From NCBI GenBank assembly GCA_036374995.1, contig DASUSS010000077.1, positions 2,352 through 66,351 on the forward strand: a stretch of 64,000 nt of DNA, written 5' to 3'. Of the stretch, positions 1 through 64,000 are shown in pieces. This stretch comes from Longimicrobiales bacterium. GTDB taxonomy: Bacteria > Gemmatimonadota > Gemmatimonadetes > Longimicrobiales > RSA9. The first letter of the stretch is position 1. Every line of letters starts with the position of its first letter. A program made the translations under genes and the position numbers. The notes under the pieces are model-generated. The model had not been told where the DNA came from. It saw nothing but the letters and a program-made list of their open reading frames with translations, and ran no database searches.

Positions 1-67
1 TCGCGATTTCTTCTCCGCGGCGGGCATGACGGCGTCCTCCTCGCTCTTCTTCCGGACCGCGCTGCGC

Positions 68-676
68 TCAGCCACCGTACCTCCTCGCGATCGCGATGCC
101 GAACCCGACTTCCAGCAGACCGAACCCGGCCGCCAGCCACCAGTCACCCCACGACCCCGGCGTGAACAGCGCGGCCGCGCCGAGCACCATGAAACAGAGT
201 CCCATGACCGGAACGATGCGCACGGAGAACGTGCCCGCCGTGGCCACCGCGGTTCCGTAGAGGAGCAGCCACGTGCCCGGAATCCGGTCGACGGCGCCTG
301 CCGAATACAGCGCGAGCGTGAGCGCGGCCCCCGCCGCGATCGGCGGCAGAAAGCTCAGCGCGAACTTGCGTCCCGGGCCGGCCAGCAGCGGCATCGCCGC
401 CCGGCGCGCCTTGCGCGCCATCGTGACCGCCGCGACTCCGATCGCCACCGCCGCCGCCCCGATCCATACGGCCAGCCAACGCTCCGCGTCGGGCTGCGCT
501 GCCGCGAGCGGCGCCGCTGCCAGCGCGATCACGCCCATCCCGACGCCGCCCCACCCGGGCACGGCCGTGAACGCGCCCGCCCGCTCCATCGTCTGCCGGA
601 TGTAGCGCAGGTCGCTGATCGCGCGATGGTGCAGCGCGATCGGTTCGTCGGGCGGGGGTACCGGTTCGGGTCTCAT
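68..676 (-). CDS. hypothetical integral membrane protein (several predicted TM helices)
   Basis: ORF track 68..793. Repeated hydrophobic helices (GVGMGVIALAAAPLAA, WLAVWIGAAAVAIGVAAV, LSFLPPIAAGAALTLALY, VMGLCFMVLGAAALF, WWLAAGFGLLEVGFGIAI). Start moved to the internal ATG at 676 (MRPEPV...) because a start at 793 would overlap the aroF leader and promoter. No family recognised. Confidence 0.55.
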   Translation of the reverse strand: MRPEPVPPPDEPIALHHRAISDLRYIRQTMERAGAFTAVPGWGGVGMGVIALAAAPLAAAQPDAERWLAVWIGAAAVAIGVAAVTMARKARRAAMPLLAGPGRKFALSFLPPIAAGAALTLALYSAGAVDRIPGTWLLLYGTAVATAGTFSVRIVPVMGLCFMVLGAAALFTPGSWGDWWLAAGFGLLEVGFGIAIARRYGG

Positions 677-756
677 GCCGGCCTGAGTATGGGGCTCGGT
701 CCAGGTTCTGTCAAGTACTTTATGATGCAAAGGATGTGCCTCGCGGGCCGCCGCCG

Positions 757-785
757 TTGACAGCGGGCGGGGAGGTACGTACCGT
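757..785 (+). promoter_or_regulatory. candidate sigma70-type promoter: TTGACA (757-762), 17-bp spacer, TACCGT (780-785)
   Basis: Perfect -35 hexamer, 17-bp spacer, -10 with T-A-n-n-n-T. The predicted TSS falls at or near the ATG at 792, so the leader ORF may be leaderless. The same architecture recurs upstream of several operons in this window. Confidence 0.4.
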
Positions 786-791
786 AGGCTC

Positions 792-875
792 ATGATACGC
801 CAGCGCCTGACCGCCGCCAGCTATTATTACGCGACCCGTGACACGGGCCGTGGGCGGCGGCGTCTGCGCGAATAG
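792..875 (+). CDS. candidate attenuator leader peptide, 27 aa, MIRQRLTAASYYYATRDTGRGRRRLRE (three consecutive Tyr codons)
   Basis: Read by hand: ATG 792, TAT TAT TAC at 822-830, TAG 873-875. Lies between the candidate promoter and an intrinsic terminator, immediately upstream of the aromatic/tyrosine biosynthesis operon. Confidence 0.55.
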   Translation: MIRQRLTAASYYYATRDTGRGRRRLRE

Positions 876-902
876 CGCAACCAGGCACCGGCAGCGCACG
901 AG

Positions 903-936
903 CGGCCCGTGGATCACCACGGGCCGTTTCTGTTTT
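903..936 (+). terminator. intrinsic terminator (attenuator) upstream of aroF
   Basis: 10-bp perfect GC-rich stem CGGCCCGTGG (903-912) / CCACGGGCCG (917-926), 4-nt loop ATCA, then TTTCTGTTTT (927-936). Located 33 nt before the aroF ATG. Confidence 0.7.
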
Positions 937-969
937 GTGCGCCCTGGATGGTAGCAAGGGAGGGACGTC

Positions 970-2022
970 ATGATCATCGTCACGAAGCCGGGCGTCACGG
1001 ACGCGGAGCTGGACCACATCCGGGAGCGTGTGGAGATGCAGGGGATGCGGACGCATGTCTCGCGGGGGGAGCAGCGGACGATCATCGGCTGCATCGGGGA
1101 CGAGACGGCACTGGGCGAGGTGGCGCTGCTGAGCCTGCCGGGGGTGGAGTCGGTGACGCCGATCCTGAAGCCGTACAAGCTGGCGGCGCGGGAGTTCACG
1201 GGCGGACCGAGCACGGTTCGGGTCGGCGATGCGGCGGGCACGGTGATCGGGGGCCGCGAGCTCGCGATCATCGCGGGCCCGTGCTCGGTGGAGCCGGGCG
1301 TGATGCTGCGCGAGACGGCGCACGCGGTGCGCGCGGCGGGGGCGGGGATGCTGCGGGGCGGTGCGTTCAAGCCTCGGACCTCGCCGTACGCGTTCCAGGG
1401 ACTGGGCGAGACGGCGCTGCGGATGCTGGTGGAGATCCGGGCGGAGACGGGTCTTCCGGTAGTGACGGAGGTGATGGACACGCGGCAGGTGGAGCTCGTC
1501 GCGGCGCATGCGGACGTGCTCCAGATCGGTGCGCGGAACATGCAGAACTACGCGCTGCTGTCGGAGGTGGGGAGGGTACAGCGGCCGGTGCTGCTGAAGC
1601 GCGGCATGTCGGCGACGCTGCAGGAGCTGCTGATGGCAGCGGAGTACATCATGGCGCAGGGCAATCGCGACGTGATCCTGTGCGAGCGGGGCATCCGCAC
1701 GTTTGAGACGGCGACGCGGAACACGTTCGATGCGGCGGCGGTTCCGGTGTTGAAGCGGGAGACGCACCTGCCGGTGATCGTGGATCCGAGTCATGCGGCG
1801 GGTCGGGCGGATCTGGTCGCGCCTCTGGCGTTCGCGGCGATTGCGGCGGGTGCGGACGGACTGATCGTGGAGGTGCATCCATCTCCGGAGCAGGCGCTCT
1901 CGGATGGGGATCAGTCGCTGTCGCTTGAGTCGTTCGCGGCGCTGATGGAGCGGTTGAGCGCCTTCGCGCAGGCCGCGGGGCGGGAGCTGGCAGCGCCCCG
2001 TTCGCGGGAGGCGGCCGCGTGA
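970..2022 (+). CDS. aroF: 3-deoxy-7-phosphoheptulonate (DAHP) synthase, type I-beta with N-terminal ferredoxin-like/ACT-like regulatory domain
   Basis: 350 aa. N-terminal [22 protein letters not shown]... regulatory domain followed by a KDO8PS/DAHPS I-beta core ([26 protein letters not shown]). RBS GGGAGGG at 958-964. Confidence 0.93.
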
Positions 2023-2315
2023 TGGAGCGCGACACGGCGGAGGCCTCGGAGCTGGGCCGTCTGCGCGGGGGGATCGAGCGCATCGATCGCGAGCTGATCC
2101 GGCTGATGGCGGAGCGGGTCGAGCTGGCGCGGCGGACGGGCGAGGTGAAGCGGGCGCTGGGGCTTCCCACGCTGGACCCCGGGCGTGAAGCGGAGGTCGT
2201 GCGCCGGGCGGGAGCACTGGCGCGTGAGGCCGGGCTCGGCGATGACGAGGTGCGGGCGATCTTCTGGCACCTGATCGGCCTGTCGCGCCGCGCGCAGTCC
2301 GGCGGGGCATCGTGA
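2022..2315 (+). CDS. chorismate mutase (AroQ class)
   Basis: About 97 aa helical protein, LRGGIERIDRELIRLMAERVELARRTGEVKR... typical AroQ. ATGA overlap with the aroF stop; the GTG at 2019 is an alternative start. Confidence 0.85.
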   Translation: MERDTAEASELGRLRGGIERIDRELIRLMAERVELARRTGEVKRALGLPTLDPGREAEVVRRAGALAREAGLGDDEVRAIFWHLIGLSRRAQSGGAS

Positions 2316-3199
2316 TGGAGCCGCAGTCCATGGCGATCATCGGCCTGGGCCTGATCGGCGGGTCTCTGGCCCGCGACGGCGCCGCGCTCGGGATGCGTGT
2401 CGCGGCCTACGATGCCGACGCCACGGCGTTGCATGCGGCGCTCGAGGAGGGCGTGATCGCGACCGCGCTGGACCCTTCGCTCGAGGGCGTCGAGGAAGTC
2501 GACGTGGTGGTCCTCGCGCTTCCGGTCACGGCAACCATCAAGGCGCTGCGGGCGGCGTCGGGGCGCCTGCGCCTGGCGCGGTGCATCACGGACGTTTGCA
2601 GCACGAAGCGCACGATCGTCGAGGCCGCACGCCATCTCGGGCTGGCGAGCCGGTTCATCGGGGGCCACCCACTCGCCGGGGGTCACCGCGCCGGGTGGGG
2701 TGCATCGCGCGCGGGCCTGTTCCACGGGGCCCGGGTCTACCTCTGTCCCGCAGACGATGACGCGGTCGCCGTGGCGGAACCTGTGGAACGGCTGTGGCGG
2801 GCGGTAGGCGGCGTGACGGAGATGATGAGCGCGAGCGAGCACGACCGCCTGCTGGCTTCGACGAGTCACCTGCCGCAGGTGGTCTCGACGGCGCTCGCGC
2901 GAGCGATCCTCGCCTCCGGCGTTTCTCTCGACCGGCTGGGCCCCGGCGGCCGCGACATGACGCGTCTCGCGCACAGCGCGGCCGCGATCTGGGCGCCGAT
3001 CGCGCTCCACAACGCGGATTTCCTCGGCGGTGCACTCGCCCTGATGGAGTCGGAGCTCGCACAGCTCCGCCACGCACTCTCGAACGCCGATGCCGATGCG
3101 GTTCGCCAGTTCTTCCAGCCGGGGCTTCAGTCGGTCGGTACCGAGGGCGGGGCGCCGCGAACGGCGGCGGCACGGCGAGGAACTCGCCGCGGAGCGTGA
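2315..3199 (+). CDS. tyrA: prephenate dehydrogenase
   Basis: N-terminal Rossmann motif IIGLGLIGGS and a conserved GGHPLAG segment. Translationally coupled to the chorismate mutase gene (TGATG overlap). Confidence 0.88.
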   Translation: MEPQSMAIIGLGLIGGSLARDGAALGMRVAAYDADATALHAALEEGVIATALDPSLEGVEEVDVVVLALPVTATIKALRAASGRLRLARCITDVCSTKRTIVEAARHLGLASRFIGGHPLAGGHRAGWGASRAGLFHGARVYLCPADDDAVAVAEPVERLWRAVGGVTEMMSASEHDRLLASTSHLPQVVSTALARAILASGVSLDRLGPGGRDMTRLAHSAAAIWAPIALHNADFLGGALALMESELAQLRHALSNADADAVRQFFQPGLQSVGTEGGAPRTAAARRGTRRGA

Positions 3200-3203
3200 C
3201 GGT

Positions 3204-3240
3204 GGGCGGGATCCCGCAGTTGCCACTTCCCGCCCTTTCC
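3204..3240 (+). terminator. possible terminator hairpin after tyrA
   Basis: GGGCGGGA (3204-3211) pairs with TCCCGCCC (3228-3235), followed by TTTCC. The loop is long (16 nt) and the T-tract short. Confidence 0.3.
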
Positions 3241-3357
3241 GCCATCTTCACTGGAGCAACGGCTTTCCCCGCCGGGGGCGTTTCCACCGGCACTCCCTCC
3301 GTTGTGCCGCACCGCCGCGCGGAATGCAGCGGTGCCTCGTCTTCCGCCATCGATCTC

Positions 3358-4371
3358 ATGCGAAGGCTTCGCCCATTACCGCTGCTGGTAACCGCGTGCC
3401 TCCTGGCGCCGCCCGCCGTATCCGCGCAGGAGCAGCCGGTCGACCGTCGGTCCCGCCAGCAGATTGCGGACTCGGCCGAGGTCGCGGCGCTCTCGCGCAA
3501 GCTCGTGAAGGGCCTGCGCACGGACAGCGCGCGCGCCGCGGCGATCTACGAATGGGTCGCTCGCAACGTGCGCTACGACGCGCAGTCCTTCTTCCGCGGG
3601 GGAGACGGCTACGAGAAGGCGGAGGAAGTGTATCGGCATCGCATGGCTCTGTGCGGCGGCTACGTCGCACTGTACGAGCGGATCGCGCGCGAGGCGGGCA
3701 TGCGTGCGGTCCCGATCACCGGGTATGCGAAGGGCGTGGACTACCGGTTCGGCCGCTCGACGAGGAAGCCGAACCACGCCTGGCTCGCCATGAGCATCGG
3801 GGGCGAGTGGCGGCTCATCGATCCGACGTGGGGCGCCGGCGTGATCAACGGCCGCGCGTTCGAGCCGAGCTTCAGCTGGGACTACTTCCTGGTCTCGCCC
3901 GAGGAGCTTATCCTCTCGCACTACCCCGAGGACGCCGCGTGGCAGCTGCTCGACCGGCCCCTGGCGCGACGGGATTTCGAGCGGATGCAGCTCGTCCCGC
4001 GCACGCTGCTGCGCGTCGGCTTCGAGCCGGAGGTGATCCGCGCGACCGCGCTGACTCCGGGCGTGAGGGATTTTCCGGCCGTGGGCGCGGCCGGCAGCGG
4101 TGTCCGGGTGTTGCACGCACCTGTCGCGGGGACGCTGCCCGCCTCCACGCCCGTGACGATCGACGTGGTCTGGCCGGGCGCTGCCGAAGTGGTTCTCGTG
4201 AGCAATGGCGTCTGGACGAAGCTGAATCGCGTTGGCGACCGTTTCCGTGGCGCGGGCGTTGCAGCCGGGACCTCGGTGTACGTCGTCGGACGAACCGCCG
4301 GCGCCTCGCAGCCGTACCAGACGCTGCTGCACTACCGCGTGGCGGGCGGCGGGCGGGCCTCGTCGAAGTAG
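3358..4371 (+). CDS. secreted transglutaminase-like (Cys-His-Asp) domain protein
   Basis: Signal peptide MRRLRPLPLLVTACLLAPPAVSAQ. Core ALCGGYVALYERIAREAG...NHAWLAMSIGGEWRLIDPTWG matches the transglutaminase-like cysteine protease fold. Start chosen at the in-frame ATG at 3358 rather than the track start at 2794, which overlaps tyrA. Confidence 0.8.
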   Translation: MRRLRPLPLLVTACLLAPPAVSAQEQPVDRRSRQQIADSAEVAALSRKLVKGLRTDSARAAAIYEWVARNVRYDAQSFFRGGDGYEKAEEVYRHRMALCGGYVALYERIAREAGMRAVPITGYAKGVDYRFGRSTRKPNHAWLAMSIGGEWRLIDPTWGAGVINGRAFEPSFSWDYFLVSPEELILSHYPEDAAWQLLDRPLARRDFERMQLVPRTLLRVGFEPEVIRATALTPGVRDFPAVGAAGSGVRVLHAPVAGTLPASTPVTIDVVWPGAAEVVLVSNGVWTKLNRVGDRFRGAGVAAGTSVYVVGRTAGASQPYQTLLHYRVAGGGRASSK

Positions 4372-4453
4372 CCCGGACGCCTGTCGCGTTCGCGCGCGGC
4401 CGCACGTTCAACAGGTTGGTGGCGCTGCCCGGCGCCGGAGATCCCCGGAGATC

Positions 4454-5032
4454 ATGCACGCATACGTCCGCACCCCGTTTCTCGTTCTGGCTCTTGCGAC
4501 CGCGGCGTGCGACCGCGTGCCGGGTGATCCGCTCGACACCGCGGAGGCCGCCGTCCTGCTCGAGCGCATGCGCCTCGCGGCGGCGGGCGATGCGCCGCTG
4601 CCGGGGCTCGGCGAGCTGGCCGACCTCACTGCCGGCCGGGTCGCCGCCGAGCACCACGAGCTCGTCACTGCCTATCGTACGCTGCGCTCCGCCGCCGACG
4701 CGGCCCTGCTCACGGGCGACCCGGAGCGGGCGCAGGACGCCGTCACCGCCGCACGCGATGCGCAGCTGCGCGTCGTGCTCGCCGGTCTCGGGTCGCCTGG
4801 TGTCGCCGAACTGATTGCGCAGGCACAGCACCGTGTGCGTCAGCTGGAGCCTCGGCTCCACGATGGGTTCGACCACGTCGCACGGCTCGGGCAGATGAAT
4901 GCCTCGGCCGACGACATGCTCAAGCGCGCCCGCGCACGGTTACTTCAGGGCGATGACGTCGGCGCCCTCGACCTCTCGGCGCACGCCATCGATCTGCTCA
5001 ACGCAGTGGACGCGGCTCTCGACGAACAGTAG
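4454..5032 (+). CDS. hypothetical helical lipoprotein
   Basis: MHAYVRTPFLVLALATAAC lipobox-like signal. The rest is Ala/Leu-rich and helical. No family recognised. Start at the in-frame ATG at 4454. Confidence 0.6.
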   Translation: MHAYVRTPFLVLALATAACDRVPGDPLDTAEAAVLLERMRLAAAGDAPLPGLGELADLTAGRVAAEHHELVTAYRTLRSAADAALLTGDPERAQDAVTAARDAQLRVVLAGLGSPGVAELIAQAQHRVRQLEPRLHDGFDHVARLGQMNASADDMLKRARARLLQGDDVGALDLSAHAIDLLNAVDAALDEQ

Positions 5033-5705
5033 ACAGCGTATCAGGCGGCAGGGTGCGTGTGGTGTCGGGCCGCGCGGGCCGCGGCTGTGGCGGGCGGGCG
5101 GGCGTCGTCTGCGGCAGCCGTTCGGTCGACTGCCCGAGCTGCTGGGCCAGCAGCTGGCGCGCGCGCGTCAGGTGGGCGTCGGCCATCGCGCGGATGTCGG
5201 TCAGCAGCGTGCGGATATCCGGAGTCGCCGCACCGGGGATGAGCTGCTGGTCCAACCGGTCGAGAAGCAGCCGGTGCGACTCGACCTCTGCCCGGACGAA
5301 CGGCAGCTCGAAATCCGGTCCCGCCAGGTTCTCCAGTCCGGAGTGCGCCATCCGTACCGTGTTCTCCAGCTCCTGCGCATCGGCGCCGGGTGTGAGTGTT
5401 GCGCCGCGCAGCCGCGCAACGGAATCGAGCGTGCCGATGAGCGCGCGGTGATCGGCGGCGACGGTCTGCGCATACTGGCGCATGGTCGTACCTGCCGCAC
5501 GCTGCGCGGCTAGCTGAGCGAACTCCACTTCCGCCATGCTCACCGCGCGGACCTGTGAGAGCAGCGCAGCCGTCGCCGCCGCATCTTCCACCGCGACGGA
5601 ATCGGCAGCGGCCTCCCTCGCGATGTCCTCGCCACCCCCGCACGCCGCGGCGAGTAACACCGTCAGCAGCAGCCCACGCTTCTCGCGCATCGATTCGCTC
5701 CTCAT
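4998..5705 (-). CDS. DUF4142-like lipoprotein
   Basis: MRSESMREKRGLLLTVLLAAACGG lipobox. Body (MAEVEFAQLAAQRAAGTTMRQYAQTVAADHRALIGTL..., second repeat ELPFVRAEVESHRLLLDRL) resembles the two-repeat DUF4142 family. Alternative start at 5690. Confidence 0.7.
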   Translation of the reverse strand: MRSESMREKRGLLLTVLLAAACGGGEDIAREAAADSVAVEDAAATAALLSQVRAVSMAEVEFAQLAAQRAAGTTMRQYAQTVAADHRALIGTLDSVARLRGATLTPGADAQELENTVRMAHSGLENLAGPDFELPFVRAEVESHRLLLDRLDQQLIPGAATPDIRTLLTDIRAMADAHLTRARQLLAQQLGQSTERLPQTTPARPPQPRPARPDTTRTLPPDTLSTVRREPRPLR

Positions 5706-5786
5706 AGTTTGTCGTCCTTCGGCACCGTACGTCGGCCGGGGTCGGACGGCAAGCTGCGCGCCCGCGGAAAGCGCGCGACGGGCGGC

Positions 5787-5815
5787 TTGCCTCGCCTCTG
5801 ACCCCGCGCTATACT
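5787..5815 (+). promoter_or_regulatory. candidate promoter: TTGCCT, 17-bp spacer, TATACT
   Basis: -35 at 5787-5792 and a near-consensus -10 TATACT at 5810-5815 with a 17-bp spacer, 136 nt upstream of gltA. Confidence 0.45.
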
Positions 5816-5950
5816 CGCCCCGCTGGTCGCTGTACCGCCCGCATCCGTGAGGGGCTGGCGTCCTCACCGTAATCGGCAGAGGGGCGGCCCCTTTTTGCAT
5901 GGCTGTCGTCTTGCATCGCACCCCGGCTGCACGAGCGAGATCATCACGGA

Positions 5951-7090
5951 ATGTCGACGAGCAACAAGGGTCTGGAAGGCGTCGTCATTGGTCAGACGGC
6001 GATCAGCCGTGTCGATGGTGAAGCCGGACGCCTGATCTACGGCGGGTACCCGATCGAGGAGCTCGCGGAGCACTCGACGTTCGAGCAGGTGTGTCATCTC
6101 CTCTGGTACGGCGACCTGCCGGATCCGAAGCAGCTGGAGGCGCTGCGCACGCGGCTGTCGGCGGCGCTGGCCGTCGACGGACGCGTGCTGGATGTGGTTC
6201 GCAGCGTGGCCGCCGGCAGCCATCCCATGGCGACGCTGCGCACCGCCGTCTCGGCACTGTCCGCGACGGATCCGGATGCGGAGGACATGTCGGCGGACGC
6301 GAACGATCGGAAAGCCGTCCGTCTGACCGCGCAGACGATCACGCTCACAGCGGCGATCGAGCGCGTGCGCAGCGGCCGCGAGCCGGTTCCACCCCGCCCC
6401 GATCTGTCTCTCGCGGCGAACCTGCTCCACATGATGAAGGGCGAGCCATCCGACGACCTGGCCGAGCGGATCATCGATGCCGCGCTCATCCTGCATGCGG
6501 AGCACGGGATGAACGCATCGACGTTCTCGGCGCGGGTCACGGCCAGCACGCTCGCAGACATGCACTCGGCCGTGACGGCCGCGATCGGTACGCTCAAGGG
6601 ACCGCTCCACGGCGGCGCGAACGAGCAGGTGATGCGGATGCTGCTGCGCATCGACCGGCCGGAGAATGCGGCGCAGTGGGTTCGTGATGCGCTCGGCCGC
6701 GGCGAGAGGATCATGGGCTTCGGCCATCGAGTGTATCGTACGCTCGATCCGCGGGCACCGATCCTGAAACGGCTGGCCGAGCAGCTGCTCGGCCAGGGTG
6801 GCGACACGCGCTGGCTCGAGATCTCCGAGATCATCCAGGACGTGATGCGCGAGGAGATGGACCGGAAGGGCAGGAAGGTCTATCCGAATGTCGACTTCTT
6901 CAGTGCGTCGGTCTACTACACGCTCGGCATCCCGCTGGACCTGTTCACGAACCTGTTCGCATGCGCACGCATGGCCGGCTGGACCGCGCATGTGAAGGAG
7001 CAGCTGACGGACAACCGCCTGATCCGGCCGAAGGCCGAGTATGTCGGCCCGCAGGACCGCTCGATCCCGGCCGCCGTCCAGCGCGGCTGA
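5951..7090 (+). CDS. gltA: citrate synthase (about 380-aa type)
   Basis: 379 aa. GLEGVVIGQTAIS, HAEHGMNAST, GFGHRVY, and catalytic His/Asp context typical of citrate/2-methylcitrate synthases. Confidence 0.92.
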   Translation: MSTSNKGLEGVVIGQTAISRVDGEAGRLIYGGYPIEELAEHSTFEQVCHLLWYGDLPDPKQLEALRTRLSAALAVDGRVLDVVRSVAAGSHPMATLRTAVSALSATDPDAEDMSADANDRKAVRLTAQTITLTAAIERVRSGREPVPPRPDLSLAANLLHMMKGEPSDDLAERIIDAALILHAEHGMNASTFSARVTASTLADMHSAVTAAIGTLKGPLHGGANEQVMRMLLRIDRPENAAQWVRDALGRGERIMGFGHRVYRTLDPRAPILKRLAEQLLGQGGDTRWLEISEIIQDVMREEMDRKGRKVYPNVDFFSASVYYTLGIPLDLFTNLFACARMAGWTAHVKEQLTDNRLIRPKAEYVGPQDRSIPAAVQRG

Positions 7091-7148
7091 GAGAACACGC
7101 GCGGAGCGATCGCGACCACGCACGCAACCTGTAGCGCGAGCGAGCATC

Positions 7149-8681
7149 ATGGCAGAGCCCACCGTCCGAACCACCCGTGTTGCCGCCGAGGAGCTGGACA
7201 CACAGCTGCTCGTGCTCCACGTCTTCGAGAGAGATCGCAGCGCCGTCGGCTTCGTCGCGAAGGTCGACCGCCTGTACGGCGGCGCGATCAGCAGGATTCT
7301 CGAGAGCGGCGACTTCAGCGGGCGGAAGAACGACACGCTCGTCATCTATCCACCGGATGCGGCCTGCCGCATCCGGCGCGTGCTGCTGGTGGGCGTCGGC
7401 AAGCGCGAGGATCACACCGTGGAGCTCCTGCGCCGGGCGGTGGGCAGTGCGGTCCGCGTGGCGGAGAAGATGGGGATTCGCGAGCTCAGCGTCTCCGTCG
7501 GCCACGTGCATCACCTGAGTGAGCACATGGGCGACTACTATGCCGGCCTCGCCGCGGTCGAGGCGGCCATCCTGGCGTCGTGGGACTATCGCGAGCTCAA
7601 GACGCAGAGCGAGGAGAGCGCACCACGGGCCGCGCTCGAGTCCGTGACGATCCTCGCGCACGACGAGCAGGAGCGTGACGAGCTGGAGCGTGCCGTCAGG
7701 CACGGCGCGGTCACGGCACACGCCGCGAACATTGCGCGCGACCTGCAGCAGCGGCCGGGCAACGTGGCAACGCCGACGTTCGTCGCGGAGCGCGCGAAGC
7801 AGATCGCCGACCGGCTCGGCCTGAAGATCACCGTGCTGGACCGGGGCCAGATCCGGAAGGAAGGCATGCACGCGCTGCTGGCAGTGGCGCAGGGCACGCA
7901 GGAGGAGCCGCGCTTCGTGGCGCTCGAGTACCGCGGCGGCGCGAAGGACGCCCGGCCGCTCGTTCTCGTCGGCAAGGGTGTGACGTTCGATTCGGGCGGG
8001 ATCTCCATCAAGCCGGCGGAGCGGATGGAGGAGATGAAGTATGACATGTCGGGCGCGGCCGCGGTGATCGGTGCGATGCACGCGATCGCCGAGCTCGAGC
8101 TGAAGGTCAATGTCGTCGCACTGGCACCGCTCACGGAGAACCTGCCGTCCGGTACCGCACTCAAGCCCGGTGACGTGATCCGCTCGCACCTGGGCAAGAC
8201 GATCGAGATCGTCAACACGGATGCCGAGGGGCGGCTGATCCTGGCGGATGCGCTCTCGTTCGCGCGACGCTACGAGCCGGCGGCGATCGTGAACTGCGCG
8301 ACGCTGACGGGCGCGTGCGTCATCGCGCTCGGGAATCACGCGATCGGCCTGATGGGGAACAACGGCCCGCTCATCGACGAAGTGCGTGCGGCGGGTCAGC
8401 GGACCGGCGAGCGCTGCTGGCCGCTGCCGCTCTGGGACGAGTATCGGGAGCAGATCGACAGCACGATCGCCGACATCAAGAACTCCGGCGGCCGTGCGGC
8501 CGGGTCGATCACGGCCGGCTGGTTCCTCAAGGAATTCGTCGGCGACGACATCCCGTGGGCACATCTCGACATCGCGGGCACGGCGTATCGCGATGAGGCC
8601 GCCCCGTATCTGCGCAAGGGCGCCGCCGGAGTGCCGACGCGACTGCTCATCGACTGGGTGCGCGCGCGCGCCGGCGCATGA
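7149..8681 (+). CDS. pepA: leucyl aminopeptidase (M17)
   Basis: VGKGVTFDSGGISIKP, NTDAEGRLILADAL, AHLDIAGTA motifs. Start at the in-frame ATG at 7149 (MAEPTV...). Confidence 0.92.
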   Translation: MAEPTVRTTRVAAEELDTQLLVLHVFERDRSAVGFVAKVDRLYGGAISRILESGDFSGRKNDTLVIYPPDAACRIRRVLLVGVGKREDHTVELLRRAVGSAVRVAEKMGIRELSVSVGHVHHLSEHMGDYYAGLAAVEAAILASWDYRELKTQSEESAPRAALESVTILAHDEQERDELERAVRHGAVTAHAANIARDLQQRPGNVATPTFVAERAKQIADRLGLKITVLDRGQIRKEGMHALLAVAQGTQEEPRFVALEYRGGAKDARPLVLVGKGVTFDSGGISIKPAERMEEMKYDMSGAAAVIGAMHAIAELELKVNVVALAPLTENLPSGTALKPGDVIRSHLGKTIEIVNTDAEGRLILADALSFARRYEPAAIVNCATLTGACVIALGNHAIGLMGNNGPLIDEVRAAGQRTGERCWPLPLWDEYREQIDSTIADIKNSGGRAAGSITAGWFLKEFVGDDIPWAHLDIAGTAYRDEAAPYLRKGAAGVPTRLLIDWVRARAGA

Positions 8682-10504
8682 GCGCCACGGGCGCGCGCCG
8701 ACGGCGGCTGTGGCAGGCCGTGCTCATCGCGGCAGCGGTCTGCGCGCTGTGCCCGGCGACGCTGCGGGCGCAGGACCCGCGTCCGCCCGCCCGCGATACG
8801 CTCGCGGCGGATACGCTGCCGCAGGTCGAGGAGCCCGATACGGTCGTACCGCCCGCCGTCGTCTTCCCGGCCATGGCGCTCGGCCCGGCCGTCTCGGCCG
8901 CAGGCACCGAGTGGGTCTGGGATCGCGAACGACTCCTGCGCGAGGCGCCGATCAGCCTGATCGATCTGCTCGAGCGAATCCCCGCCATCACTACGTTCCG
9001 CGCCGGCACGTTCGTGCAACCGGAAGTCGCCTCGGCGTTCGGCGGAACGGCCGGGCGTACCGAGGTGGTGCTCGACGGCTACGTGCTCGACCCGCTCGCG
9101 ACGGCCACGCTCGACCTCTCGCAGATCCCGCTCGGGCAGCTCCGCGAAGTGCGCGTGCAGCGCCGCCTCGGGCTGCTCCGCATCCTGCTCTCCACGGATG
9201 CACCCGTCGAGGGCAGACCGTATACGCGCGTCGAGGCCGGCCTCGGCATCCCCGAAGCGAACCTGTTCCGTGGCCAGTTCCTGGTGCCGGACGTGATCGT
9301 GGGGCCGCTCGCGCTCGGCATCGAGCGCATCGATGCCGACGGCACCGGCCGTTCCGAGCCGGCCGGCCTCTTCAGCGGCTGGGCGAAGTGGGCATGGACG
9401 GACGGCGAGCGGGGTCTTCAGCTGGAGTGGCTGCGCAACTCGCTCCGCCGCGAGCCCAGCTCGCCCTGGCTCGTCGACCGGGTGCGGCAGCATTTCATTC
9501 TGCGTGCGCGCAACCGGTTCGCTCCGGGATGGGTGGCGGAGGCGTACGTCGGCCGGAGCACGCTCGACGAGACCATACCGCCGCCGGATGACACCACGGC
9601 CGAGCGGCGGATCGAGCGGGAGTCGGTGCAGGCGGGCCTCCGCGCGGGACTCGAGCTGCCCGCCACGGCCATCACCGCGTCGCTGCGGTACCGCAACGAG
9701 GGCCGGCTGCCCGCCCTCGAGGGCGTCCTGGATGGCGACGTGCGGCTCGGTCCGCTCCGCATCGGCGCCGAGCTCGGCGCCGCGCGCTGGAACGACCTCG
9801 ATCCGATCTCGTGGCTCAGCCTCCGCGGCGAAATCGGGCGTCTGCTCGGCCTGGCGGCGTTCGGCGAGCTCACCAGCGGATCCCGCGGTGCGCCCCTGTT
9901 CGCCGACGCCGCCGGCGACGGCGTGGTATTCACGGATCGGACCGGCTGGCGCGGCGGCCTCTCGCTCGATCTCGGCCGCGCCTCCGGCAGCATCGCGTAC
10001 GTACGCCTGGAGCAGGAGGCCGCCATCCCCTTCGGGCTGCCGTTCGACACCATGGGTCTGCCGAGCCCGACGTCGCCCGCCACCGGCATCGAGGCGCACG
10101 GGCGGATCGTCATCTGGCCCGATTACCTCTCGCTCTCGAGCTGGATCACCGACTGGCGCGAGGCCGACGGCTGGACCTGGCTGCCCTCACGCTCCTGGCG
10201 CACCGCACTCGAGCTGCACGCACTGCCGCTGCCCAGCGGCAACCTCGAGATCCTCGGACGCGCCGAGGCTCACATGCGCGGATCGACCCTCGCCTTCGAT
10301 CCCGCGCCGGCTGCGGGCAGCACCGGTCTGCTCACGCTCCCGTCGTTCACGACCGCCGACGCGTACCTCCAGATCCGCATCATCGACGTCCGCATGTTCA
10401 TCCGCTGGGAGGACATTCTCGGACCCGACATCGAGGAGCTGCCCGGTCGCGTGTACCGTGGACCGCGCCTGTTCTACGGGGTCAAATGGCAACTCTTCAA
10501 CTGA
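8678..10504 (+). CDS. outer-membrane beta-barrel protein with TonB-dependent-receptor plug-like N-terminal domain
   Basis: Signal peptide (...AAVCALCPATLRAQ). Plug-like segment ISLIDLLERIPAITTFRAG...VVLDGYVLDP...LREVRVQR. Alternating beta-strand pattern and a C-terminal ...YGVKWQLFN. ATGA overlap with the pepA stop. Confidence 0.65.
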   Translation: MSATGARRRRLWQAVLIAAAVCALCPATLRAQDPRPPARDTLAADTLPQVEEPDTVVPPAVVFPAMALGPAVSAAGTEWVWDRERLLREAPISLIDLLERIPAITTFRAGTFVQPEVASAFGGTAGRTEVVLDGYVLDPLATATLDLSQIPLGQLREVRVQRRLGLLRILLSTDAPVEGRPYTRVEAGLGIPEANLFRGQFLVPDVIVGPLALGIERIDADGTGRSEPAGLFSGWAKWAWTDGERGLQLEWLRNSLRREPSSPWLVDRVRQHFILRARNRFAPGWVAEAYVGRSTLDETIPPPDDTTAERRIERESVQAGLRAGLELPATAITASLRYRNEGRLPALEGVLDGDVRLGPLRIGAELGAARWNDLDPISWLSLRGEIGRLLGLAAFGELTSGSRGAPLFADAAGDGVVFTDRTGWRGGLSLDLGRASGSIAYVRLEQEAAIPFGLPFDTMGLPSPTSPATGIEAHGRIVIWPDYLSLSSWITDWREADGWTWLPSRSWRTALELHALPLPSGNLEILGRAEAHMRGSTLAFDPAPAAGSTGLLTLPSFTTADAYLQIRIIDVRMFIRWEDILGPDIEELPGRVYRGPRLFYGVKWQLFN

Positions 10505-10525
10505 TGGCGTCGGGGCCACCGCGCG

Positions 10526-10554
10526 TTGACCGCGGTTGCGCGTTCGTCTACCTT
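10526..10554 (+). promoter_or_regulatory. candidate promoter: TTGACC, 17-bp spacer, TACCTT
   Basis: Hexamers at 10526-10531 and 10549-10554, 21 nt upstream of the yicC ATG. Confidence 0.35.
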
Positions 10555-10574
10555 TATCCGGCTGCGGAGCGCCC

Positions 10575-11471
10575 ATGATCCGGAGCATGACGGGGTTCGG
10601 TGAGGCCGAACGGGACACGGCCGCGGGACGTCTGCGCGCCGAGGCCCGCACGGTCAATCACCGATACTTCAGCCTGAATCTGCGACTCGGGCGCGGCGTC
10701 GATCGCTTCGAGCCGCAGATCCGCGACTGGCTGCGCGCACTGCTGCCGCGCGGCCATGTCAATTTTTCGCTCCGCCTCGACTCGCCGGACGCCGACGAGG
10801 TCGCGGACGGCGTCGCGCTGCGGGTGAACGAGCTCCGCGCACGGCAGTATCTGCGCCTCCTGCGATCGTTGAAGGAGGAGCTCGGCGTGCCGGGCGAGAT
10901 CGACCTCGCGCTGCTCAGCCGCTTCACCGAGCTGGTCGTCGACGAGTCGGAAGCGGACGTGCCGGTACCGTCGTCGGCGGACGTGCAGGCGGTGACGGAG
11001 GCGGCGGCCCGCGCCGTCATTGCGATGCGCGAGGACGAGGGGCTGCGGCTCCGTGCGGACCTGGAGGAGCGCCTCGGCTCGATCGAGTCCACCATGGCGC
11101 GCATTGCCGAGCTCGCACCGGCGCGTCTGGTTGCGGAGCGCGATCGGATGCGGCGCGTGATCGCCGAGCTGCTCGAGGGTGTGCCGCTCGACGAGGACCG
11201 GATCGCGCGCGAGATCGCCTACATCGCGGAGCGCTGGGACATCAGCGAAGAGCTGGTCCGACTCCGCTCACACATCGAGCTGTTCCGGGAAACGCTCGCC
11301 GATGAGAGCGTCGAGCCCGTCGGGAAGCGGCTCAGCTTCCTGACGCAGGAGATGAATCGCGAGACGAACACGATCGGCTCCAAGGCGAACGACGCCGCCG
11401 TCGAGCATCAGGTGATCGCGATCAAGGACGAGATCGAACGTCTGCGCGAGCAGATCGAGAACGTCGAGTGA
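10575..11471 (+). CDS. yicC: YicC family stress-induced protein
   Basis: MIRSMTGFG... N-terminus and C-terminal EMNRETNTIGSKAN motif. Conserved yicC-gmk-rpoZ neighbourhood. Confidence 0.9.
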   Translation: MIRSMTGFGEAERDTAAGRLRAEARTVNHRYFSLNLRLGRGVDRFEPQIRDWLRALLPRGHVNFSLRLDSPDADEVADGVALRVNELRARQYLRLLRSLKEELGVPGEIDLALLSRFTELVVDESEADVPVPSSADVQAVTEAAARAVIAMREDEGLRLRADLEERLGSIESTMARIAELAPARLVAERDRMRRVIAELLEGVPLDEDRIAREIAYIAERWDISEELVRLRSHIELFRETLADESVEPVGKRLSFLTQEMNRETNTIGSKANDAAVEHQVIAIKDEIERLREQIENVE

Positions 11472-12118
11472 TGTTGCGGTACCGGCCGTTCCCGCTGGTC
11501 ATCGCGGCACCGAGCGGTGCGGGCAAGACGTCGCTCGCGCGCGCACTGGTCGAGACGCGGCCGGACATGGTGTTCTCGCTCTCGGCCACGACACGCGCGC
11601 CGCGACCGGGCGAGCGGGACGGTGTCGATTATCGCTTCGTCTCGGACGCCGAGTTCGAGCGGCTCACGCGCGGCGACGAACTGCTGGAATGGGCGCTCGT
11701 GCACGGCCGGCGCTACGGCACGCTGCGCACCGGAGTCGAGAGCGCGCTGGCACAGGGCAGCACGGTCGTGCTCGACATCGACGTGCAGGGGGCACGTCTC
11801 GTGCGGCGGACGTTGCCCGACGCGGTGTTGATCTTCGTGCTCCCGCCGAGTGTCGCGGAGATGAAGCGGCGCCTGCAGGCGCGGGGTAGCGAGAGCGCCG
11901 CGGAGCTGGCCATGCGGATGCGCACGGCGCGGGCAGAGCTGGACGCGGTGGCGGAGTTCGATTATGTCATCGTGAACGACGATTTCGAGGAAGCGCTGCG
12001 CACGATCGAGTCGATCGTGGCCGCCGAACGCGAGAGTGTAGCGCGGCAGCCGCAGCTGGATGTGATGCTGGATCAGCTCCGATCCGACATTGACGAGATC
12101 CTGGAGGAGGGTAACTGA
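11471..12118 (+). CDS. gmk: guanylate kinase
   Basis: P-loop APSGAGKTSL and TTRAPRPGERDGVDYRFV. ATGA overlap with the yicC stop; the GTG at 11468 is an alternative start. Confidence 0.92.
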   Translation: MLRYRPFPLVIAAPSGAGKTSLARALVETRPDMVFSLSATTRAPRPGERDGVDYRFVSDAEFERLTRGDELLEWALVHGRRYGTLRTGVESALAQGSTVVLDIDVQGARLVRRTLPDAVLIFVLPPSVAEMKRRLQARGSESAAELAMRMRTARAELDAVAEFDYVIVNDDFEEALRTIESIVAAERESVARQPQLDVMLDQLRSDIDEILEEGN

Positions 12119-12333
12119 TGCGTGTCTTCACGCCGAGCGAACTGGCGAACAACTCGGGCAGTAAGTACCTCGGCGTTCTGGTGGCGGCGCGGTATGCGCG
12201 CGAGCTGAATGCGCTGCCGTCGGACGCGGTCCCGAGCGAGGTCGAGCAGAAGCTGACCACCCGTGCCCTCGAGACGCTGACGTCGGGCAGCGTCGAGTTC
12301 TCTCTGGTCAAGCGCCGCCGCCGGGGGACCTGA
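12118..12333 (+). CDS. rpoZ: DNA-directed RNA polymerase subunit omega
   Basis: 71 aa, NSGSKYLGVLVAARYAREL..., in the canonical position after gmk. Confidence 0.8.
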   Translation: MRVFTPSELANNSGSKYLGVLVAARYARELNALPSDAVPSEVEQKLTTRALETLTSGSVEFSLVKRRRRGT

Positions 12334-12337
12334 GCCC

Positions 12338-13606
12338 GTGCCCGGTGCCGCCGGCTCGTCAGGTCGGGCGAGCCGGCCCGCGGCCGACGGCGCCACGGGT
12401 CGCAGGCCGTGGCTCGGCCGCCGCGTGGTGCTCGGCATCACCGGCGGCATCGCCGCGTACAAGTTCGTTCAGCTGGCGCGCGACCTCGCGCGCCTCGGCG
12501 CACTCGTCGATGTCGTGATGACACGGTCCGCGCGCGAGTTCGTCGGTCCCATCTCGTTCGAGGCCGTCACCGGCCGCCCGGTCCTCACCGACATTCTCGC
12601 CGAAGGTCACGCGCTCGATCACATCCGGCTCGCACGCGAAGCCGATGTCGTCTGCGTCGCCCCAGCGACCGCCGATTTCATCGCGCGCGCGGCCGCCGGC
12701 CGTGCAGACGACCTGCTGACGGCCATCCTCCTCGCGACGCGGGCGCCCGTGCTCATCTGTCCGGCCATGAACGATGACATGTGGGCGCACGCCCAGACGC
12801 AGGCGAACGTCACACGCCTGCGCGATCTTGGCTATGCGACCATCGGCCCGGCCACGGGCCCGCTCGCTTACGGCGAGGGGAGCGGGCCCGGCAGGGCGGA
12901 GGAGCCGGACACGGTGCTCGAGCACATCGGCCGCGCGCTCGGCCGCGATCCGCGCTGGAACGGACTGCACGTCGTCGTTACTGCCGGACCGACGCGCGAG
13001 GCGGTCGACGCCGTGCGCGTGCTGTCGAACCGGTCGTCGGGAAAGATGGGCTTTGCGATTGCCGCGGCGGCATGGCGGCGCGGCGCAGTCGTCCATCTGA
13101 TTGCGGGACCGACCCAGGTGATGGCGCCGCCCGGCCCGGACCTGACGCGCGTCGAAACCGCAGCGGACATGGCCGCCGCCGTGGCCGATGCGCTGGCCGA
13201 GGCGGACGTCCTCTTCATGGCCGCGGCGGTTGCCGACTTCCGGCCCGCGAAGCCGTCGTCGGCGAAGCTGAAGAAGAACGAAGCGCCCCGCACGCTCGAG
13301 CTCGAGCATGCGCCCGACGTTCTCCGCACGACCCGCGAGCGCCGCCGCCCGGGCGCCGTGGCGGTCGGCTTCGCACTGGAGACGGGCGATGGCCGCGATC
13401 GGGCGCGCGCGAAGCTGCGCGAGAAAGGACTCGACCTGATCGTACTCAACTCCGCCGACGAGCCGGGCGCCGGGTTTGATGTCGACACCAACCGGGTTAC
13501 ACTCATCGATGCACAGAATGAGGAGCGCCTTCCGCTGATGTCGAAGGATGATGTCGCCGAAGCACTCCTCGATCACGTGGGTGGTATGCTGGAAACGCGT
13601 TCGTGA
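12338..13606 (+). CDS. coaBC: bifunctional phosphopantothenoylcysteine decarboxylase / phosphopantothenate-cysteine ligase
   Basis: LGITGGIAAYK flavoprotein N-domain, PAMNDDMW, and C-terminal ligase domain (SNRSSGKMG, KLKK). GTG start. Confidence 0.92.
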   Translation: MPGAAGSSGRASRPAADGATGRRPWLGRRVVLGITGGIAAYKFVQLARDLARLGALVDVVMTRSAREFVGPISFEAVTGRPVLTDILAEGHALDHIRLAREADVVCVAPATADFIARAAAGRADDLLTAILLATRAPVLICPAMNDDMWAHAQTQANVTRLRDLGYATIGPATGPLAYGEGSGPGRAEEPDTVLEHIGRALGRDPRWNGLHVVVTAGPTREAVDAVRVLSNRSSGKMGFAIAAAAWRRGAVVHLIAGPTQVMAPPGPDLTRVETAADMAAAVADALAEADVLFMAAAVADFRPAKPSSAKLKKNEAPRTLELEHAPDVLRTTRERRRPGAVAVGFALETGDGRDRARAKLREKGLDLIVLNSADEPGAGFDVDTNRVTLIDAQNEERLPLMSKDDVAEALLDHVGGMLETRS

Positions 13607-14385
13607 GCATCGACAGGAACCTGCTCCGGCAGTACCTGCGACAGCTCTCCGATCTCGGTGTCGACGAGCTGTGCTTCGACGGCCTGAGCGCACGGGACGC
13701 GCTCGACCTGCTCGCGCACCGCCGCGCACCGACACAGCCCGCTTCGCCGACAACCGCGCGTGCCGCCGCGCACGTCGCGTCCGCGCCGCCGGTCGCGGAC
13801 CGTTCGCCCATGAACGGCACGGATGCGGCCGCGCGTCTGCGCGTGCTCGCCGATCGGGCCGCCGGTTGCACACTGTGCCGGCTGCATGCGGGACGGAGTA
13901 CCGTCGTGTTCGGTGAGGGCAGCGCGTCGGCGGACCTCGTGGTGGTCGGCGAGGCGCCGGGCCAGGAAGAAGACCGCACGGGAAGGCCGTTCGTCGGCCG
14001 GGCGGGGAAGCTGCTCGACCTGTTGCTCATGACTGCGGGTTTTCCGCGCGCGATGGTTTATATTTGCAACGTGCTGAAATGCCGGCCCCCCGACAATCGC
14101 AACCCGCTGCCGGACGAAGTGTCGCCGTGTACGACGACGTTCCTGCACGGTCAGCTGGAGGCGATCGCGCCACGCGTGCTGCTGGCGGTCGGCAGGTTCG
14201 CAGCGCAGGCACTGCTCGGGTCGGAGGAAAGCATCGGCCGCCTGCGCGGCCGCGTGCACACGTACCGCGGCACGCCGCTCATCGTCACGTATCATCCCGC
14301 GTATCTGCTGCGCAGCCCGCAGAACACGCGTGCAGCCTGGCAGGACTTACAGCTGGTGCGCAGAGTGCTCGATGAACAAGCTTGA
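13603..14385 (+). CDS. uracil-DNA glycosylase, family 4
   Basis: CTLC...VVFGEGSASADLVVVGEAPGQEEDRTGRPFVGRAGKLL...CRPP...HPAYLLR motifs. GTGA overlap with the coaBC stop. Confidence 0.88.
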   Translation: MSIDRNLLRQYLRQLSDLGVDELCFDGLSARDALDLLAHRRAPTQPASPTTARAAAHVASAPPVADRSPMNGTDAAARLRVLADRAAGCTLCRLHAGRSTVVFGEGSASADLVVVGEAPGQEEDRTGRPFVGRAGKLLDLLLMTAGFPRAMVYICNVLKCRPPDNRNPLPDEVSPCTTTFLHGQLEAIAPRVLLAVGRFAAQALLGSEESIGRLRGRVHTYRGTPLIVTYHPAYLLRSPQNTRAAWQDLQLVRRVLDEQA

Positions 14386-15778
14386 GTTCGACACGGCCGC
14401 GTTCGCGCGCGGCGCCTCCACGTTCGCGGCGTCGGATCGTCAGCCGCCGTACGCGCCGGAGGCGGAGATCAGCGTGCTCGGCGGCATGCTCATCGACGGA
14501 GACGCCGTGGCGAAGGCGCTCGAGATCGTCGATGACACGATGTTCTACCGCGAGGCGAACCGCCGCGTGTTCCGCGCGATGGCGCGCCTGTTCCAGCGCG
14601 GTCAGGTCATCGACCCCGTCACGCTGTCCGAGGACCTGAGCAAGACGGAAGAGCTCGAGAGCGTCGGCGGCATGTCCTACATTGCCGAGCTGCTCGATGC
14701 CGTGCCGACCGCCGCGAACATCGAGTACCACGCGCGCATCGTGCGCGAGCGTGCGCTGCTGCGCAGGCTCATCGAAGCTTCCTCCCACATCATCCGCGAG
14801 TCGTACGAGATCGGCGAGCGCACGGTCGAGGAGGTTCTCGACCAGGCGGAGCAGCGTATCTTCCAGGTCGCGCAGTCGCACGAGCGCGAGGGGTTCGTCT
14901 GGATCAAGAAGATCCTGTATCCGACGTTCGAGAAGATCGAGCAGCTCCAGGCGGCGAAGGGCGGCATCACGGGCGTCCCGACCGGCTTCTACGACCTGGA
15001 CGAGATGACCGGTGGTCTCCAGCGCGGCGACCTCGTCATCGTCGCCGCCCGCCCGTCGATGGGAAAGACCGCGTTCGTCACCGGTGTCGGGCTCCACGCC
15101 GCCATCTCGCACCAGCTGCCCGTCGCGATGTTCTCGCTCGAGATGTCGAAGCAGCAGGTCGTGCAGCGCATGCTGTGCTCGGAGGCGCTCGTCGATCTCG
15201 GCCGCCTGCTGCGCGGCCGGCTCCAGGACGATGACTTCGGCCGCCTCGCCCAGGCAGCCGGCCACCTCAACACAGCGCCGCTCTGGATCGACGACTCCGG
15301 ATCCGTGAGCGTGCTCGAGATGCGCGCGAAGGCGCGCCGTCTGAAGGCCGACCAGCCGGACCTCGGGCTGATCGTCATCGACTACATCCAGCTCATGAGC
15401 GGCGGCGGCGATGCCGAGAACCGGCAGCAGGAAGTGAGCGCGATCAGCCGCGGGCTGAAGGCGCTCGCGAAGGAGCTGGAGACTCCGATCATCGCGCTCT
15501 CCCAGCTGTCGCGCGCACCGGAGCAGCGCAGCGATCACCGCCCCCAGCTCTCCGACCTCAGAGAGTCCGGTTCGATCGAGCAGGATGCCGATCTGGTCAT
15601 GTTCCTGTACCGTCCCGAGTACTACCATACGCCGCAGGACGCGCAGGAAAAGGGCATCCAGGGCAAGGCCGAGCTGATCATCAGCAAGCAGCGCAACGGC
15701 CCGACCGGCGTCGTCGAGCTGTATTTCCGCAAGGAATGCGCGCGGTTCGAGTCGTTCTCGCACGCGGAGAGGCGCTGA
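14372..15778 (+). CDS. dnaB: replicative DNA helicase
   Basis: PPYAPEAEISVLGGML N-domain, Walker A ARPSMGKTAF, IVIDYIQLM, SQLSR, ESGSIEQDAD. Normal length, no intein. Start at the in-frame ATG at 14372. Confidence 0.93.
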   Translation: MNKLEFDTAAFARGASTFAASDRQPPYAPEAEISVLGGMLIDGDAVAKALEIVDDTMFYREANRRVFRAMARLFQRGQVIDPVTLSEDLSKTEELESVGGMSYIAELLDAVPTAANIEYHARIVRERALLRRLIEASSHIIRESYEIGERTVEEVLDQAEQRIFQVAQSHEREGFVWIKKILYPTFEKIEQLQAAKGGITGVPTGFYDLDEMTGGLQRGDLVIVAARPSMGKTAFVTGVGLHAAISHQLPVAMFSLEMSKQQVVQRMLCSEALVDLGRLLRGRLQDDDFGRLAQAAGHLNTAPLWIDDSGSVSVLEMRAKARRLKADQPDLGLIVIDYIQLMSGGGDAENRQQEVSAISRGLKALAKELETPIIALSQLSRAPEQRSDHRPQLSDLRESGSIEQDADLVMFLYRPEYYHTPQDAQEKGIQGKAELIISKQRNGPTGVVELYFRKECARFESFSHAERR

Positions 15779-15799
15779 GGGGGACAGAGAGGCGCGGCG

Positions 15800-15831
15800 C
15801 TGACGTCACAGAGGCACGGCGGCACAGAGGG
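15800..15831. repeat. left terminal inverted repeat of the GxxExxY cassette: CTGACGTCA then octamers CACAGAGG-CACGGCGG-CACAGAGG
   Basis: The reverse complement of 16250-16281 aligns with this segment at 26 of 32 positions (hand alignment). Three tandem 8-mers at 15807-15830. Confidence 0.6.
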
Positions 15832-15859
15832 CGCTGTGCCTCCTGGCGCGAGACCAGGC

Positions 15860-16240
15860 TCAGTACCCGTTCATCATTCGTTTGATGCCTTCCTTCATCA
15901 GTGGTGCGCCGAAGTTGAGGATCATGCCGACCCGACAGTTCAGCAGGCGGAGGTACGTGAGGAGCTGCTGTTCGTGCAGCGTGATGATCTTCGAGGCGGA
16001 CTTCACTTCCACGATTACTGCGTGATTCACGATGAGGTCGCAGCGTGCGGCATCCTCGAAATGGAGATCCTCGAACGTGAACGAAATGGTTTTCTGCCGT
16101 TCGACGTGGAATCCGCGTCGGATCAGGTCGCGCGCGAGGATCGTCTCGTATATTGCCTCGAGCAGGCCCGGCCCGATCTGCGAATGAATGCGCACGGCCG
16201 AGTCGACGATTGCACCGGTTATCGCATTGAGGTCTTTCAT
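15860..16240 (-). CDS. GxxExxY family protein (PD-(D/E)XK nuclease-like fold)
   Basis: 126 aa from the in-frame ATG at 16240 (MKDLNAITG...). Contains the signature G-LL-E-AI-Y (GLLEAIY) plus ...DLIVNHAVIVEVKS... consistent with the TIGR04256/PDDEXK_3-type family as I recall it. Confidence 0.8.
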   Translation of the reverse strand: MKDLNAITGAIVDSAVRIHSQIGPGLLEAIYETILARDLIRRGFHVERQKTISFTFEDLHFEDAARCDLIVNHAVIVEVKSASKIITLHEQQLLTYLRLLNCRVGMILNFGAPLMKEGIKRMMNGY

Positions 16241-16249
16241 CGCGCTCCG

Positions 16250-16281
16250 TTCTCTGTGCCTCTGTGCCTCCGTGACGTAAG
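16250..16281. repeat. right terminal inverted repeat of the GxxExxY cassette: TTCTCTGTGCCTCTGTGCCTCCGTGACGTAAG
   Basis: Reverse complement CTTACGTCACGGAGGCACAGAGGCACAGAGAA matches the left repeat. A further partial copy (GTGCCTCC) lies at about 16288-16295. Confidence 0.6.
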
Positions 16282-16325
16282 AATGCCGTGCCTCCGCATG
16301 CCCTCCCATAGCCCGCTGCGCCGAC

Positions 16326-17693
16326 ATGCCTAAGGTCCGGACTCTCTTCTTCTGCACCGAATGCGGCAACGAGTCGCCGCGCTGGCAGGGGCAGTGTCCC
16401 GCGTGCGGAGCGTGGAATACGCTCGTCGAGGAACCGAAGCTGGCGGCGCGGCGTGAGCGTGGCGGGAGTGTGGTGCGCGTCGACGATGCAGCTCCCGTGC
16501 AGCTCGCGGATGTCGCGGGCTCCGTGACCGCGCGGTGGACGACGGGCATGCGCGAGCTCGACTTCGTGCTGGGCGGCGGGATCGTCCCGGGGTCGATCGT
16601 GCTGGTCGGGGGTGAGCCGGGGATCGGCAAGAGCACGCTGCTGCTGCAGGCGGCTGCGCGGCTGCAGTCGGGGGATCGGTCGACGCTGTACGTGTCGGGC
16701 GAGGAGTCTGCGGCGCAGGTGCGGATGCGGGCGGACCGTCTGACGGAATCGGCCGGTTCCGTGACGTTCCTGGGCGAGACGCGGCTGGGTGCGATCCTGG
16801 AGGCGGCGGCGCGACTCCGACCCGACGTATTGTTCGTCGACTCGATTCAGACCGTGTACAGCGATGAGCTGGAGGGCGCGGCCGGCAACGTGACGCAGGT
16901 GCGCGAAGGTGCGGCGCGGCTCCAGCGGCTCGCAAAGGAGACCGGTGCGGCGGTCTTTCTGATCGGACATGTGACGAAGGGCGGCGCGGTGGCCGGCCCG
17001 AAGACGCTCGAGCACATCGTCGATACGGTGCTGTACTTCGAGGAGACGGGCGCGCTGGATCACCGGGTGCTGCGCAGCACGAAGAATCGTTTCGGCGCAG
17101 CGGAGGAGATCGGCGTCTTCCGCATGACGGCGACCGGTCTGGAGCCGGTGGTCAATCCATCGGAGCTGTTCCTTCAGGATCGGACGAGCGGCGTGAGCGG
17201 GACCGCAGTGGCTGCGGTGATCGAGGGCACGCGGCCGCTGCTGGTGGAGCTCCAGGCGCTGTGCTCGCGCGCGAGCTACGGTGCGCCGCAGCGTGTCACT
17301 ACCGGGTTCGACCGGCAGCGGCTCGCGCTGCTGCTCGCGGTGCTCGAGAAACGTGCCGGCATCGACTTCGGCGCGCTCGACGTGTTCGTGAACGTGGTCG
17401 GCGGCGTGCGCATCATGGAGACGGCATCGGATGCGGCGCTGGTGGCAGCGCTGGCCTCGAGCGTGTACGACCGTGAGCTGGATGCCGGCTCGGTGTTCCT
17501 TGGCGAAGTGGGACTCGGGGGCGAGCTGCGGCCGATCGGTCAGCTGGAGCGGCGCGTTGCCGAGGCGTCGCGCATGGGCTTCCGCCGTGCATTCGTGCCC
17601 GCGCGCGCAGCGTCCACCGTGCCGCTGTCCCCGATCGAGCTGGTGGGCGTGAGCACGGTCGGCGATCTGATCGCGCGCCTCTTCGGTCCGTGA
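16326..17693 (+). CDS. radA: DNA repair protein RadA/Sms
   Basis: N-terminal zinc finger CTECGNESPRWQGQCPACGAWNT, Walker A GEPGIGKST, KNRFG motif, Lon-like C-domain. Confidence 0.93.
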   Translation: MPKVRTLFFCTECGNESPRWQGQCPACGAWNTLVEEPKLAARRERGGSVVRVDDAAPVQLADVAGSVTARWTTGMRELDFVLGGGIVPGSIVLVGGEPGIGKSTLLLQAAARLQSGDRSTLYVSGEESAAQVRMRADRLTESAGSVTFLGETRLGAILEAAARLRPDVLFVDSIQTVYSDELEGAAGNVTQVREGAARLQRLAKETGAAVFLIGHVTKGGAVAGPKTLEHIVDTVLYFEETGALDHRVLRSTKNRFGAAEEIGVFRMTATGLEPVVNPSELFLQDRTSGVSGTAVAAVIEGTRPLLVELQALCSRASYGAPQRVTTGFDRQRLALLLAVLEKRAGIDFGALDVFVNVVGGVRIMETASDAALVAALASSVYDRELDAGSVFLGEVGLGGELRPIGQLERRVAEASRMGFRRAFVPARAASTVPLSPIELVGVSTVGDLIARLFGP

Positions 17694-18367
17694 GCAGGAT
17701 CGCCGTAGTGGTTCCCGCCGGTGGCGCGGGCCGGCGCATGGGCGGCGTAGTGAAGCCGCTGCTCGAGCTGTGCGGTACGCCGCTGCTTCAGCACACACTG
17801 GCGCCGTTTCTCGCCCGATCGGACGTGCAGTGGGTCGTCGTCGCGATGCCGGCGGAGCTTGCGGCCGCACCGCCGCACTGGCTGCTGGGTGATCCGCGCA
17901 TCGACGTCGTCGCGGGCGGCGCGGAGCGCGTCGACTCCGTGCGCCACGCGCTCGCTGCCGTTCCGCCCGCCGCCGACATCGTGCTCGTGCACGATGCGGC
18001 GCGCCCGCTCGTGAGCGCGGCGGTGATCGAGCGTTGCATTGCCGCCGCGGCCCAGGGTCGCTCCGCCATTGCGGCCGTCCCCGTCACCGACACGATCAAG
18101 GAAGTCGACGACGGCGGCCGCATCGTGAGCACGCCCGACCGACGACGTCTGTGGGCGGCGCAGACGCCGCAGGCCTTTCCCGCGGAGGTGCTGCGGGATG
18201 CGCACGCGCGTGCCGTCGCCGAGCGCGTCTCGGCAACCGATGACGCCGCCCTCGTCGCCCGCTTCGGCGGCACGGTGGTGGTCGTCGAGGGTGCGCCGGA
18301 GAACCTGAAGATCACGACGCCCGCCGACCTCGCCGTGGCGGAGGCGCTGCTCGCGGCGCGCCCGTGA
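17690..18367 (+). CDS. ispD: 2-C-methyl-D-erythritol 4-phosphate cytidylyltransferase
   Basis: VVPAGGAGRRMG N-terminal motif, VLVHDAARP, TDTIK. GTGA overlap with the radA stop. Confidence 0.88.
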   Translation: MSRIAVVVPAGGAGRRMGGVVKPLLELCGTPLLQHTLAPFLARSDVQWVVVAMPAELAAAPPHWLLGDPRIDVVAGGAERVDSVRHALAAVPPAADIVLVHDAARPLVSAAVIERCIAAAAQGRSAIAAVPVTDTIKEVDDGGRIVSTPDRRRLWAAQTPQAFPAEVLRDAHARAVAERVSATDDAALVARFGGTVVVVEGAPENLKITTPADLAVAEALLAARP

Positions 18368-19017
18368 AGCGGCTCCCGACCCGGAGCCGGGCCGAGATCG
18401 ACGCCGCGTTGCCGGGCGTGCTCCGCCAGCTGCGCAGCGACGGTCTCATCGCCTATCCGACGGAGACGGTGTACGGTTTCGGCGGCGCGACCAGCGAGCG
18501 GGCCGTACAGCGGCTGCGCGCGCTGAAGCGGCGCGAGGCGCTCAAGCCGTTTCTGCTGCTCGTGCCGTCGCCCGACCAGGCACCGGGCGTGCAGTGGTCG
18601 GCCGCTGCGCGCGCGGTGGCGCAGCGGTTCTGGCCGGGTCCGCTCACGCTCGCGCTGCCCGCGGTGCCGAACGGCTTCCCGCAGGGTATCATCTCGTCGG
18701 AGGGTACCGTTGCACTGCGCGCATCGCCGCACCCGTTCGTGCGTGCGCTGATGGCGGCCTGGCAGGCACCGATCACGTCGACGAGCGCGAACGCGCCGGG
18801 CAGTCCGCCGGCTCGGGACGCGGACGGCGTGCTGGCCGCGCTCGAGGAGATCGGGGTGCGGGACGTGCTGGTACTCGATGCCGGACGGTTGCCGGAATCG
18901 GCGCCATCGACCATCGTCGCGGTCGCCGATCACAGGGTCCGGGTACTGCGGGCCGGCGCGATCGGCATCGACGAACTGCGGAACGAGCTGTCAGGGATCG
19001 GAATTCATGTCGAGTAG
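18364..19017 (+). CDS. tsaC: L-threonylcarbamoyladenylate synthase (TsaC/YrdC/Sua5 family)
   Basis: IAYPTETVYGFGG, FWPGPLTL, SANAPG motifs. GTGA overlap with the ispD stop. Confidence 0.88.
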   Translation: MKRLPTRSRAEIDAALPGVLRQLRSDGLIAYPTETVYGFGGATSERAVQRLRALKRREALKPFLLLVPSPDQAPGVQWSAAARAVAQRFWPGPLTLALPAVPNGFPQGIISSEGTVALRASPHPFVRALMAAWQAPITSTSANAPGSPPARDADGVLAALEEIGVRDVLVLDAGRLPESAPSTIVAVADHRVRVLRAGAIGIDELRNELSGIGIHVE

Positions 19018-19510
19018 TGCGCCGCAGCCCCGGGCGGAGGGGACGACGTACAATCTTCTTTTCGTGTGCAGCGGCAACACGTGTCGCAGCCCGATGGCCG
19101 AAGCGATCGCGCGCGCGATGCTGCGCGAGCGCGGCTGGACGCATGTCGAGGTCCAGTCGGCCGGGACCGGCGCGGTGCCGGGCGCGGCGGCCTCGCCCGA
19201 GGCCATCCTGGTCGCGCGCGAGCACGACCTGGATCTCGAGCAGCACACCTCGCAGCCACTCACACCGCAGCTGATCGCGTGGGCCGACCTCGTGCTCACC
19301 ATGAGCACCTCGCACATGTATGCCGTCTCCGACCTCGGCGGCGCCGAGAAGGTCGCGCTCGTCACGGACTTCATCGACGGTGCGGGCAGCGGCGAGCCGG
19401 TCGCGGATCCGTTCGGCAGCGACCCGTCGGGTTACCGGGAGGCGTTCGTGCAGATCCGCGCCGCCGTGACGAGCCTCCTCGACCGGCTGGAGCCGATCCT
19501 CTCGCCCTGA
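19007..19510 (+). CDS. low-molecular-weight phosphatase family protein (YwlE-like P-loop CSGNTCRS)
   Basis: LLFVCSGNTCRSPMAEAIA P-loop and C-terminal DPFG motif. Overlaps the tsaC end by 11 nt. Start at the in-frame ATG at 19007. Confidence 0.82.
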   Translation: MSSSAPQPRAEGTTYNLLFVCSGNTCRSPMAEAIARAMLRERGWTHVEVQSAGTGAVPGAAASPEAILVAREHDLDLEQHTSQPLTPQLIAWADLVLTMSTSHMYAVSDLGGAEKVALVTDFIDGAGSGEPVADPFGSDPSGYREAFVQIRAAVTSLLDRLEPILSP

Positions 19511-20349
19511 TGGCCGAACCACCGACTGCGGCGACGCGGCTCTTCCTGCTGCTCGGCGATCCGGTCGAGCATTCGTTGTCCCCCGTCTTCCAGAACGCCG
19601 CGATCCGCGACCGCCGGATCGACGCCGTCTACGCGGCACTCCGCTGCGACCGTCAGAGCGTCGGCCCGCTGATGCGGGCGCTGTGCCGCGCGAACGGCGG
19701 CGGCAACGTCACGACCCCACACAAGGCGGCTGCCGCGGAGTGCATCGAGCGACCCACGGAAGCGGTGAGGCGGACGGGGGTGTGCAACACGTTCTGGGGC
19801 GCAGCCGGCACGATCTGCGGCGACAACACCGATGTCGCGGGTTTCACCCACGCGGCCTCGCTCCTGCTGCCGACGCTCGCGGGCACGTCCTGCCTGATCA
19901 TCGGCGCGGGCGGCGCCGCGGCGGCCGCGGCATGCGCGTTGATCGATGCGGGCGCCGCGAGCGTGGTGCTGATCAATCGGTCCCCCGATCGCGCCCGGTT
20001 GCTCGCCGAGCGGCTCGATACACGCGACACCACCGTCCGCGTCTGCCTCTCGGCGAAGGAGCTCGCCGGCGCGACGCTCGATCTCGTCGTCAATGCCAGC
20101 GCGGGCGGCCTGCGCGATGACGACGCGCCACCGTTCGACCTCGCGACACCCGCTCGCGTGCGCGCCGCCCTCGATCTCAGCTACCGCCGCGACCGCAGCA
20201 CGCCGTTCGTCCGGCAGGCGCGGCGCCTCGGCATCAGGGCCGCCGATGGCACCGAGATGCTCCTCGCGCAGGGCGCCGCCGCGTTCGCGCTCTGGTTCGG
20301 CGGCGAACCGCCCCTCTCCCTCATGCGCGACGCGCTCGCCGCATCGTAG
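19510..20349 (+). CDS. aroE: shikimate dehydrogenase
   Basis: LLGDPVEHSLSPVFQNAA, NVTTPHK, NTDVAGF, GAGGAA Rossmann motif. ATGA overlap with the upstream stop. Confidence 0.9.
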   Translation: MAEPPTAATRLFLLLGDPVEHSLSPVFQNAAIRDRRIDAVYAALRCDRQSVGPLMRALCRANGGGNVTTPHKAAAAECIERPTEAVRRTGVCNTFWGAAGTICGDNTDVAGFTHAASLLLPTLAGTSCLIIGAGGAAAAAACALIDAGAASVVLINRSPDRARLLAERLDTRDTTVRVCLSAKELAGATLDLVVNASAGGLRDDDAPPFDLATPARVRAALDLSYRRDRSTPFVRQARRLGIRAADGTEMLLAQGAAAFALWFGGEPPLSLMRDALAAS

Positions 20350-20400
20350 CTCGTTCCATCCCGCCATGGCGCCGCCCCGCGTGCGCGGCCATCTCACCCC

Positions 20401-21129
20401 ATGGCCATCCTCCACGCCCTGCTCGACCTGGTCCTCGCGCCCATCTGTCTCGGCTGCGATGCGCTCATCGCGCCCGGCGATGCGGCGCGCCTCGTCTGCC
20501 GCCGCTGTCGCTCCCGCCTGCGACCGCCACCCGCCCCACAGTGCCCGCGCTGCGGCGCACCGAAGCGCATGACCGGCATCGTCACGGATACGTTCACATG
20601 CCCGGAGTGCAGGGAATGGCCGGACGTTCTGCGATTCGCGCGCTGCGCCTGCCTGCTGGAGCCGCCCGCAGACCGACTCGTGCATCAGCTGAAGTACCGC
20701 GGCTGGCGGGCTCTCGGCGGACCGCTCGGCGAGCGCATGGCGGCCGTGACGTGGCCGCTCGGCGTGCACGAGCCGGCCATCATCACCGCGGTCCCGACGA
20801 CACCGCGACGGCGCCGCGAGCGCGGCTACAACCAGGCCGAAGTGCTCGCCGCGTCGTTCGCGCACGCCACAGCACGCACGCTGCGGCCTTTGCTCCACCG
20901 CACCGCCGCCGCACGCACGCAGACCACCTTGCAGCCCGCTGCACGCCGGGCTAACGTGGCCGGGGCCTTCGCCCCGGTCGCCGATGCCACCGGACTGCAC
21001 GTCATCCTCGTCGACGATGTGCTCACGACCGGTGCGACGGCCCTCGAATGCGCCGGCGCACTCGCTGCCGCCGGCGCGTGCTGTGTGCGACTGATCACTT
21101 TCGCCCGGGCCTTTCAGATCCGTGGCTGA
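20401..21129 (+). CDS. comF: ComF family protein (phosphoribosyltransferase domain)
   Basis: N-terminal Cys-rich zinc-finger-like region (CLGC...CRRC...CPRCG...CPEC), RGYNQAE, and PRT motif VILVDDVLTTGAT. Confidence 0.85.
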   Translation: MAILHALLDLVLAPICLGCDALIAPGDAARLVCRRCRSRLRPPPAPQCPRCGAPKRMTGIVTDTFTCPECREWPDVLRFARCACLLEPPADRLVHQLKYRGWRALGGPLGERMAAVTWPLGVHEPAIITAVPTTPRRRRERGYNQAEVLAASFAHATARTLRPLLHRTAAARTQTTLQPAARRANVAGAFAPVADATGLHVILVDDVLTTGATALECAGALAAAGACCVRLITFARAFQIRG

Positions 21130-22176
<1,047 letters not shown>

Positions 22177-22294
22177 GTGGAGACAGATAAACTATTATTC
22201 TATAGTATTTTACGCATAATCTCCGGAGACGTTGTCGGGCCGCCGGACGGACGGCGGCGGGAATGGACGGCGAGCGGCACGGTGCGGGATCTCA

Positions 22295-22323
22295 TTGACC
22301 CGGTGCACGCAGGGGATTAGCGT
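22295..22323 (+). promoter_or_regulatory. candidate promoter: TTGACC, 17-bp spacer, TAGCGT
   Basis: Hexamers at 22295-22300 and 22318-22323, about 100 nt upstream of the zinc-ribbon ORF. Confidence 0.3.
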
Positions 22324-22424
22324 TCGAAGAGCGGGCGTCGCGTCCGATGAGGCCCATGCGCGTCGTGTGGCATGCATCTGGCCAGATCGGAAACCGGAGC
22401 GTAAACGCCGGCGCTGGAGGACTA

Positions 22425-22628
22425 ATGATGGCCACTCAGGGTGAGCAGCTCTACGGGACGTATCGGTGTCCTGTGTGCGGTCACCGGGACGCGGCGGAGC
22501 TGGCGGCGGAGGAGGGTTCGCGCGTGGTGGCGTGCACCTACTGCAACACGCCGCTCGAGGTTTCCGCACGAGGAGCCGATTCCGTTCGCTTTTCCGTGCA
22601 GGTGGCCGAAGAGCCGATCAACGGCTGA
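22425..22628 (+). CDS. small zinc-ribbon protein (67 aa), function unknown
   Basis: MMATQGEQLYGTYRCPVCGHRD...VACTYCNTPLEV, i.e. CxxC...CxxC. RBS GGAGG at 22416-22420. Followed by a strong intrinsic terminator. GC-rich third codon positions. Confidence 0.6.
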   Translation: MMATQGEQLYGTYRCPVCGHRDAAELAAEEGSRVVACTYCNTPLEVSARGADSVRFSVQVAEEPING

Positions 22629-22653
22629 TCCGCAGAGAGGACCGGCAGGCAGG

Positions 22654-22689
22654 GCGGCCGCGGTGAGAACCGCGGCCGCTTTTTCATTT
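22654..22689 (+). terminator. intrinsic terminator after the zinc-ribbon gene
   Basis: GCGGCCGCGG (22654-22663), loop TGAGAA, CCGCGGCCGC (22670-22679), then TTTTTCATTT. Confidence 0.8.
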
Positions 22690-22699
22690 CGAGGACGAG

Positions 22700-23623
22700 A
22701 TGCGGGATCGCACGGGAGTTCGGGCGGCGATGCAGCGGCTGCTCGAGCTGGTGGATGCGCCGGTCCGCAGTGTGTGGAGCGGACGGGAGGGTCAGCGTAT
22801 CCATCACCTGGAGGCGGGCGGTGGCGCGGTGGTGATCCTGCTGCACGGCGGGACCGGTGGCGGAGCGAACTGGTTCCGGCTGATCGGTCCGCTCGCGCGT
22901 TCGTTCCGGGTACTGGCGCCGGATCTTCCGGGATTCGGCCTGTCGGATCCGCTCAGTCCGTCGGCGCCGCTCGGCCGGGTGGCTGCGGATCTGCTGGTGG
23001 AATGGCTGGAGGTGCAGGAGGTATCCCAGGCGCTGGTCGTCGGCACGTCGTTCGGTGGCCTGGCGGCGCTGCGACTCACGCAGCGTGCGCCGGGCGTGAG
23101 CGGGCTCCTGCTCCTGGATTCCGCGGGACTCGGGCGGGCCATTCATGCGTCCGTGCGATTCATCACCGCCCTGCCGCTGCCGTCCGCGGTGATGCGTCCG
23201 AGCCGGCGTGTCACGGCGCTCACGGTTAGGTGGCTGCTGACGACCGACCTGTCGGAGCTGCCTTCCGACCACCGGGAACGACTCATCGACTATCTGTATG
23301 CGAGCGCACGTGCGACCGGCGCTGCCTACGTGCTGCGTACGCTCCGGCTGTTCGCGGGAGTGCGCGGGCAGCGCGAAGTGGTGACCGGTGAGGAGCTGGC
23401 GTCACTCGGCCGGCCGGTGTCCATCGTCTGGGGTGAGCGGGACCGGCTGATACCCGTGTCGCAGGCGCGCGCGGCGGCGGCGCGGATCCCGCGAGCCGTG
23501 CTGCACGTCGTGCCGCGCGTCGGCCATTCGCCGAACTGGGAGCGGCCTGCGGCGGTGCTCGAGGCCGTTCTGCAGCTGGCACGACGAGCGGCCTCCGGCT
23601 TGCCGGATCGCGCGGCAGACTGA
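22700..23623 (+). CDS. alpha/beta hydrolase fold protein
   Basis: VVILLHGGTGGGANW, nucleophile elbow GTSFGG, C-terminal GHSPNWE. Confidence 0.85.
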   Translation: MRDRTGVRAAMQRLLELVDAPVRSVWSGREGQRIHHLEAGGGAVVILLHGGTGGGANWFRLIGPLARSFRVLAPDLPGFGLSDPLSPSAPLGRVAADLLVEWLEVQEVSQALVVGTSFGGLAALRLTQRAPGVSGLLLLDSAGLGRAIHASVRFITALPLPSAVMRPSRRVTALTVRWLLTTDLSELPSDHRERLIDYLYASARATGAAYVLRTLRLFAGVRGQREVVTGEELASLGRPVSIVWGERDRLIPVSQARAAAARIPRAVLHVVPRVGHSPNWERPAAVLEAVLQLARRAASGLPDRAAD

Positions 23624-23662
23624 ACCTTCCTGCGTGCGATCACGGCTCCGACAGGATGAAGG

Positions 23663-24877
23663 ATGAGCAAACGGAACATCACGGATCTGCCGCCGGACGC
23701 GCTGCGCGGCAAGCGCGTGCTGGTTCGCGTGGATTACAACGTGCCGATCGAGGACGGTCGCGTCACGGATGATACGCGGATTCGCGCCACACTCCCGACG
23801 TTGAAGCGGCTCACGGATTCGGGCGCTCGCGTGCTGCTCGTGTCGCATCTGGGCCGGCCGAAGGGGCAGTGGCGCGAAGACATGTCACTCGCGCCTGCCG
23901 CGGACCGGCTGCGCGAGCTGGTCGACGCACCGGTCCACTTCGTGGCCGATGTCGTGGGCGGTGAAGCGAAGTCTGCGGCGGATGCGCTGCCGCAGGGCTC
24001 GATTCTCGTGCTCGAGAACGTACGCTTCCTCGCCGGCGAGGAGACGAACGACCCGAAGCTGAGCGAGGCGCTGGCGGGAGTGGCGGACATCTACGTCAAC
24101 GATGCGTTCGGCTCGGCGCATCGCGCGCACGCATCGACCTGTGGTGTGGCGGAGGTCATGAAGCAGGCGGGTCGGCCGGCCGTGGCCGGCGTTCTGATGG
24201 AGCGCGAGCTGCGGTTCCTCGGGCGCGCGCTGGAATCGCCGGAGCCGCCATTCGTCGCGATCCTCGGCGGCGCGAAGATCTCGGGCAAGATCGATGTCAT
24301 CGAGAACCTGCTGCCGCGCGTCGACCGGCTGCTGATCGGCGGCGCGATGGCGAACACGTTCTTCCGCGCGCTCGGCCTCGAGACGGGGACATCACTCGTC
24401 GAGGAGGATCGCATCGACATGGCGCGCACACTGCTCGCCCGCGCCGGCGAGAAGATCGTGCTGCCCGTCGACTGTGTAGTGGCGAGCGAGGCGAAGGCGG
24501 GCGCGCGGACCTGGGTGCTCGCGCGCGACGAGGTGCCGCCCGAGGGCTCGATCCTGGACATCGGGCCGAAGAGCGTGGCCACGTTCCGCGACATCATCGA
24601 GCGGGCACGGACCATCCTGTGGAACGGGCCGATGGGTCTGTTCGAGATCGACGACTTCGCTGAGGGCACGATCGGCATCGCGCGCGCCGTCGCCGATGCG
24701 ACGGACGGGGGCGCGACCACGATCGTCGGCGGCGGCGACACCGCCGCGGCGGTCGAGAGTGCAGGCGTCGCCGGGCGGGTGACGCACGTCTCCACGGGCG
24801 GCGGCGCGTCCCTCGAGTTTCTCGAGGGTCGCTCGCTGCCGGGCGTGGCCGTTCTCGATGACGGAGGCACCGGGTGA
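23663..24877 (+). CDS. pgk: phosphoglycerate kinase
   Basis: RVDYNVP, SHLGRPKG, FGSAHRAHAST, STGGGASLE. Confidence 0.94.
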   Translation: MSKRNITDLPPDALRGKRVLVRVDYNVPIEDGRVTDDTRIRATLPTLKRLTDSGARVLLVSHLGRPKGQWREDMSLAPAADRLRELVDAPVHFVADVVGGEAKSAADALPQGSILVLENVRFLAGEETNDPKLSEALAGVADIYVNDAFGSAHRAHASTCGVAEVMKQAGRPAVAGVLMERELRFLGRALESPEPPFVAILGGAKISGKIDVIENLLPRVDRLLIGGAMANTFFRALGLETGTSLVEEDRIDMARTLLARAGEKIVLPVDCVVASEAKAGARTWVLARDEVPPEGSILDIGPKSVATFRDIIERARTILWNGPMGLFEIDDFAEGTIGIARAVADATDGGATTIVGGGDTAAAVESAGVAGRVTHVSTGGGASLEFLEGRSLPGVAVLDDGGTG

Positions 24878-25638
24878 CTCATCGCGTACGCCGGCCCGTG
24901 CTCGCCGGCAACTGGAAGATGAACAAGGGACCCTCGGAGGCGGAGGCGTTCTTCCGCGAGTTCATCCGCCTTTACGAGCCGCGCGCGGACCGGACCGTCG
25001 TGTTCTTCCCGCCGGCGATCTCCCTGCCGGCGGCAGGGGCTGCTCTCGTCGGGAGGCCCGACATCGGCCTCGGCGTCCAGAACATCCACTGGGAGGAGAG
25101 CGGCGCGTTCACGGGCGAGGTGTCGGCCGGCATGGCCGCGGCCGCCGGCGCACACTACGTCCTCGCCGGTCACTCGGAACGGCGTCACGTCTTCGGCGAG
25201 ACGGACGAGCAGGTCGGCCGGAAGACGGCGGCCGCGCTCGCCGCAGGGCTGCTTCCCATCGCCTGCGTCGGCGAGACGCTCGACGAGCGGCGCGGCGGCC
25301 GCCTCCGCGACGTGCTGCTGCGCCAGCTCGATGCCGTGCTCGACGCCGTGCCCGCCGCAGCGCTGGACACACTGCTCATCGCGTACGAGCCCGTGTGGGC
25401 CATCGGCACGGGCGTGAATGCCACCCCGGCGGACGCATCCGAAGCGCACGCGATCCTGCGCGCCCGCCTCACGGAACGCTCCGGCGCCCGCGCCGCGGCC
25501 GAGCTCCCCGTTCTCTACGGCGGTTCGGTGAAGCCGGACAATGCCGCGGAGCTCCTTGCCGCCGACGGCGTCGATGGGCTCCTGGTCGGCGGGGCGAGCC
25601 TCGATCCCGGCGCGTTCGCCCGCATCGCCGCTACCTGA
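24874..25638 (+). CDS. tpiA: triose-phosphate isomerase
   Basis: AGNWKMN, GHSERR, AYEPVWAIGTG, YGGSV. GTGA overlap with the pgk stop. Confidence 0.94.
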   Translation: MTHRVRRPVLAGNWKMNKGPSEAEAFFREFIRLYEPRADRTVVFFPPAISLPAAGAALVGRPDIGLGVQNIHWEESGAFTGEVSAGMAAAAGAHYVLAGHSERRHVFGETDEQVGRKTAAALAAGLLPIACVGETLDERRGGRLRDVLLRQLDAVLDAVPAAALDTLLIAYEPVWAIGTGVNATPADASEAHAILRARLTERSGARAAAELPVLYGGSVKPDNAAELLAADGVDGLLVGGASLDPGAFARIAAT

Positions 25639-25720
25639 CCCGGCGCTCGGGACTTGCCACGGCGCACCGTTTCTGTGACCTTTACCGGCTGACCTGTCAC
25701 GCAATCCAACGGAGCCTGTC

Positions 25721-26092
25721 GTGTACGGATTCCTGCTCACGCTGCTGCTGATCGTCGGGGTATTCCTCACCGTCATCGTCCTCCTCCAGGCGGGGAAGGG
25801 CGGTGGTCTCGCCGCCATGGGCGGCGGGGGCAGCAGCTCGGATACACTGATCGGCGGCCGCCAGGCGGCGACCCTCCTGACGAAGGCGACGTGGGTGAGC
25901 GGCGGCCTCTTCCTCGCCATCGCGCTCGCCCTCTCGGTGATGTCATCGCGGATGGCGCAGCCCGACTCCGTGCTTCAGGGCCAGTTCCAGCCGGCCGCGC
26001 CGGTCACCCCGTCGCCGCTGCCGGGCATCGAGTCGGAGGCGCCGGCGACCGCGCCGGCCCCCGAGGGCGGCACGGACCAGCCTGACCAGTAG
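25721..26092 (+). CDS. secG: preprotein translocase subunit SecG
   Basis: Two TM helices with a central LLQAGKGGGL motif. Canonical position after tpiA. GTG start with GGAG 6 nt upstream. Confidence 0.85.
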   Translation: MYGFLLTLLLIVGVFLTVIVLLQAGKGGGLAAMGGGGSSSDTLIGGRQAATLLTKATWVSGGLFLAIALALSVMSSRMAQPDSVLQGQFQPAAPVTPSPLPGIESEAPATAPAPEGGTDQPDQ

Positions 26093-26114
26093 TTCCCGGT
26101 TCTCCGATGACGAC

Positions 26115-26150
26115 GAGCCCGGTGCGAAAAGCGCCGGGCTCTCTGTTTTT
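26115..26150 (+). terminator. intrinsic terminator after secG
   Basis: GAGCCCGG (26115-26122) pairs with CCGGGCTC (26134-26141), followed by TCTGTTTTT. Confidence 0.75.
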
Positions 26151-26172
26151 GCGGGGCTGTGTTGCGGTTGGC

Positions 26173-26379
26173 TCAGGGCAGAATGATCGAGCGATCGTGG
26201 CCGTAGCCGAGAGAAACGTCGTAGGTCGACTCGTACGGGCCGAGCCCGGACTCGCCGAGCTGCTGCCGGTTGCCGGTTTCGCCCGTCGGCCGCGGTGGCT
26301 GCCTGTATACGGAGGTGTTCTCGCGGGTCGTCGACCGGTCGCTCCAGCGCTTCGTGCTGCGCTTCGCCTTCCGCTTCAT
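26173..26379 (-). CDS. hypothetical small basic protein (68 aa)
   Basis: MKRKAKRSTKRWSDRS... Strong RBS (GAAGGAGGCAGG then ATG on the minus strand). Third codon positions mostly G/C as in real genes here. No family recognised. Confidence 0.5.
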   Translation of the reverse strand: MKRKAKRSTKRWSDRSTTRENTSVYRQPPRPTGETGNRQQLGESGLGPYESTYDVSLGYGHDRSIILP

Positions 26380-26395
26380 CCTGCCTCCTTCAGAT

Positions 26396-26428
26396 GAAAA
26401 GCCCGGCCTCCAGCAGGAGGTCGGGCTT
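26396..26428 (-). terminator. terminator-like hairpin in the leader of the small basic ORF (minus strand)
   Basis: Minus strand: AAGCCCGACCTCC, loop TGCT, GGAGGCCGGGCTT (12 of 13 bp), then TTC. Sits between the candidate minus-strand promoter and the RBS. Confidence 0.4.
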
Positions 26429-26466
26429 CATCGCTGGCCTGCGCGCCGCGCGCCGGCCGACTTCGA

Positions 26467-26495
26467 ATGCTAGCGCAAGTCGGGCAGCGACACAA
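26467..26495 (-). promoter_or_regulatory. candidate minus-strand promoter: TTGTGT, 17-bp spacer, TAGCAT
   Basis: Reverse complement of 26490-26495 is TTGTGT and of 26467-26472 is TAGCAT. Divergent from the E1-alpha gene. Confidence 0.3.
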
Positions 26496-26574
26496 GCGTT
26501 CGCGCTTGACCACACCCCCGCACGCGACCATTTTCACGCGTTTCGCGCCCAGGAACGCTCGAACGAGGGACATC

Positions 26575-27642
26575 GTGGAATCATCCGGTACTGCGGCCGC
26601 CGCAGCGCCGTCGGACCTGAGCCGGCAGGAGCTGTCGGATCTGTACCATTCCCTGCGCCTGACGCGCGAAGTGGAGCAGGTTCTCACGAATCTGTACCGC
26701 CAGAACAAGGTCATCGGCGGGCTGTACCGCTCCCTGGGTCAGGAGGGCGTCGCGGTGGGCAGTGCGTACGCGCTCCGGCGCCGCAGCGATGGCACCGGCG
26801 ATGTCATCGCGCCGGCGATCCGCAATCTCGGCTCGCTGCTGGTGCTGGGAGCACGCCCCGTCGACGTGCTGCGGCAGTACATGGCGAAGGGCGATTCACC
26901 GACCCGGGGCCGCGAGCAGAACGTCCACTTCACGGATTACGACCGCGGCTTCATCGGGCTGATCTCGCATCTCGGCATCATGATCGAGATCATGGCCGGC
27001 GTTGCACTCACGTTCCGGCTCCGGGGTGAGGATCGGGTCGCGCTGACGTGGACCGGCGACGGCGCGGCATCGACCGGCGCATTTCACGAGGGATTCAACG
27101 TCGCGGCCGTGCAGCGCGCGCCTCTCGTCGTCATCATCGAGAACAATCGCTACGCGTACTCGACGCCCGTTTCGAAGCAGACGGCCGCGTCGTCGTTCGT
27201 TGCACGCGCGGCCGGCTACGGCGTGTACGGTGACAGCTGCGATGGCAATGATGTGTTCGCGGTACTCGACATGACGCGGCGTGCGGTCGAGCACGCGCGG
27301 GCGGGTCGGGGTGCGGCGCTGCTGGAGGTGCACACGTACCGCCGGCTGGGGCATGCGGAGCACGATGCGCAGCAGTACGTCCCGGCGGGCGAGATCGAGG
27401 AGTGGGAGGCGCGCGACCCGATCGACCGGTTCGTGCGTCGCGTGCTGGACGACGGTCTCCTGACGCGGGCCGATCTGGATGCGCTGGACCGTCGCGTCGC
27501 GGCCGAAGTCGACGAGGCGCGCGAGGCGGCGGAAGCGTCGCCGCTGCCGCAGGCCGAGGAGGCGCTGGCCGAAGTGTACGGCGGCAGCGTGGCGCGCAGG
27601 CCGTGGACGCGCCTCGATACGCCCGATCCCCATCATGCGTGA
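26575..27642 (+). CDS. 2-oxoacid dehydrogenase E1 component alpha subunit (PDH/BCKDH type, TPP-binding)
   Basis: TPP motif GDGAASTGAFHEGFNVAA...VIIENNRYAYST and HTYRRLGH. Start uncertain: GTG at 26575 (preceded by GAGGGA) preferred over the track start at 26467. Confidence 0.85.
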   Translation: MESSGTAAAAAPSDLSRQELSDLYHSLRLTREVEQVLTNLYRQNKVIGGLYRSLGQEGVAVGSAYALRRRSDGTGDVIAPAIRNLGSLLVLGARPVDVLRQYMAKGDSPTRGREQNVHFTDYDRGFIGLISHLGIMIEIMAGVALTFRLRGEDRVALTWTGDGAASTGAFHEGFNVAAVQRAPLVVIIENNRYAYSTPVSKQTAASSFVARAAGYGVYGDSCDGNDVFAVLDMTRRAVEHARAGRGAALLEVHTYRRLGHAEHDAQQYVPAGEIEEWEARDPIDRFVRRVLDDGLLTRADLDALDRRVAAEVDEAREAAEASPLPQAEEALAEVYGGSVARRPWTRLDTPDPHHA

Positions 27643-27652
27643 CCCTGACGTC

Positions 27653-27684
27653 GAGTGTGAGCTTGAGTGTGAGTGTGAGTGAGG
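27653..27684. repeat. hexamer tandem repeat GAGTGT-GAGCTT-GAGTGT-GAGTGT-GAGTGAGG in the E1alpha/E1beta spacer
   Basis: Read directly. Preceded by TGACGTC at 27646-27652. Confidence 0.6.
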
Positions 27685-27695
27685 CGCAGACGCGG

Positions 27696-28712
27696 ATGAA
27701 GCCGGAGCACGTGCGCAGTACGGAGCTCGGCAGGCCGGTCACGATGCTCGAGGCGATCCGCGAGGCGCTCTGGGAGGAAATGGAGCGCGATCCGGCGGTG
27801 TTCCTGATCGGCGAGGACATTGGCGTGTACGGCGGCGCGTTCAAGGTAACGGACGGATTCATCGACCATTTCGGCACGGAGCGTGTGATCGACACGCCGA
27901 TCAGCGAGGCCGGCTTCACCGGCGCCGCGGCCGGTGCGGCGCACATGGGGATGCGGCCCGTCGTCGAGATGCAGTTCATGGATTTCGTGTCGTGCGCCTA
28001 CGAGCCGCTGACGAACTACATCGCGACGTCGCGCTGGCGCGGCAGCGGACCGGTGCCGATGGTGGTGCGCGGTCCGGTCGGCGGTGGTGTGCGAGGCGGG
28101 CCGTTCCACTCGCAGAACCCGGAGATGGCCTTCTTCCATACGCCGGGGCTCAAGATCGTGTATCCGTCTACGGCGCGGGACGCGAAGGGACTGCTGAAGT
28201 CGGCGATCCGCGATGATGATCCGGTGCTGTTCTTCGAGCACAAGAAGCTGTACCGCGCACCGTTCCTGCGTGAAGTGCTGGAGCCCGGTGCGGAGCCCAT
28301 CCCGCTCGGCCGGGCCCGGGTCCATCGCGAGGGCGCCGACCTCACGATCGTGACGTACGGCATGATGGTGCACGAGAGCGGGAAGGCGGCAGATCAGCTG
28401 AGCGACGAGCTCGACCTGGCCGTCGAGATCCTGGACCTGCGGACGCTGCTCCCGCTCGATGAGGACGCGATCATCGCATCGGTGAAGAAGACGAATCGTG
28501 CGCTCATCGTGCACGAGGACACGCGCACGGGCGGTATCGCGGGCGAGATCGCATTGCGCATCAGCGAGAAGGCGTTCGAGTGGCTCGATGCGCCAATCCT
28601 GCGGGTGACGGCGATCGATACACCGGTGCCGTACTCGCCGCCGCTCGAGGACTATTACCTGCCGCAGGTCGCCGACATCGTGACCGCGGCGAAGTACCTG
28701 GCGAAATACTGA
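27696..28712 (+). CDS. 2-oxoacid dehydrogenase E1 component beta subunit
   Basis: MLEAIREALWEEMERDPAVFLIGEDIG..., DTPISEAGFTG, transketolase-like C-domain. Start at the in-frame ATG at 27696. Confidence 0.9.
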   Translation: MKPEHVRSTELGRPVTMLEAIREALWEEMERDPAVFLIGEDIGVYGGAFKVTDGFIDHFGTERVIDTPISEAGFTGAAAGAAHMGMRPVVEMQFMDFVSCAYEPLTNYIATSRWRGSGPVPMVVRGPVGGGVRGGPFHSQNPEMAFFHTPGLKIVYPSTARDAKGLLKSAIRDDDPVLFFEHKKLYRAPFLREVLEPGAEPIPLGRARVHREGADLTIVTYGMMVHESGKAADQLSDELDLAVEILDLRTLLPLDEDAIIASVKKTNRALIVHEDTRTGGIAGEIALRISEKAFEWLDAPILRVTAIDTPVPYSPPLEDYYLPQVADIVTAAKYLAKY

Positions 28713-30096
28713 CGGCTGTCGCCGCGCGCGCGCCCTGCGCCGCGGCCACGGCGTTCTCTCACTCCGTTGGAGTCAGGAATGGCGCGAATCGAAGTTCCGA
28801 TGCCTCAGATGGGCGAGTCGATCGCCGAGGGCACCGTCTCGAAATGGCTGAAGCAGGTCGGCGACGAGATCGGGCGGGATGAGCCGCTGCTGGAGATCTC
28901 GACGGACAAGGTCGACGCCGAGATCCCGTCGCCCGCGGCGGGCACGCTCGCCGAGATCGTCGTGCAGGAGGGCCAGACGGTCGAGGTCGGGACGGTCGTG
29001 GCGATTCTCGAGACGGAGAAGGGCGCCGCCGCGGCAAAGCCGGCCACCGCTCCGGCCGCGCCGGCCGCAGCGGAGCCGGCTCCGGCGGCGAAGGCGGAAG
29101 CCGCAACGGCGACGAACGCGAGGCCGTCGGCTCCCGCCGCCGCGCCCGGTGATGGTCGCGATGAGACCGCGGAGGAGCGTCTGCGCCGGAGGTCGACGCC
29201 GCTCGTGCGTCGCATCGCCGCCGAGCACGATGTCGACATTGCGGACATCGAGGGAACGGGTCACGCCGGCCGCGTGACGAAGCAGGACATCATGGCGTTC
29301 ATCGAGAAGGGCGGTAAGGCGGCGCAGCCCGCGGCGGCCGCGCAGGCGGCGAAGGTGCCGCAGCGAGCGGCGGCCGCAGCGGGCGGGCCGTCGGTCACGG
29401 CGGACTCGTTCTGGGACACGTTCTACGGTCAGGTCCGGCATCCGGAGTTCCCGGTCCGCGACAACGATGATGTCGAACCGATGGACCGCATCCGCCGGCT
29501 CACGGCGGATCACATGGTGCGCGCGAAGCGCATCGCACCGCACGTGCACTCGTTCATCGAGCTCGATTTCACCGCGATCGATCGCGTGCGCGCCGCATCG
29601 AAGAAGAAGTGGGAGCAGGCCGGTGTGAAGGTGAGCTACACCGCATTCGTCGCGTGGGCGGTCGCGCGCGTGCTGCCGGAGTTCCCGATGGTGAACTCGA
29701 CCGTCTCCGGCGACAACGTCATCTACCGCGGCGACATCAACATCGGCATTGCCGTGGACCTCAATCCGGGACTGATCGTTCCCGTCGTGAAGAACGCGGA
29801 TGAGCTGAACCTCGTCGGTGTCAGCAAGCGCATCACGGACCTCGCGGAGCGTGCGCGCGGGAAGAAGCTGAAGCCGGATGAGATCCAGGGCGCGACGTTC
29901 TCGATCACGAACCCGGGCGTGCTCGGAACCATGGTCGGGATGCCGGTCATCCCGGAGGGCACGTCGGCGATCCTCGGCACGGGTGCGATCGAGAAACGGC
30001 CCGTCGTCATCGAGGCGGATGGCTCGGATGTGATCGCGATCCGCAAGCGCTCGCTCTTCTCGCTCGGCTATGACCACCGCATTGTGGATGGTGCCG

Positions 30097-30840
<744 letters not shown>

Positions 30841-30882
30841 CGGGATTCCACCGCAGAGCACGGCCGGGGCGCCCGCCGAACC

Positions 30883-31479
30883 CTAGCCCGGTGGCCGCCG
30901 CCCCGCACGGAACTCCGCATCCGCCGGCGGCACCATCTCGAGGAAGTCCATGTAGCGCTGCCGCTTCTCCCGCTCGTGGCCCAGCCATTCGACGAAGCGC
31001 GAGGGCACCAGACCGCCGGAGGCCGACTGCTCCTTCGCCGCGCGGATCGCGAGGTGATTGACGTACTCGTTCTGCGGATGACCGGCGTGGCCGCGGACCC
31101 AGCGCCAGTCGATCTCGTGCTTCGCCGCGGCGCGGGCGAGGCCTCGCCACAGCTCGACGTTCTCGATCGCGCCGCTCTTCCGCGTCCAGCCGCGCGCGGC
31201 CCAGCCGTGGATCCACTCGCGCATGCCGGTCACGAGGTACTGCGAGTCGGAGGTGAAGATGATGCGGCAGGGACGCTTCAGCGCGGCGAGCAGGTCGCGT
31301 GCACCGCGCAGCGCCATCCGGTTGTTGGTGGTGCCGGGCTCGGAAGCCCAGTAGTCGCGGCGCACGCAGGCGTCGTCGCGCCACAGCTCGACCAGGCCGC
31401 CGGCGCCGCCGGGCGAGTCGCGGTCGGTGAACTGATTCCCGAGGCAGGACTCGTCCGCATGGATGTAGACCAGCTCCAT
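30883..31479 (-). CDS. rnhA: ribonuclease HI with about 50-aa C-terminal extension
   Basis: TNNRMALRGA, SDSQYLV, WVRGHAGHPQNEYVNHLA motifs. Confidence 0.88.
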   Translation of the reverse strand: MELVYIHADESCLGNQFTDRDSPGGAGGLVELWRDDACVRRDYWASEPGTTNNRMALRGARDLLAALKRPCRIIFTSDSQYLVTGMREWIHGWAARGWTRKSGAIENVELWRGLARAAAKHEIDWRWVRGHAGHPQNEYVNHLAIRAAKEQSASGGLVPSRFVEWLGHEREKRQRYMDFLEMVPPADAEFRAGRRPPG

Positions 31480-31522
31480 GGCGGGCCAAGGTCGCCGCGG
31501 AGCAGCGGGCGCGCAAGCTCGC

Positions 31523-31551
31523 TTGCCGCTCGGGACGTCGCCCTCTAAATT
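31523..31551 (+). promoter_or_regulatory. candidate promoter: TTGCCG, 17-bp spacer, TAAATT
   Basis: Hexamers at 31523-31528 and 31546-31551, upstream of carA. Confidence 0.35.
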
Positions 31552-31588
31552 CGCGCCCGTCTGTCAATTGCACAGCTCGCGAGGCCGC

Positions 31589-32707
31589 GTGTCGGAACCC
31601 GGATACCTGCTGCTCGAGGACGGTCGGAGCTTTGCCGGCGAGATGATCGGTGCGCCCGGCGAGACGCTGGGAGAGGCGGTGTTCAACACCTCGATGACCG
31701 GGTATCAGGAGGTGCTCACCGATCCGTCCTATGCCGGGCAGATCGTCGCCATGACCTACCCGCTCATCGGCAACTACGGCGTGACGCCGGAGGATGCGGA
31801 GTCGGTCGGCATCCAGGTGGCGGGCTTCATCGTGCGCGAGGCCTCGCGGACGTTCAGCAACTGGCGCGCGCAGGGGTCGCTCCAGTCCTACCTCAGTCGG
31901 GCCGGCATCGTCGCGCTGCAGGGAGTCGACACGCGCGCGCTGACGCGCCACCTGCGCAGTGCGGGCGCCATGCGCGCGGGGATGGCAGCGGCGAGCGTCG
32001 ATCCGGACACGCTCATGGCGCGCATCCAGGCACACCCCCGCATGGAGGGGCTCGATCTCACCTGCGGTGTCTCGACCGAGAGCAGCTACGAGGTGGAGGC
32101 GATCGCCGAGCAGCGGTTCCGCGTGCTGGCCTACGACTTCGGCATCAAGCGGCACTCGCTCAAGCTCCTCGCGGAGCGCGGCTGCGCGATCACGACGCTG
32201 CCCGCGGCCACCACGGCGGCCGAGATCCTCGAGCACGACCTCGACGGCTTCTTCGTCTCGAACGGTCCGGGTGATCCCGAGGCCGTCGCTCACGCGCTCG
32301 AGGCGATCCGCGCACTGGCCGAGCGGAACGTGCCCGTCTTCGGCATCTGTCTCGGCCACCAGCTCATCGCCCGCGCCTTCGGCGGCACCACGTTCAAGCT
32401 GCTCTACGGCCACCGCGCGGGGAACCACCCCGTCCGCCGCATGAGCGACGGCGCGGTGGAGATCACGGCCCAGAATCACGGCTTTGCCGTTCGTCGCGGC
32501 GCCACGCCCGATTCGGTCGACGGCGCACCCGCGCTGCGGGTGACGCACGTGAACCTGAACGACCAGACGATGGAGGGCCTGGAGCACCGGGATCTCCCCG
32601 TGTTCAGCGTGCAGTACCACCCGGAGGCGGCGCCCGGTCCCCACGATTCGCGCTATCTCTTTGACCGGTTTGCCGATGCAATGGCGGCCGGACGTCGAAA
32701 TCCTTGA
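31589..32707 (+). CDS. carA: carbamoyl-phosphate synthase small (glutamine amidotransferase) subunit
   Basis: LLLEDGRSFAGE..., FNTSMTGYQEVLTDPSY, GICLGHQ, HGFAV. GTG start at 31589. Confidence 0.9.
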   Translation: MSEPGYLLLEDGRSFAGEMIGAPGETLGEAVFNTSMTGYQEVLTDPSYAGQIVAMTYPLIGNYGVTPEDAESVGIQVAGFIVREASRTFSNWRAQGSLQSYLSRAGIVALQGVDTRALTRHLRSAGAMRAGMAAASVDPDTLMARIQAHPRMEGLDLTCGVSTESSYEVEAIAEQRFRVLAYDFGIKRHSLKLLAERGCAITTLPAATTAAEILEHDLDGFFVSNGPGDPEAVAHALEAIRALAERNVPVFGICLGHQLIARAFGGTTFKLLYGHRAGNHPVRRMSDGAVEITAQNHGFAVRRGATPDSVDGAPALRVTHVNLNDQTMEGLEHRDLPVFSVQYHPEAAPGPHDSRYLFDRFADAMAAGRRNP

Positions 32708-32732
32708 CTTTCGGGACGGTCGCATCTAAGCT
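32704..32732 (+). promoter_or_regulatory. candidate promoter: TTGACT, 17-bp spacer, TAAGCT
   Basis: The -35 at 32704-32709 overlaps the carA stop codon. The -10 lies at 32727-32732. Upstream of sppA. Confidence 0.35.
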
Positions 32733-32780
32733 AGGTGCCCGTACCTTAACGACATACAGGCTTTTCGCGGCGGTTATTGC

Positions 32781-33683
32781 GTGTCCCGGCGGTCGGTCGT
32801 CACAACCCTCGCCGTAACGGTCATCGCGTTCATGACGCTCGCGGGCGTCGTGCTCGCCGTCCTGTTCGCTGCGCGCGGCGGCACCGGCCTCTCGCTGGGC
32901 GGACGGATCGCAGTACTCGACATAGAGGGCGTGATTGATGACGATCAGCGGTTTCTCGAAGACCTGCGGCGGTTCCGCGAGGATGCCTCGGTCCGGGGCT
33001 ACGTCGTCAACATCAACTCGCCCGGCGGTGTGGTCGCGCCGTCGCAGAGCATCTACGAGGAGTTGCGGCGGATCCGCGACGAGGATGATCTGCCCGTCGT
33101 CGCGTCGATCGGTGGCATCGGTGCCTCCGGTGGCTATTACATCGCGCTCGCTGCGGACTCGATCTTCGCGCTGCCCGGGTCCATTACGGGATCGATCGGC
33201 GTGATCATGGAGATTCCGGACGCGAGTGAGCTGATGGCGAAGGTGGGCGTTCGTGTCCAGACCGTGATGAGCGCGGAGCACAAGGATGTCGGCTCGCCGT
33301 TCCGGCCGCTGGCCGAGGGCGATCGGGCGATTCTCGATTCGCTCGTGCTCGATGTGTACGGCCAGTTCGTGGACGTCGTGATGACGGAGCGCGGGCTCGA
33401 TCGGGCGGCCATGGACCAGGTCGCGGACGGCCGCATTCTCTCCGGACGACAGGCGCTCGGCGAGCGGCTGGTCGACAGGCTGGGAAACCGTCGCGATGCG
33501 CTTGCAGCGGCCGGCCGCATGGCGGGGCTGGGCGACGAGCCGCGGATCGTGCGGCCGCCCGAGGATCGTGTGACGATCTGGGACGTGATCTTCGGCCGCA
33601 GCTCGGCCCGGGCGCTGGCGCAGGTGGTCAGGCCGCTGGACCCGGATCCGGGGCCGCGCGTCAAGTTCGTAGTGCCGTGGTGA
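32781..33683 (+). CDS. sppA: signal peptide peptidase SppA (36K type)
   Basis: N-terminal TM, NINSPGGVV, ASGGYYIA, GSIGV motifs. GTG start. Confidence 0.88.
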   Translation: MSRRSVVTTLAVTVIAFMTLAGVVLAVLFAARGGTGLSLGGRIAVLDIEGVIDDDQRFLEDLRRFREDASVRGYVVNINSPGGVVAPSQSIYEELRRIRDEDDLPVVASIGGIGASGGYYIALAADSIFALPGSITGSIGVIMEIPDASELMAKVGVRVQTVMSAEHKDVGSPFRPLAEGDRAILDSLVLDVYGQFVDVVMTERGLDRAAMDQVADGRILSGRQALGERLVDRLGNRRDALAAAGRMAGLGDEPRIVRPPEDRVTIWDVIFGRSSARALAQVVRPLDPDPGPRVKFVVPW

Positions 33684-33772
33684 TCCGAACGCCTGGAGCG
33701 CCGGACCAGGCATCATTCAGCGGAAGTCCGGGAGTACCCCGGTCCGCATTTACCCAAGGTTAGGGAGGAACC

Positions 33773-34075
33773 ATGACCAAAGCCGACCTCGTCGAGCAGG
33801 TGGCTGAGGCGATCGGCCCGGGCATTACCAAGAAGGACTGCGCCCTGGTCGTGGACGGGCTGCTGAACGCGATCAAGAACGCGATGGCCGATCACGAGCA
33901 CATCGAGATCCGGGGCTTCGGCACGTTCAAGGTGCGTAAGCGTCGTTCGCGCATGGCCCGCAACCCGCGCACGGGGGACCCGGTCGAGGTGCCCGCCCGT
34001 GCCGTCCCGATCTTCAAGCCATCGAAGGACCTGCGCGTTCAGGTTTCCGACGGGACCCACGTTCCCGCGCTCTGA
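33773..34075 (+). CDS. HU/IHF family DNA-binding protein (IHF-like)
   Basis: MTKADLVEQVAE..., RGFGTFKVRKRRSRMARNPRTGDPVEVPAR. RBS AGGGAGG. Confidence 0.88.
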   Translation: MTKADLVEQVAEAIGPGITKKDCALVVDGLLNAIKNAMADHEHIEIRGFGTFKVRKRRSRMARNPRTGDPVEVPARAVPIFKPSKDLRVQVSDGTHVPAL

Positions 34076-34098
34076 GTTGATCCCACAGCCTCGGCGCG

Positions 34099-34122
34099 CC
34101 CCATCCGGGAGACCGGATGGGG
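34099..34122 (+). terminator. hairpin after the IHF-like gene (possible terminator, no clear T-tract)
   Basis: CCCCATCCGG, loop GAGA, CCGGATGGGG (10 bp perfect). Followed by TCCTGCCGATTT. Confidence 0.35.
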
Positions 34123-34737
34123 TCCTGCCGATTTAACGCTTTGTCCGGACACGGCATCGATACATCCGTACTCCGGCCGGTCGCCGCACAGCCCCCCACG
34201 CCGCAGGCGCGTGAGGAGGCGACGGTACTGGAGCGGGCGCGGGCCGGTGAGGCCGAGGCGCGCGACGAGCTGGTTCGTCGCTACCTCCCCGACGTGTACC
34301 GCACGGCGGCGCGCGTGCTCGGCGATCGCGACCTCGCGGAGGATGCCGCGCAGGACGCGATGGTGAATGCGCTGGCCGGGCTCGCGCGATTCCGTGGAGA
34401 CTCCACGTTCCGCACCTGGTTGCTGCGGATCGCGATCAATGCGGCGCGGACGGTGGGCCGTCGCAACGGGCGCCGCCGCGAAGTAGCGCTCTCGCTGGTC
34501 GAGAACCAGCCCGCGCGTCAGCCGGACCCGGCCCGTCAGGCGGAGCGGGCGAGCGATGCGGAGCTTCTGGATCGCGCGCTCTCCGAGCTGCCGACCAAGC
34601 AGCGGCTGGCGGTGGCACTGCGCGTACAGCAGGGCCTGAGCTATGGAGAGATCGCGGGCGCTCTGCAGTGCTCGGAAGGTGCGGCGCGCGTGAACTACCA
34701 CCTCGGAGTGAAACGGCTGAGGGAGCTCTTGCGATGA
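34117..34737 (+). CDS. RNA polymerase ECF-type sigma-70 factor
   Basis: Region 2 (LVRRYLPDVYRTAARVLGDRDLAEDAAQDAMVNA...FRTWLLRIAIN) and region 4 (LPTKQRLAVALRVQQGLSYGEIAGAL). Start uncertain: the ATG at 34117 lies inside the upstream hairpin, and the TTG at 34141 is an alternative. Confidence 0.85.
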   Translation: MGSCRFNALSGHGIDTSVLRPVAAQPPTPQAREEATVLERARAGEAEARDELVRRYLPDVYRTAARVLGDRDLAEDAAQDAMVNALAGLARFRGDSTFRTWLLRIAINAARTVGRRNGRRREVALSLVENQPARQPDPARQAERASDAELLDRALSELPTKQRLAVALRVQQGLSYGEIAGALQCSEGAARVNYHLGVKRLRELLR

Positions 34738-35177
34738 ATCGCTACGACTGCGAGACGATCCGGGATCTGCTGCCTTCGCTCATCCGCGGAGAGATGCTGC
34801 CACACGAGGCGGTCCGCATCGAGCGGCATCTGGCGGACTGCCCGGCGTGCACGGCCGAGGCGGAGGTCGTGCGCGTGCTCCAGGCGACGCTGGCACCCGT
34901 GCCCGCGGGGCTGGAGACGCGAGTCCTCCAGGCCGTCCGCCACCGGTCCACCCGCCGCCCCACTCCCGCCCGCCTCGCGCTCGCGGCGACCGTGGCGGCG
35001 GCAGTGCTCGGTGGTGCTCTCGTGCTCAACGCGCCCGACGGTGACGGGGCCGCGCAGACGGACGTGGAGGCCGTCGGCTGGGCAGCGGCAGACGATCCGC
35101 TGCTCCACGGCAGTTCCGCTCTCCAGGATCTCACGGTCGACGAGCTGGAGCATCTGCTCGAGGAGCTGGAGCGGTGA
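34734..35177 (+). CDS. anti-sigma factor (zf-HC2, single TM)
   Basis: HLADCPACTAE zinc-finger motif, TM LALAATVAAAVLGGALVL. ATGA overlap with the sigma gene. Confidence 0.8.
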   Translation: MNRYDCETIRDLLPSLIRGEMLPHEAVRIERHLADCPACTAEAEVVRVLQATLAPVPAGLETRVLQAVRHRSTRRPTPARLALAATVAAAVLGGALVLNAPDGDGAAQTDVEAVGWAAADDPLLHGSSALQDLTVDELEHLLEELER

Positions 35178-35740
35178 GACGGGCACTGATCGCACTGATG
35201 GCCGCCGCCTGCATCGTGCCCGCGGCGGCGCACGCCCAGCAGACCGGGTCGGAGCAGGAGCGGCGGGCGCGGGAGCAGGCCCGCAGGGACTCGCTCGAGA
35301 CGGAGATCGTGCACCGTTTCGTGCGTCGGCTGTCGCGCGACCTCGAGCTGAGCGACCAGCAGCGATCGCAGATCGAAGATGTCCTGCGCGAGAGCGGCAG
35401 GAACCGGCGCGAGCTGTCACGGGCATCCGGCGCGCTGCGAGGACAGATCTACCGCGCAACCAGGAACAGCTCCACACCCGATGCCGACTTCACGCGGCTG
35501 CTGAGCGAGTACGAGACGCTGCGCGGCCGGGAGCATGACCTGTGGCGCCGCGAGCAGCAGCAGCTCTCTGCCGTCCTCTCGCCGCGGCAGCGCGCCCAGT
35601 TCTTCATGGCATGGGCCCGCTTCCAGGACGAGATGCGCGAGATTATCGCCCGCCGGATGCGGGATCAGGACGGCTCGCGGGACCGGCGGCAGCGACGCGA
35701 CTCCACGGAACGCCCGACCGGCACGCCGCCGCCCGCTTGA
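35174..35740 (+). CDS. periplasmic Spy/CpxP-like protein with LTXXQ-like motifs
   Basis: Signal peptide MRRALIALMAAACIVPAAAHA. Motifs LSDQQ and LSPRQ in a charged helical protein. GTGA overlap with the anti-sigma gene. Confidence 0.65.
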   Translation: MRRALIALMAAACIVPAAAHAQQTGSEQERRAREQARRDSLETEIVHRFVRRLSRDLELSDQQRSQIEDVLRESGRNRRELSRASGALRGQIYRATRNSSTPDADFTRLLSEYETLRGREHDLWRREQQQLSAVLSPRQRAQFFMAWARFQDEMREIIARRMRDQDGSRDRRQRRDSTERPTGTPPPA

Positions 35741-35771
35741 TGCGGTTCCGCACCGGGGCTAGCTTCGCCTC

Positions 35772-36017
35772 ATGCGGATCCGCCTCCTCCTCTTTGCGCT
35801 CTACCGTGATATCACCGGTGTCGACGAACTCGACATCGAGGTCCGGGACGGCAGCAGCGCAGCCGCAGCGCTCGATGATCTGCGCGCCGGCGATGTCCGT
35901 TTCCGCGCCATCCCGGAGCGTCCCGTCGTTGCCGTGAACCGTGAATACGCCACGCTCGACGTGCCGCTCCGCGATGGCGACGAGCTGGCGCTGCTTCCAC
36001 CGGTTGCGGGAGGCTGA
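35772..36017 (+). CDS. moaD: molybdopterin synthase sulfur carrier subunit (MoaD/ThiS fold)
   Basis: 81 aa ending ...LLPPVAGG. Directly upstream of moaE. Confidence 0.85.
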   Translation: MRIRLLLFALYRDITGVDELDIEVRDGSSAAAALDDLRAGDVRFRAIPERPVVAVNREYATLDVPLRDGDELALLPPVAGG

Positions 36018-36020
36018 GCG

Positions 36021-36452
36021 ATGAAGGCCTGGATCACCCGCGATGCCATCGACCCGCAGGCGGTGCTCGCGCGCGTCGGCACGGCCGCCGATGGCGCCCT
36101 GATCCTCTTCCTCGGGACCGTCCGCGATCAGAACGAGGGCAGGGCCGTGCACGGCATGCACTACGATGCCTACGCCGACATGGCCGAAACGGTGCTGCGC
36201 GAGATCGCTGCCGAGGCGGCGCAGCGCGCGGGGAGCGACAGGATCGCCGTCGCCCATCGCATCGGCACACTCGCCATCGGCGAGGTGAGTGTCGCGATCG
36301 CGGTGAGCACGCCGCATCGCGCGGAGTCGTTCGACGCCGCGCGCTACATCATCGAGCAGATCAAGCAGCGACTTCCCGTCTGGAAGCAGGAGCACTACAC
36401 GGCCGGCGACTCGCGCTGGCTGGCGGGCAGTGTGCCTCCGCGGAGCGGCTGA
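36021..36452 (+). CDS. moaE: molybdopterin synthase catalytic subunit
   Basis: GALILFLGTVRD...HGMHYDAYADMAE...PVWKQEHY typical MoaE. Confidence 0.88.
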   Translation: MKAWITRDAIDPQAVLARVGTAADGALILFLGTVRDQNEGRAVHGMHYDAYADMAETVLREIAAEAAQRAGSDRIAVAHRIGTLAIGEVSVAIAVSTPHRAESFDAARYIIEQIKQRLPVWKQEHYTAGDSRWLAGSVPPRSG

Positions 36453-37505
36453 ATGGAGAAGCGGCTGCTGGAGGAGGCGGCGGCGCGCCGGCGCGAGCTG
36501 GTGACGCTCGATAGTGGCGCCGGCATGCACGACGCATTCGGCCGGCGCATCGAGTACCTGCGCGTGTCCGTCACCGACAAGTGCAACCTGCGCTGCGTCT
36601 ACTGCATGCCCGCCGAGGGTCTGCCCTGGCTCGGCCGCTCGGAGCTGCTGTCCTACGAGGAGATCGCCCGCGTCGTGAGCGATATGGCCGCGCTCGGACT
36701 GCGCCGCGTTCGCATCACCGGCGGAGAGCCGCTCGTGCGCAAGGACCTGCCGCGCCTCGTCGAGATGCTGCGTGCGATCGATGCTATCGATGACATCGCG
36801 CTGTCCACCAATGCCGTACTGCTGAAGCAGCAGGCGCGCGCGCTGCGCGACGCCGGCGTCGACCGGGTGAACGTGTCGCTGGATTCACTGCGACCCGAGC
36901 GCATCGATGCGATCGCACGGCGACCCGGCTCGCACACCGCGATCCTGGCCGGTCTCGACGCCGCCGAGGATGCCGGCTTCGCACCGATCAAGGTGAACAC
37001 GGTGATCATGCGCGGCCGCAACGACGATGAGCTCGAGGCGTTCGCGCGCATCACGCTCGAGCGGCCGTGGCACGTCCGCTTCATCGAGGTCATGCCCGTC
37101 GCCGACAACACGGACATCAGTGCCGCCGAGTTCGTGTCGGCACTCGAGATGCTCGACCGCCTGCGCTGCATCGGCCAGCTGCGACCCGTCACGGGTCCGC
37201 GCGGCAACGGGCCGGCGACCTACTTCCAGTTCGACGGCGCTGCCGGCACGGTCGGCGTGATCACGCCCATGAGCCACAACTACTGCGACCGCTGCAACCG
37301 GATGCGGCTCACGGCGGACGGACGCCTGCGGCCGTGCCTGTTCGGCGACATCGAGACCGACCTGCGCACGCCGCTCCGCGCCGGCGAGCCGCTCGAGCCG
37401 CACATCCTTCACACGCTCCGCATCAAGCCCGAGCGTCATCACCTCGTACAGGGTAGCGCTGCCGGGTCCGGCGGTCTGCGCGCGCTCTCGCAGGTCGGCG
37501 GCTGA
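36453..37505 (+). CDS. moaA: GTP 3',8-cyclase (radical SAM)
   Basis: [19 protein letters not shown] radical-SAM motif. C-terminal [20 protein letters not shown]. Confidence 0.92.
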
Positions 37506-37555
37506 CCGCTCCGAATCCCGCCAGAAACGTCGCTTTTTCCCAGCCGCACATCGCG

Positions 37556-37584
37556 TTGACAGTGCCGGAACGCCCGCCTACCTT
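37556..37584 (+). promoter_or_regulatory. candidate promoter: TTGACA, 17-bp spacer, TACCTT
   Basis: Hexamers at 37556-37561 and 37579-37584, 37 nt upstream of the mdh ATG. Confidence 0.4.
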
Positions 37585-37620
37585 GCGTCGGCTGTCGCTA
37601 ACTATCCACGGGATCGAGTC

Positions 37621-38547
37621 ATGGTGAACAGGATAACGGTCGTCGGGGCGGGCAATGTCGGCGCGACGGCCGCGCAGGGTCTCGCGCGCCGGGAGCTCGC
37701 GCGCGAAGTCGTCATGATCGACATCATGGACGGCATACCGCAGGGGAAGGGACTCGATCAGTGGGAGTCCGCACCGATCGAGGGGTGGGATGCACGCGTG
37801 CGCGGCACCAACGACTATGCCGACACCGCCGCTTCCGATCTCGTCGTCGTGACCGCGGGTATTGCACGCAAGCCGGGCATGAGCCGTGAGGACCTGCTGA
37901 ACACGAACGCCGGCATCGTGCGCGAGGTGTCGGAGCACATCAGGCGTTCGTCGCCCGACGCGATCGTCATCATGGTGTCGAACCCGCTCGACGTGATGGC
38001 GCACGTCTGCATGAAGACGACTGGCTTCCCGCGCGAGCGCGTCATCGGCATGGCCGGTGTGCTCGATACCGCGCGCTACCGCTCGTTCATCGCACTCGAG
38101 CTCGACGTCAGCGTGGAGGACATTCAGGCGCTCGTGCTCGGCGGTCACGGCGACACCATGGTGCCGCTCGCGTCCTACACCACCGTGAGCGGCATACCGC
38201 TCGCGCAGCTGCTGCCGCAGGACCGCATCGATGCGCTCGTCGACCGCGCTCGCACGGGTGGCGCCGAGATCGTCGGACTGCTCAAGACCGGCAGCGCCTA
38301 CTATGCGCCCGCCGCCGCCGTGGTCCAGATGGCCGAGGCGATCGTCCGCGACAGGAAGCGCATCCTGCCGTGCTCCGCCTGGCTGCAGGGCGAGTACGGG
38401 CTGAAGGACCTGTTCCTCGGCGTGCCGTGCAAGCTCGGCCGCAAGGGTCTGGAGGCCGTGATCGAGGTGGAGCTCACGTCCGAGGAGCGGGCGGCGCTGG
38501 GCAGGTCCGCGGAAGCCGTCCGCGAGACCATGGCGCTGCTCGGCTGA
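37621..38547 (+). CDS. mdh: malate dehydrogenase (LDH-like family)
   Basis: [34 protein letters not shown]. Confidence 0.92.
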
Positions 38548-38570
38548 CGACCGCGACGGACGGAGCCATC

Positions 38571-39254
38571 ATGCGCCGGATCATCTCGCTCTCGGACTCG
38601 ACCGTCGGCAAGAAGATCATCATGGCCACGACGGGGCTGATCCTGATCGGCTTCGTCGTCTTCCACATGCTCGGCAACCTGAAGGTCTACCAGGGCGCCG
38701 AGGCGTTCAACCACTACGCCGAGGGACTGCGCACGTTCGGCGATCCGTTCTTCGGCCGCGGCCAGCTGCTCTGGCTCCTGCGCATCGTGCTGCTCGCTGC
38801 CGTCATCATCCACATTGTCGCCGCGACTCAGCTGACGATCCGGAGCCGGCGGGCACGCCCGGTCGGCTACACGAAGTACGATGACGACCTGGCCTTCAGC
38901 TACGCGTCCCGCACGATGGTGTGGGGCGGGCTCATCATCCTCGCCTTCGTCATCTACCACCTGATGCACCTGACGTTCGGCAACGTCCATCCGAGCTTCG
39001 TCGAGGGTGACGCCTATCACAACTTCGTTGCCGGTTTCGAGAGCTGGCCGGTCTCGATCGCCTATGTGCTCGTCATGATTCCGCTCGGATTCCACCTGTA
39101 TCACGGATTCTGGAGCATGCTGCACTCGTTCGGAGCGACGAATCCGAAGTTCAACCACCTGCGACGGCCGATCGCCGCTGTGCTCGCGCTCGGCGTGGTG
39201 CTTCCCAACATCTCCTTCCCGGTCGCCGTGCTGACCGGTCTCATCGGATACTGA
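38571..39254 (+). CDS. sdhC: succinate dehydrogenase cytochrome b subunit (b558-type, single membrane anchor)
   Basis: 5-TM protein, STVGKKIIMATTGLILIGFVVFHMLGNL..., His ligands in the TM helices. In-frame ATG at 38571 with GGAG upstream. Confidence 0.85.
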   Translation: MRRIISLSDSTVGKKIIMATTGLILIGFVVFHMLGNLKVYQGAEAFNHYAEGLRTFGDPFFGRGQLLWLLRIVLLAAVIIHIVAATQLTIRSRRARPVGYTKYDDDLAFSYASRTMVWGGLIILAFVIYHLMHLTFGNVHPSFVEGDAYHNFVAGFESWPVSIAYVLVMIPLGFHLYHGFWSMLHSFGATNPKFNHLRRPIAAVLALGVVLPNISFPVAVLTGLIGY

Positions 39255-39263
39255 GGCGCCGAC

Positions 39264-41177
<1,914 letters not shown>

Positions 41178-41180
41178 GCA

Positions 41181-41235
41181 CTGGCTCCGTGGCTCCGCAG
41201 CCCGGAGCCCGCGGAGCCACGGAGCCACGGAGCAG
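41181..41235. repeat. inverted pair of tandem CACGGAGC octamers (17-bp perfect inverted repeat, 12-nt spacer) between sdhA and sdhB
   Basis: The reverse complement of CTGGCTCCGTGGCTCCGC (41181-41198) matches GCGGAGCCACGGAGCCA (41211-41227). A third octamer copy extends to about 41235 and contains the likely sdhB RBS GGAG. Confidence 0.7.
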
Positions 41236-41239
41236 CGAA

Positions 41240-41992
41240 GTGAATCTGAAACTCCACGTATGGCGGCAGGTCGGGCCGGACCAGACGGGCCGGTTCGAGG
41301 AGTACCTGGCGGAGAACGTGTCCGAACACATGTCCTTCCTCGAGATGCTCGATGTCGTCAACGAGCGGCTCATCGGGGAGGGGAAGGAGCCGATCGCGTT
41401 CGATCACGACTGCCGCGAGGGCATCTGCGGGTCGTGCGGGTTCATGATCAACGGCGAGCCACACGGGCCGCTCCCGCGCACGACCGTCTGCCAGCTCCAC
41501 ATGCGCCACTACCGGGATGGTGACGAGCTGTGGATCGAGCCGTGGCGCGCGAAGGCGTTCCCCGTCCTGCGCGACCTGGTCGTCGACCGCACCGCATTCG
41601 ACCGCATCATCCAGGCGGGCGGCTACATCTCCGTCCGGACGGGCAGCGCGCCGGAAGCCAACATGATCCCGGTGCCCAAGGAGAACGCCGATCTCGCGAT
41701 GGACGCCGCGGAGTGCATTGCCTGCGGCGCGTGCGTGGCCGCGTGCCCCAACGCGTCCGCCATGCTGTTCACGGCGTCCAAGGTCACACACCTGGGCGTA
41801 CTGCCGCAGGGCCAGCCGGAGCGGTTCACCCGCGTGGTCGAGATGGTGCACGTGCACGATGGCGAAGGGTTCGGTCACTGCACCACGCACGGAGCGTGCG
41901 AGACGGCGTGCCCGAAGGGGATCAAGGTCGACTACATCGCGCGGCTGAACGGAGATCTGAGGAAGGCGCGGTTCCGGCATCCGGCGGGGTGA
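41240..41992 (+). CDS. sdhB: succinate dehydrogenase iron-sulfur subunit
   Basis: [10 protein letters not shown] (2Fe-2S), [12 protein letters not shown], and C-terminal [11 protein letters not shown] start at 41240. Confidence 0.92.
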
Positions 41993-42012
41993 GTGAGCCC
42001 GCCGTCAGACGC

Positions 42013-42567
42013 TCACAGCCGCGGCGGCGTCACCCCGACCTGATCCTGGTATTTCCCCTGCTTCATGGCGTACGTGATCTCCGGCGTCTCGTCGCCCTGG
42101 AAGAAGAGCAGCTGCGCCAGGCCCTCGTTCGAGTAGATCTTCGCCGGCAAGGGCGTCGTGTTGGAGATCTCCAGCGTCAGGTACCCCCGCCATTCCGGCT
42201 CGAGCGGGGTCACGTTCACGATGATGCCGCACCGCGCGTACGTCGACTTGCCGACGCATATCACCAGCACATCACTCGGAATCCGGAAGTACTCCAGCGT
42301 CCGCGCCAGCGCGAAGGACCGCGGCGGGATGATGCAGTACTCGGCCTTCACGTCCACGAACGACTTCGGGTCGAACTGCTTCGGGTCGACCACCACGCTG
42401 TAGACGTCCGTGAACACCTTGTACTCGTCCGCCACCCGCACGTCGTACCCGAACGACGACACGCCGTAGCTGATCACGCCGTCCCGCACCTGCGATCCTT
42501 CGAACGGCTCGATCATGCCGTGCTCCTCCGACATCCGCCGGATCCAGCGGTCGCTGCGTATCGTCAT
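42013..42567 (-). CDS. dcd: dCTP deaminase
   Basis: [12 protein letters not shown]..., [26 protein letters not shown]. Confidence 0.92.
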
Positions 42568-42735
42568 CTGCTCGCTTCCCGGGGTTCACCGCGCGCCGCC
42601 TCCGCACGGCGCGGCGGCGCGTGAAGCTACGCCCGCGCCGCACCCGCAGCAACGCCGCATCCGCCTCGCTCGTGCCCGCTGCGGAGCCGTTGCGGTGCCC
42701 GCAAAAAACCGCGTTCACGCGTGTGGCGCGCGCGC

Positions 42736-42765
42736 TTGACACCCGGTGATGCGGGCCCGTAGTTT
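42736..42765 (+). promoter_or_regulatory. candidate nuo promoter: TTGACA, 18-bp spacer, TAGTTT
   Basis: Hexamers at 42736-42741 and 42760-42765, 47 nt upstream of the nuoA ATG. Confidence 0.4.
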
Positions 42766-42779
42766 GCCGCGTCTGTCAT

Positions 42780-42797
42780 TCGTGAACGAATTCACAA
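42780..42797. promoter_or_regulatory. Rex-type operator candidate: TCGTGAA-CGAA-TTCACAA
   Basis: Palindrome read directly. One mismatch to the published Rex consensus TTGTGAA-N4-TTCACAA. Positioned just downstream of the candidate -10 and upstream of nuoA. Confidence 0.5.
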
Positions 42798-42811
42798 GCG
42801 AACGGACAGGG

Positions 42812-43168
42812 ATGCTCGACGCCTACGTGCCGATCCTGATCCTGCTCGGTGTCTCGGTGGCGAACGCCGTGGGGATGGTCGCGCTGTCGCATCTGGTCAG
42901 TCCGTTCCGGCCGACGGCGGCGAAGGCGGAGCCGTACGAGTCGGGGATGACGCCGCTGGGGGACACGCGTGAGCGGTTCTCCGTGAAGTTCTACATGGTG
43001 GCGATTCTGTTCATCGTATTCGATCTGGAGACGATCTTCCTGCTGTCGTGGGGGGTCGTGATGCGGTCGCTGGGGTGGGAGGGGTTTGCGGCGGCGCTGA
43101 TCTTCATCATCGTGCTGACGGTGGGCATGATCTACGAGTGGAAGAAGGGGGCGCTCGAATGGGAGTAG
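42812..43168 (+). CDS. nuoA: NADH-quinone oxidoreductase subunit A
   Basis: 3-TM protein, [20 protein letters not shown]. In-frame ATG at 42812. Confidence 0.9.
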
Positions 43169-43824
43169 CCGAGCGCGACATGCTGCCTACGGTACCGGGC
43201 GCGGGTGGGGAGCCGTCGGTGCTGACGACGCGGCTCGATGCGGTGGTGAACTGGGCGCGGACGAACTCGCTGTGGCCGATGCCGTTCGGCACGGCGTGCT
43301 GCGCGATCGAGATGATGGCGTCGGCGGCGACGAAATACGACCTGGCGCGGTTCGGCATGGAGCGGATGTCGTTTTCGCCGCGGCAGGCGGACATGCTGAT
43401 CTGCGCGGGTCGGCTGCCGTACAAGATGGCGTCGGTGATCCGGCGGATCTGGGATCAGATGCCGCAGCCGAAGTGGTGCATCTCGATGGGCGCGTGCGCG
43501 TCGACGGGCGGCGTGTTCGATGTGTACTCGATGGTGCAGGGGATCGACACGATCGTGCCGGTGGACGTGTACGTACCGGGCTGTCCGCCGCGGCCGGAAG
43601 GGTTGATTTACGGGATTCTGCTGCTCCAGGAGAAGATCCGCGGGGAAGCGCTGGCGAACAAGGTGCTGCGGGAGGAGGACCCGGAGCGGGTGGGTCGACA
43701 GAATCTGCCGGCGGACGTGATCGACCAGGTGGCCCTGCCGTACGGCAATTCGACGCAGCAGAACCGTGTGAGTGGACTGGTCTCGACGACGGCGATCGCG
43801 CGGCCGACGGATCGGCAGCCGTAG
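43159..43824 (+). CDS. nuoB: NADH-quinone oxidoreductase subunit B
   Basis: [38 protein letters not shown]. Confidence 0.93.
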
Positions 43825-43826
43825 GG

Positions 43827-44618
43827 ATGACGGAGAAGAGCTTCGACGAGGCTCTGCGGGGCCTCGAGACAGGGGAGGAAGCCGGAGCGGGATCGGGTGC
43901 GCCGCGCGGCGCGGCGGCGGACGCGTCGTCGCATCCGAGTGTGGCCGCGCTCCGCGATCGTTTCGGCGATGCGGTGCTGCATCACACGATCATGGCGGGC
44001 GACGAGCACGTGGTCTACGTCGCGTCGGAGCGGGTCCGCGAGCTGCTCCAGTGGCTGCGCGATGACGCGGGCCAGCGTTACGACCTGCTGGTCGACCTGA
44101 CCGCCGTCGATTACGGTGGTGGCCGTCCGCTCGAGGTGGTCTATCAGCTCTGGTCCACGACGGAGAGGCGGCAGCTGCGCATCAAGGCGACGCTGCCGCT
44201 CACTGCACTGGAGATCGACTCCGTCGTCGAGATCTGGCGCGCCGCCGACTGGCTGGAGCGCGAGGTGTGGGACCTCTTCGGCATTCATTTCCGCGGCCAT
44301 CCGGACCTGCGCCGCATCATGATGCCCGACAACTACGCCGAGGGTCATCCGCTGCGGAAGGACTTTCCGCTGCGCGGCCGGTTCACGCGTGCGGAGCAGA
44401 CGCGCCGCGCACTCGCCATGGCCGTGGAGGATTTCTACACGCCCGACGAACTGGCGGTAACGGGCGGGGCGGCACCGTCGGGGACGCCGAAAGCGACGGA
44501 ATCGGCCTCGGAGGGCGGAAACGGAGTGCCGGACCGTCCGAACGATCCGGACTGGTCGCCGGGCACGTCGGGCTCGGCCGCGGGCGGCGCGCCGGCGCCG
44601 GGAGGAGCGCAGCCGTGA
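43827..44618 (+). CDS. nuoC: NADH-quinone oxidoreductase subunit C (with low-complexity N- and C-terminal extensions)
   Basis: Core YDLLVDLTAVDY...WLEREVWDLFGIHFRGHPDLRRIMMPDNYAEGHPLRKDFPL. Gly/Ala/Pro/Ser-rich tail. Confidence 0.9.
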   Translation: MTEKSFDEALRGLETGEEAGAGSGAPRGAAADASSHPSVAALRDRFGDAVLHHTIMAGDEHVVYVASERVRELLQWLRDDAGQRYDLLVDLTAVDYGGGRPLEVVYQLWSTTERRQLRIKATLPLTALEIDSVVEIWRAADWLEREVWDLFGIHFRGHPDLRRIMMPDNYAEGHPLRKDFPLRGRFTRAEQTRRALAMAVEDFYTPDELAVTGGAAPSGTPKATESASEGGNGVPDRPNDPDWSPGTSGSAAGGAPAPGGAQP

Positions 44619-45889
44619 GCACGCGAACGGTCGAGTACATGGTGACGCGCACGCCGGAGCTGGGCGAGGGCGGCCGGCCGGTGAGCATGCCGGTGCTGCC
44701 GCCCGGGATCGAGCCGGAGCTGCACGGCGAGCACATGCTGATCAACATCGGGCCGCAGCATCCGGCGACGCACGGCGTGCTGCGGCTGGTGCTCGAGCTG
44801 GATGGCGAGACGGTCGTCAAGTGCACGCCGCACATCGGCTACCTGCACTCGAGCTTCGAGAAGCTGGGCGAGTACCGCACGTGGAACCAGGTGATCCCGC
44901 TCACGGACCGCATGGACTACCTGGCCCCGCTCATCTACAACTGTGCCTACGCGATGGCCGTCGAGAAGCTGATGGGCATCGACGTGACGGAGCGGTGCAA
45001 GGTCGTGCGCGTCATGTGCATGGAGCTGGATCGCATCTTCAGCCACCTGCTCTGGATCGGCACCACCGCGATCGACATCGGCGCGTTCACCGTGTTCCTG
45101 TGGACGTTCCAGGAGCGCGAGCGCATCTACAACCTGCACGAGGCGCTCACTGGAGCGCGCATCACCACGTCGGCCACGCGCATTGGCGGGATGATGGCCG
45201 ATCTGCCACCCGGGTGGGTGGAAGCGCTGCGTCATTTCGTCGACACGCTGCCGAAGACGCTCGACGAGGTCGAGACGCTGCTGACGCACAACAACCTCTG
45301 GATCGGCCGGAACCGCGACATCGGCATCATCAGCGGCGCGGATGCGCTGAACTACGGCCTGACCGGTCCGAACCTGCGGGCGTCGGGCGTGTCCTACGAC
45401 GTGCGCCGGGATCGGCCCTACTACGACTACGAGAGCTACGACTTCGATGTCGTCGTGGGCGAGCACGGCGACTGCTACGACCGCTACCTCGTCCGCATGG
45501 AGGAGATGCGGCAGTCGCTGCGGATCCTCGACCAGGCGATCGGACGGCTGCCGGGCGGACCGATCAACGTCGATGATCCGCGCGTGATCCTGCCGGGCAA
45601 GACGGACCTCATGAGCGACATGGAGTCGATGATCCATCACTTCAAGGTCGTCATGAACGGCGTCCAGGCGCCGGTCGGCGAGAGCTGGTACAGCGTGGAG
45701 AGCTCGAAGGGGGAGCTCGGCATGTACGTCGTGAGCGACGGCGGCTCGAAGCCGGTGCGGTGGCGCGTGCGCGGGCCGAGCTTCATCAACCTCTCGGCAC
45801 TGCCGAAGATGGTCGAGGGCCATCTGCTGTCCGACGTCATCACGGTGAACGCGAGCCTGGACATCGTGCTCGGCGAGATCGACCGATGA
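44615..45889 (+). CDS. nuoD: NADH-quinone oxidoreductase subunit D
   Basis: NIGPQHPATHGVLRL, HLLWIGT, and a C-terminal ...VLGEIDR. GTGA overlap with nuoC. RBS GGAGGAG. Confidence 0.94.
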   Translation: MSTRTVEYMVTRTPELGEGGRPVSMPVLPPGIEPELHGEHMLINIGPQHPATHGVLRLVLELDGETVVKCTPHIGYLHSSFEKLGEYRTWNQVIPLTDRMDYLAPLIYNCAYAMAVEKLMGIDVTERCKVVRVMCMELDRIFSHLLWIGTTAIDIGAFTVFLWTFQERERIYNLHEALTGARITTSATRIGGMMADLPPGWVEALRHFVDTLPKTLDEVETLLTHNNLWIGRNRDIGIISGADALNYGLTGPNLRASGVSYDVRRDRPYYDYESYDFDVVVGEHGDCYDRYLVRMEEMRQSLRILDQAIGRLPGGPINVDDPRVILPGKTDLMSDMESMIHHFKVVMNGVQAPVGESWYSVESSKGELGMYVVSDGGSKPVRWRVRGPSFINLSALPKMVEGHLLSDVITVNASLDIVLGEIDR

Positions 45890-45935
45890 CCGGATCCGCG
45901 TGTCCCGGCTCGGAGAGGGAGAGAAGGCGTACCTG

Positions 45936-46799
45936 ATGGCTGAGCAGAAGACACCGGTCCTCGGCAATCCCGGCTTTGCGGGTGAGACGGGCGAGTTCGA
46001 GCACCTGACGGAGGCGGACGTGCGCGGCACGGCCTACGTCGGCCGTCGTCCGCCGGAGGGTCGCGACGCTGGCGGCGCGGCGTCGTACGCGTACCAGCTG
46101 GCGTCGAAGGATCCGGGAGCGCGGCTGTTCGAGGGGCCGTACCGCGAGCGTGCCGAGAAGATCAAGTCCCGGTACCCGGAGCCACAGGGCGCACTGCTGC
46201 CGCTGCTGAATCTCGCGCAGGAGATCCGCGGCCACGTGGACGCGGAAGCGATGGCGCTCGTCGCGGAAGAGCTGGGATTGTCGCCGACGTACGTCAGGGG
46301 CGTCGCCACGTTCTACACGATGTACAACATGCAGCCGGTCGGCGACTACCTGATCCAGGTGTGCACGAACGTGGCGTGCAATCTGTGCGGCGCTGATGAC
46401 GTGATGGATGCGTTCGTCCGCGGCGTCGGTGCGGAGGCGGGCGAGATCAGCTTCGACCGTGCGTTCACCGTCATCGAGGCGGAGTGTCTGGGAGCGTGCG
46501 GGTTCCCGACTGCGGTGCAGATCAACGAGCGCTACTTCGAGAACGTGACGCCCGCAGAGGTACCGCACATCCTCGAGCGGCTGCGCGCGGAGCGACCGAT
46601 CCGCAGGCGGGAGCCGTCGCGCGAGGAGGCCGCCCCGGTCCCGGCGGAAGGCGAGCCGGTCCCGGTACCGGAGGATCCCGGCTCGCCGGGCCGGACGACG
46701 GGGCCGGAATCGAATCCGTATGCGGGCGGTGACCGGACTCCGCCGGCGGCGTCGCGTCCGCCGGCAGCGGACCGGCCTTCGGGCGAAGGACAGGGCTGA
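45936..46799 (+). CDS. nuoE: NADH-quinone oxidoreductase subunit E (with Pro-rich C-terminal extension)
   Basis: ALLPLLNLAQE, VCTNVACNLCGA, ECLGACG 2Fe-2S ligands. The GTG at 45900 is an alternative start. Confidence 0.9.
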   Translation: MAEQKTPVLGNPGFAGETGEFEHLTEADVRGTAYVGRRPPEGRDAGGAASYAYQLASKDPGARLFEGPYRERAEKIKSRYPEPQGALLPLLNLAQEIRGHVDAEAMALVAEELGLSPTYVRGVATFYTMYNMQPVGDYLIQVCTNVACNLCGADDVMDAFVRGVGAEAGEISFDRAFTVIEAECLGACGFPTAVQINERYFENVTPAEVPHILERLRAERPIRRREPSREEAAPVPAEGEPVPVPEDPGSPGRTTGPESNPYAGGDRTPPAASRPPAADRPSGEGQG

Positions 46800-48095
<1,296 letters not shown>

Positions 48096-48114
48096 GACGG
48101 CCCGGAGGAGCACG

Positions 48115-49722
48115 TTGGCCAGCGAGCAGACCGAGACCGTCAACATCACGATCAACGGCGTGCAGGCCGCCGTTCCGAAGAACCTGCGGATCATCGAGGC
48201 CGCGGAGCAGCTCGGCGTCGGCATCGCCCATTACTGCTACCATCCGGGTCTGTCGGCGCCGGCCATGTGCCGCATGTGCCTGGTCGAGGTGGAGGGCGCG
48301 CCGAAGCTCGCGCCGGCATGCGTGACACCGGTCGCCGACGGCCAGGTGATTCACACCGAGAGCGAGCGGGCGCGGGAAGCGCGCAAGGGCACGCTCGAGT
48401 TCTACCTGCTCAACCATCCACTCGACTGTCCGATCTGCGACAAGTCCGGCGAGTGCAAGCTCCAGGACTTCGTGCATGCCGAGGGGCCGAAGCACGGCCG
48501 CTCGCTCGAGCCGAAGCGCGTGCTCGGCCAGGATGACTTCGGCGGCGATATCCTCTACGACGGTGACCGCTGCATCATGTGCACGCGTTGCGTCCGCTTC
48601 ATGCGCGAGGTCGCGCAGGACGACCGGCTCTGCGTCGTGCAGCGCGGCCACCGCTCCGTGATCGATACGTTCTTCGAGCATGGCGTGGAGGGCAATCTCT
48701 GGGCGGGCAACATCGTCGACATCTGCCCGGTCGGCGCGCTGCTGTCGAAGGACTTCCTGCACAAGGCGCGCGTCTGGGACCTGGATGGCGGCACGTCGAT
48801 CTGCCCGAACTGCTCGCAGGGCTGCAACATCCGCATCGACACACGCGACAACCTGGTCATGCGGCTGCGGCCCCGCGCCAACCCGGATGTCAACTCCTAC
48901 TGGATGTGCGATTACGGGCGGCACCGCTACGAGTGGATGAACGTGCAGGACCGGGTCGAGGCTCCGCTCATGCGCGGTGCCGACGGCCAGCTGCTGGCGA
49001 CGAACTGGCAGAAGGCCGTGCTCGCGCTCGTCGAGCGGATACGCGCCGCGCGCACGAAAGGTACGAGCGTGACCATCGTCGGCTCGCCGTTCCTCGGCAA
49101 CGAGGACAATGGGCTGCTCGCCCGGCTCGCGAGGAACATCGGCACGGCCGATCTCGTGTTCCGCGCGGAGCGCGCTGCGGAGGAGGTTCCGCTGCCCGGG
49201 TTCACGAAGCTCGCCCGGCGACGCGACCTCGCCGCGAACGTGCGCGGCCTCGACGTGCTCGGCTTCGGCCGGACCGATTCGCTGCCCGTGCCGAAGGGCG
49301 GTGTAGTCATCGTGGTCGGCGACGACCTGGCCGATCAGCGGGCGGATTTCGCGCGCGACGCGGAGCTGTTCGTCGCGCTCACGTCCAGCGCGAGTGAGGC
49401 GATCCGCGCCGCGGACTTCGTGCTGCCGACGACGAGCTTCGCCGAGGCGGAAGGCACGTTCACGAACTTCGAGGGGCGTGTGCAGCGCTTCTGGCCCGCC
49501 GTGCAGCCGCCTCCGCTCGCGCGGCCGGCCTGGCAGATCCTGGGCGTGCTGCTGGCCGGCCTCGAGGAGGGCGCCACGGCGCCGGCCACCGCCGCCGACG
49601 CGTTCCTGCGACTCGGTGACTGGCACGTGGAGTACAGCGGGCTCAGCTACGACCTCATCGGCTCGCGCGGCGCGCTCATCAACGAGCCCGTCCGCCTGCC
49701 GGCCGGGGCGGGAGGCGACTGA
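48115..49722 (+). CDS. nuoG: NADH-quinone oxidoreductase subunit G (short, 535 aa)
   Basis: CYHPGLSAPAMCRMCLVEVEG (2Fe-2S), HPLDCPICDKSGECKLQD, CIMCTRCVRF, CPVGAL. TTG start with GGAGGAG upstream. Confidence 0.9.
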   Translation: MASEQTETVNITINGVQAAVPKNLRIIEAAEQLGVGIAHYCYHPGLSAPAMCRMCLVEVEGAPKLAPACVTPVADGQVIHTESERAREARKGTLEFYLLNHPLDCPICDKSGECKLQDFVHAEGPKHGRSLEPKRVLGQDDFGGDILYDGDRCIMCTRCVRFMREVAQDDRLCVVQRGHRSVIDTFFEHGVEGNLWAGNIVDICPVGALLSKDFLHKARVWDLDGGTSICPNCSQGCNIRIDTRDNLVMRLRPRANPDVNSYWMCDYGRHRYEWMNVQDRVEAPLMRGADGQLLATNWQKAVLALVERIRAARTKGTSVTIVGSPFLGNEDNGLLARLARNIGTADLVFRAERAAEEVPLPGFTKLARRRDLAANVRGLDVLGFGRTDSLPVPKGGVVIVVGDDLADQRADFARDAELFVALTSSASEAIRAADFVLPTTSFAEAEGTFTNFEGRVQRFWPAVQPPPLARPAWQILGVLLAGLEEGATAPATAADAFLRLGDWHVEYSGLSYDLIGSRGALINEPVRLPAGAGGD

Positions 49723-51032
49723 TGCACGACGCAGGCGTGCTCACGGGCATTCCGTGGTTCATCATTACGGTGCTCAAGGTGCTCGTCGTCTTCTTCGGGC
49801 TCCTCATCGTGGTTGCGCTCCTCACGCTGATGGAGCGCAAGGTGTCTGCATGGATGCAGGACCGCATGGGACCGAACCGGGTGGGGCCGGGCGGGCTGCT
49901 CCAGCCCGCCGCGGACGGGCTCAAGAACATCCTGAAGGAAGAGACGTATCCGGCGCACGCGGCGAAGCTCTTCTTCGTGCTCGCGCCCATGCTCTCGATC
50001 GGGCCCGCGCTCATCACGTTCGGTGTCATTCCCTTCGCCGCACCGCTGCCGACGCCGTGGGGCCTCGTCGACATGATCATCGCCGACCTGCCGATCGGCA
50101 TCCTCTACATCCTGGCATTCGCGAGCCTCGGCGTGTACGGCATCGTGATGGCCGGCTGGTCGTCGAACAACAAGTACTCGTTCCTCGGCGGCCTGCGCGC
50201 GGCCGCACAGATGGTCAGCTACGAGGTCTCGCTCGGGCTCAGCCTGATCCCGGTGTTCTTCCTCGCCGGCAACGTGACCCTCACGCAGATCGTGTGGACG
50301 CAGCAGCAGGAGCTCGGTCTCTGGCTCGCACTGCCGCTCGGACTCTCGTTCATGATGTTCGTCGTCGCATCGTTCGCCGAGACGAACCGCCTGCCGTTCG
50401 ACGTCGCGGAGGCCGAGTCGGAGCTGGTGACCGGCTATCATACCGAGTACTCGTCCATGAAGTTCAGCATGTTCTTCATTGCGGAGTACTCGAACCTGCT
50501 GACGGCGTCCGCGCTCATGGCCACGCTGTTCTTCGGCGGCTGGGACATCCCGTTCTGGAACGGTGACGACATGCGTGTGATCGCCCCCGGCGTGGTCGAG
50601 GGTGCTGCACCCGCGTGGTGGAAGACGATCCTCACGCTGCTCGCATTCGGCGGGAAGACTCTGTTCTTCATCTTCGTGTTCATGTGGGTGCGCTGGACCG
50701 TGCCGCGATTCCGCTACGATCAGATCATGCACCTCGGCTGGAAGGTGCTGCTGCCCGTGGCGCTCGGGTACGTGACCATCATGGCGGCCGCGATCCTGGC
50801 GCTCGACACGCTCGGCGTGCCGTTCGGACTCGTCTACGGCCTGATCCTCACGGCCGTGAACCTGGTCCCGACGCTGGTCTTCCTGATGCTGATCGACCGC
50901 GATCGCGTAATCGCGGGCACGGCACCCGCCGCGCGCCGGCCCGCTCCGCTGCCGCACGGCGTGACGGCGACGCGTCGGTCGCACGCGGGGGCGACGGCGG
51001 ACACGCAGAGCGAGGAGGCCGGATGGCGATAA
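49722..51032 (+). CDS. nuoH: NADH-quinone oxidoreductase subunit H (with C-terminal extension)
   Basis: LMERKVSAWMQDRMGPNRVGP, GWSSNNKYSFLGGLRAAAQMVSYEV, PFDVAEAESELV. Confidence 0.94.
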   Translation: MHDAGVLTGIPWFIITVLKVLVVFFGLLIVVALLTLMERKVSAWMQDRMGPNRVGPGGLLQPAADGLKNILKEETYPAHAAKLFFVLAPMLSIGPALITFGVIPFAAPLPTPWGLVDMIIADLPIGILYILAFASLGVYGIVMAGWSSNNKYSFLGGLRAAAQMVSYEVSLGLSLIPVFFLAGNVTLTQIVWTQQQELGLWLALPLGLSFMMFVVASFAETNRLPFDVAEAESELVTGYHTEYSSMKFSMFFIAEYSNLLTASALMATLFFGGWDIPFWNGDDMRVIAPGVVEGAAPAWWKTILTLLAFGGKTLFFIFVFMWVRWTVPRFRYDQIMHLGWKVLLPVALGYVTIMAAAILALDTLGVPFGLVYGLILTAVNLVPTLVFLMLIDRDRVIAGTAPAARRPAPLPHGVTATRRSHAGATADTQSEEAGWR

Positions 51033-51513
51033 ACGTGAAGACGGTGCGGCGGCCGGAGGGTCAGACCTCGTATCTTCGGGCGACGCTCAAGGGAATGGCG
51101 CTGACGTTCCGCCATCTCGTCGACAGGAAGATCACGCTCGAGTACCCGGACGAGAAGCCGGAGCTCGCGCCGCGGTGGCGCGGCACCCACCGCATGGCCG
51201 TGCACGCGGATGGTCGGCCGAAGTGCGTCGCGTGCGGGCTGTGTCCGACGATCTGCCCGTCCAACTGCATCCGGCTCGTGCCGGGCGAGGACGACCAGGG
51301 GAACCGGTACCCGATCGTGTACGAGATCGACGAGTTCCGCTGCATCTTCTGCGGCATGTGCCAGGAGGTTTGTCCGGTCGAGGCGATCCACGTCGGGCAG
51401 GACTTCGAGAACGCGGAGTATACGCGTGAGCGGTTCATCTACGACCTCGACCGCCTGATGGCGCAGGACCATCCGGTCACGGCGCTGTGGGACCCGGAGG
51501 ATCCGCTCGGCCA

Positions 51514-51517
<4 letters not shown>
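51023..51517 (+). CDS. nuoI: NADH-quinone oxidoreductase subunit I
   Basis: Two 4Fe-4S motifs, CVACGLCPTICP and CIFCGMCQEVCP. Overlaps the nuoH end by 10 nt. Confidence 0.93.
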
Positions 51518-52044
<527 letters not shown>

Positions 52045-52045
52045 C

Positions 52046-52363
52046 ATGCAGCCGATCGGACAGATGGACCTGACCACGATGTCGCTGGCGCTCTCGGCGA
52101 TCCTGTTCACGATCGGCGTGGCCGGCGTGGTCGTGCGCCGCAACGCGATCATCCTGTTCCTCTGCATCGAGCTGATGCTGAACGCCGTGAACCTGGCCTT
52201 CATCGCGTTCTCCCGCACTGCCGGCGTGGACGGCCAGGTGTTCGTCTTCTTCGTCATGACCGTCGCGGCCGCCGAAGCGGCCGTCGGCCTCGCGCTCGTC
52301 ATTGCGGTATTCCGCCATTTCGAGAGCGTGGACATGAAGAACTTCAACCTGCTGCGGTGGTAG
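52046..52363 (+). CDS. nuoK: NADH-quinone oxidoreductase subunit K
   Basis: About 105 aa, 3 [26 protein letters not shown]. Confidence 0.92.
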
Positions 52364-52364
52364 G

Positions 52365-54533
52365 GTGGACCATTTCGAGCCCACGCTCCTCTGGGCGATC
52401 GTACTGCTGCCGCTGATCGGCTTCGTCGTCAACGGCACACTCTCGCTGCTGGGCGCGCGCCGGCAGCAGGCGCGCCTGATCGCAGCAGGCGCCGGCGGGC
52501 ACACCCACGGCGTCACGGCCGCCGTCGATCACGGACATGGCCACGACGATGACGCCGCTGTACCCGTGCACGACGCACATCCGGCCGGCGGCAGCAGGCT
52601 GATCCCGACGGTCGTGGGCCCCGGCGTCGTCATCCTCGCGTTCCTCATCGCGCTGGTCAATTTCCTGGGCATGCTGGGCGCGGACCTGCACGAGCCGGTG
52701 ATCGAGACGTACTGGCAGTGGATGCCGGTAGGCAGCCTGAGCGTGGACGCGGCGCTCCAGCTCGACCAGCTGTCGATCCTCATGACGCTCATCATCACCG
52801 GCGTGGGCGCGCTGATCCACGTCTTCAGCATCGGCTACATGGGAGACGACCCCGGATATGCCCGGTACTTCTCCTACCTGAACCTGTTCGTCTTCTTCAT
52901 GCTGGTGCTCGTGCTCGGCGCGAGCTATCCGGTGATGTTCGTCGGCTGGGAGGGTGTCGGCCTGTGCAGCTACCTGCTGATCGGATTCTGGTTCAGGGAC
53001 CGCGAGAAGGCGGATGCGGGCAAGAAGGCGTTCATCGTGAACCGCATCGGCGACTTCGGCTTCCTCGTTGCCATGTTCCTTCTGTTCAGCAACCTGGGAG
53101 CGCTCGACTTCGTCACCGTGATGGCCGCCGCCCCTGCCACGTTCGCGTTCGGCGGCGCGGTCGTCACCGCCGTCACCCTGTTCCTGTTCCTCGGCGCCGC
53201 CGGCAAGAGCGCGCAGATCCCGCTCTACGTCTGGCTCCCGGACGCGATGGCCGGTCCCACGCCGGTGTCCGCACTGATCCATGCGGCGACAATGGTCACG
53301 GCCGGCGTCTACCTGGTCGCCCGCTCGAGCGTCCTGTTCGCACTGGCACCCGTGTCCTCGATCACGGTCGCGGGGATCGGCGCGCTCACGGCGCTGTTCG
53401 CTGCGACGATCGGCCTCGTGCAGACGGACATCAAGAAGGTCCTCGCCTACTCGACCGTCTCGCAGCTCGGCTACATGTTCGTCGGCGTGGGCGTCGGCGC
53501 GTACGCCGCCGGTGTGTTCCACCTCATGACGCACGCCTTCTTCAAGGCGCTGCTGTTCCTCGGTGCGGGTGCCGTCATCCACGCGATGCATCGCGCCTAT
53601 CACGCGACGCACAGCCACGCCGACGCCCAGGACATGCGCAACATGGGCGGGCTGCGCCACTACATGAAGAAGACCTGGATCTTCATGTGGATTGCGACAC
53701 TTGCGATCGCCGGCGTCTGGCCGTTCGCGGGGTTCTTCTCGAAGGACGAGATCATCTGGCAGACCGCCGCTCGCGCGGTCGGGCCGTTCGAGGCGTGGTT
53801 CCGCATCTTCTGGATCATGGCGTTCGCCGCGGCACTGCTCACGGCATTCTACATGACGCGGCTGATGGTCATGACGTTCCACGGGTCGAACCGGACGGGT
53901 GAGCAGGAGCGCCGGCATCTGCGCGAGGTGCCGGGCGTCATGTGGATCCCGCTCGCGATCCTGGCCGCGCTGTCGCTCGTCGGCGGCTGGATCAACGTGC
54001 CGGAGGCCATTGCGCACATGCCGGTGTTCGGCTGGCTCCCGTCCTCCGAGTGGCTGCACGAGTGGCTGCATCCCGTGGTGGAACAGGCGGACGGCGTATT
54101 CGCGGCGCAGGTCGGCGAGCTCGCTCACGCCGCACCGTTCGGCGGCGGGGAGGCGTTCTGGGCGGCGGCATCGTTCCTGATCGCGACGGCGGTGATCGTG
54201 ATCACCGCCTACTCCCTGCTGAGGCGCCGGTACGTGCCGGCGGAGCAGGCGGCGCCGCCGACCGGCCTGCGCCGGGTCCTGTACAACAAATGGTACGTCG
54301 ATGAGGCGTACGATGCCGTGATCGTGCGGCCGGTACTCGCCCTCTCGCGTGGCTTCTGGCGCTTCATCGACAACGGTCTGATCGACGGCGCCGTGAATGG
54401 AGCCGGTTACGCGTCGCGCGCGTTCGGGTGGGTCGGCTCACGGCTGCAGACGGGTCAGCTCAACACGTACGCGTTCGCGGCCGTGCTCGGCGCGCTGCTG
54501 CTGCTGGCGCTCGTCGTCGCGGGAGGGAACTGA
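52365..54533 (+). CDS. nuoL: NADH-quinone oxidoreductase subunit L
   Basis: 722 aa antiporter-like subunit, WEGVGLCSYLLIGFW, GKSAQIPLYVWLPDAM, and the C-terminal lateral helix region. Confidence 0.94.
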   Translation: MDHFEPTLLWAIVLLPLIGFVVNGTLSLLGARRQQARLIAAGAGGHTHGVTAAVDHGHGHDDDAAVPVHDAHPAGGSRLIPTVVGPGVVILAFLIALVNFLGMLGADLHEPVIETYWQWMPVGSLSVDAALQLDQLSILMTLIITGVGALIHVFSIGYMGDDPGYARYFSYLNLFVFFMLVLVLGASYPVMFVGWEGVGLCSYLLIGFWFRDREKADAGKKAFIVNRIGDFGFLVAMFLLFSNLGALDFVTVMAAAPATFAFGGAVVTAVTLFLFLGAAGKSAQIPLYVWLPDAMAGPTPVSALIHAATMVTAGVYLVARSSVLFALAPVSSITVAGIGALTALFAATIGLVQTDIKKVLAYSTVSQLGYMFVGVGVGAYAAGVFHLMTHAFFKALLFLGAGAVIHAMHRAYHATHSHADAQDMRNMGGLRHYMKKTWIFMWIATLAIAGVWPFAGFFSKDEIIWQTAARAVGPFEAWFRIFWIMAFAAALLTAFYMTRLMVMTFHGSNRTGEQERRHLREVPGVMWIPLAILAALSLVGGWINVPEAIAHMPVFGWLPSSEWLHEWLHPVVEQADGVFAAQVGELAHAAPFGGGEAFWAAASFLIATAVIVITAYSLLRRRYVPAEQAAPPTGLRRVLYNKWYVDEAYDAVIVRPVLALSRGFWRFIDNGLIDGAVNGAGYASRAFGWVGSRLQTGQLNTYAFAAVLGALLLLALVVAGGN

Positions 54534-54535
54534 CC

Positions 54536-56131
54536 GTGCTCGAATCGATCGGCTACTCCGGCTGGGTCCTGACCGCGCTGCTGCTGATTCCCGCGCTCGG
54601 CATGGCCGCGGTGCTCCTGGGCAGCGAGCGCAACGCGAAGCACGTGGCACTCGGCTTCTCCGCGCTCGCCTTCCTCGTCTCCGTGCCGCTCTGGTTCGGC
54701 TTCACCGCCGCGTCGCCTTCGTTCCAGTTCGGTGCCAGCGCCGCATGGATCCCGCAGTGGGGGATCCACTACCGCGTCGGCGTGGACGGCGTCAGCGTGC
54801 TGCTCGTGCTGCTCACGACCGCGCTGTTCCCGATCACGATCCTCGGAGCGTACAACTACATCACGCGTCGCGACCGGTCGTTCTACGCGATGATGCTGCT
54901 GCTCGAGAGCGGCGTGCTCGGCGTGTTCGTCTCGCTCGATCTCTTCCTGTTCTTCATGTTCTGGGAGATCATGCTCGTGCCGATGTACTTCATCATCGGC
55001 ATCTGGGGCGGCGAGCGCCGGATCTATGCGGCCATAAAGTTCTTCCTCTATACCGCCGTCGGCTCGCTGCTCATGCTGGTCGGCATTCTGTATCTGTTCT
55101 TCAAGTATCGCGCGTTGACGGGCGAGCTCTCCTTCGCCTATGCGGATCTGCTCCAGCTGCCGCTCACGTTCACGGAGCAGTACTGGCTGTTCGGTGCGTT
55201 CGCGCTCGCGTTCGTCATCAAGGTGCCGATCTTCCCGTTCCACACCTGGCTGCCGGACGCCCACGTGGAGGCGCCGACGCCGGGATCGGTCATTCTGGCG
55301 GCGGTCCTGCTGAAGCTCGGGGCGTACGGCTTCCTGCGATTCCTGCTGCCGCTGTTCCCGCAGGCCGCCACGCATCCGACGCTCGTCGGCATCATGATGG
55401 TGCTGGCGCTGTTCGGCATCATCTACGCAGCCTGGGTCGCGGCGGTGCAGCCGGATGCGAAGAAGCTGATCGCGTACACATCGGTCGCGCACATGGGCTT
55501 CGTGGTGCTGGGCGTGTTCGCGCTCACGCTCCAGGGAGTACAGGGTGCGATGATCGTGATGCTGTCGCACGGCCTGTCGACGGGAGCAATGTTCCTCCTG
55601 CTCGGCATGCTGTACGAGCGGCGGCACACGCGTGCGATCGACGAGTTCGGCGGCCTGGCTGCCGTGGCTCCGGGCCTCGGCACGGTGTTCGTGTTCACGG
55701 CCCTGGCGAGCATCGGGCTGCCGGGCACGAGCGGGTTCGTGGGCGAGTTCCTCGCGCTCATCGGTACGTTCCAGACGCATCCCTGGGTCGCGGTCATCGG
55801 TGCGACCGGCGTGATCTTCGCCGCGTATTACATGCTGCCCATGGTGCAGAAGATCCTGTTCAACGCGCTGACGCGGCCCGAGAACCGCCTGCTGCCGGAC
55901 CTCACGCGCCGGGAGATCGCCGTGCTCGCGCCGCTCGTGGCCGGCATGCTGTGGATGGGCGTGTACCCGAAGCCGTTCCTCGAGCGAGCCGACGTCACGC
56001 TGACCACGCTGATCGAGACTGTCGAGCGCCGGAGCACGCAGTCGTTTTCGCCGCTGGGCGCAGGCATCGCACCGGCGCCACCGGCTGAATCCCAGAGCGA
56101 TGTGGCGGCAGCGGCCGCCGGCGCCGAATAA
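54536..56131 (+). CDS. nuoM: NADH-quinone oxidoreductase subunit M
   Basis: FFMFWEIMLVPMYFIIGIWGG, FPFHTWLPDAHVEAPT. GTG start 3 nt after the nuoL stop. Confidence 0.94.
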   Translation: MLESIGYSGWVLTALLLIPALGMAAVLLGSERNAKHVALGFSALAFLVSVPLWFGFTAASPSFQFGASAAWIPQWGIHYRVGVDGVSVLLVLLTTALFPITILGAYNYITRRDRSFYAMMLLLESGVLGVFVSLDLFLFFMFWEIMLVPMYFIIGIWGGERRIYAAIKFFLYTAVGSLLMLVGILYLFFKYRALTGELSFAYADLLQLPLTFTEQYWLFGAFALAFVIKVPIFPFHTWLPDAHVEAPTPGSVILAAVLLKLGAYGFLRFLLPLFPQAATHPTLVGIMMVLALFGIIYAAWVAAVQPDAKKLIAYTSVAHMGFVVLGVFALTLQGVQGAMIVMLSHGLSTGAMFLLLGMLYERRHTRAIDEFGGLAAVAPGLGTVFVFTALASIGLPGTSGFVGEFLALIGTFQTHPWVAVIGATGVIFAAYYMLPMVQKILFNALTRPENRLLPDLTRREIAVLAPLVAGMLWMGVYPKPFLERADVTLTTLIETVERRSTQSFSPLGAGIAPAPPAESQSDVAAAAAGAE

Positions 56132-56152
56132 CCCGGAGGGCCGCGCACGCGC

Positions 56153-57664
56153 ATGCCAGTAGATCTCTCAGTTCCCGCGCATTACGCAGTGGTTCTGCTG
56201 CCCGAGATCGTACTCTCTATCTGGGCGATGGTGGTGCTGCTGATCGACGTGTTCCAGAAGGGCTCGCGCAGCGAGCCGTCATCGCACACCATGCCGTGGC
56301 TCACACTCGGCGGCGTGGCGCTCGCCGCGGTCGCGAACGCATGGATCGCGGGCGCGCGGGAGACCGGGCCTGCGGGAATGATCGCGGTGGATGCGTTCCG
56401 CATTTTCGTGAATTTCGTGTTCCTGCTCGCGGCCGGCCTGTTCGTCCTCATCTCCACCCGCTACATCGATCAGGAGCGGCTCCGCCTCGGCGAGCTCTAC
56501 GTGCTGATCCTGTTCGGCACGGTCGGCATGATGGTGTTCGCCGGCGCGCGCGACCTGATGGTGATGTTCATCGGGCTCGAGCTGATGTCCCTGCCGATCT
56601 ACGTCCTCACCGGCATCAACCGGCGCGACCCGCGCTCGGCGGAGGGTGCGCTCAAGTATTTCCTGCTCGGCGCGTTCTCGAGCGCATTCTTCCTTTTCGG
56701 CATCGCGCTCGCCTACGGCGGTGCGGGCAGCACGAACCTGCAGCAGATCGCTCAGGCGATCGGCGTCGACGGCATCGGCGCGAGCCCGCTCCTCGTAGTC
56801 GCGACCGCCCTGCTCGCCGTCGGTTTCGGCTTCAAGGTCGCCGCCGTGCCGTTCCACATGTGGACGCCCGATGCCTACGAGGGCGCCCCGGCACCCATCA
56901 CCGCGTTCATGGCGGCCGGCGTGAAGGCGGCGGCGTTCGCCGGCTTCATCCGCGTGTTCTTCACGGCCTTTCCGGGCCTGTACGACTCCTGGGATGCGAT
57001 CGCGATATGGCTCGCGGTCATCACCATGCTCGCGGCGAATCTGACGGCGCTCGTGCAGGGCAACGTGAAGCGGATGCTCGCGTACTCGAGCATCGCACAC
57101 GCCGGCTACCTGCTCGTCGCGCTCGCTGCGGCCTCGGTCCTCGGCGCGGCCTCGTTCCTGTTCTACGCCGTCACGTACACGCTCATGACGATGGGCGCAT
57201 TCGGCGTCGTGCTCGTCGTCGCGCGTATCGGCGAGGAACGGCTCGATCTCGAGGCGTACAGCGGACTCGCCTGGCGCCGGCCTTTCCTCGGCGTCGTGAT
57301 GACCATCTTCCTGCTCTCGCTCGCCGGGTTCCCGTTCACCGGCGGGTTCATCGGCAAGGTCTTCATCCTGCGAGCCGCCGTGGAGCGCGGACTCGTGCTG
57401 CTCGCCGTCGTGCTCGTGCTCGCCTCGCTGGTGTCCTACTTCTACTACCTCCGGGTCGCGTGGTACATGTGGTTCCGCGACCCGGTCGAAGGCAGCACGT
57501 CGGAGCCCGGGCCGCTCGCGCCCGCGATGACGTTCGCGCTGGTGCTCGCCGCTGCCGGCGTCATATTCCTGGGCGTGCTGCCCGGCTCGCTGCTGGAGCT
57601 GGCCGAGCGCAGCGCGGCCGATCTGCTCCGCATCCCGGCCGGCCTCACGCGCCTGGGTCCCTGA
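56153..57664 (+). CDS. nuoN: NADH-quinone oxidoreductase subunit N
   Basis: GLELMSLPIYVL, KVAAVPFHMWTPDAYEGAP, AYSSIAHAGY. Confidence 0.94.
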   Translation: MPVDLSVPAHYAVVLLPEIVLSIWAMVVLLIDVFQKGSRSEPSSHTMPWLTLGGVALAAVANAWIAGARETGPAGMIAVDAFRIFVNFVFLLAAGLFVLISTRYIDQERLRLGELYVLILFGTVGMMVFAGARDLMVMFIGLELMSLPIYVLTGINRRDPRSAEGALKYFLLGAFSSAFFLFGIALAYGGAGSTNLQQIAQAIGVDGIGASPLLVVATALLAVGFGFKVAAVPFHMWTPDAYEGAPAPITAFMAAGVKAAAFAGFIRVFFTAFPGLYDSWDAIAIWLAVITMLAANLTALVQGNVKRMLAYSSIAHAGYLLVALAAASVLGAASFLFYAVTYTLMTMGAFGVVLVVARIGEERLDLEAYSGLAWRRPFLGVVMTIFLLSLAGFPFTGGFIGKVFILRAAVERGLVLLAVVLVLASLVSYFYYLRVAWYMWFRDPVEGSTSEPGPLAPAMTFALVLAAAGVIFLGVLPGSLLELAERSAADLLRIPAGLTRLGP

Positions 57665-57749
57665 GGAATGCGAGCACGGCGTTCGTGCTCTGCATGATGC
57701 ACTCGCCTTTCGCGTCGCCTGCTGAGGTGACTCGCCATTCGAGAACGAG

Positions 57750-59123
57750 ATGAACCTCAACGCACACATATTCCGCGAGTACGACATTCGCGGCATTGTC
57801 GGCCGTGACGTGGACGCCGGCATCGCCGAGCAGATCGGCCGCGCGTACGCGAGCGAGCTGCGCGCGCGCAACGGCGGGCGCGCGGATCTGCGGGTGGCGG
57901 TCGGGCACGACAACCGGCCGAGCTCGCCGGATCTCGCGGCGGGCGTGATCCGCGGCATGCGTGCGGCGGGCGTGAATGTGGTCTCCTACGGCACCGTCCC
58001 GACGCCCGTGCTGTACTACGCCGCGGCCGTGGATGAGACGGATGGCGGGATGCAGATCACGGGCTCGCACAACCCGCCCGAGTACAACGGCTTCAAGATG
58101 ATCATGGGCGGACGCCCGGTATACGGCGACGCGATCCAGTCGCTGCGCGGGCGGATGGAGCAGCAGCGCTACGACAGCGGCAGCGGTGGGCTCGAGGAGC
58201 GCGATATCCTGCCGGCCTACGTCGAGGATGTCGGAGGGCGGTTCCGGCTGGAGCGGCCGATCCGCGTGGTGGTCGACTGCGGCAATGGCGCGGGCAGCCT
58301 GGTCGCCGTGGACCTGCTGCGCCGCGCGGGTGCGGAGGTGATCCCGCTCTACTGCGAGTCCGATGGCACGTTCCCCAACCATCATCCCGATCCGACGGTC
58401 GACGAGTACATTCAGGACATGATCGCGCGGGTGCGCGCCGAGAAGGCGGACCTGGGCGTCGCGTTCGACGGCGACGCGGACCGGCTCGGTGCTGTGGACG
58501 AGGACGGTCGCATCGTGCGTGGAGACATCCTCCTGCTGCTGTTCGCGCTGGATGCGCTGGAGCGCCTGGGCCCGCCGCAGACGCTCGTGTTCGACGTCAA
58601 GTGCTCCCAGGCCGTGCCCGAGGTCTACGAGGCGCGCGGTGGTCGCACGATCATGTGGAAGACGGGTCACTCGCTCATCAAGGAAAAAATGAAGGAGGTC
58701 GGAGCCCCGATCGCCGGCGAGTTGTCGGGTCACATCTGCTTCGGCGAGGACTATTACGGCTTCGATGATGCGCTGTACGGCGCGTGTGCGCTCGTGCAGC
58801 TCACCGCGCGCTCGCCCCGTCCGCTGTCCGAGCGGGTGGCGGAGTTTCCGCAGTACGTGTCGACGCCCGAGATCCGGGTGGACGTGACGGAGCAGACGAA
58901 GTTCGAGATCGTGCGGCGTGCGGTCGAGCATTTCCGGCGTGAGCACGAGGTCATCGATGTCGACGGTGCGCGCGTGCTGTTCGACGGCGGGTGGGGGCTG
59001 CTGCGCGCATCCAATACACAGCCGGTGCTGGTCATGCGCGTCGAGGCGCGCACGGCCGAACGGCTCGGGGAGATCCGATCCATGATGGAGCGGTGGCTGA
59101 ACGAACAGGGCGTCGTCGTCTGA
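57750..59123 (+). CDS. phosphomannomutase/phosphoglucomutase
   Basis: TGSHNPPEYNGFK active-site loop, GVAFDGDADR, GELSGH. Confidence 0.92.
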   Translation: MNLNAHIFREYDIRGIVGRDVDAGIAEQIGRAYASELRARNGGRADLRVAVGHDNRPSSPDLAAGVIRGMRAAGVNVVSYGTVPTPVLYYAAAVDETDGGMQITGSHNPPEYNGFKMIMGGRPVYGDAIQSLRGRMEQQRYDSGSGGLEERDILPAYVEDVGGRFRLERPIRVVVDCGNGAGSLVAVDLLRRAGAEVIPLYCESDGTFPNHHPDPTVDEYIQDMIARVRAEKADLGVAFDGDADRLGAVDEDGRIVRGDILLLLFALDALERLGPPQTLVFDVKCSQAVPEVYEARGGRTIMWKTGHSLIKEKMKEVGAPIAGELSGHICFGEDYYGFDDALYGACALVQLTARSPRPLSERVAEFPQYVSTPEIRVDVTEQTKFEIVRRAVEHFRREHEVIDVDGARVLFDGGWGLLRASNTQPVLVMRVEARTAERLGEIRSMMERWLNEQGVVV

Positions 59124-61873
59124 CGACGCTGCGGCGGCCCGGCCGGCTCGTCGCCGCCGTCGTCATCGGCCTGCTGCTGGTGGCGGTTTTCGGCAGGTCG
59201 GCGGCGGTGTTCTACACGGACGTGCTCTGGTACCAGGCGCTCGGGTACAGCGGCGTCTTCTGGACGCGTACGCTGACGATCGTCGCGGTCCGCCTGGTCA
59301 CCGGCGCGTTCGGTGCAGCGCTCATCCTGGTGAATGTCTGGTACGTGCTGCGCCAGCTCGGGCCCGTGCATCTGCGCCGGCGGTACGGCAACATCGAGAT
59401 CGCGGAGCAGGTGCCGCGGGCCTACCTCGTCTCCGGAGCCCTCGCCGTTGCCGTGCTGGCCGGCTGGTGGCTCTCGAGCCTGCAGTTCGGCGGCAACGCA
59501 GCAGTGGCGCTGCTCGCCTGGCTCCGCGCGGACTCGTGGGGCGCTGCCGATCCGCTGTTCGGACACGACCTCTCGTTCTACGTCTTCGCACTGCCGGTCT
59601 ATTTCAGGCTGCTCGACTTCCTGCTCATCGTGCTGATCTGGTCGCTGCTGCTCGTCGGCATCGGCTACGCGCTCGTCGGCGCGGTGCGGCTCCGGAACAC
59701 GCGCGTCGAGATCGACGATCGGCCGCGCGTCCATTTCGCGATGCTGGTCGCCGGCATGTTCATCGTGTTCGGCGCGCGCTACCTGCTCGGCCGGTACGAG
59801 CTGCTGCTGGAGGGCAACGGCTTCGGGGGCGTCATCGGTTATACGGATGTGCATGCGCGCCTGCCGGCACGGCTGCTGGTCGGGGTCCTCGCGTTCGTCA
59901 CGGCCGGCGCGCTCTTCCACGGCGCGCTCCGTCGCACCTGGGCCCCGCCCGCCGTCGCCCTCGCCGTGCTGCTCCTCGCCGGGCTCGGCATGGGCGCCGT
60001 GTATCCGGAGTTCATGCAGAAGATCCAGGTGGAGCCGAACCAGCTCGCGCGCGAGGCAGAGTACATCCGCTGGAACATCGATTTCACGCGCCGTGCCTAC
60101 GGCCTCGCCGAGATGCAGCGGCGCAGCTTTCCGTTCCGGCGCGCGAGTCCGGAGGCCTGGGCGGCGCAGATGCCCGCGCTCAACGAGCTCCCGCTCTGGG
60201 ACCTGCCGCAGCTCCAGACGGTGTTCACGGAGATCCAGGGCCGCCGCGACTACTACCGCTTCCCGGACCTCGACTACGACCGGTATGAATCGGCAACGGG
60301 AGCGCGCGAGGTCGCGATCGGTGTGCGCGAGTTCAGGGCGGAGGGCGTGCCGGAGAACTCACGGACGTGGCAGACGCTGCACCTCAATCCGGCCTTCACG
60401 CGCGGCATTGGCGCCGTGGTGGTTCCGACGGCCGAGAAGCTGGACAACAATCCGGTATACTGGCTGAGCGATGTGCAGCCGGTTCAACGCCACCCGGCCG
60501 CGCCGCTGTCGCTCGAGCTCGACGAGCCGAGCGTCTTCTTCGGCGAGACGATGTCCGATTACGTCATCGTCGGGCATCAGGGGCGCTTCACCTCGATCGT
60601 GGACGACACCGTGGGCGCGCGCCTGCCCGTGCCGCATGTCGGGACCGGCGTGCCGCTGTCCTCGTTCCTCAGGGTGGTCGCGTTCGCGCTCCGTTTCGGC
60701 GAGCAGAACCTGCTGTTCGCCCGCGAGCTCGGCGACACCAGCCGGCTGCTGTTCCGCCGCCCCGTCGTCGAGCGCGCGGCCGCACTCGCGCCGTTCCTGT
60801 TCTGGGATACCGACGCGCTGCCGGTCGTCGCGAATGGCCGGATCGTGTGGATGCTCGACGGCTACACCGCCTCCTCGAACTTTCCGCTCGCGCGCGCCGA
60901 CACGCTCGAGCAGACCGTACTGCGCTATCTGCGCGCGGGCGTGAAGGCCACGGTCGACGCCGTGAGCGGGGAAGTACGCATGTACGCGATCGGCGCGGGC
61001 GATCCCATCCTGCGCACGTACCAGCGCATCTTTCCGGGCCTGATCCGCAGTCAGGACGAGATGCCGCCGATTCTGCGCCGCCACCTCCGCTATCCGACAC
61101 TGCTGTTCCGCGTCCAGGTCGATGTGCTGGAGGAGTATCACCTCGAGCGTCCCGAAACGTTCTTCGCCGGACAGGACGTGTGGCAGCTGCCCGGCGACCT
61201 CTCGACGCAGCCGGTACCGCGGCGCGGCCACGCATTCATGATGGCGCGCCTGCCCGCCGAGTCACAGCCGGAACTGCTGCTGGTCAGTCCGTTCATCGCA
61301 CGCGAACGGCAGAACCTGACCGGCATGCTCATCGCCCGCAGCGACTCCGTGCATTACGGCGAGCTCGTCCTGCTCGAGATGCCGCGTGACGACCAGATCC
61401 GCGGGCCGTCGCAGATCACGTCCATCATCGAAGCCGATCCGTTCATCTCACAGCAGCTCTCGCTGTGGGAGCAAGCCGGCCGGGTGGTACAGCGCGGCTA
61501 TCTGCGCATGGTACCTACGGACAGCTCCATCCTCTACATCCAGCCGCTCTTCCTGTCCGCGCAGGACCGCGGCATCCCGCAGCTCCAGCGCGTCATCGTC
61601 ACCGATGGCACAGCCGTGGCCATGGCCACCGATCTGTCCGCTGCCATCGCGGAGCTGCTCGGCGAGACCACGCTGCTCGAGGATGTCGCTCCGCCCGATG
61701 CCCCGATCACGCCGCCGTCGCCGGACCTGTCCGAGTGGCGACTCCGTGCACTCGAGCTGATGCGGGAAGCCGATGCGCGCCTGCGCGCCGGCGATTTCGC
61801 GGGGTTCGGCGCGACGTGGAATCGGCTGCGCGCGCTGCTGGAACAGCAGTCATCGGGCGAGGTTCCACGCTGA
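59093..61873 (+). CDS. UPF0182 family large membrane protein
   Basis: N-terminal multi-TM region with FYTDVLWYQALGYSGVFWTR, and a large soluble C-terminal part typical of UPF0182 as I recall it. Start uncertain: GTG at 59093, CTG at 59120, or the track ATG at 58991 that overlaps manB. Confidence 0.75.
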   Translation: MAERTGRRRLTTLRRPGRLVAAVVIGLLLVAVFGRSAAVFYTDVLWYQALGYSGVFWTRTLTIVAVRLVTGAFGAALILVNVWYVLRQLGPVHLRRRYGNIEIAEQVPRAYLVSGALAVAVLAGWWLSSLQFGGNAAVALLAWLRADSWGAADPLFGHDLSFYVFALPVYFRLLDFLLIVLIWSLLLVGIGYALVGAVRLRNTRVEIDDRPRVHFAMLVAGMFIVFGARYLLGRYELLLEGNGFGGVIGYTDVHARLPARLLVGVLAFVTAGALFHGALRRTWAPPAVALAVLLLAGLGMGAVYPEFMQKIQVEPNQLAREAEYIRWNIDFTRRAYGLAEMQRRSFPFRRASPEAWAAQMPALNELPLWDLPQLQTVFTEIQGRRDYYRFPDLDYDRYESATGAREVAIGVREFRAEGVPENSRTWQTLHLNPAFTRGIGAVVVPTAEKLDNNPVYWLSDVQPVQRHPAAPLSLELDEPSVFFGETMSDYVIVGHQGRFTSIVDDTVGARLPVPHVGTGVPLSSFLRVVAFALRFGEQNLLFARELGDTSRLLFRRPVVERAAALAPFLFWDTDALPVVANGRIVWMLDGYTASSNFPLARADTLEQTVLRYLRAGVKATVDAVSGEVRMYAIGAGDPILRTYQRIFPGLIRSQDEMPPILRRHLRYPTLLFRVQVDVLEEYHLERPETFFAGQDVWQLPGDLSTQPVPRRGHAFMMARLPAESQPELLLVSPFIARERQNLTGMLIARSDSVHYGELVLLEMPRDDQIRGPSQITSIIEADPFISQQLSLWEQAGRVVQRGYLRMVPTDSSILYIQPLFLSAQDRGIPQLQRVIVTDGTAVAMATDLSAAIAELLGETTLLEDVAPPDAPITPPSPDLSEWRLRALELMREADARLRAGDFAGFGATWNRLRALLEQQSSGEVPR

Positions 61874-61906
61874 CGCGTTCGCTTGCCCGCCATCCGGAGC
61901 ATCCTT

Positions 61907-62872
61907 ATGATTCCGCCCTCTCCCGCCCCGGCCCGCGACGATCGCACGATCGTGGTGGCGCTCGGTGGGAACGCGCTCCAGCCGGAAGGCGAGCGCGGTG
62001 ACATACACGAGCAGTTCCGGCACACGCGCGAGAGTCTCGGCGCGATCGTCGAGCTCGCGGGGCGCGGCTGGCGCATTGCGATCGTGCACGGCAACGGACC
62101 GCAGATCGGCGACGAGCTGCTGCGCACGGAGCTCGCCCGCTCCGAGCTGCCGTCGCTGCCGCTCGGCGTGCTGGTCGCGGCGACGGCCGGATGGATCGGC
62201 TACATGATCCAGCAGTCGCTCCAGAACGCGCTGGAGCGCGCCGACGTCCGGCGGTCGGTGGTGACGCTGATCACGCAGGTGCTCGTCGACCCCGACCAGG
62301 CGCGGGCCGAGCCGACGAAGCCGATCGGCCGGCCGATGGACGAGCGGCGAGCGCAGCTGCTCGCGCGGGAGGAGGGCTGGGTGGTCGGTCCGGCGGGCGA
62401 CCGCTGGCGCCGGCTCGTGCCGTCGCCCGTTCCGCTCGGCATCGTCGAGGCCGCGGACATCCGCAGTCTCGTCGAGAAGGACGTGATCGTGATTGCCGCC
62501 GGCGGCGGCGGCACGCCGGTCTACCGCGATCGGGTGTTGCGACTCGAGGGTGTCGACGCGGTAATCGACAAGGACCGTGCGGCGGAGGTGCTCGCTGCCG
62601 AGATCGGCGCGGCCGTGCTGCTGATCCTGACGAACGTCGATGGCGTGTATCGCGCCTTCGGCACGCCGCAGGCCGAGCTGATCCGCGAGCTGCCCGCCAA
62701 TGACGCGGCGCGCATGCTCGAAGCCGGCGAGTTCGGCGCGGGCAGCATGGGACCGAAGGTGGAGGCGGCTCTCGCCTTTCTCCGGCGCGGCGGCACGCGT
62801 GCCGTCATTGGACGGCTGGACCAGGGATTGCGCGCAGTACAGGGCGAGGCGGGCACGAGGATCGTGCCCTGA
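61907..62872 (+). CDS. arcC: carbamate kinase
   Basis: [39 protein letters not shown] at 61907 with GGAG upstream. Confidence 0.9.
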
Positions 62873-62878
62873 AATCAT

Positions 62879-62914
62879 TCGGCCGGGTCGGCGACCCGGC
62901 CGAGATCGTGTTTA
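62879..62914 (+). terminator. probable terminator after arcC
   Basis: TCGGCCGGGT, loop CGGCG, ACCCGGCCGA (10 bp), then GATCGTGTTTA (weak T-tract). Confidence 0.45.
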
Positions 62915-62931
62915 CGGGATTCGAGAGCGAG

Positions 62932-64000
<1,069 letters not shown>

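Follow-up and report, generated by a model that had tools for sequence, protein, structure and literature searches.

The window (the whole stretch of DNA analysed here, 64 kb in length) comes from a soil bacterium of the Gemmatimonadota and carries a tyrosine-synthesis operon of three genes, all of them on the forward strand, as are the other features described below. The first gene, aroF (970-2022), encodes a type I-beta DAHP synthase (PF00793, 9e-82; NF006421, 5e-145) with an N-terminal ferredoxin-like regulatory domain; its match to PF18152 (1e-21) bears out the original prediction, which had assigned an allosteric domain to this enzyme. It is followed by a chorismate mutase gene of AroQ type II (2019-2315; PF01817, 5e-22), whose start overlaps the aroF stop, and by tyrA, encoding prephenate/arogenate dehydrogenase (2312-3199; PF02153, 1e-28; PF20463, 2e-13), whose start overlaps the stop of the chorismate mutase gene. 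The Shine-Dalgarno (SD) sequence of aroF, GGGAGGG (958-964), lies 5 nt before the ATG.

Leader element upstream of aroF

The region between the promoter and aroF contains the parts of a putative attenuator. A -35 hexamer TTGACA (757-762) is separated by a 17-nt spacer from a -10 hexamer TACCGT of the TANNNT type (780-785), and 6 nt further on an ATG at 792 opens a leader ORF of 27 codons plus stop (MIRQRLTAASYYYATRDTGRGRRRLRE, 792-875). The ORF contains three Tyr codons, the tandem TAT TAT TAC at 822-830, and zero Phe or Trp codons. All six Tyr codons of the three operon genes are TAC, and TAT occurs twice in the leader. The terminator scan found a 13-pair stem at 900-929 with the loop ATCA, followed by a T-rich tract (TTTCTGTTTT, 927-936) that ends 33 nt before the aroF ATG (970). 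The 5′ arm of this stem (region 3, 900-912) is shared between terminator and antiterminator, as seen in the scan and in the folds, and the 3′ arm is region 4 (917-929). Region 2 (842-852, CACGGGCCGTG), the 5′ arm of the antiterminator, begins 11 nt 3′ of the last Tyr codon and copies the terminator bases 918-927 exactly: the 10-mer CACGGGCCGT is present at 842-851 and 918-927 and nowhere else in the 64 kb (0.4 expected, both strands). Region 1 (830-839) is the 5′ arm of a local hairpin that sequesters region 2 in the minimum free energy (MFE) fold. The promoter, the short ORF with its Tyr run, the strong terminator and the repeated 10-mer had all been part of the original prediction and were found as described there.

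No SD sequence was seen upstream of the leader ORF, and the first 7 nt of the leader are unpaired in the predicted fold. The promoter geometry is conserved in the related loci described below; together these features support the earlier proposal of a leaderless or nearly leaderless mRNA, with transcription predicted to start at or next to A792. We infer that the leader ORF is translated because the promoter-to-ATG geometry is kept in the family and because its Tyr and Phe codons vary synonymously with a bias towards rare codons. An alternative reading of TATTAT (822-827) as a -10 box was ruled out: there is no -35 hexamer at the proper distance, and relatives have TAC, TTC or TGG in the conserved frame from the leaderless ATG. 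The public sequencing runs containing the window sequence were soil-metagenome DNA, and none was RNA.

Conservation and covariation in Gemmatimonadota

To assess how widespread the element is, we compared the window with 80 related Gemmatimonadota aroF loci, 81 loci in total. The same element was detected in about 66 of the 81, window included, from two orders of the phylum; 56 of these were identified by heuristic criteria and 10 by the covariance model R1 (E ≤ 1.5e-7). R1 aligned to 792-935 of the window with a score of 96 bits, and no credible further match was found in the 64 kb. Likewise, a scan of the 64-kb window and the flanks of the 80 loci for other attenuators with leaderless short ORFs found none.

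The shared architecture consists of a TTGACA-17-TANNNT promoter, a leaderless ATG 5-8 nt past the -10, a short ORF with a run rich in Tyr, Phe or Trp, and an intrinsic terminator. Among the 62 leader loci with a called promoter, 47 have a -35 with at least 5/6 matches to TTGACA in the same relative place. Of 49 loci with at least 4/6 matches in the -35, 39 have their start codon 5-8 nt past the -10, and the longer gaps occur mostly at loci with two adjacent ATGs. SD-like sequences are far commoner at the aroF starts of the family than at the leader starts. At least four aromatic residues within eight were found in 77% of the 81 loci compared with 0.7% of shuffles. The aromatic runs occupy a homologous place across the family; the run of the window, with three Tyr codons, is the shortest. 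The spacing is conserved as well: in most loci, 9-12 nt separate the last aromatic codon from the start of region 2. Most loci, like the window, have a GC-rich stem of 10-13 bp with a 4-nt loop and a T tract, that is, a textbook intrinsic terminator. A subgroup, with L022, L047, L051, L054, L068 and L073 among the examples, has a poor T tract after the hairpin, for example CGCGTCGTTT.

Next, the pairings were evaluated on the family alignment of 56 sequences. The terminator stem was 92.7% paired, compared with 36-55% for slid controls, and the antiterminator pairing was 75.9% paired, compared with 26-53%. Changes on both sides of a pair were counted in 137 cells of the terminator stem versus 51.5 in shuffles, and in 50 cells of the antiterminator versus 32; neither value was reached in any of 500 shuffles, a statistic that ignores phylogeny among sequences that are mostly metagenome-assembled genomes (MAGs). 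Regions 2, 3 and 4 switch together, as ACG/CGT/ACG or GGA/TCC/GGA. Region 2 thus changes in step with the terminator 5′ arm in several sequence classes, which is the three-way covariation predicted by an antiterminator. In 86% of loci the leader is bound more tightly by its own terminator arm than by dissimilar arms, by 3.3 kcal/mol, and the observed value was reached in 0 of 10,000 cross-locus permutations. In the window, the duplex of 842-851 with 902-911 has a predicted energy of -22.4 kcal/mol. The short ORF with its aromatic run is thus conserved, and both mutually exclusive pairings show compensatory changes, which is what the original prediction had proposed to look for in orthologous loci.

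The sequestering pairings received more uneven support. Both pairings proposed earlier, CGCCGCC (812-818) with GGCGGCG (853-859) and CCCG (835-838) with CGGG (844-847), are present in the window. The inner hairpin (830-839/843-852) is conserved, being 67% paired on the alignment, and 7 of its 9 pairs have changed on both sides. The outer helices between regions 1 and 2 are about 50% paired, and the outer helix 812-822/853-862 is therefore treated as specific to the window. RNAalifold recovered the terminator alone from the whole alignment, and for this reason the alternative pairings were tested explicitly. A hairpin around the leader stop codon was found in 44 of 56 loci; its energy was no better than that of shuffles (-6.6 versus -6.2 kcal/mol), and we do not claim it as part of the element.

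The codon content of the leaders matches the gene content of the operons. Aromatic codons are 83% Tyr, 16% Phe and 1% Trp in leaders of aroF-chorismate mutase-tyrA operons and 67% Tyr, 33% Phe and 0% Trp in those of aroF-chorismate mutase operons. Leaders of aroF alone contain 46% Tyr, 36% Phe and 17% Trp, with Trp in 21 of 28 loci, and leaders with Trp before a monocistronic aroF are scattered over the AroF tree, in four or more separate places. Leaders are also enriched in the rare codons TAT and TTT (p = 4e-14 and 1e-9, respectively), TAT accounting for 39% of the Tyr codons in family leaders versus 8.6% in aroF. One Longimicrobium relative has a Tyr-rich leader upstream of an operon that includes tyrS; with 1 of 80 loci, tyrS was rejected as a general operon feature.

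Predicted folding, mechanism and alternatives

The fold of 792-940 has an energy of -80.4 kcal/mol (z = -4.7 against shuffles). It pairs 830-839 with 843-852 and uses either the sequestering pairings or a shifted register of the GGC repeats. For the ribosome-free nascent transcript (792-912), folding predicts a sequestered region 2 and a free region 3. Masking the stretch under a ribosome placed at the first, second or third Tyr codon flipped the predicted structure to an 11-bp antiterminator of 842-852 with 902-912, in agreement with the earlier claim that a stalled ribosome would free 842-851. For the full-length RNA the terminator is the default (-80.0 versus -61.0 kcal/mol). Even under the ribosome mask, the terminator conformer is still thermodynamically favoured (-54.0 versus -44.6 kcal/mol); read-through must therefore depend on kinetics, like in classic attenuators. 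Across the family, the stall mask leads region 3 to pair upstream in 49 of 56 predicted folds, and in 34 of 56 loci the nascent RNA is predicted to form the antiterminator even when no ribosome is present. The latter count weighs against the model set out below, as do the partial conservation of the sequestering hairpin, the shortness of the Tyr run in the window and the stability of the terminator under the mask.

Taken together, conservation, covariation and ribosome-mask folding support attenuation of the trp/phe/his type with a Tyr sensor, as originally proposed, and we consider it highly probable that the element is a ribosome-mediated (leader-peptide) transcription attenuator sensing charged tRNA-Tyr. 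Most likely, it turns the tyrosine-synthesis operon on when tyrosine is scarce. Transcription would begin at or next to A792, and since the mRNA would be leaderless, a ribosome could enter the 27-codon leader at once. With plentiful Tyr-tRNA, the ribosome would pass TAT TAT TAC and region 1 would re-pair with region 2 behind it. With region 2 held in this way, region 3 would pair with region 4, and RNA polymerase would stop at 927-936. With scarce Tyr-tRNA, the ribosome would stall at the Tyr codons and cover region 1, leaving region 2 just past its leading edge to pair with region 3 once this is made. The pairing of regions 2 and 3 would block the terminator, and aroF, chorismate mutase and tyrA would be transcribed. 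Termination in the cell and a response to tyrosine are predictions of this model.

Other explanations were weighed against this model. The leader ORF might act as a switch without intrinsic termination; stalling might, for example, control the access of Rho, the stability of the mRNA or the translation of aroF, and the hairpin might be a mere processing or stability signal. We regard this as unlikely: the poor T tracts such as CGCGTCGTTT in a subgroup of loci and the stability of the terminator under the stall mask speak for it, but the window and most loci have a textbook terminator, and the covarying competitor targets precisely the terminator 5′ arm. In addition, the aroF SD (958-964) lies beyond the terminator hairpin, which therefore cannot sequester it. 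That a short ORF, a terminator and a repeat merely came together by chance in this GC-rich intergenic region may be regarded as in effect already refuted by the comparative data. At least three aromatic residues within eight occur in some short ORF in 8.9% of dinucleotide-shuffled upstream regions, so the run of three Tyr codons alone is weak evidence; however, the full architecture is kept in 66 of 81 loci from two orders, the terminator and antiterminator pairings covary, and both copies of the 10-mer that is found only twice in 64 kb lie inside the element.

It is very improbable, in our judgement, that the peptide has a function of its own, or that a protein or trans-acting RNA controls the terminator, and that the aromatic codons are not the sensor. 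Trans-acting leader peptides such as peTrpL exist (PMC7298713), the ORF frame relative to region 2 is kept in 21 of 22 class-A loci, and GRGRRR(M/L)R is a recurrent basic tail of class-A leaders. However, the aromatic run and the RNA pairings are retained across sequence classes whose tails are wholly different (ATRDTGRGRRR, RLPHGTQEAAARV, TPSRMGHG). Conservation in the tail after the Tyr run is as high at codon position 3 (0.75) as at position 1 (0.74), which argues for a constraint on the RNA rather than on the peptide, and neither the synonymous variation of Tyr and Phe codons nor the mix of Tyr, Phe and Trp by operon is expected of a peptide with a fixed function. Equally, we give very little credence to a real attenuator that is not specific for Tyr and reports translation speed, amino-acid starvation, or Phe and Tyr jointly. 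Any stall before 842 would have the identical predicted structural outcome, and an aromatic leader of Corynebacterium glutamicum (aroR, with the run Phe-Tyr-Phe) responded to Phe and not to Tyr in the account given in PMC11802643. Against it stand the three Tyr codons of the window leader without Phe or Trp, the position of tyrA as the last operon gene, and the occurrence of Trp and Phe codons in those family members whose operon is without tyrA or chorismate mutase.

Relation to known attenuators

Leader-peptide attenuation is textbook knowledge for Trp, Phe, His, Leu, Thr and Ile/Val, and the Enterobacterial examples include trpL, pheL, hisL, leuL, thrL and ilvL. The element in the window resembles them in its tandem end-product codons, the mutually exclusive antiterminator and terminator, the hairpin between regions 1 and 2 that is predicted in the window and the putatively decisive position of the ribosome. 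It differs in that Tyr would be sensed, no Tyr member having been found in Rfam 15 or the searched literature, and in a predicted leaderless mRNA rather than an SD-led one. Moreover, the leader ORF crosses region 2, and its stop codon lies about 20 nt further on. A ribosome pausing at this codon would leave region 2 uncovered, in contrast to E. coli trpL, which is a point against the model. The attenuators of a 2014 C. glutamicum study are reportedly leaderless transcripts as well. For the C. glutamicum ilvBNC attenuator, the transcript is described as leaderless (PMC11857589).

Database searches gave no hint of a known RNA family. No Rfam 15 match overlapped 757-969 at E ≤ 10, none reached its gathering score in a scan of the whole 64-kb window, and the leader families for Trp, Phe, His, Leu, Thr and others did not match at the element, with which they share no sequence similarity. 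The T-box covariance model had no match at E ≤ 10 in 1-6000, and no tRNA genes were found in the window. In the openly accessible literature, we found neither a leader peptide with a Tyr run nor an attenuator from Gemmatimonadota. A survey of Actinobacteria explicitly found no tyrosine leader-peptide attenuator (PMC1262725). The original prediction knew of no described Tyr-codon attenuator in this kind of GC-rich lineage; our searches agree for runs of Tyr only, and beyond these the remark has to be qualified, as aromatic attenuators upstream of aroF are known or predicted elsewhere.

The closest known case is aroR-aroF of C. glutamicum, a leader-peptide attenuator with the codons Phe-Tyr-Phe as summarised in later papers (Neshat et al. 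2014, via PMC11802643, PMC4046766, PMC3890552 and PMC7356990). Both systems place a peptide with aromatic codons before a DAHP synthase gene and act, or would act, by transcription attenuation. The window differs in its Tyr-only run, in an operon with chorismate mutase and tyrA, and in phylum, and the two peptides look unrelated; aroR is set apart here on the basis of its published description. Tyrosine supply left transcription from aroR unchanged according to the same account of its Phe response (PMC11802643), an observation that counts against the tyrosine-sensing model. In Acholeplasma, the uORFC-13-1 motif upstream of aroF is a computationally predicted Phe uORF (PMC8632094). It shares with the window its own promoter, a uORF directly before an intrinsic terminator, aroF as the target and the proposed sensing of an aromatic amino acid via translation speed; in contrast to the window, it has a ribosome binding site and a Phe-coding U run, and it is AT-rich and found in Mollicutes. 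The window had no Rfam match in this comparison. Tyr T-box leaders of Firmicutes, located upstream of tyrS and aromatic genes (as cited in PMC1262725), resemble the proposed switch in their signal, tRNA-Tyr charging, and in their output, a choice between terminator and antiterminator. However, a T-box recognises uncharged tRNA directly through RNA-RNA pairing and needs no translation, whereas the conserved feature of the window is an ORF.

A Tyr-linked DAHP synthase is paired with tyrA also in E. coli aroF-tyrA. Control there is exerted by TyrR, a DNA-binding repressor, and we know of no leader peptide established for this operon. Tyr-tRNA-dependent attenuation was no more than hypothesised for it, as far as the citing papers relate (Camakaris et al. 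1980, via PMC2659441 and PMC8632094).

As far as we searched, the family is a previously undescribed one of a classic switch type, and it adds no new principle of mechanism. We think it fairly likely that the window contains the first tyrosine-specific leader-peptide attenuator, within a phylum-wide family of leaderless aromatic leaders whose sensor codons have been repeatedly re-tuned to the operon product. If true, sensing would be of Tyr only in aroF-chorismate mutase-tyrA operons, of Tyr and Phe in aroF-chorismate mutase operons, and of Tyr, Phe and Trp where aroF stands alone, and the family would represent a natural modular sensor for several amino acids. Since the same scaffold carries these different codon mixes, the effects of codon identity, number and rarity on specificity and gain are directly testable. 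Gemmatimonadota are abundant in soil and their genetics are almost unstudied. The covariance model R1 could improve the annotation of their genomes, and TTGACA-17-TANNNT-6/7-ATG may serve as a working model of promoters and leaderless starts for the phylum. As far as our searches went, the element would be the first cis-regulatory RNA described in Gemmatimonadota.

Anatomy of the aroF leader and its operon

Reading of positions 1-1500, a terminator scan and a repeat count placed the promoter, leader ORF, Tyr codons, terminator and 10-mer repeat where the original prediction had put them, all on the forward strand. The -35 hexamer TTGACA (757-762) is separated by a 17-nt spacer from the -10 hexamer TACCGT (780-785), and the 27-codon leader ORF (792-875, MIRQRLTAASYYYATRDTGRGRRRLRE) begins with the ATG at 792 and carries the Tyr codons TAT TAT TAC at 822-830; these features come from sequence reading, as does the Shine-Dalgarno sequence GGGAGGG of aroF (958-964). 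The terminator scan returned a stem of 13 pairs with a 4-nt loop (900-929), followed by the T tract TTTCTGTTTT, which ends at 936, 33 nt upstream of the aroF ATG (970). The repeat CACGGGCCGT has only two copies in the 64 kb (842-851 and 918-927), with 0.4 expected on both strands. RNA 792-940 has a predicted fold of -80.4 kcal/mol (z = -4.7), in which the terminator forms, 812-839 pairs with 843-862 and the first 7 nt are unpaired.

The gene names originally given to the operon were confirmed. It comprises aroF, a type I-beta DAHP synthase with an N-terminal ferredoxin-like regulatory domain (970-2022, +), a type II chorismate mutase (CM; 2019-2315, +) and the prephenate dehydrogenase tyrA (2312-3199, +), with overlapping stop and start codons at both junctions. 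A secreted transglutaminase-like gene (signal peptide, PF01841; 3358-4371, +) begins on the same strand 158 nt past the tyrA stop, and no strong terminator was evident in the interval; it may be co-transcribed with the operon. GC3 places a long ORF at 3090-4814 in the wrong frame, and it is probably spurious. The hairpin at 900-936 could also have been the terminator of a preceding gene; this was ruled out because the upstream gene, which encodes a membrane protein, reads away from the operon on the minus strand (ATG at 676-674). Across the whole window (1-64000) we found no tRNA gene, no Rfam family at gathering score and no second leaderless short-ORF attenuator.

A leader family with covarying arms

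Scanning the AroF protein against one genome per species yielded 80 related loci (L001-L080), all from Gemmatimonadota, the nearest being Longimicrobium/Longimicrobiaceae with 80-84% amino-acid identity. Runs containing the window sequence were soil and rhizosphere metagenome DNA only, and its source is most likely a soil member of the Longimicrobiales. Most of the 80 loci share a layout upstream of aroF: a Tyr/Phe/Trp-rich short ORF, then a GC-rich hairpin and T tract. At least four aromatic residues per 8-residue stretch of the short ORF occurred in 77% of real upstream regions vs 0.7% of dinucleotide shuffles. Heuristic criteria selected 56 sequences, window included, from which a covariance model (R1) was built. 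R1 added ten loci at E <= 1.5e-7 and partial matches in five others, and its one match in the window spans 792-935 (96 bits). The full element is present in about 66 of the 81 loci; those without it have aroF within a longer operon or a different upstream region. Judged from these sequences, the element is a conserved family in Gemmatimonadota aroF loci. One locus (L007:974-1109, R1 match 50.9 bits) retains the promoter and terminator, but its short ORF reads just ATG ATA GAG TAA and lacks the aromatic run; either the attenuator has decayed or the MAG is misassembled there. A small GC hairpin (window 865-879 and homologous sites; GCGCG-GCTGA-CGCGC, for instance, in L003 and L006) contains or adjoins the stop codon of the leader in 44 of the 56 loci, and its energy is not better than that of shuffles (-6.6 vs -6.2 kcal/mol).

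The promoter geometry is also conserved. The -10 is preceded at a distance of 17-18 nt by a TTGACA-like -35 box, with at least 5 of 6 matches in 47 of 62 leader loci, and 5-8 nt separate the TANNNT -10 from the ATG in almost every member of the family. A Shine-Dalgarno sequence is absent from the leader and present at aroF. This geometry, rather than a mapped transcription start site, suggests that the leader mRNA is leaderless. The divergent membrane-protein gene has its own minus-strand promoter (TTGACA 714-709, 17-nt spacer, CATACT 691-686), which ends 9 nt before its ATG, and would have almost no 5' UTR either. Leaders that are short or missing may be widespread in this organism.

The 56 leaders were aligned with MAFFT (A1), and covariation was measured with shuffle and slid-position controls. 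The terminator stem was 92.7% paired (slid controls 36-55%), with 137 cells changed on both sides vs 51.5 in shuffles, and none of 500 shuffles reached 137. The antiterminator, 842-851 with 902-911 transferred from the window, was 75.9% paired (slid controls 26-53%), with 50 such cells vs 32 in shuffles, a value again reached in 0/500. The same columns of the terminator 5' arm (region 3, 900-912) covary with both partners: where region 3 is CGT, both region 2 (842-852) and region 4 (the 3' arm, 917-929) are ACG, and where it is TCC, both are GGA or GGG. Two tests independent of the alignment agree with this result. In most loci, the segment that RNAduplex paired best with the terminator 5' arm lay 9-12 nt beyond the final aromatic codon (mean z = -2.2 against shuffled arms). 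The leader was also bound more tightly by the arm of its own locus than by dissimilar arms from elsewhere (a difference of 3.3 kcal/mol; 86% of loci), a mean reached in 0/10,000 permutations of arm-leader pairings. The predicted role of 842-851 as antiterminator partner is supported by all three approaches. The 9-12 nt spacing corresponds to the ribosome's reach past the A site and fits the attenuation model well.

Ribosome position and codon choice

The two originally proposed sequestering pairings fared differently. The inner hairpin (830-839, region 1, with 843-852) is 67% paired on A1, with both-side changes at 7 of 9 pairs, but the outer helices (812-822 with 853-862) are only about 50% paired and are therefore specific to the window. 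The sequestering hairpin thus appears only partly conserved. In the predicted fold of nascent 792-912 without a ribosome, region 1 holds region 2 and region 3 is free. Masking a ribosome at Tyr1, Tyr2 or Tyr3 lets an 11-bp helix (842-852:902-912) form, as expected if a stall at the Tyr run frees region 2. At full length the terminator conformer is favoured over the antiterminator conformer, both without a ribosome (-80.0 vs -61.0 kcal/mol) and with one at Tyr3 (-54.0 vs -44.6 kcal/mol). Kinetics must therefore decide in favour of the antiterminator, which would have to form before region 4 has been transcribed; the same is assumed for the classic attenuators. With the stall mask applied, 49 of the 56 loci are predicted to pair region 3 with upstream sequence, and 34 of 56 are predicted to do so even without a ribosome; in those 34, the off state would depend on a translating ribosome and local refolding behind it.

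We infer the following course of events. Transcription would start at the leader ATG, with a ribosome translating immediately. When Tyr-tRNA is ample, the ribosome would clear 822-830, region 1 would re-pair with region 2 behind it, and regions 3 and 4 would form the terminator, stopping transcription at 927-936. When Tyr-tRNA is scarce, the ribosome would stall on the Tyr codons and cover region 1, and regions 2 and 3 would pair; no terminator would form, and aroF, chorismate mutase and tyrA would be transcribed, aroF being translated from its own Shine-Dalgarno sequence. The ferredoxin-like domain of Thermotoga-type DAHP synthases is linked to feedback control, and by analogy the domain of this enzyme would add control at the protein level.

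To assign operon types, the genes downstream were identified with tblastn and Pfam. In L020, L057 and L062, the aroF-alone loci examined, aroF is followed by a convergent argH; in the aroF-CM loci that were examined, chorismate mutase is followed by a convergent gene. Run codons were 83% Tyr, 16% Phe and 1% Trp in aroF-CM-tyrA loci (24 loci, Trp in one), 67%, 33% and 0% in aroF-CM loci (10 loci, Trp in none), and 46%, 36% and 17% where aroF is alone (28 loci, Trp in 21). Codon mix differs with operon type (chi-square p = 3e-10, uncorrected for phylogeny), and one exception is L013, an aroF-CM locus whose leader is Tyr-only. In a neighbour-joining tree of AroF, loci that combine monocistronic aroF with a Trp-containing leader appear at least four times outside the deep aroF-alone clade (L073 inside the aroF-CM clade, L008, L038 and the L044-L080 group), nested in clades otherwise aroF-CM or aroF-CM-tyrA whose leaders lack Trp. 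A single inherited event therefore does not account for the association, and the nesting suggests that the sensor codons were re-tuned repeatedly. In a Longimicrobium MAG, chorismate mutase and tyrA are separated by tyrS (L001:4872-6155; PF00579 and SYY C-terminal domain), and the leader upstream, MSIHARASYYRGYRYYR..., is Tyr-rich; this arrangement was seen in this locus only (1/80).

Codon usage within the leaders is also skewed. TAT makes up 39% of Tyr codons in leaders vs 8.6% in the adjacent aroF (p = 4e-14), and TTT 48% vs 16% of Phe codons (p = 1e-9); every Tyr codon of the operon genes in the window is TAC (6/6), and the leader uses TAT twice. One tRNA reads both TAT and TAC, and the preference for rare codons may slow translation of the sensor stretch or leave it free of structure. 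Downstream of the aromatic run, conservation at third codon positions is as high as at first positions (0.75 vs 0.74) and the peptide tail is wholly different between sequence classes, a pattern indicating that constraint there acts on the RNA. The leader codons thus appear to behave as a sensor whose mix matches operon content.

Relation to known attenuators

The element shares its logic with the enterobacterial trpL, pheL and hisL attenuators. In E. coli trpL a ribosome at the stop codon covers region 2, whereas the stop here lies about 20 nt past region 2, and a ribosome there therefore leaves it uncovered. The closest specific precedent is aroR of C. glutamicum, whose attenuators are reportedly leaderless too, according to a 2014 paper. 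aroR encodes a Phe-Tyr-Phe leader peptide upstream of aroF (PMC11802643, PMC4046766, PMC3890552, PMC7356990), with transcription raised under Phe limitation and not under Tyr limitation (PMC11802643). A leaderless attenuator is also known for C. glutamicum ilvBNC (PMC11857589), and a Phe-type uORF-plus-terminator motif has been predicted upstream of aroF in Acholeplasma (PMC8632094). For tyrosine, T-boxes are named as known RNA control, and a comparative study of Actinobacteria reported no RNA element for tyrosine genes (PMC1262725). Tyr-tRNA-dependent attenuation of E. coli aroF-tyrA was no more than hypothesised in 1980 (cited in PMC2659441).

Rfam 15 holds no matching family, and the literature searched, with most subscription journals outside its scope, yielded neither a Tyr-run leader peptide nor a Gemmatimonadota attenuator. 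The view that no Tyr-codon attenuator had been described in a GC-rich lineage of this kind holds, within that literature, for Tyr-run leader peptides, but aroR is a precedent upstream of aroF. The reading as a trp/phe/his-type attenuator is supported and we regard the finding as real; the attenuation model is quite likely correct. The sequences show the features themselves, their conservation, covariation and spacing, and the agreement of codons with operon content; from these the transcription start, translation, termination and response to tyrosine are inferred. The element belongs to a well-known type of switch and is not a new mechanism; its novelty lies in the amino acid that it would sense, in its phylum and in the way the family's codon mix tracks the content of the operon.
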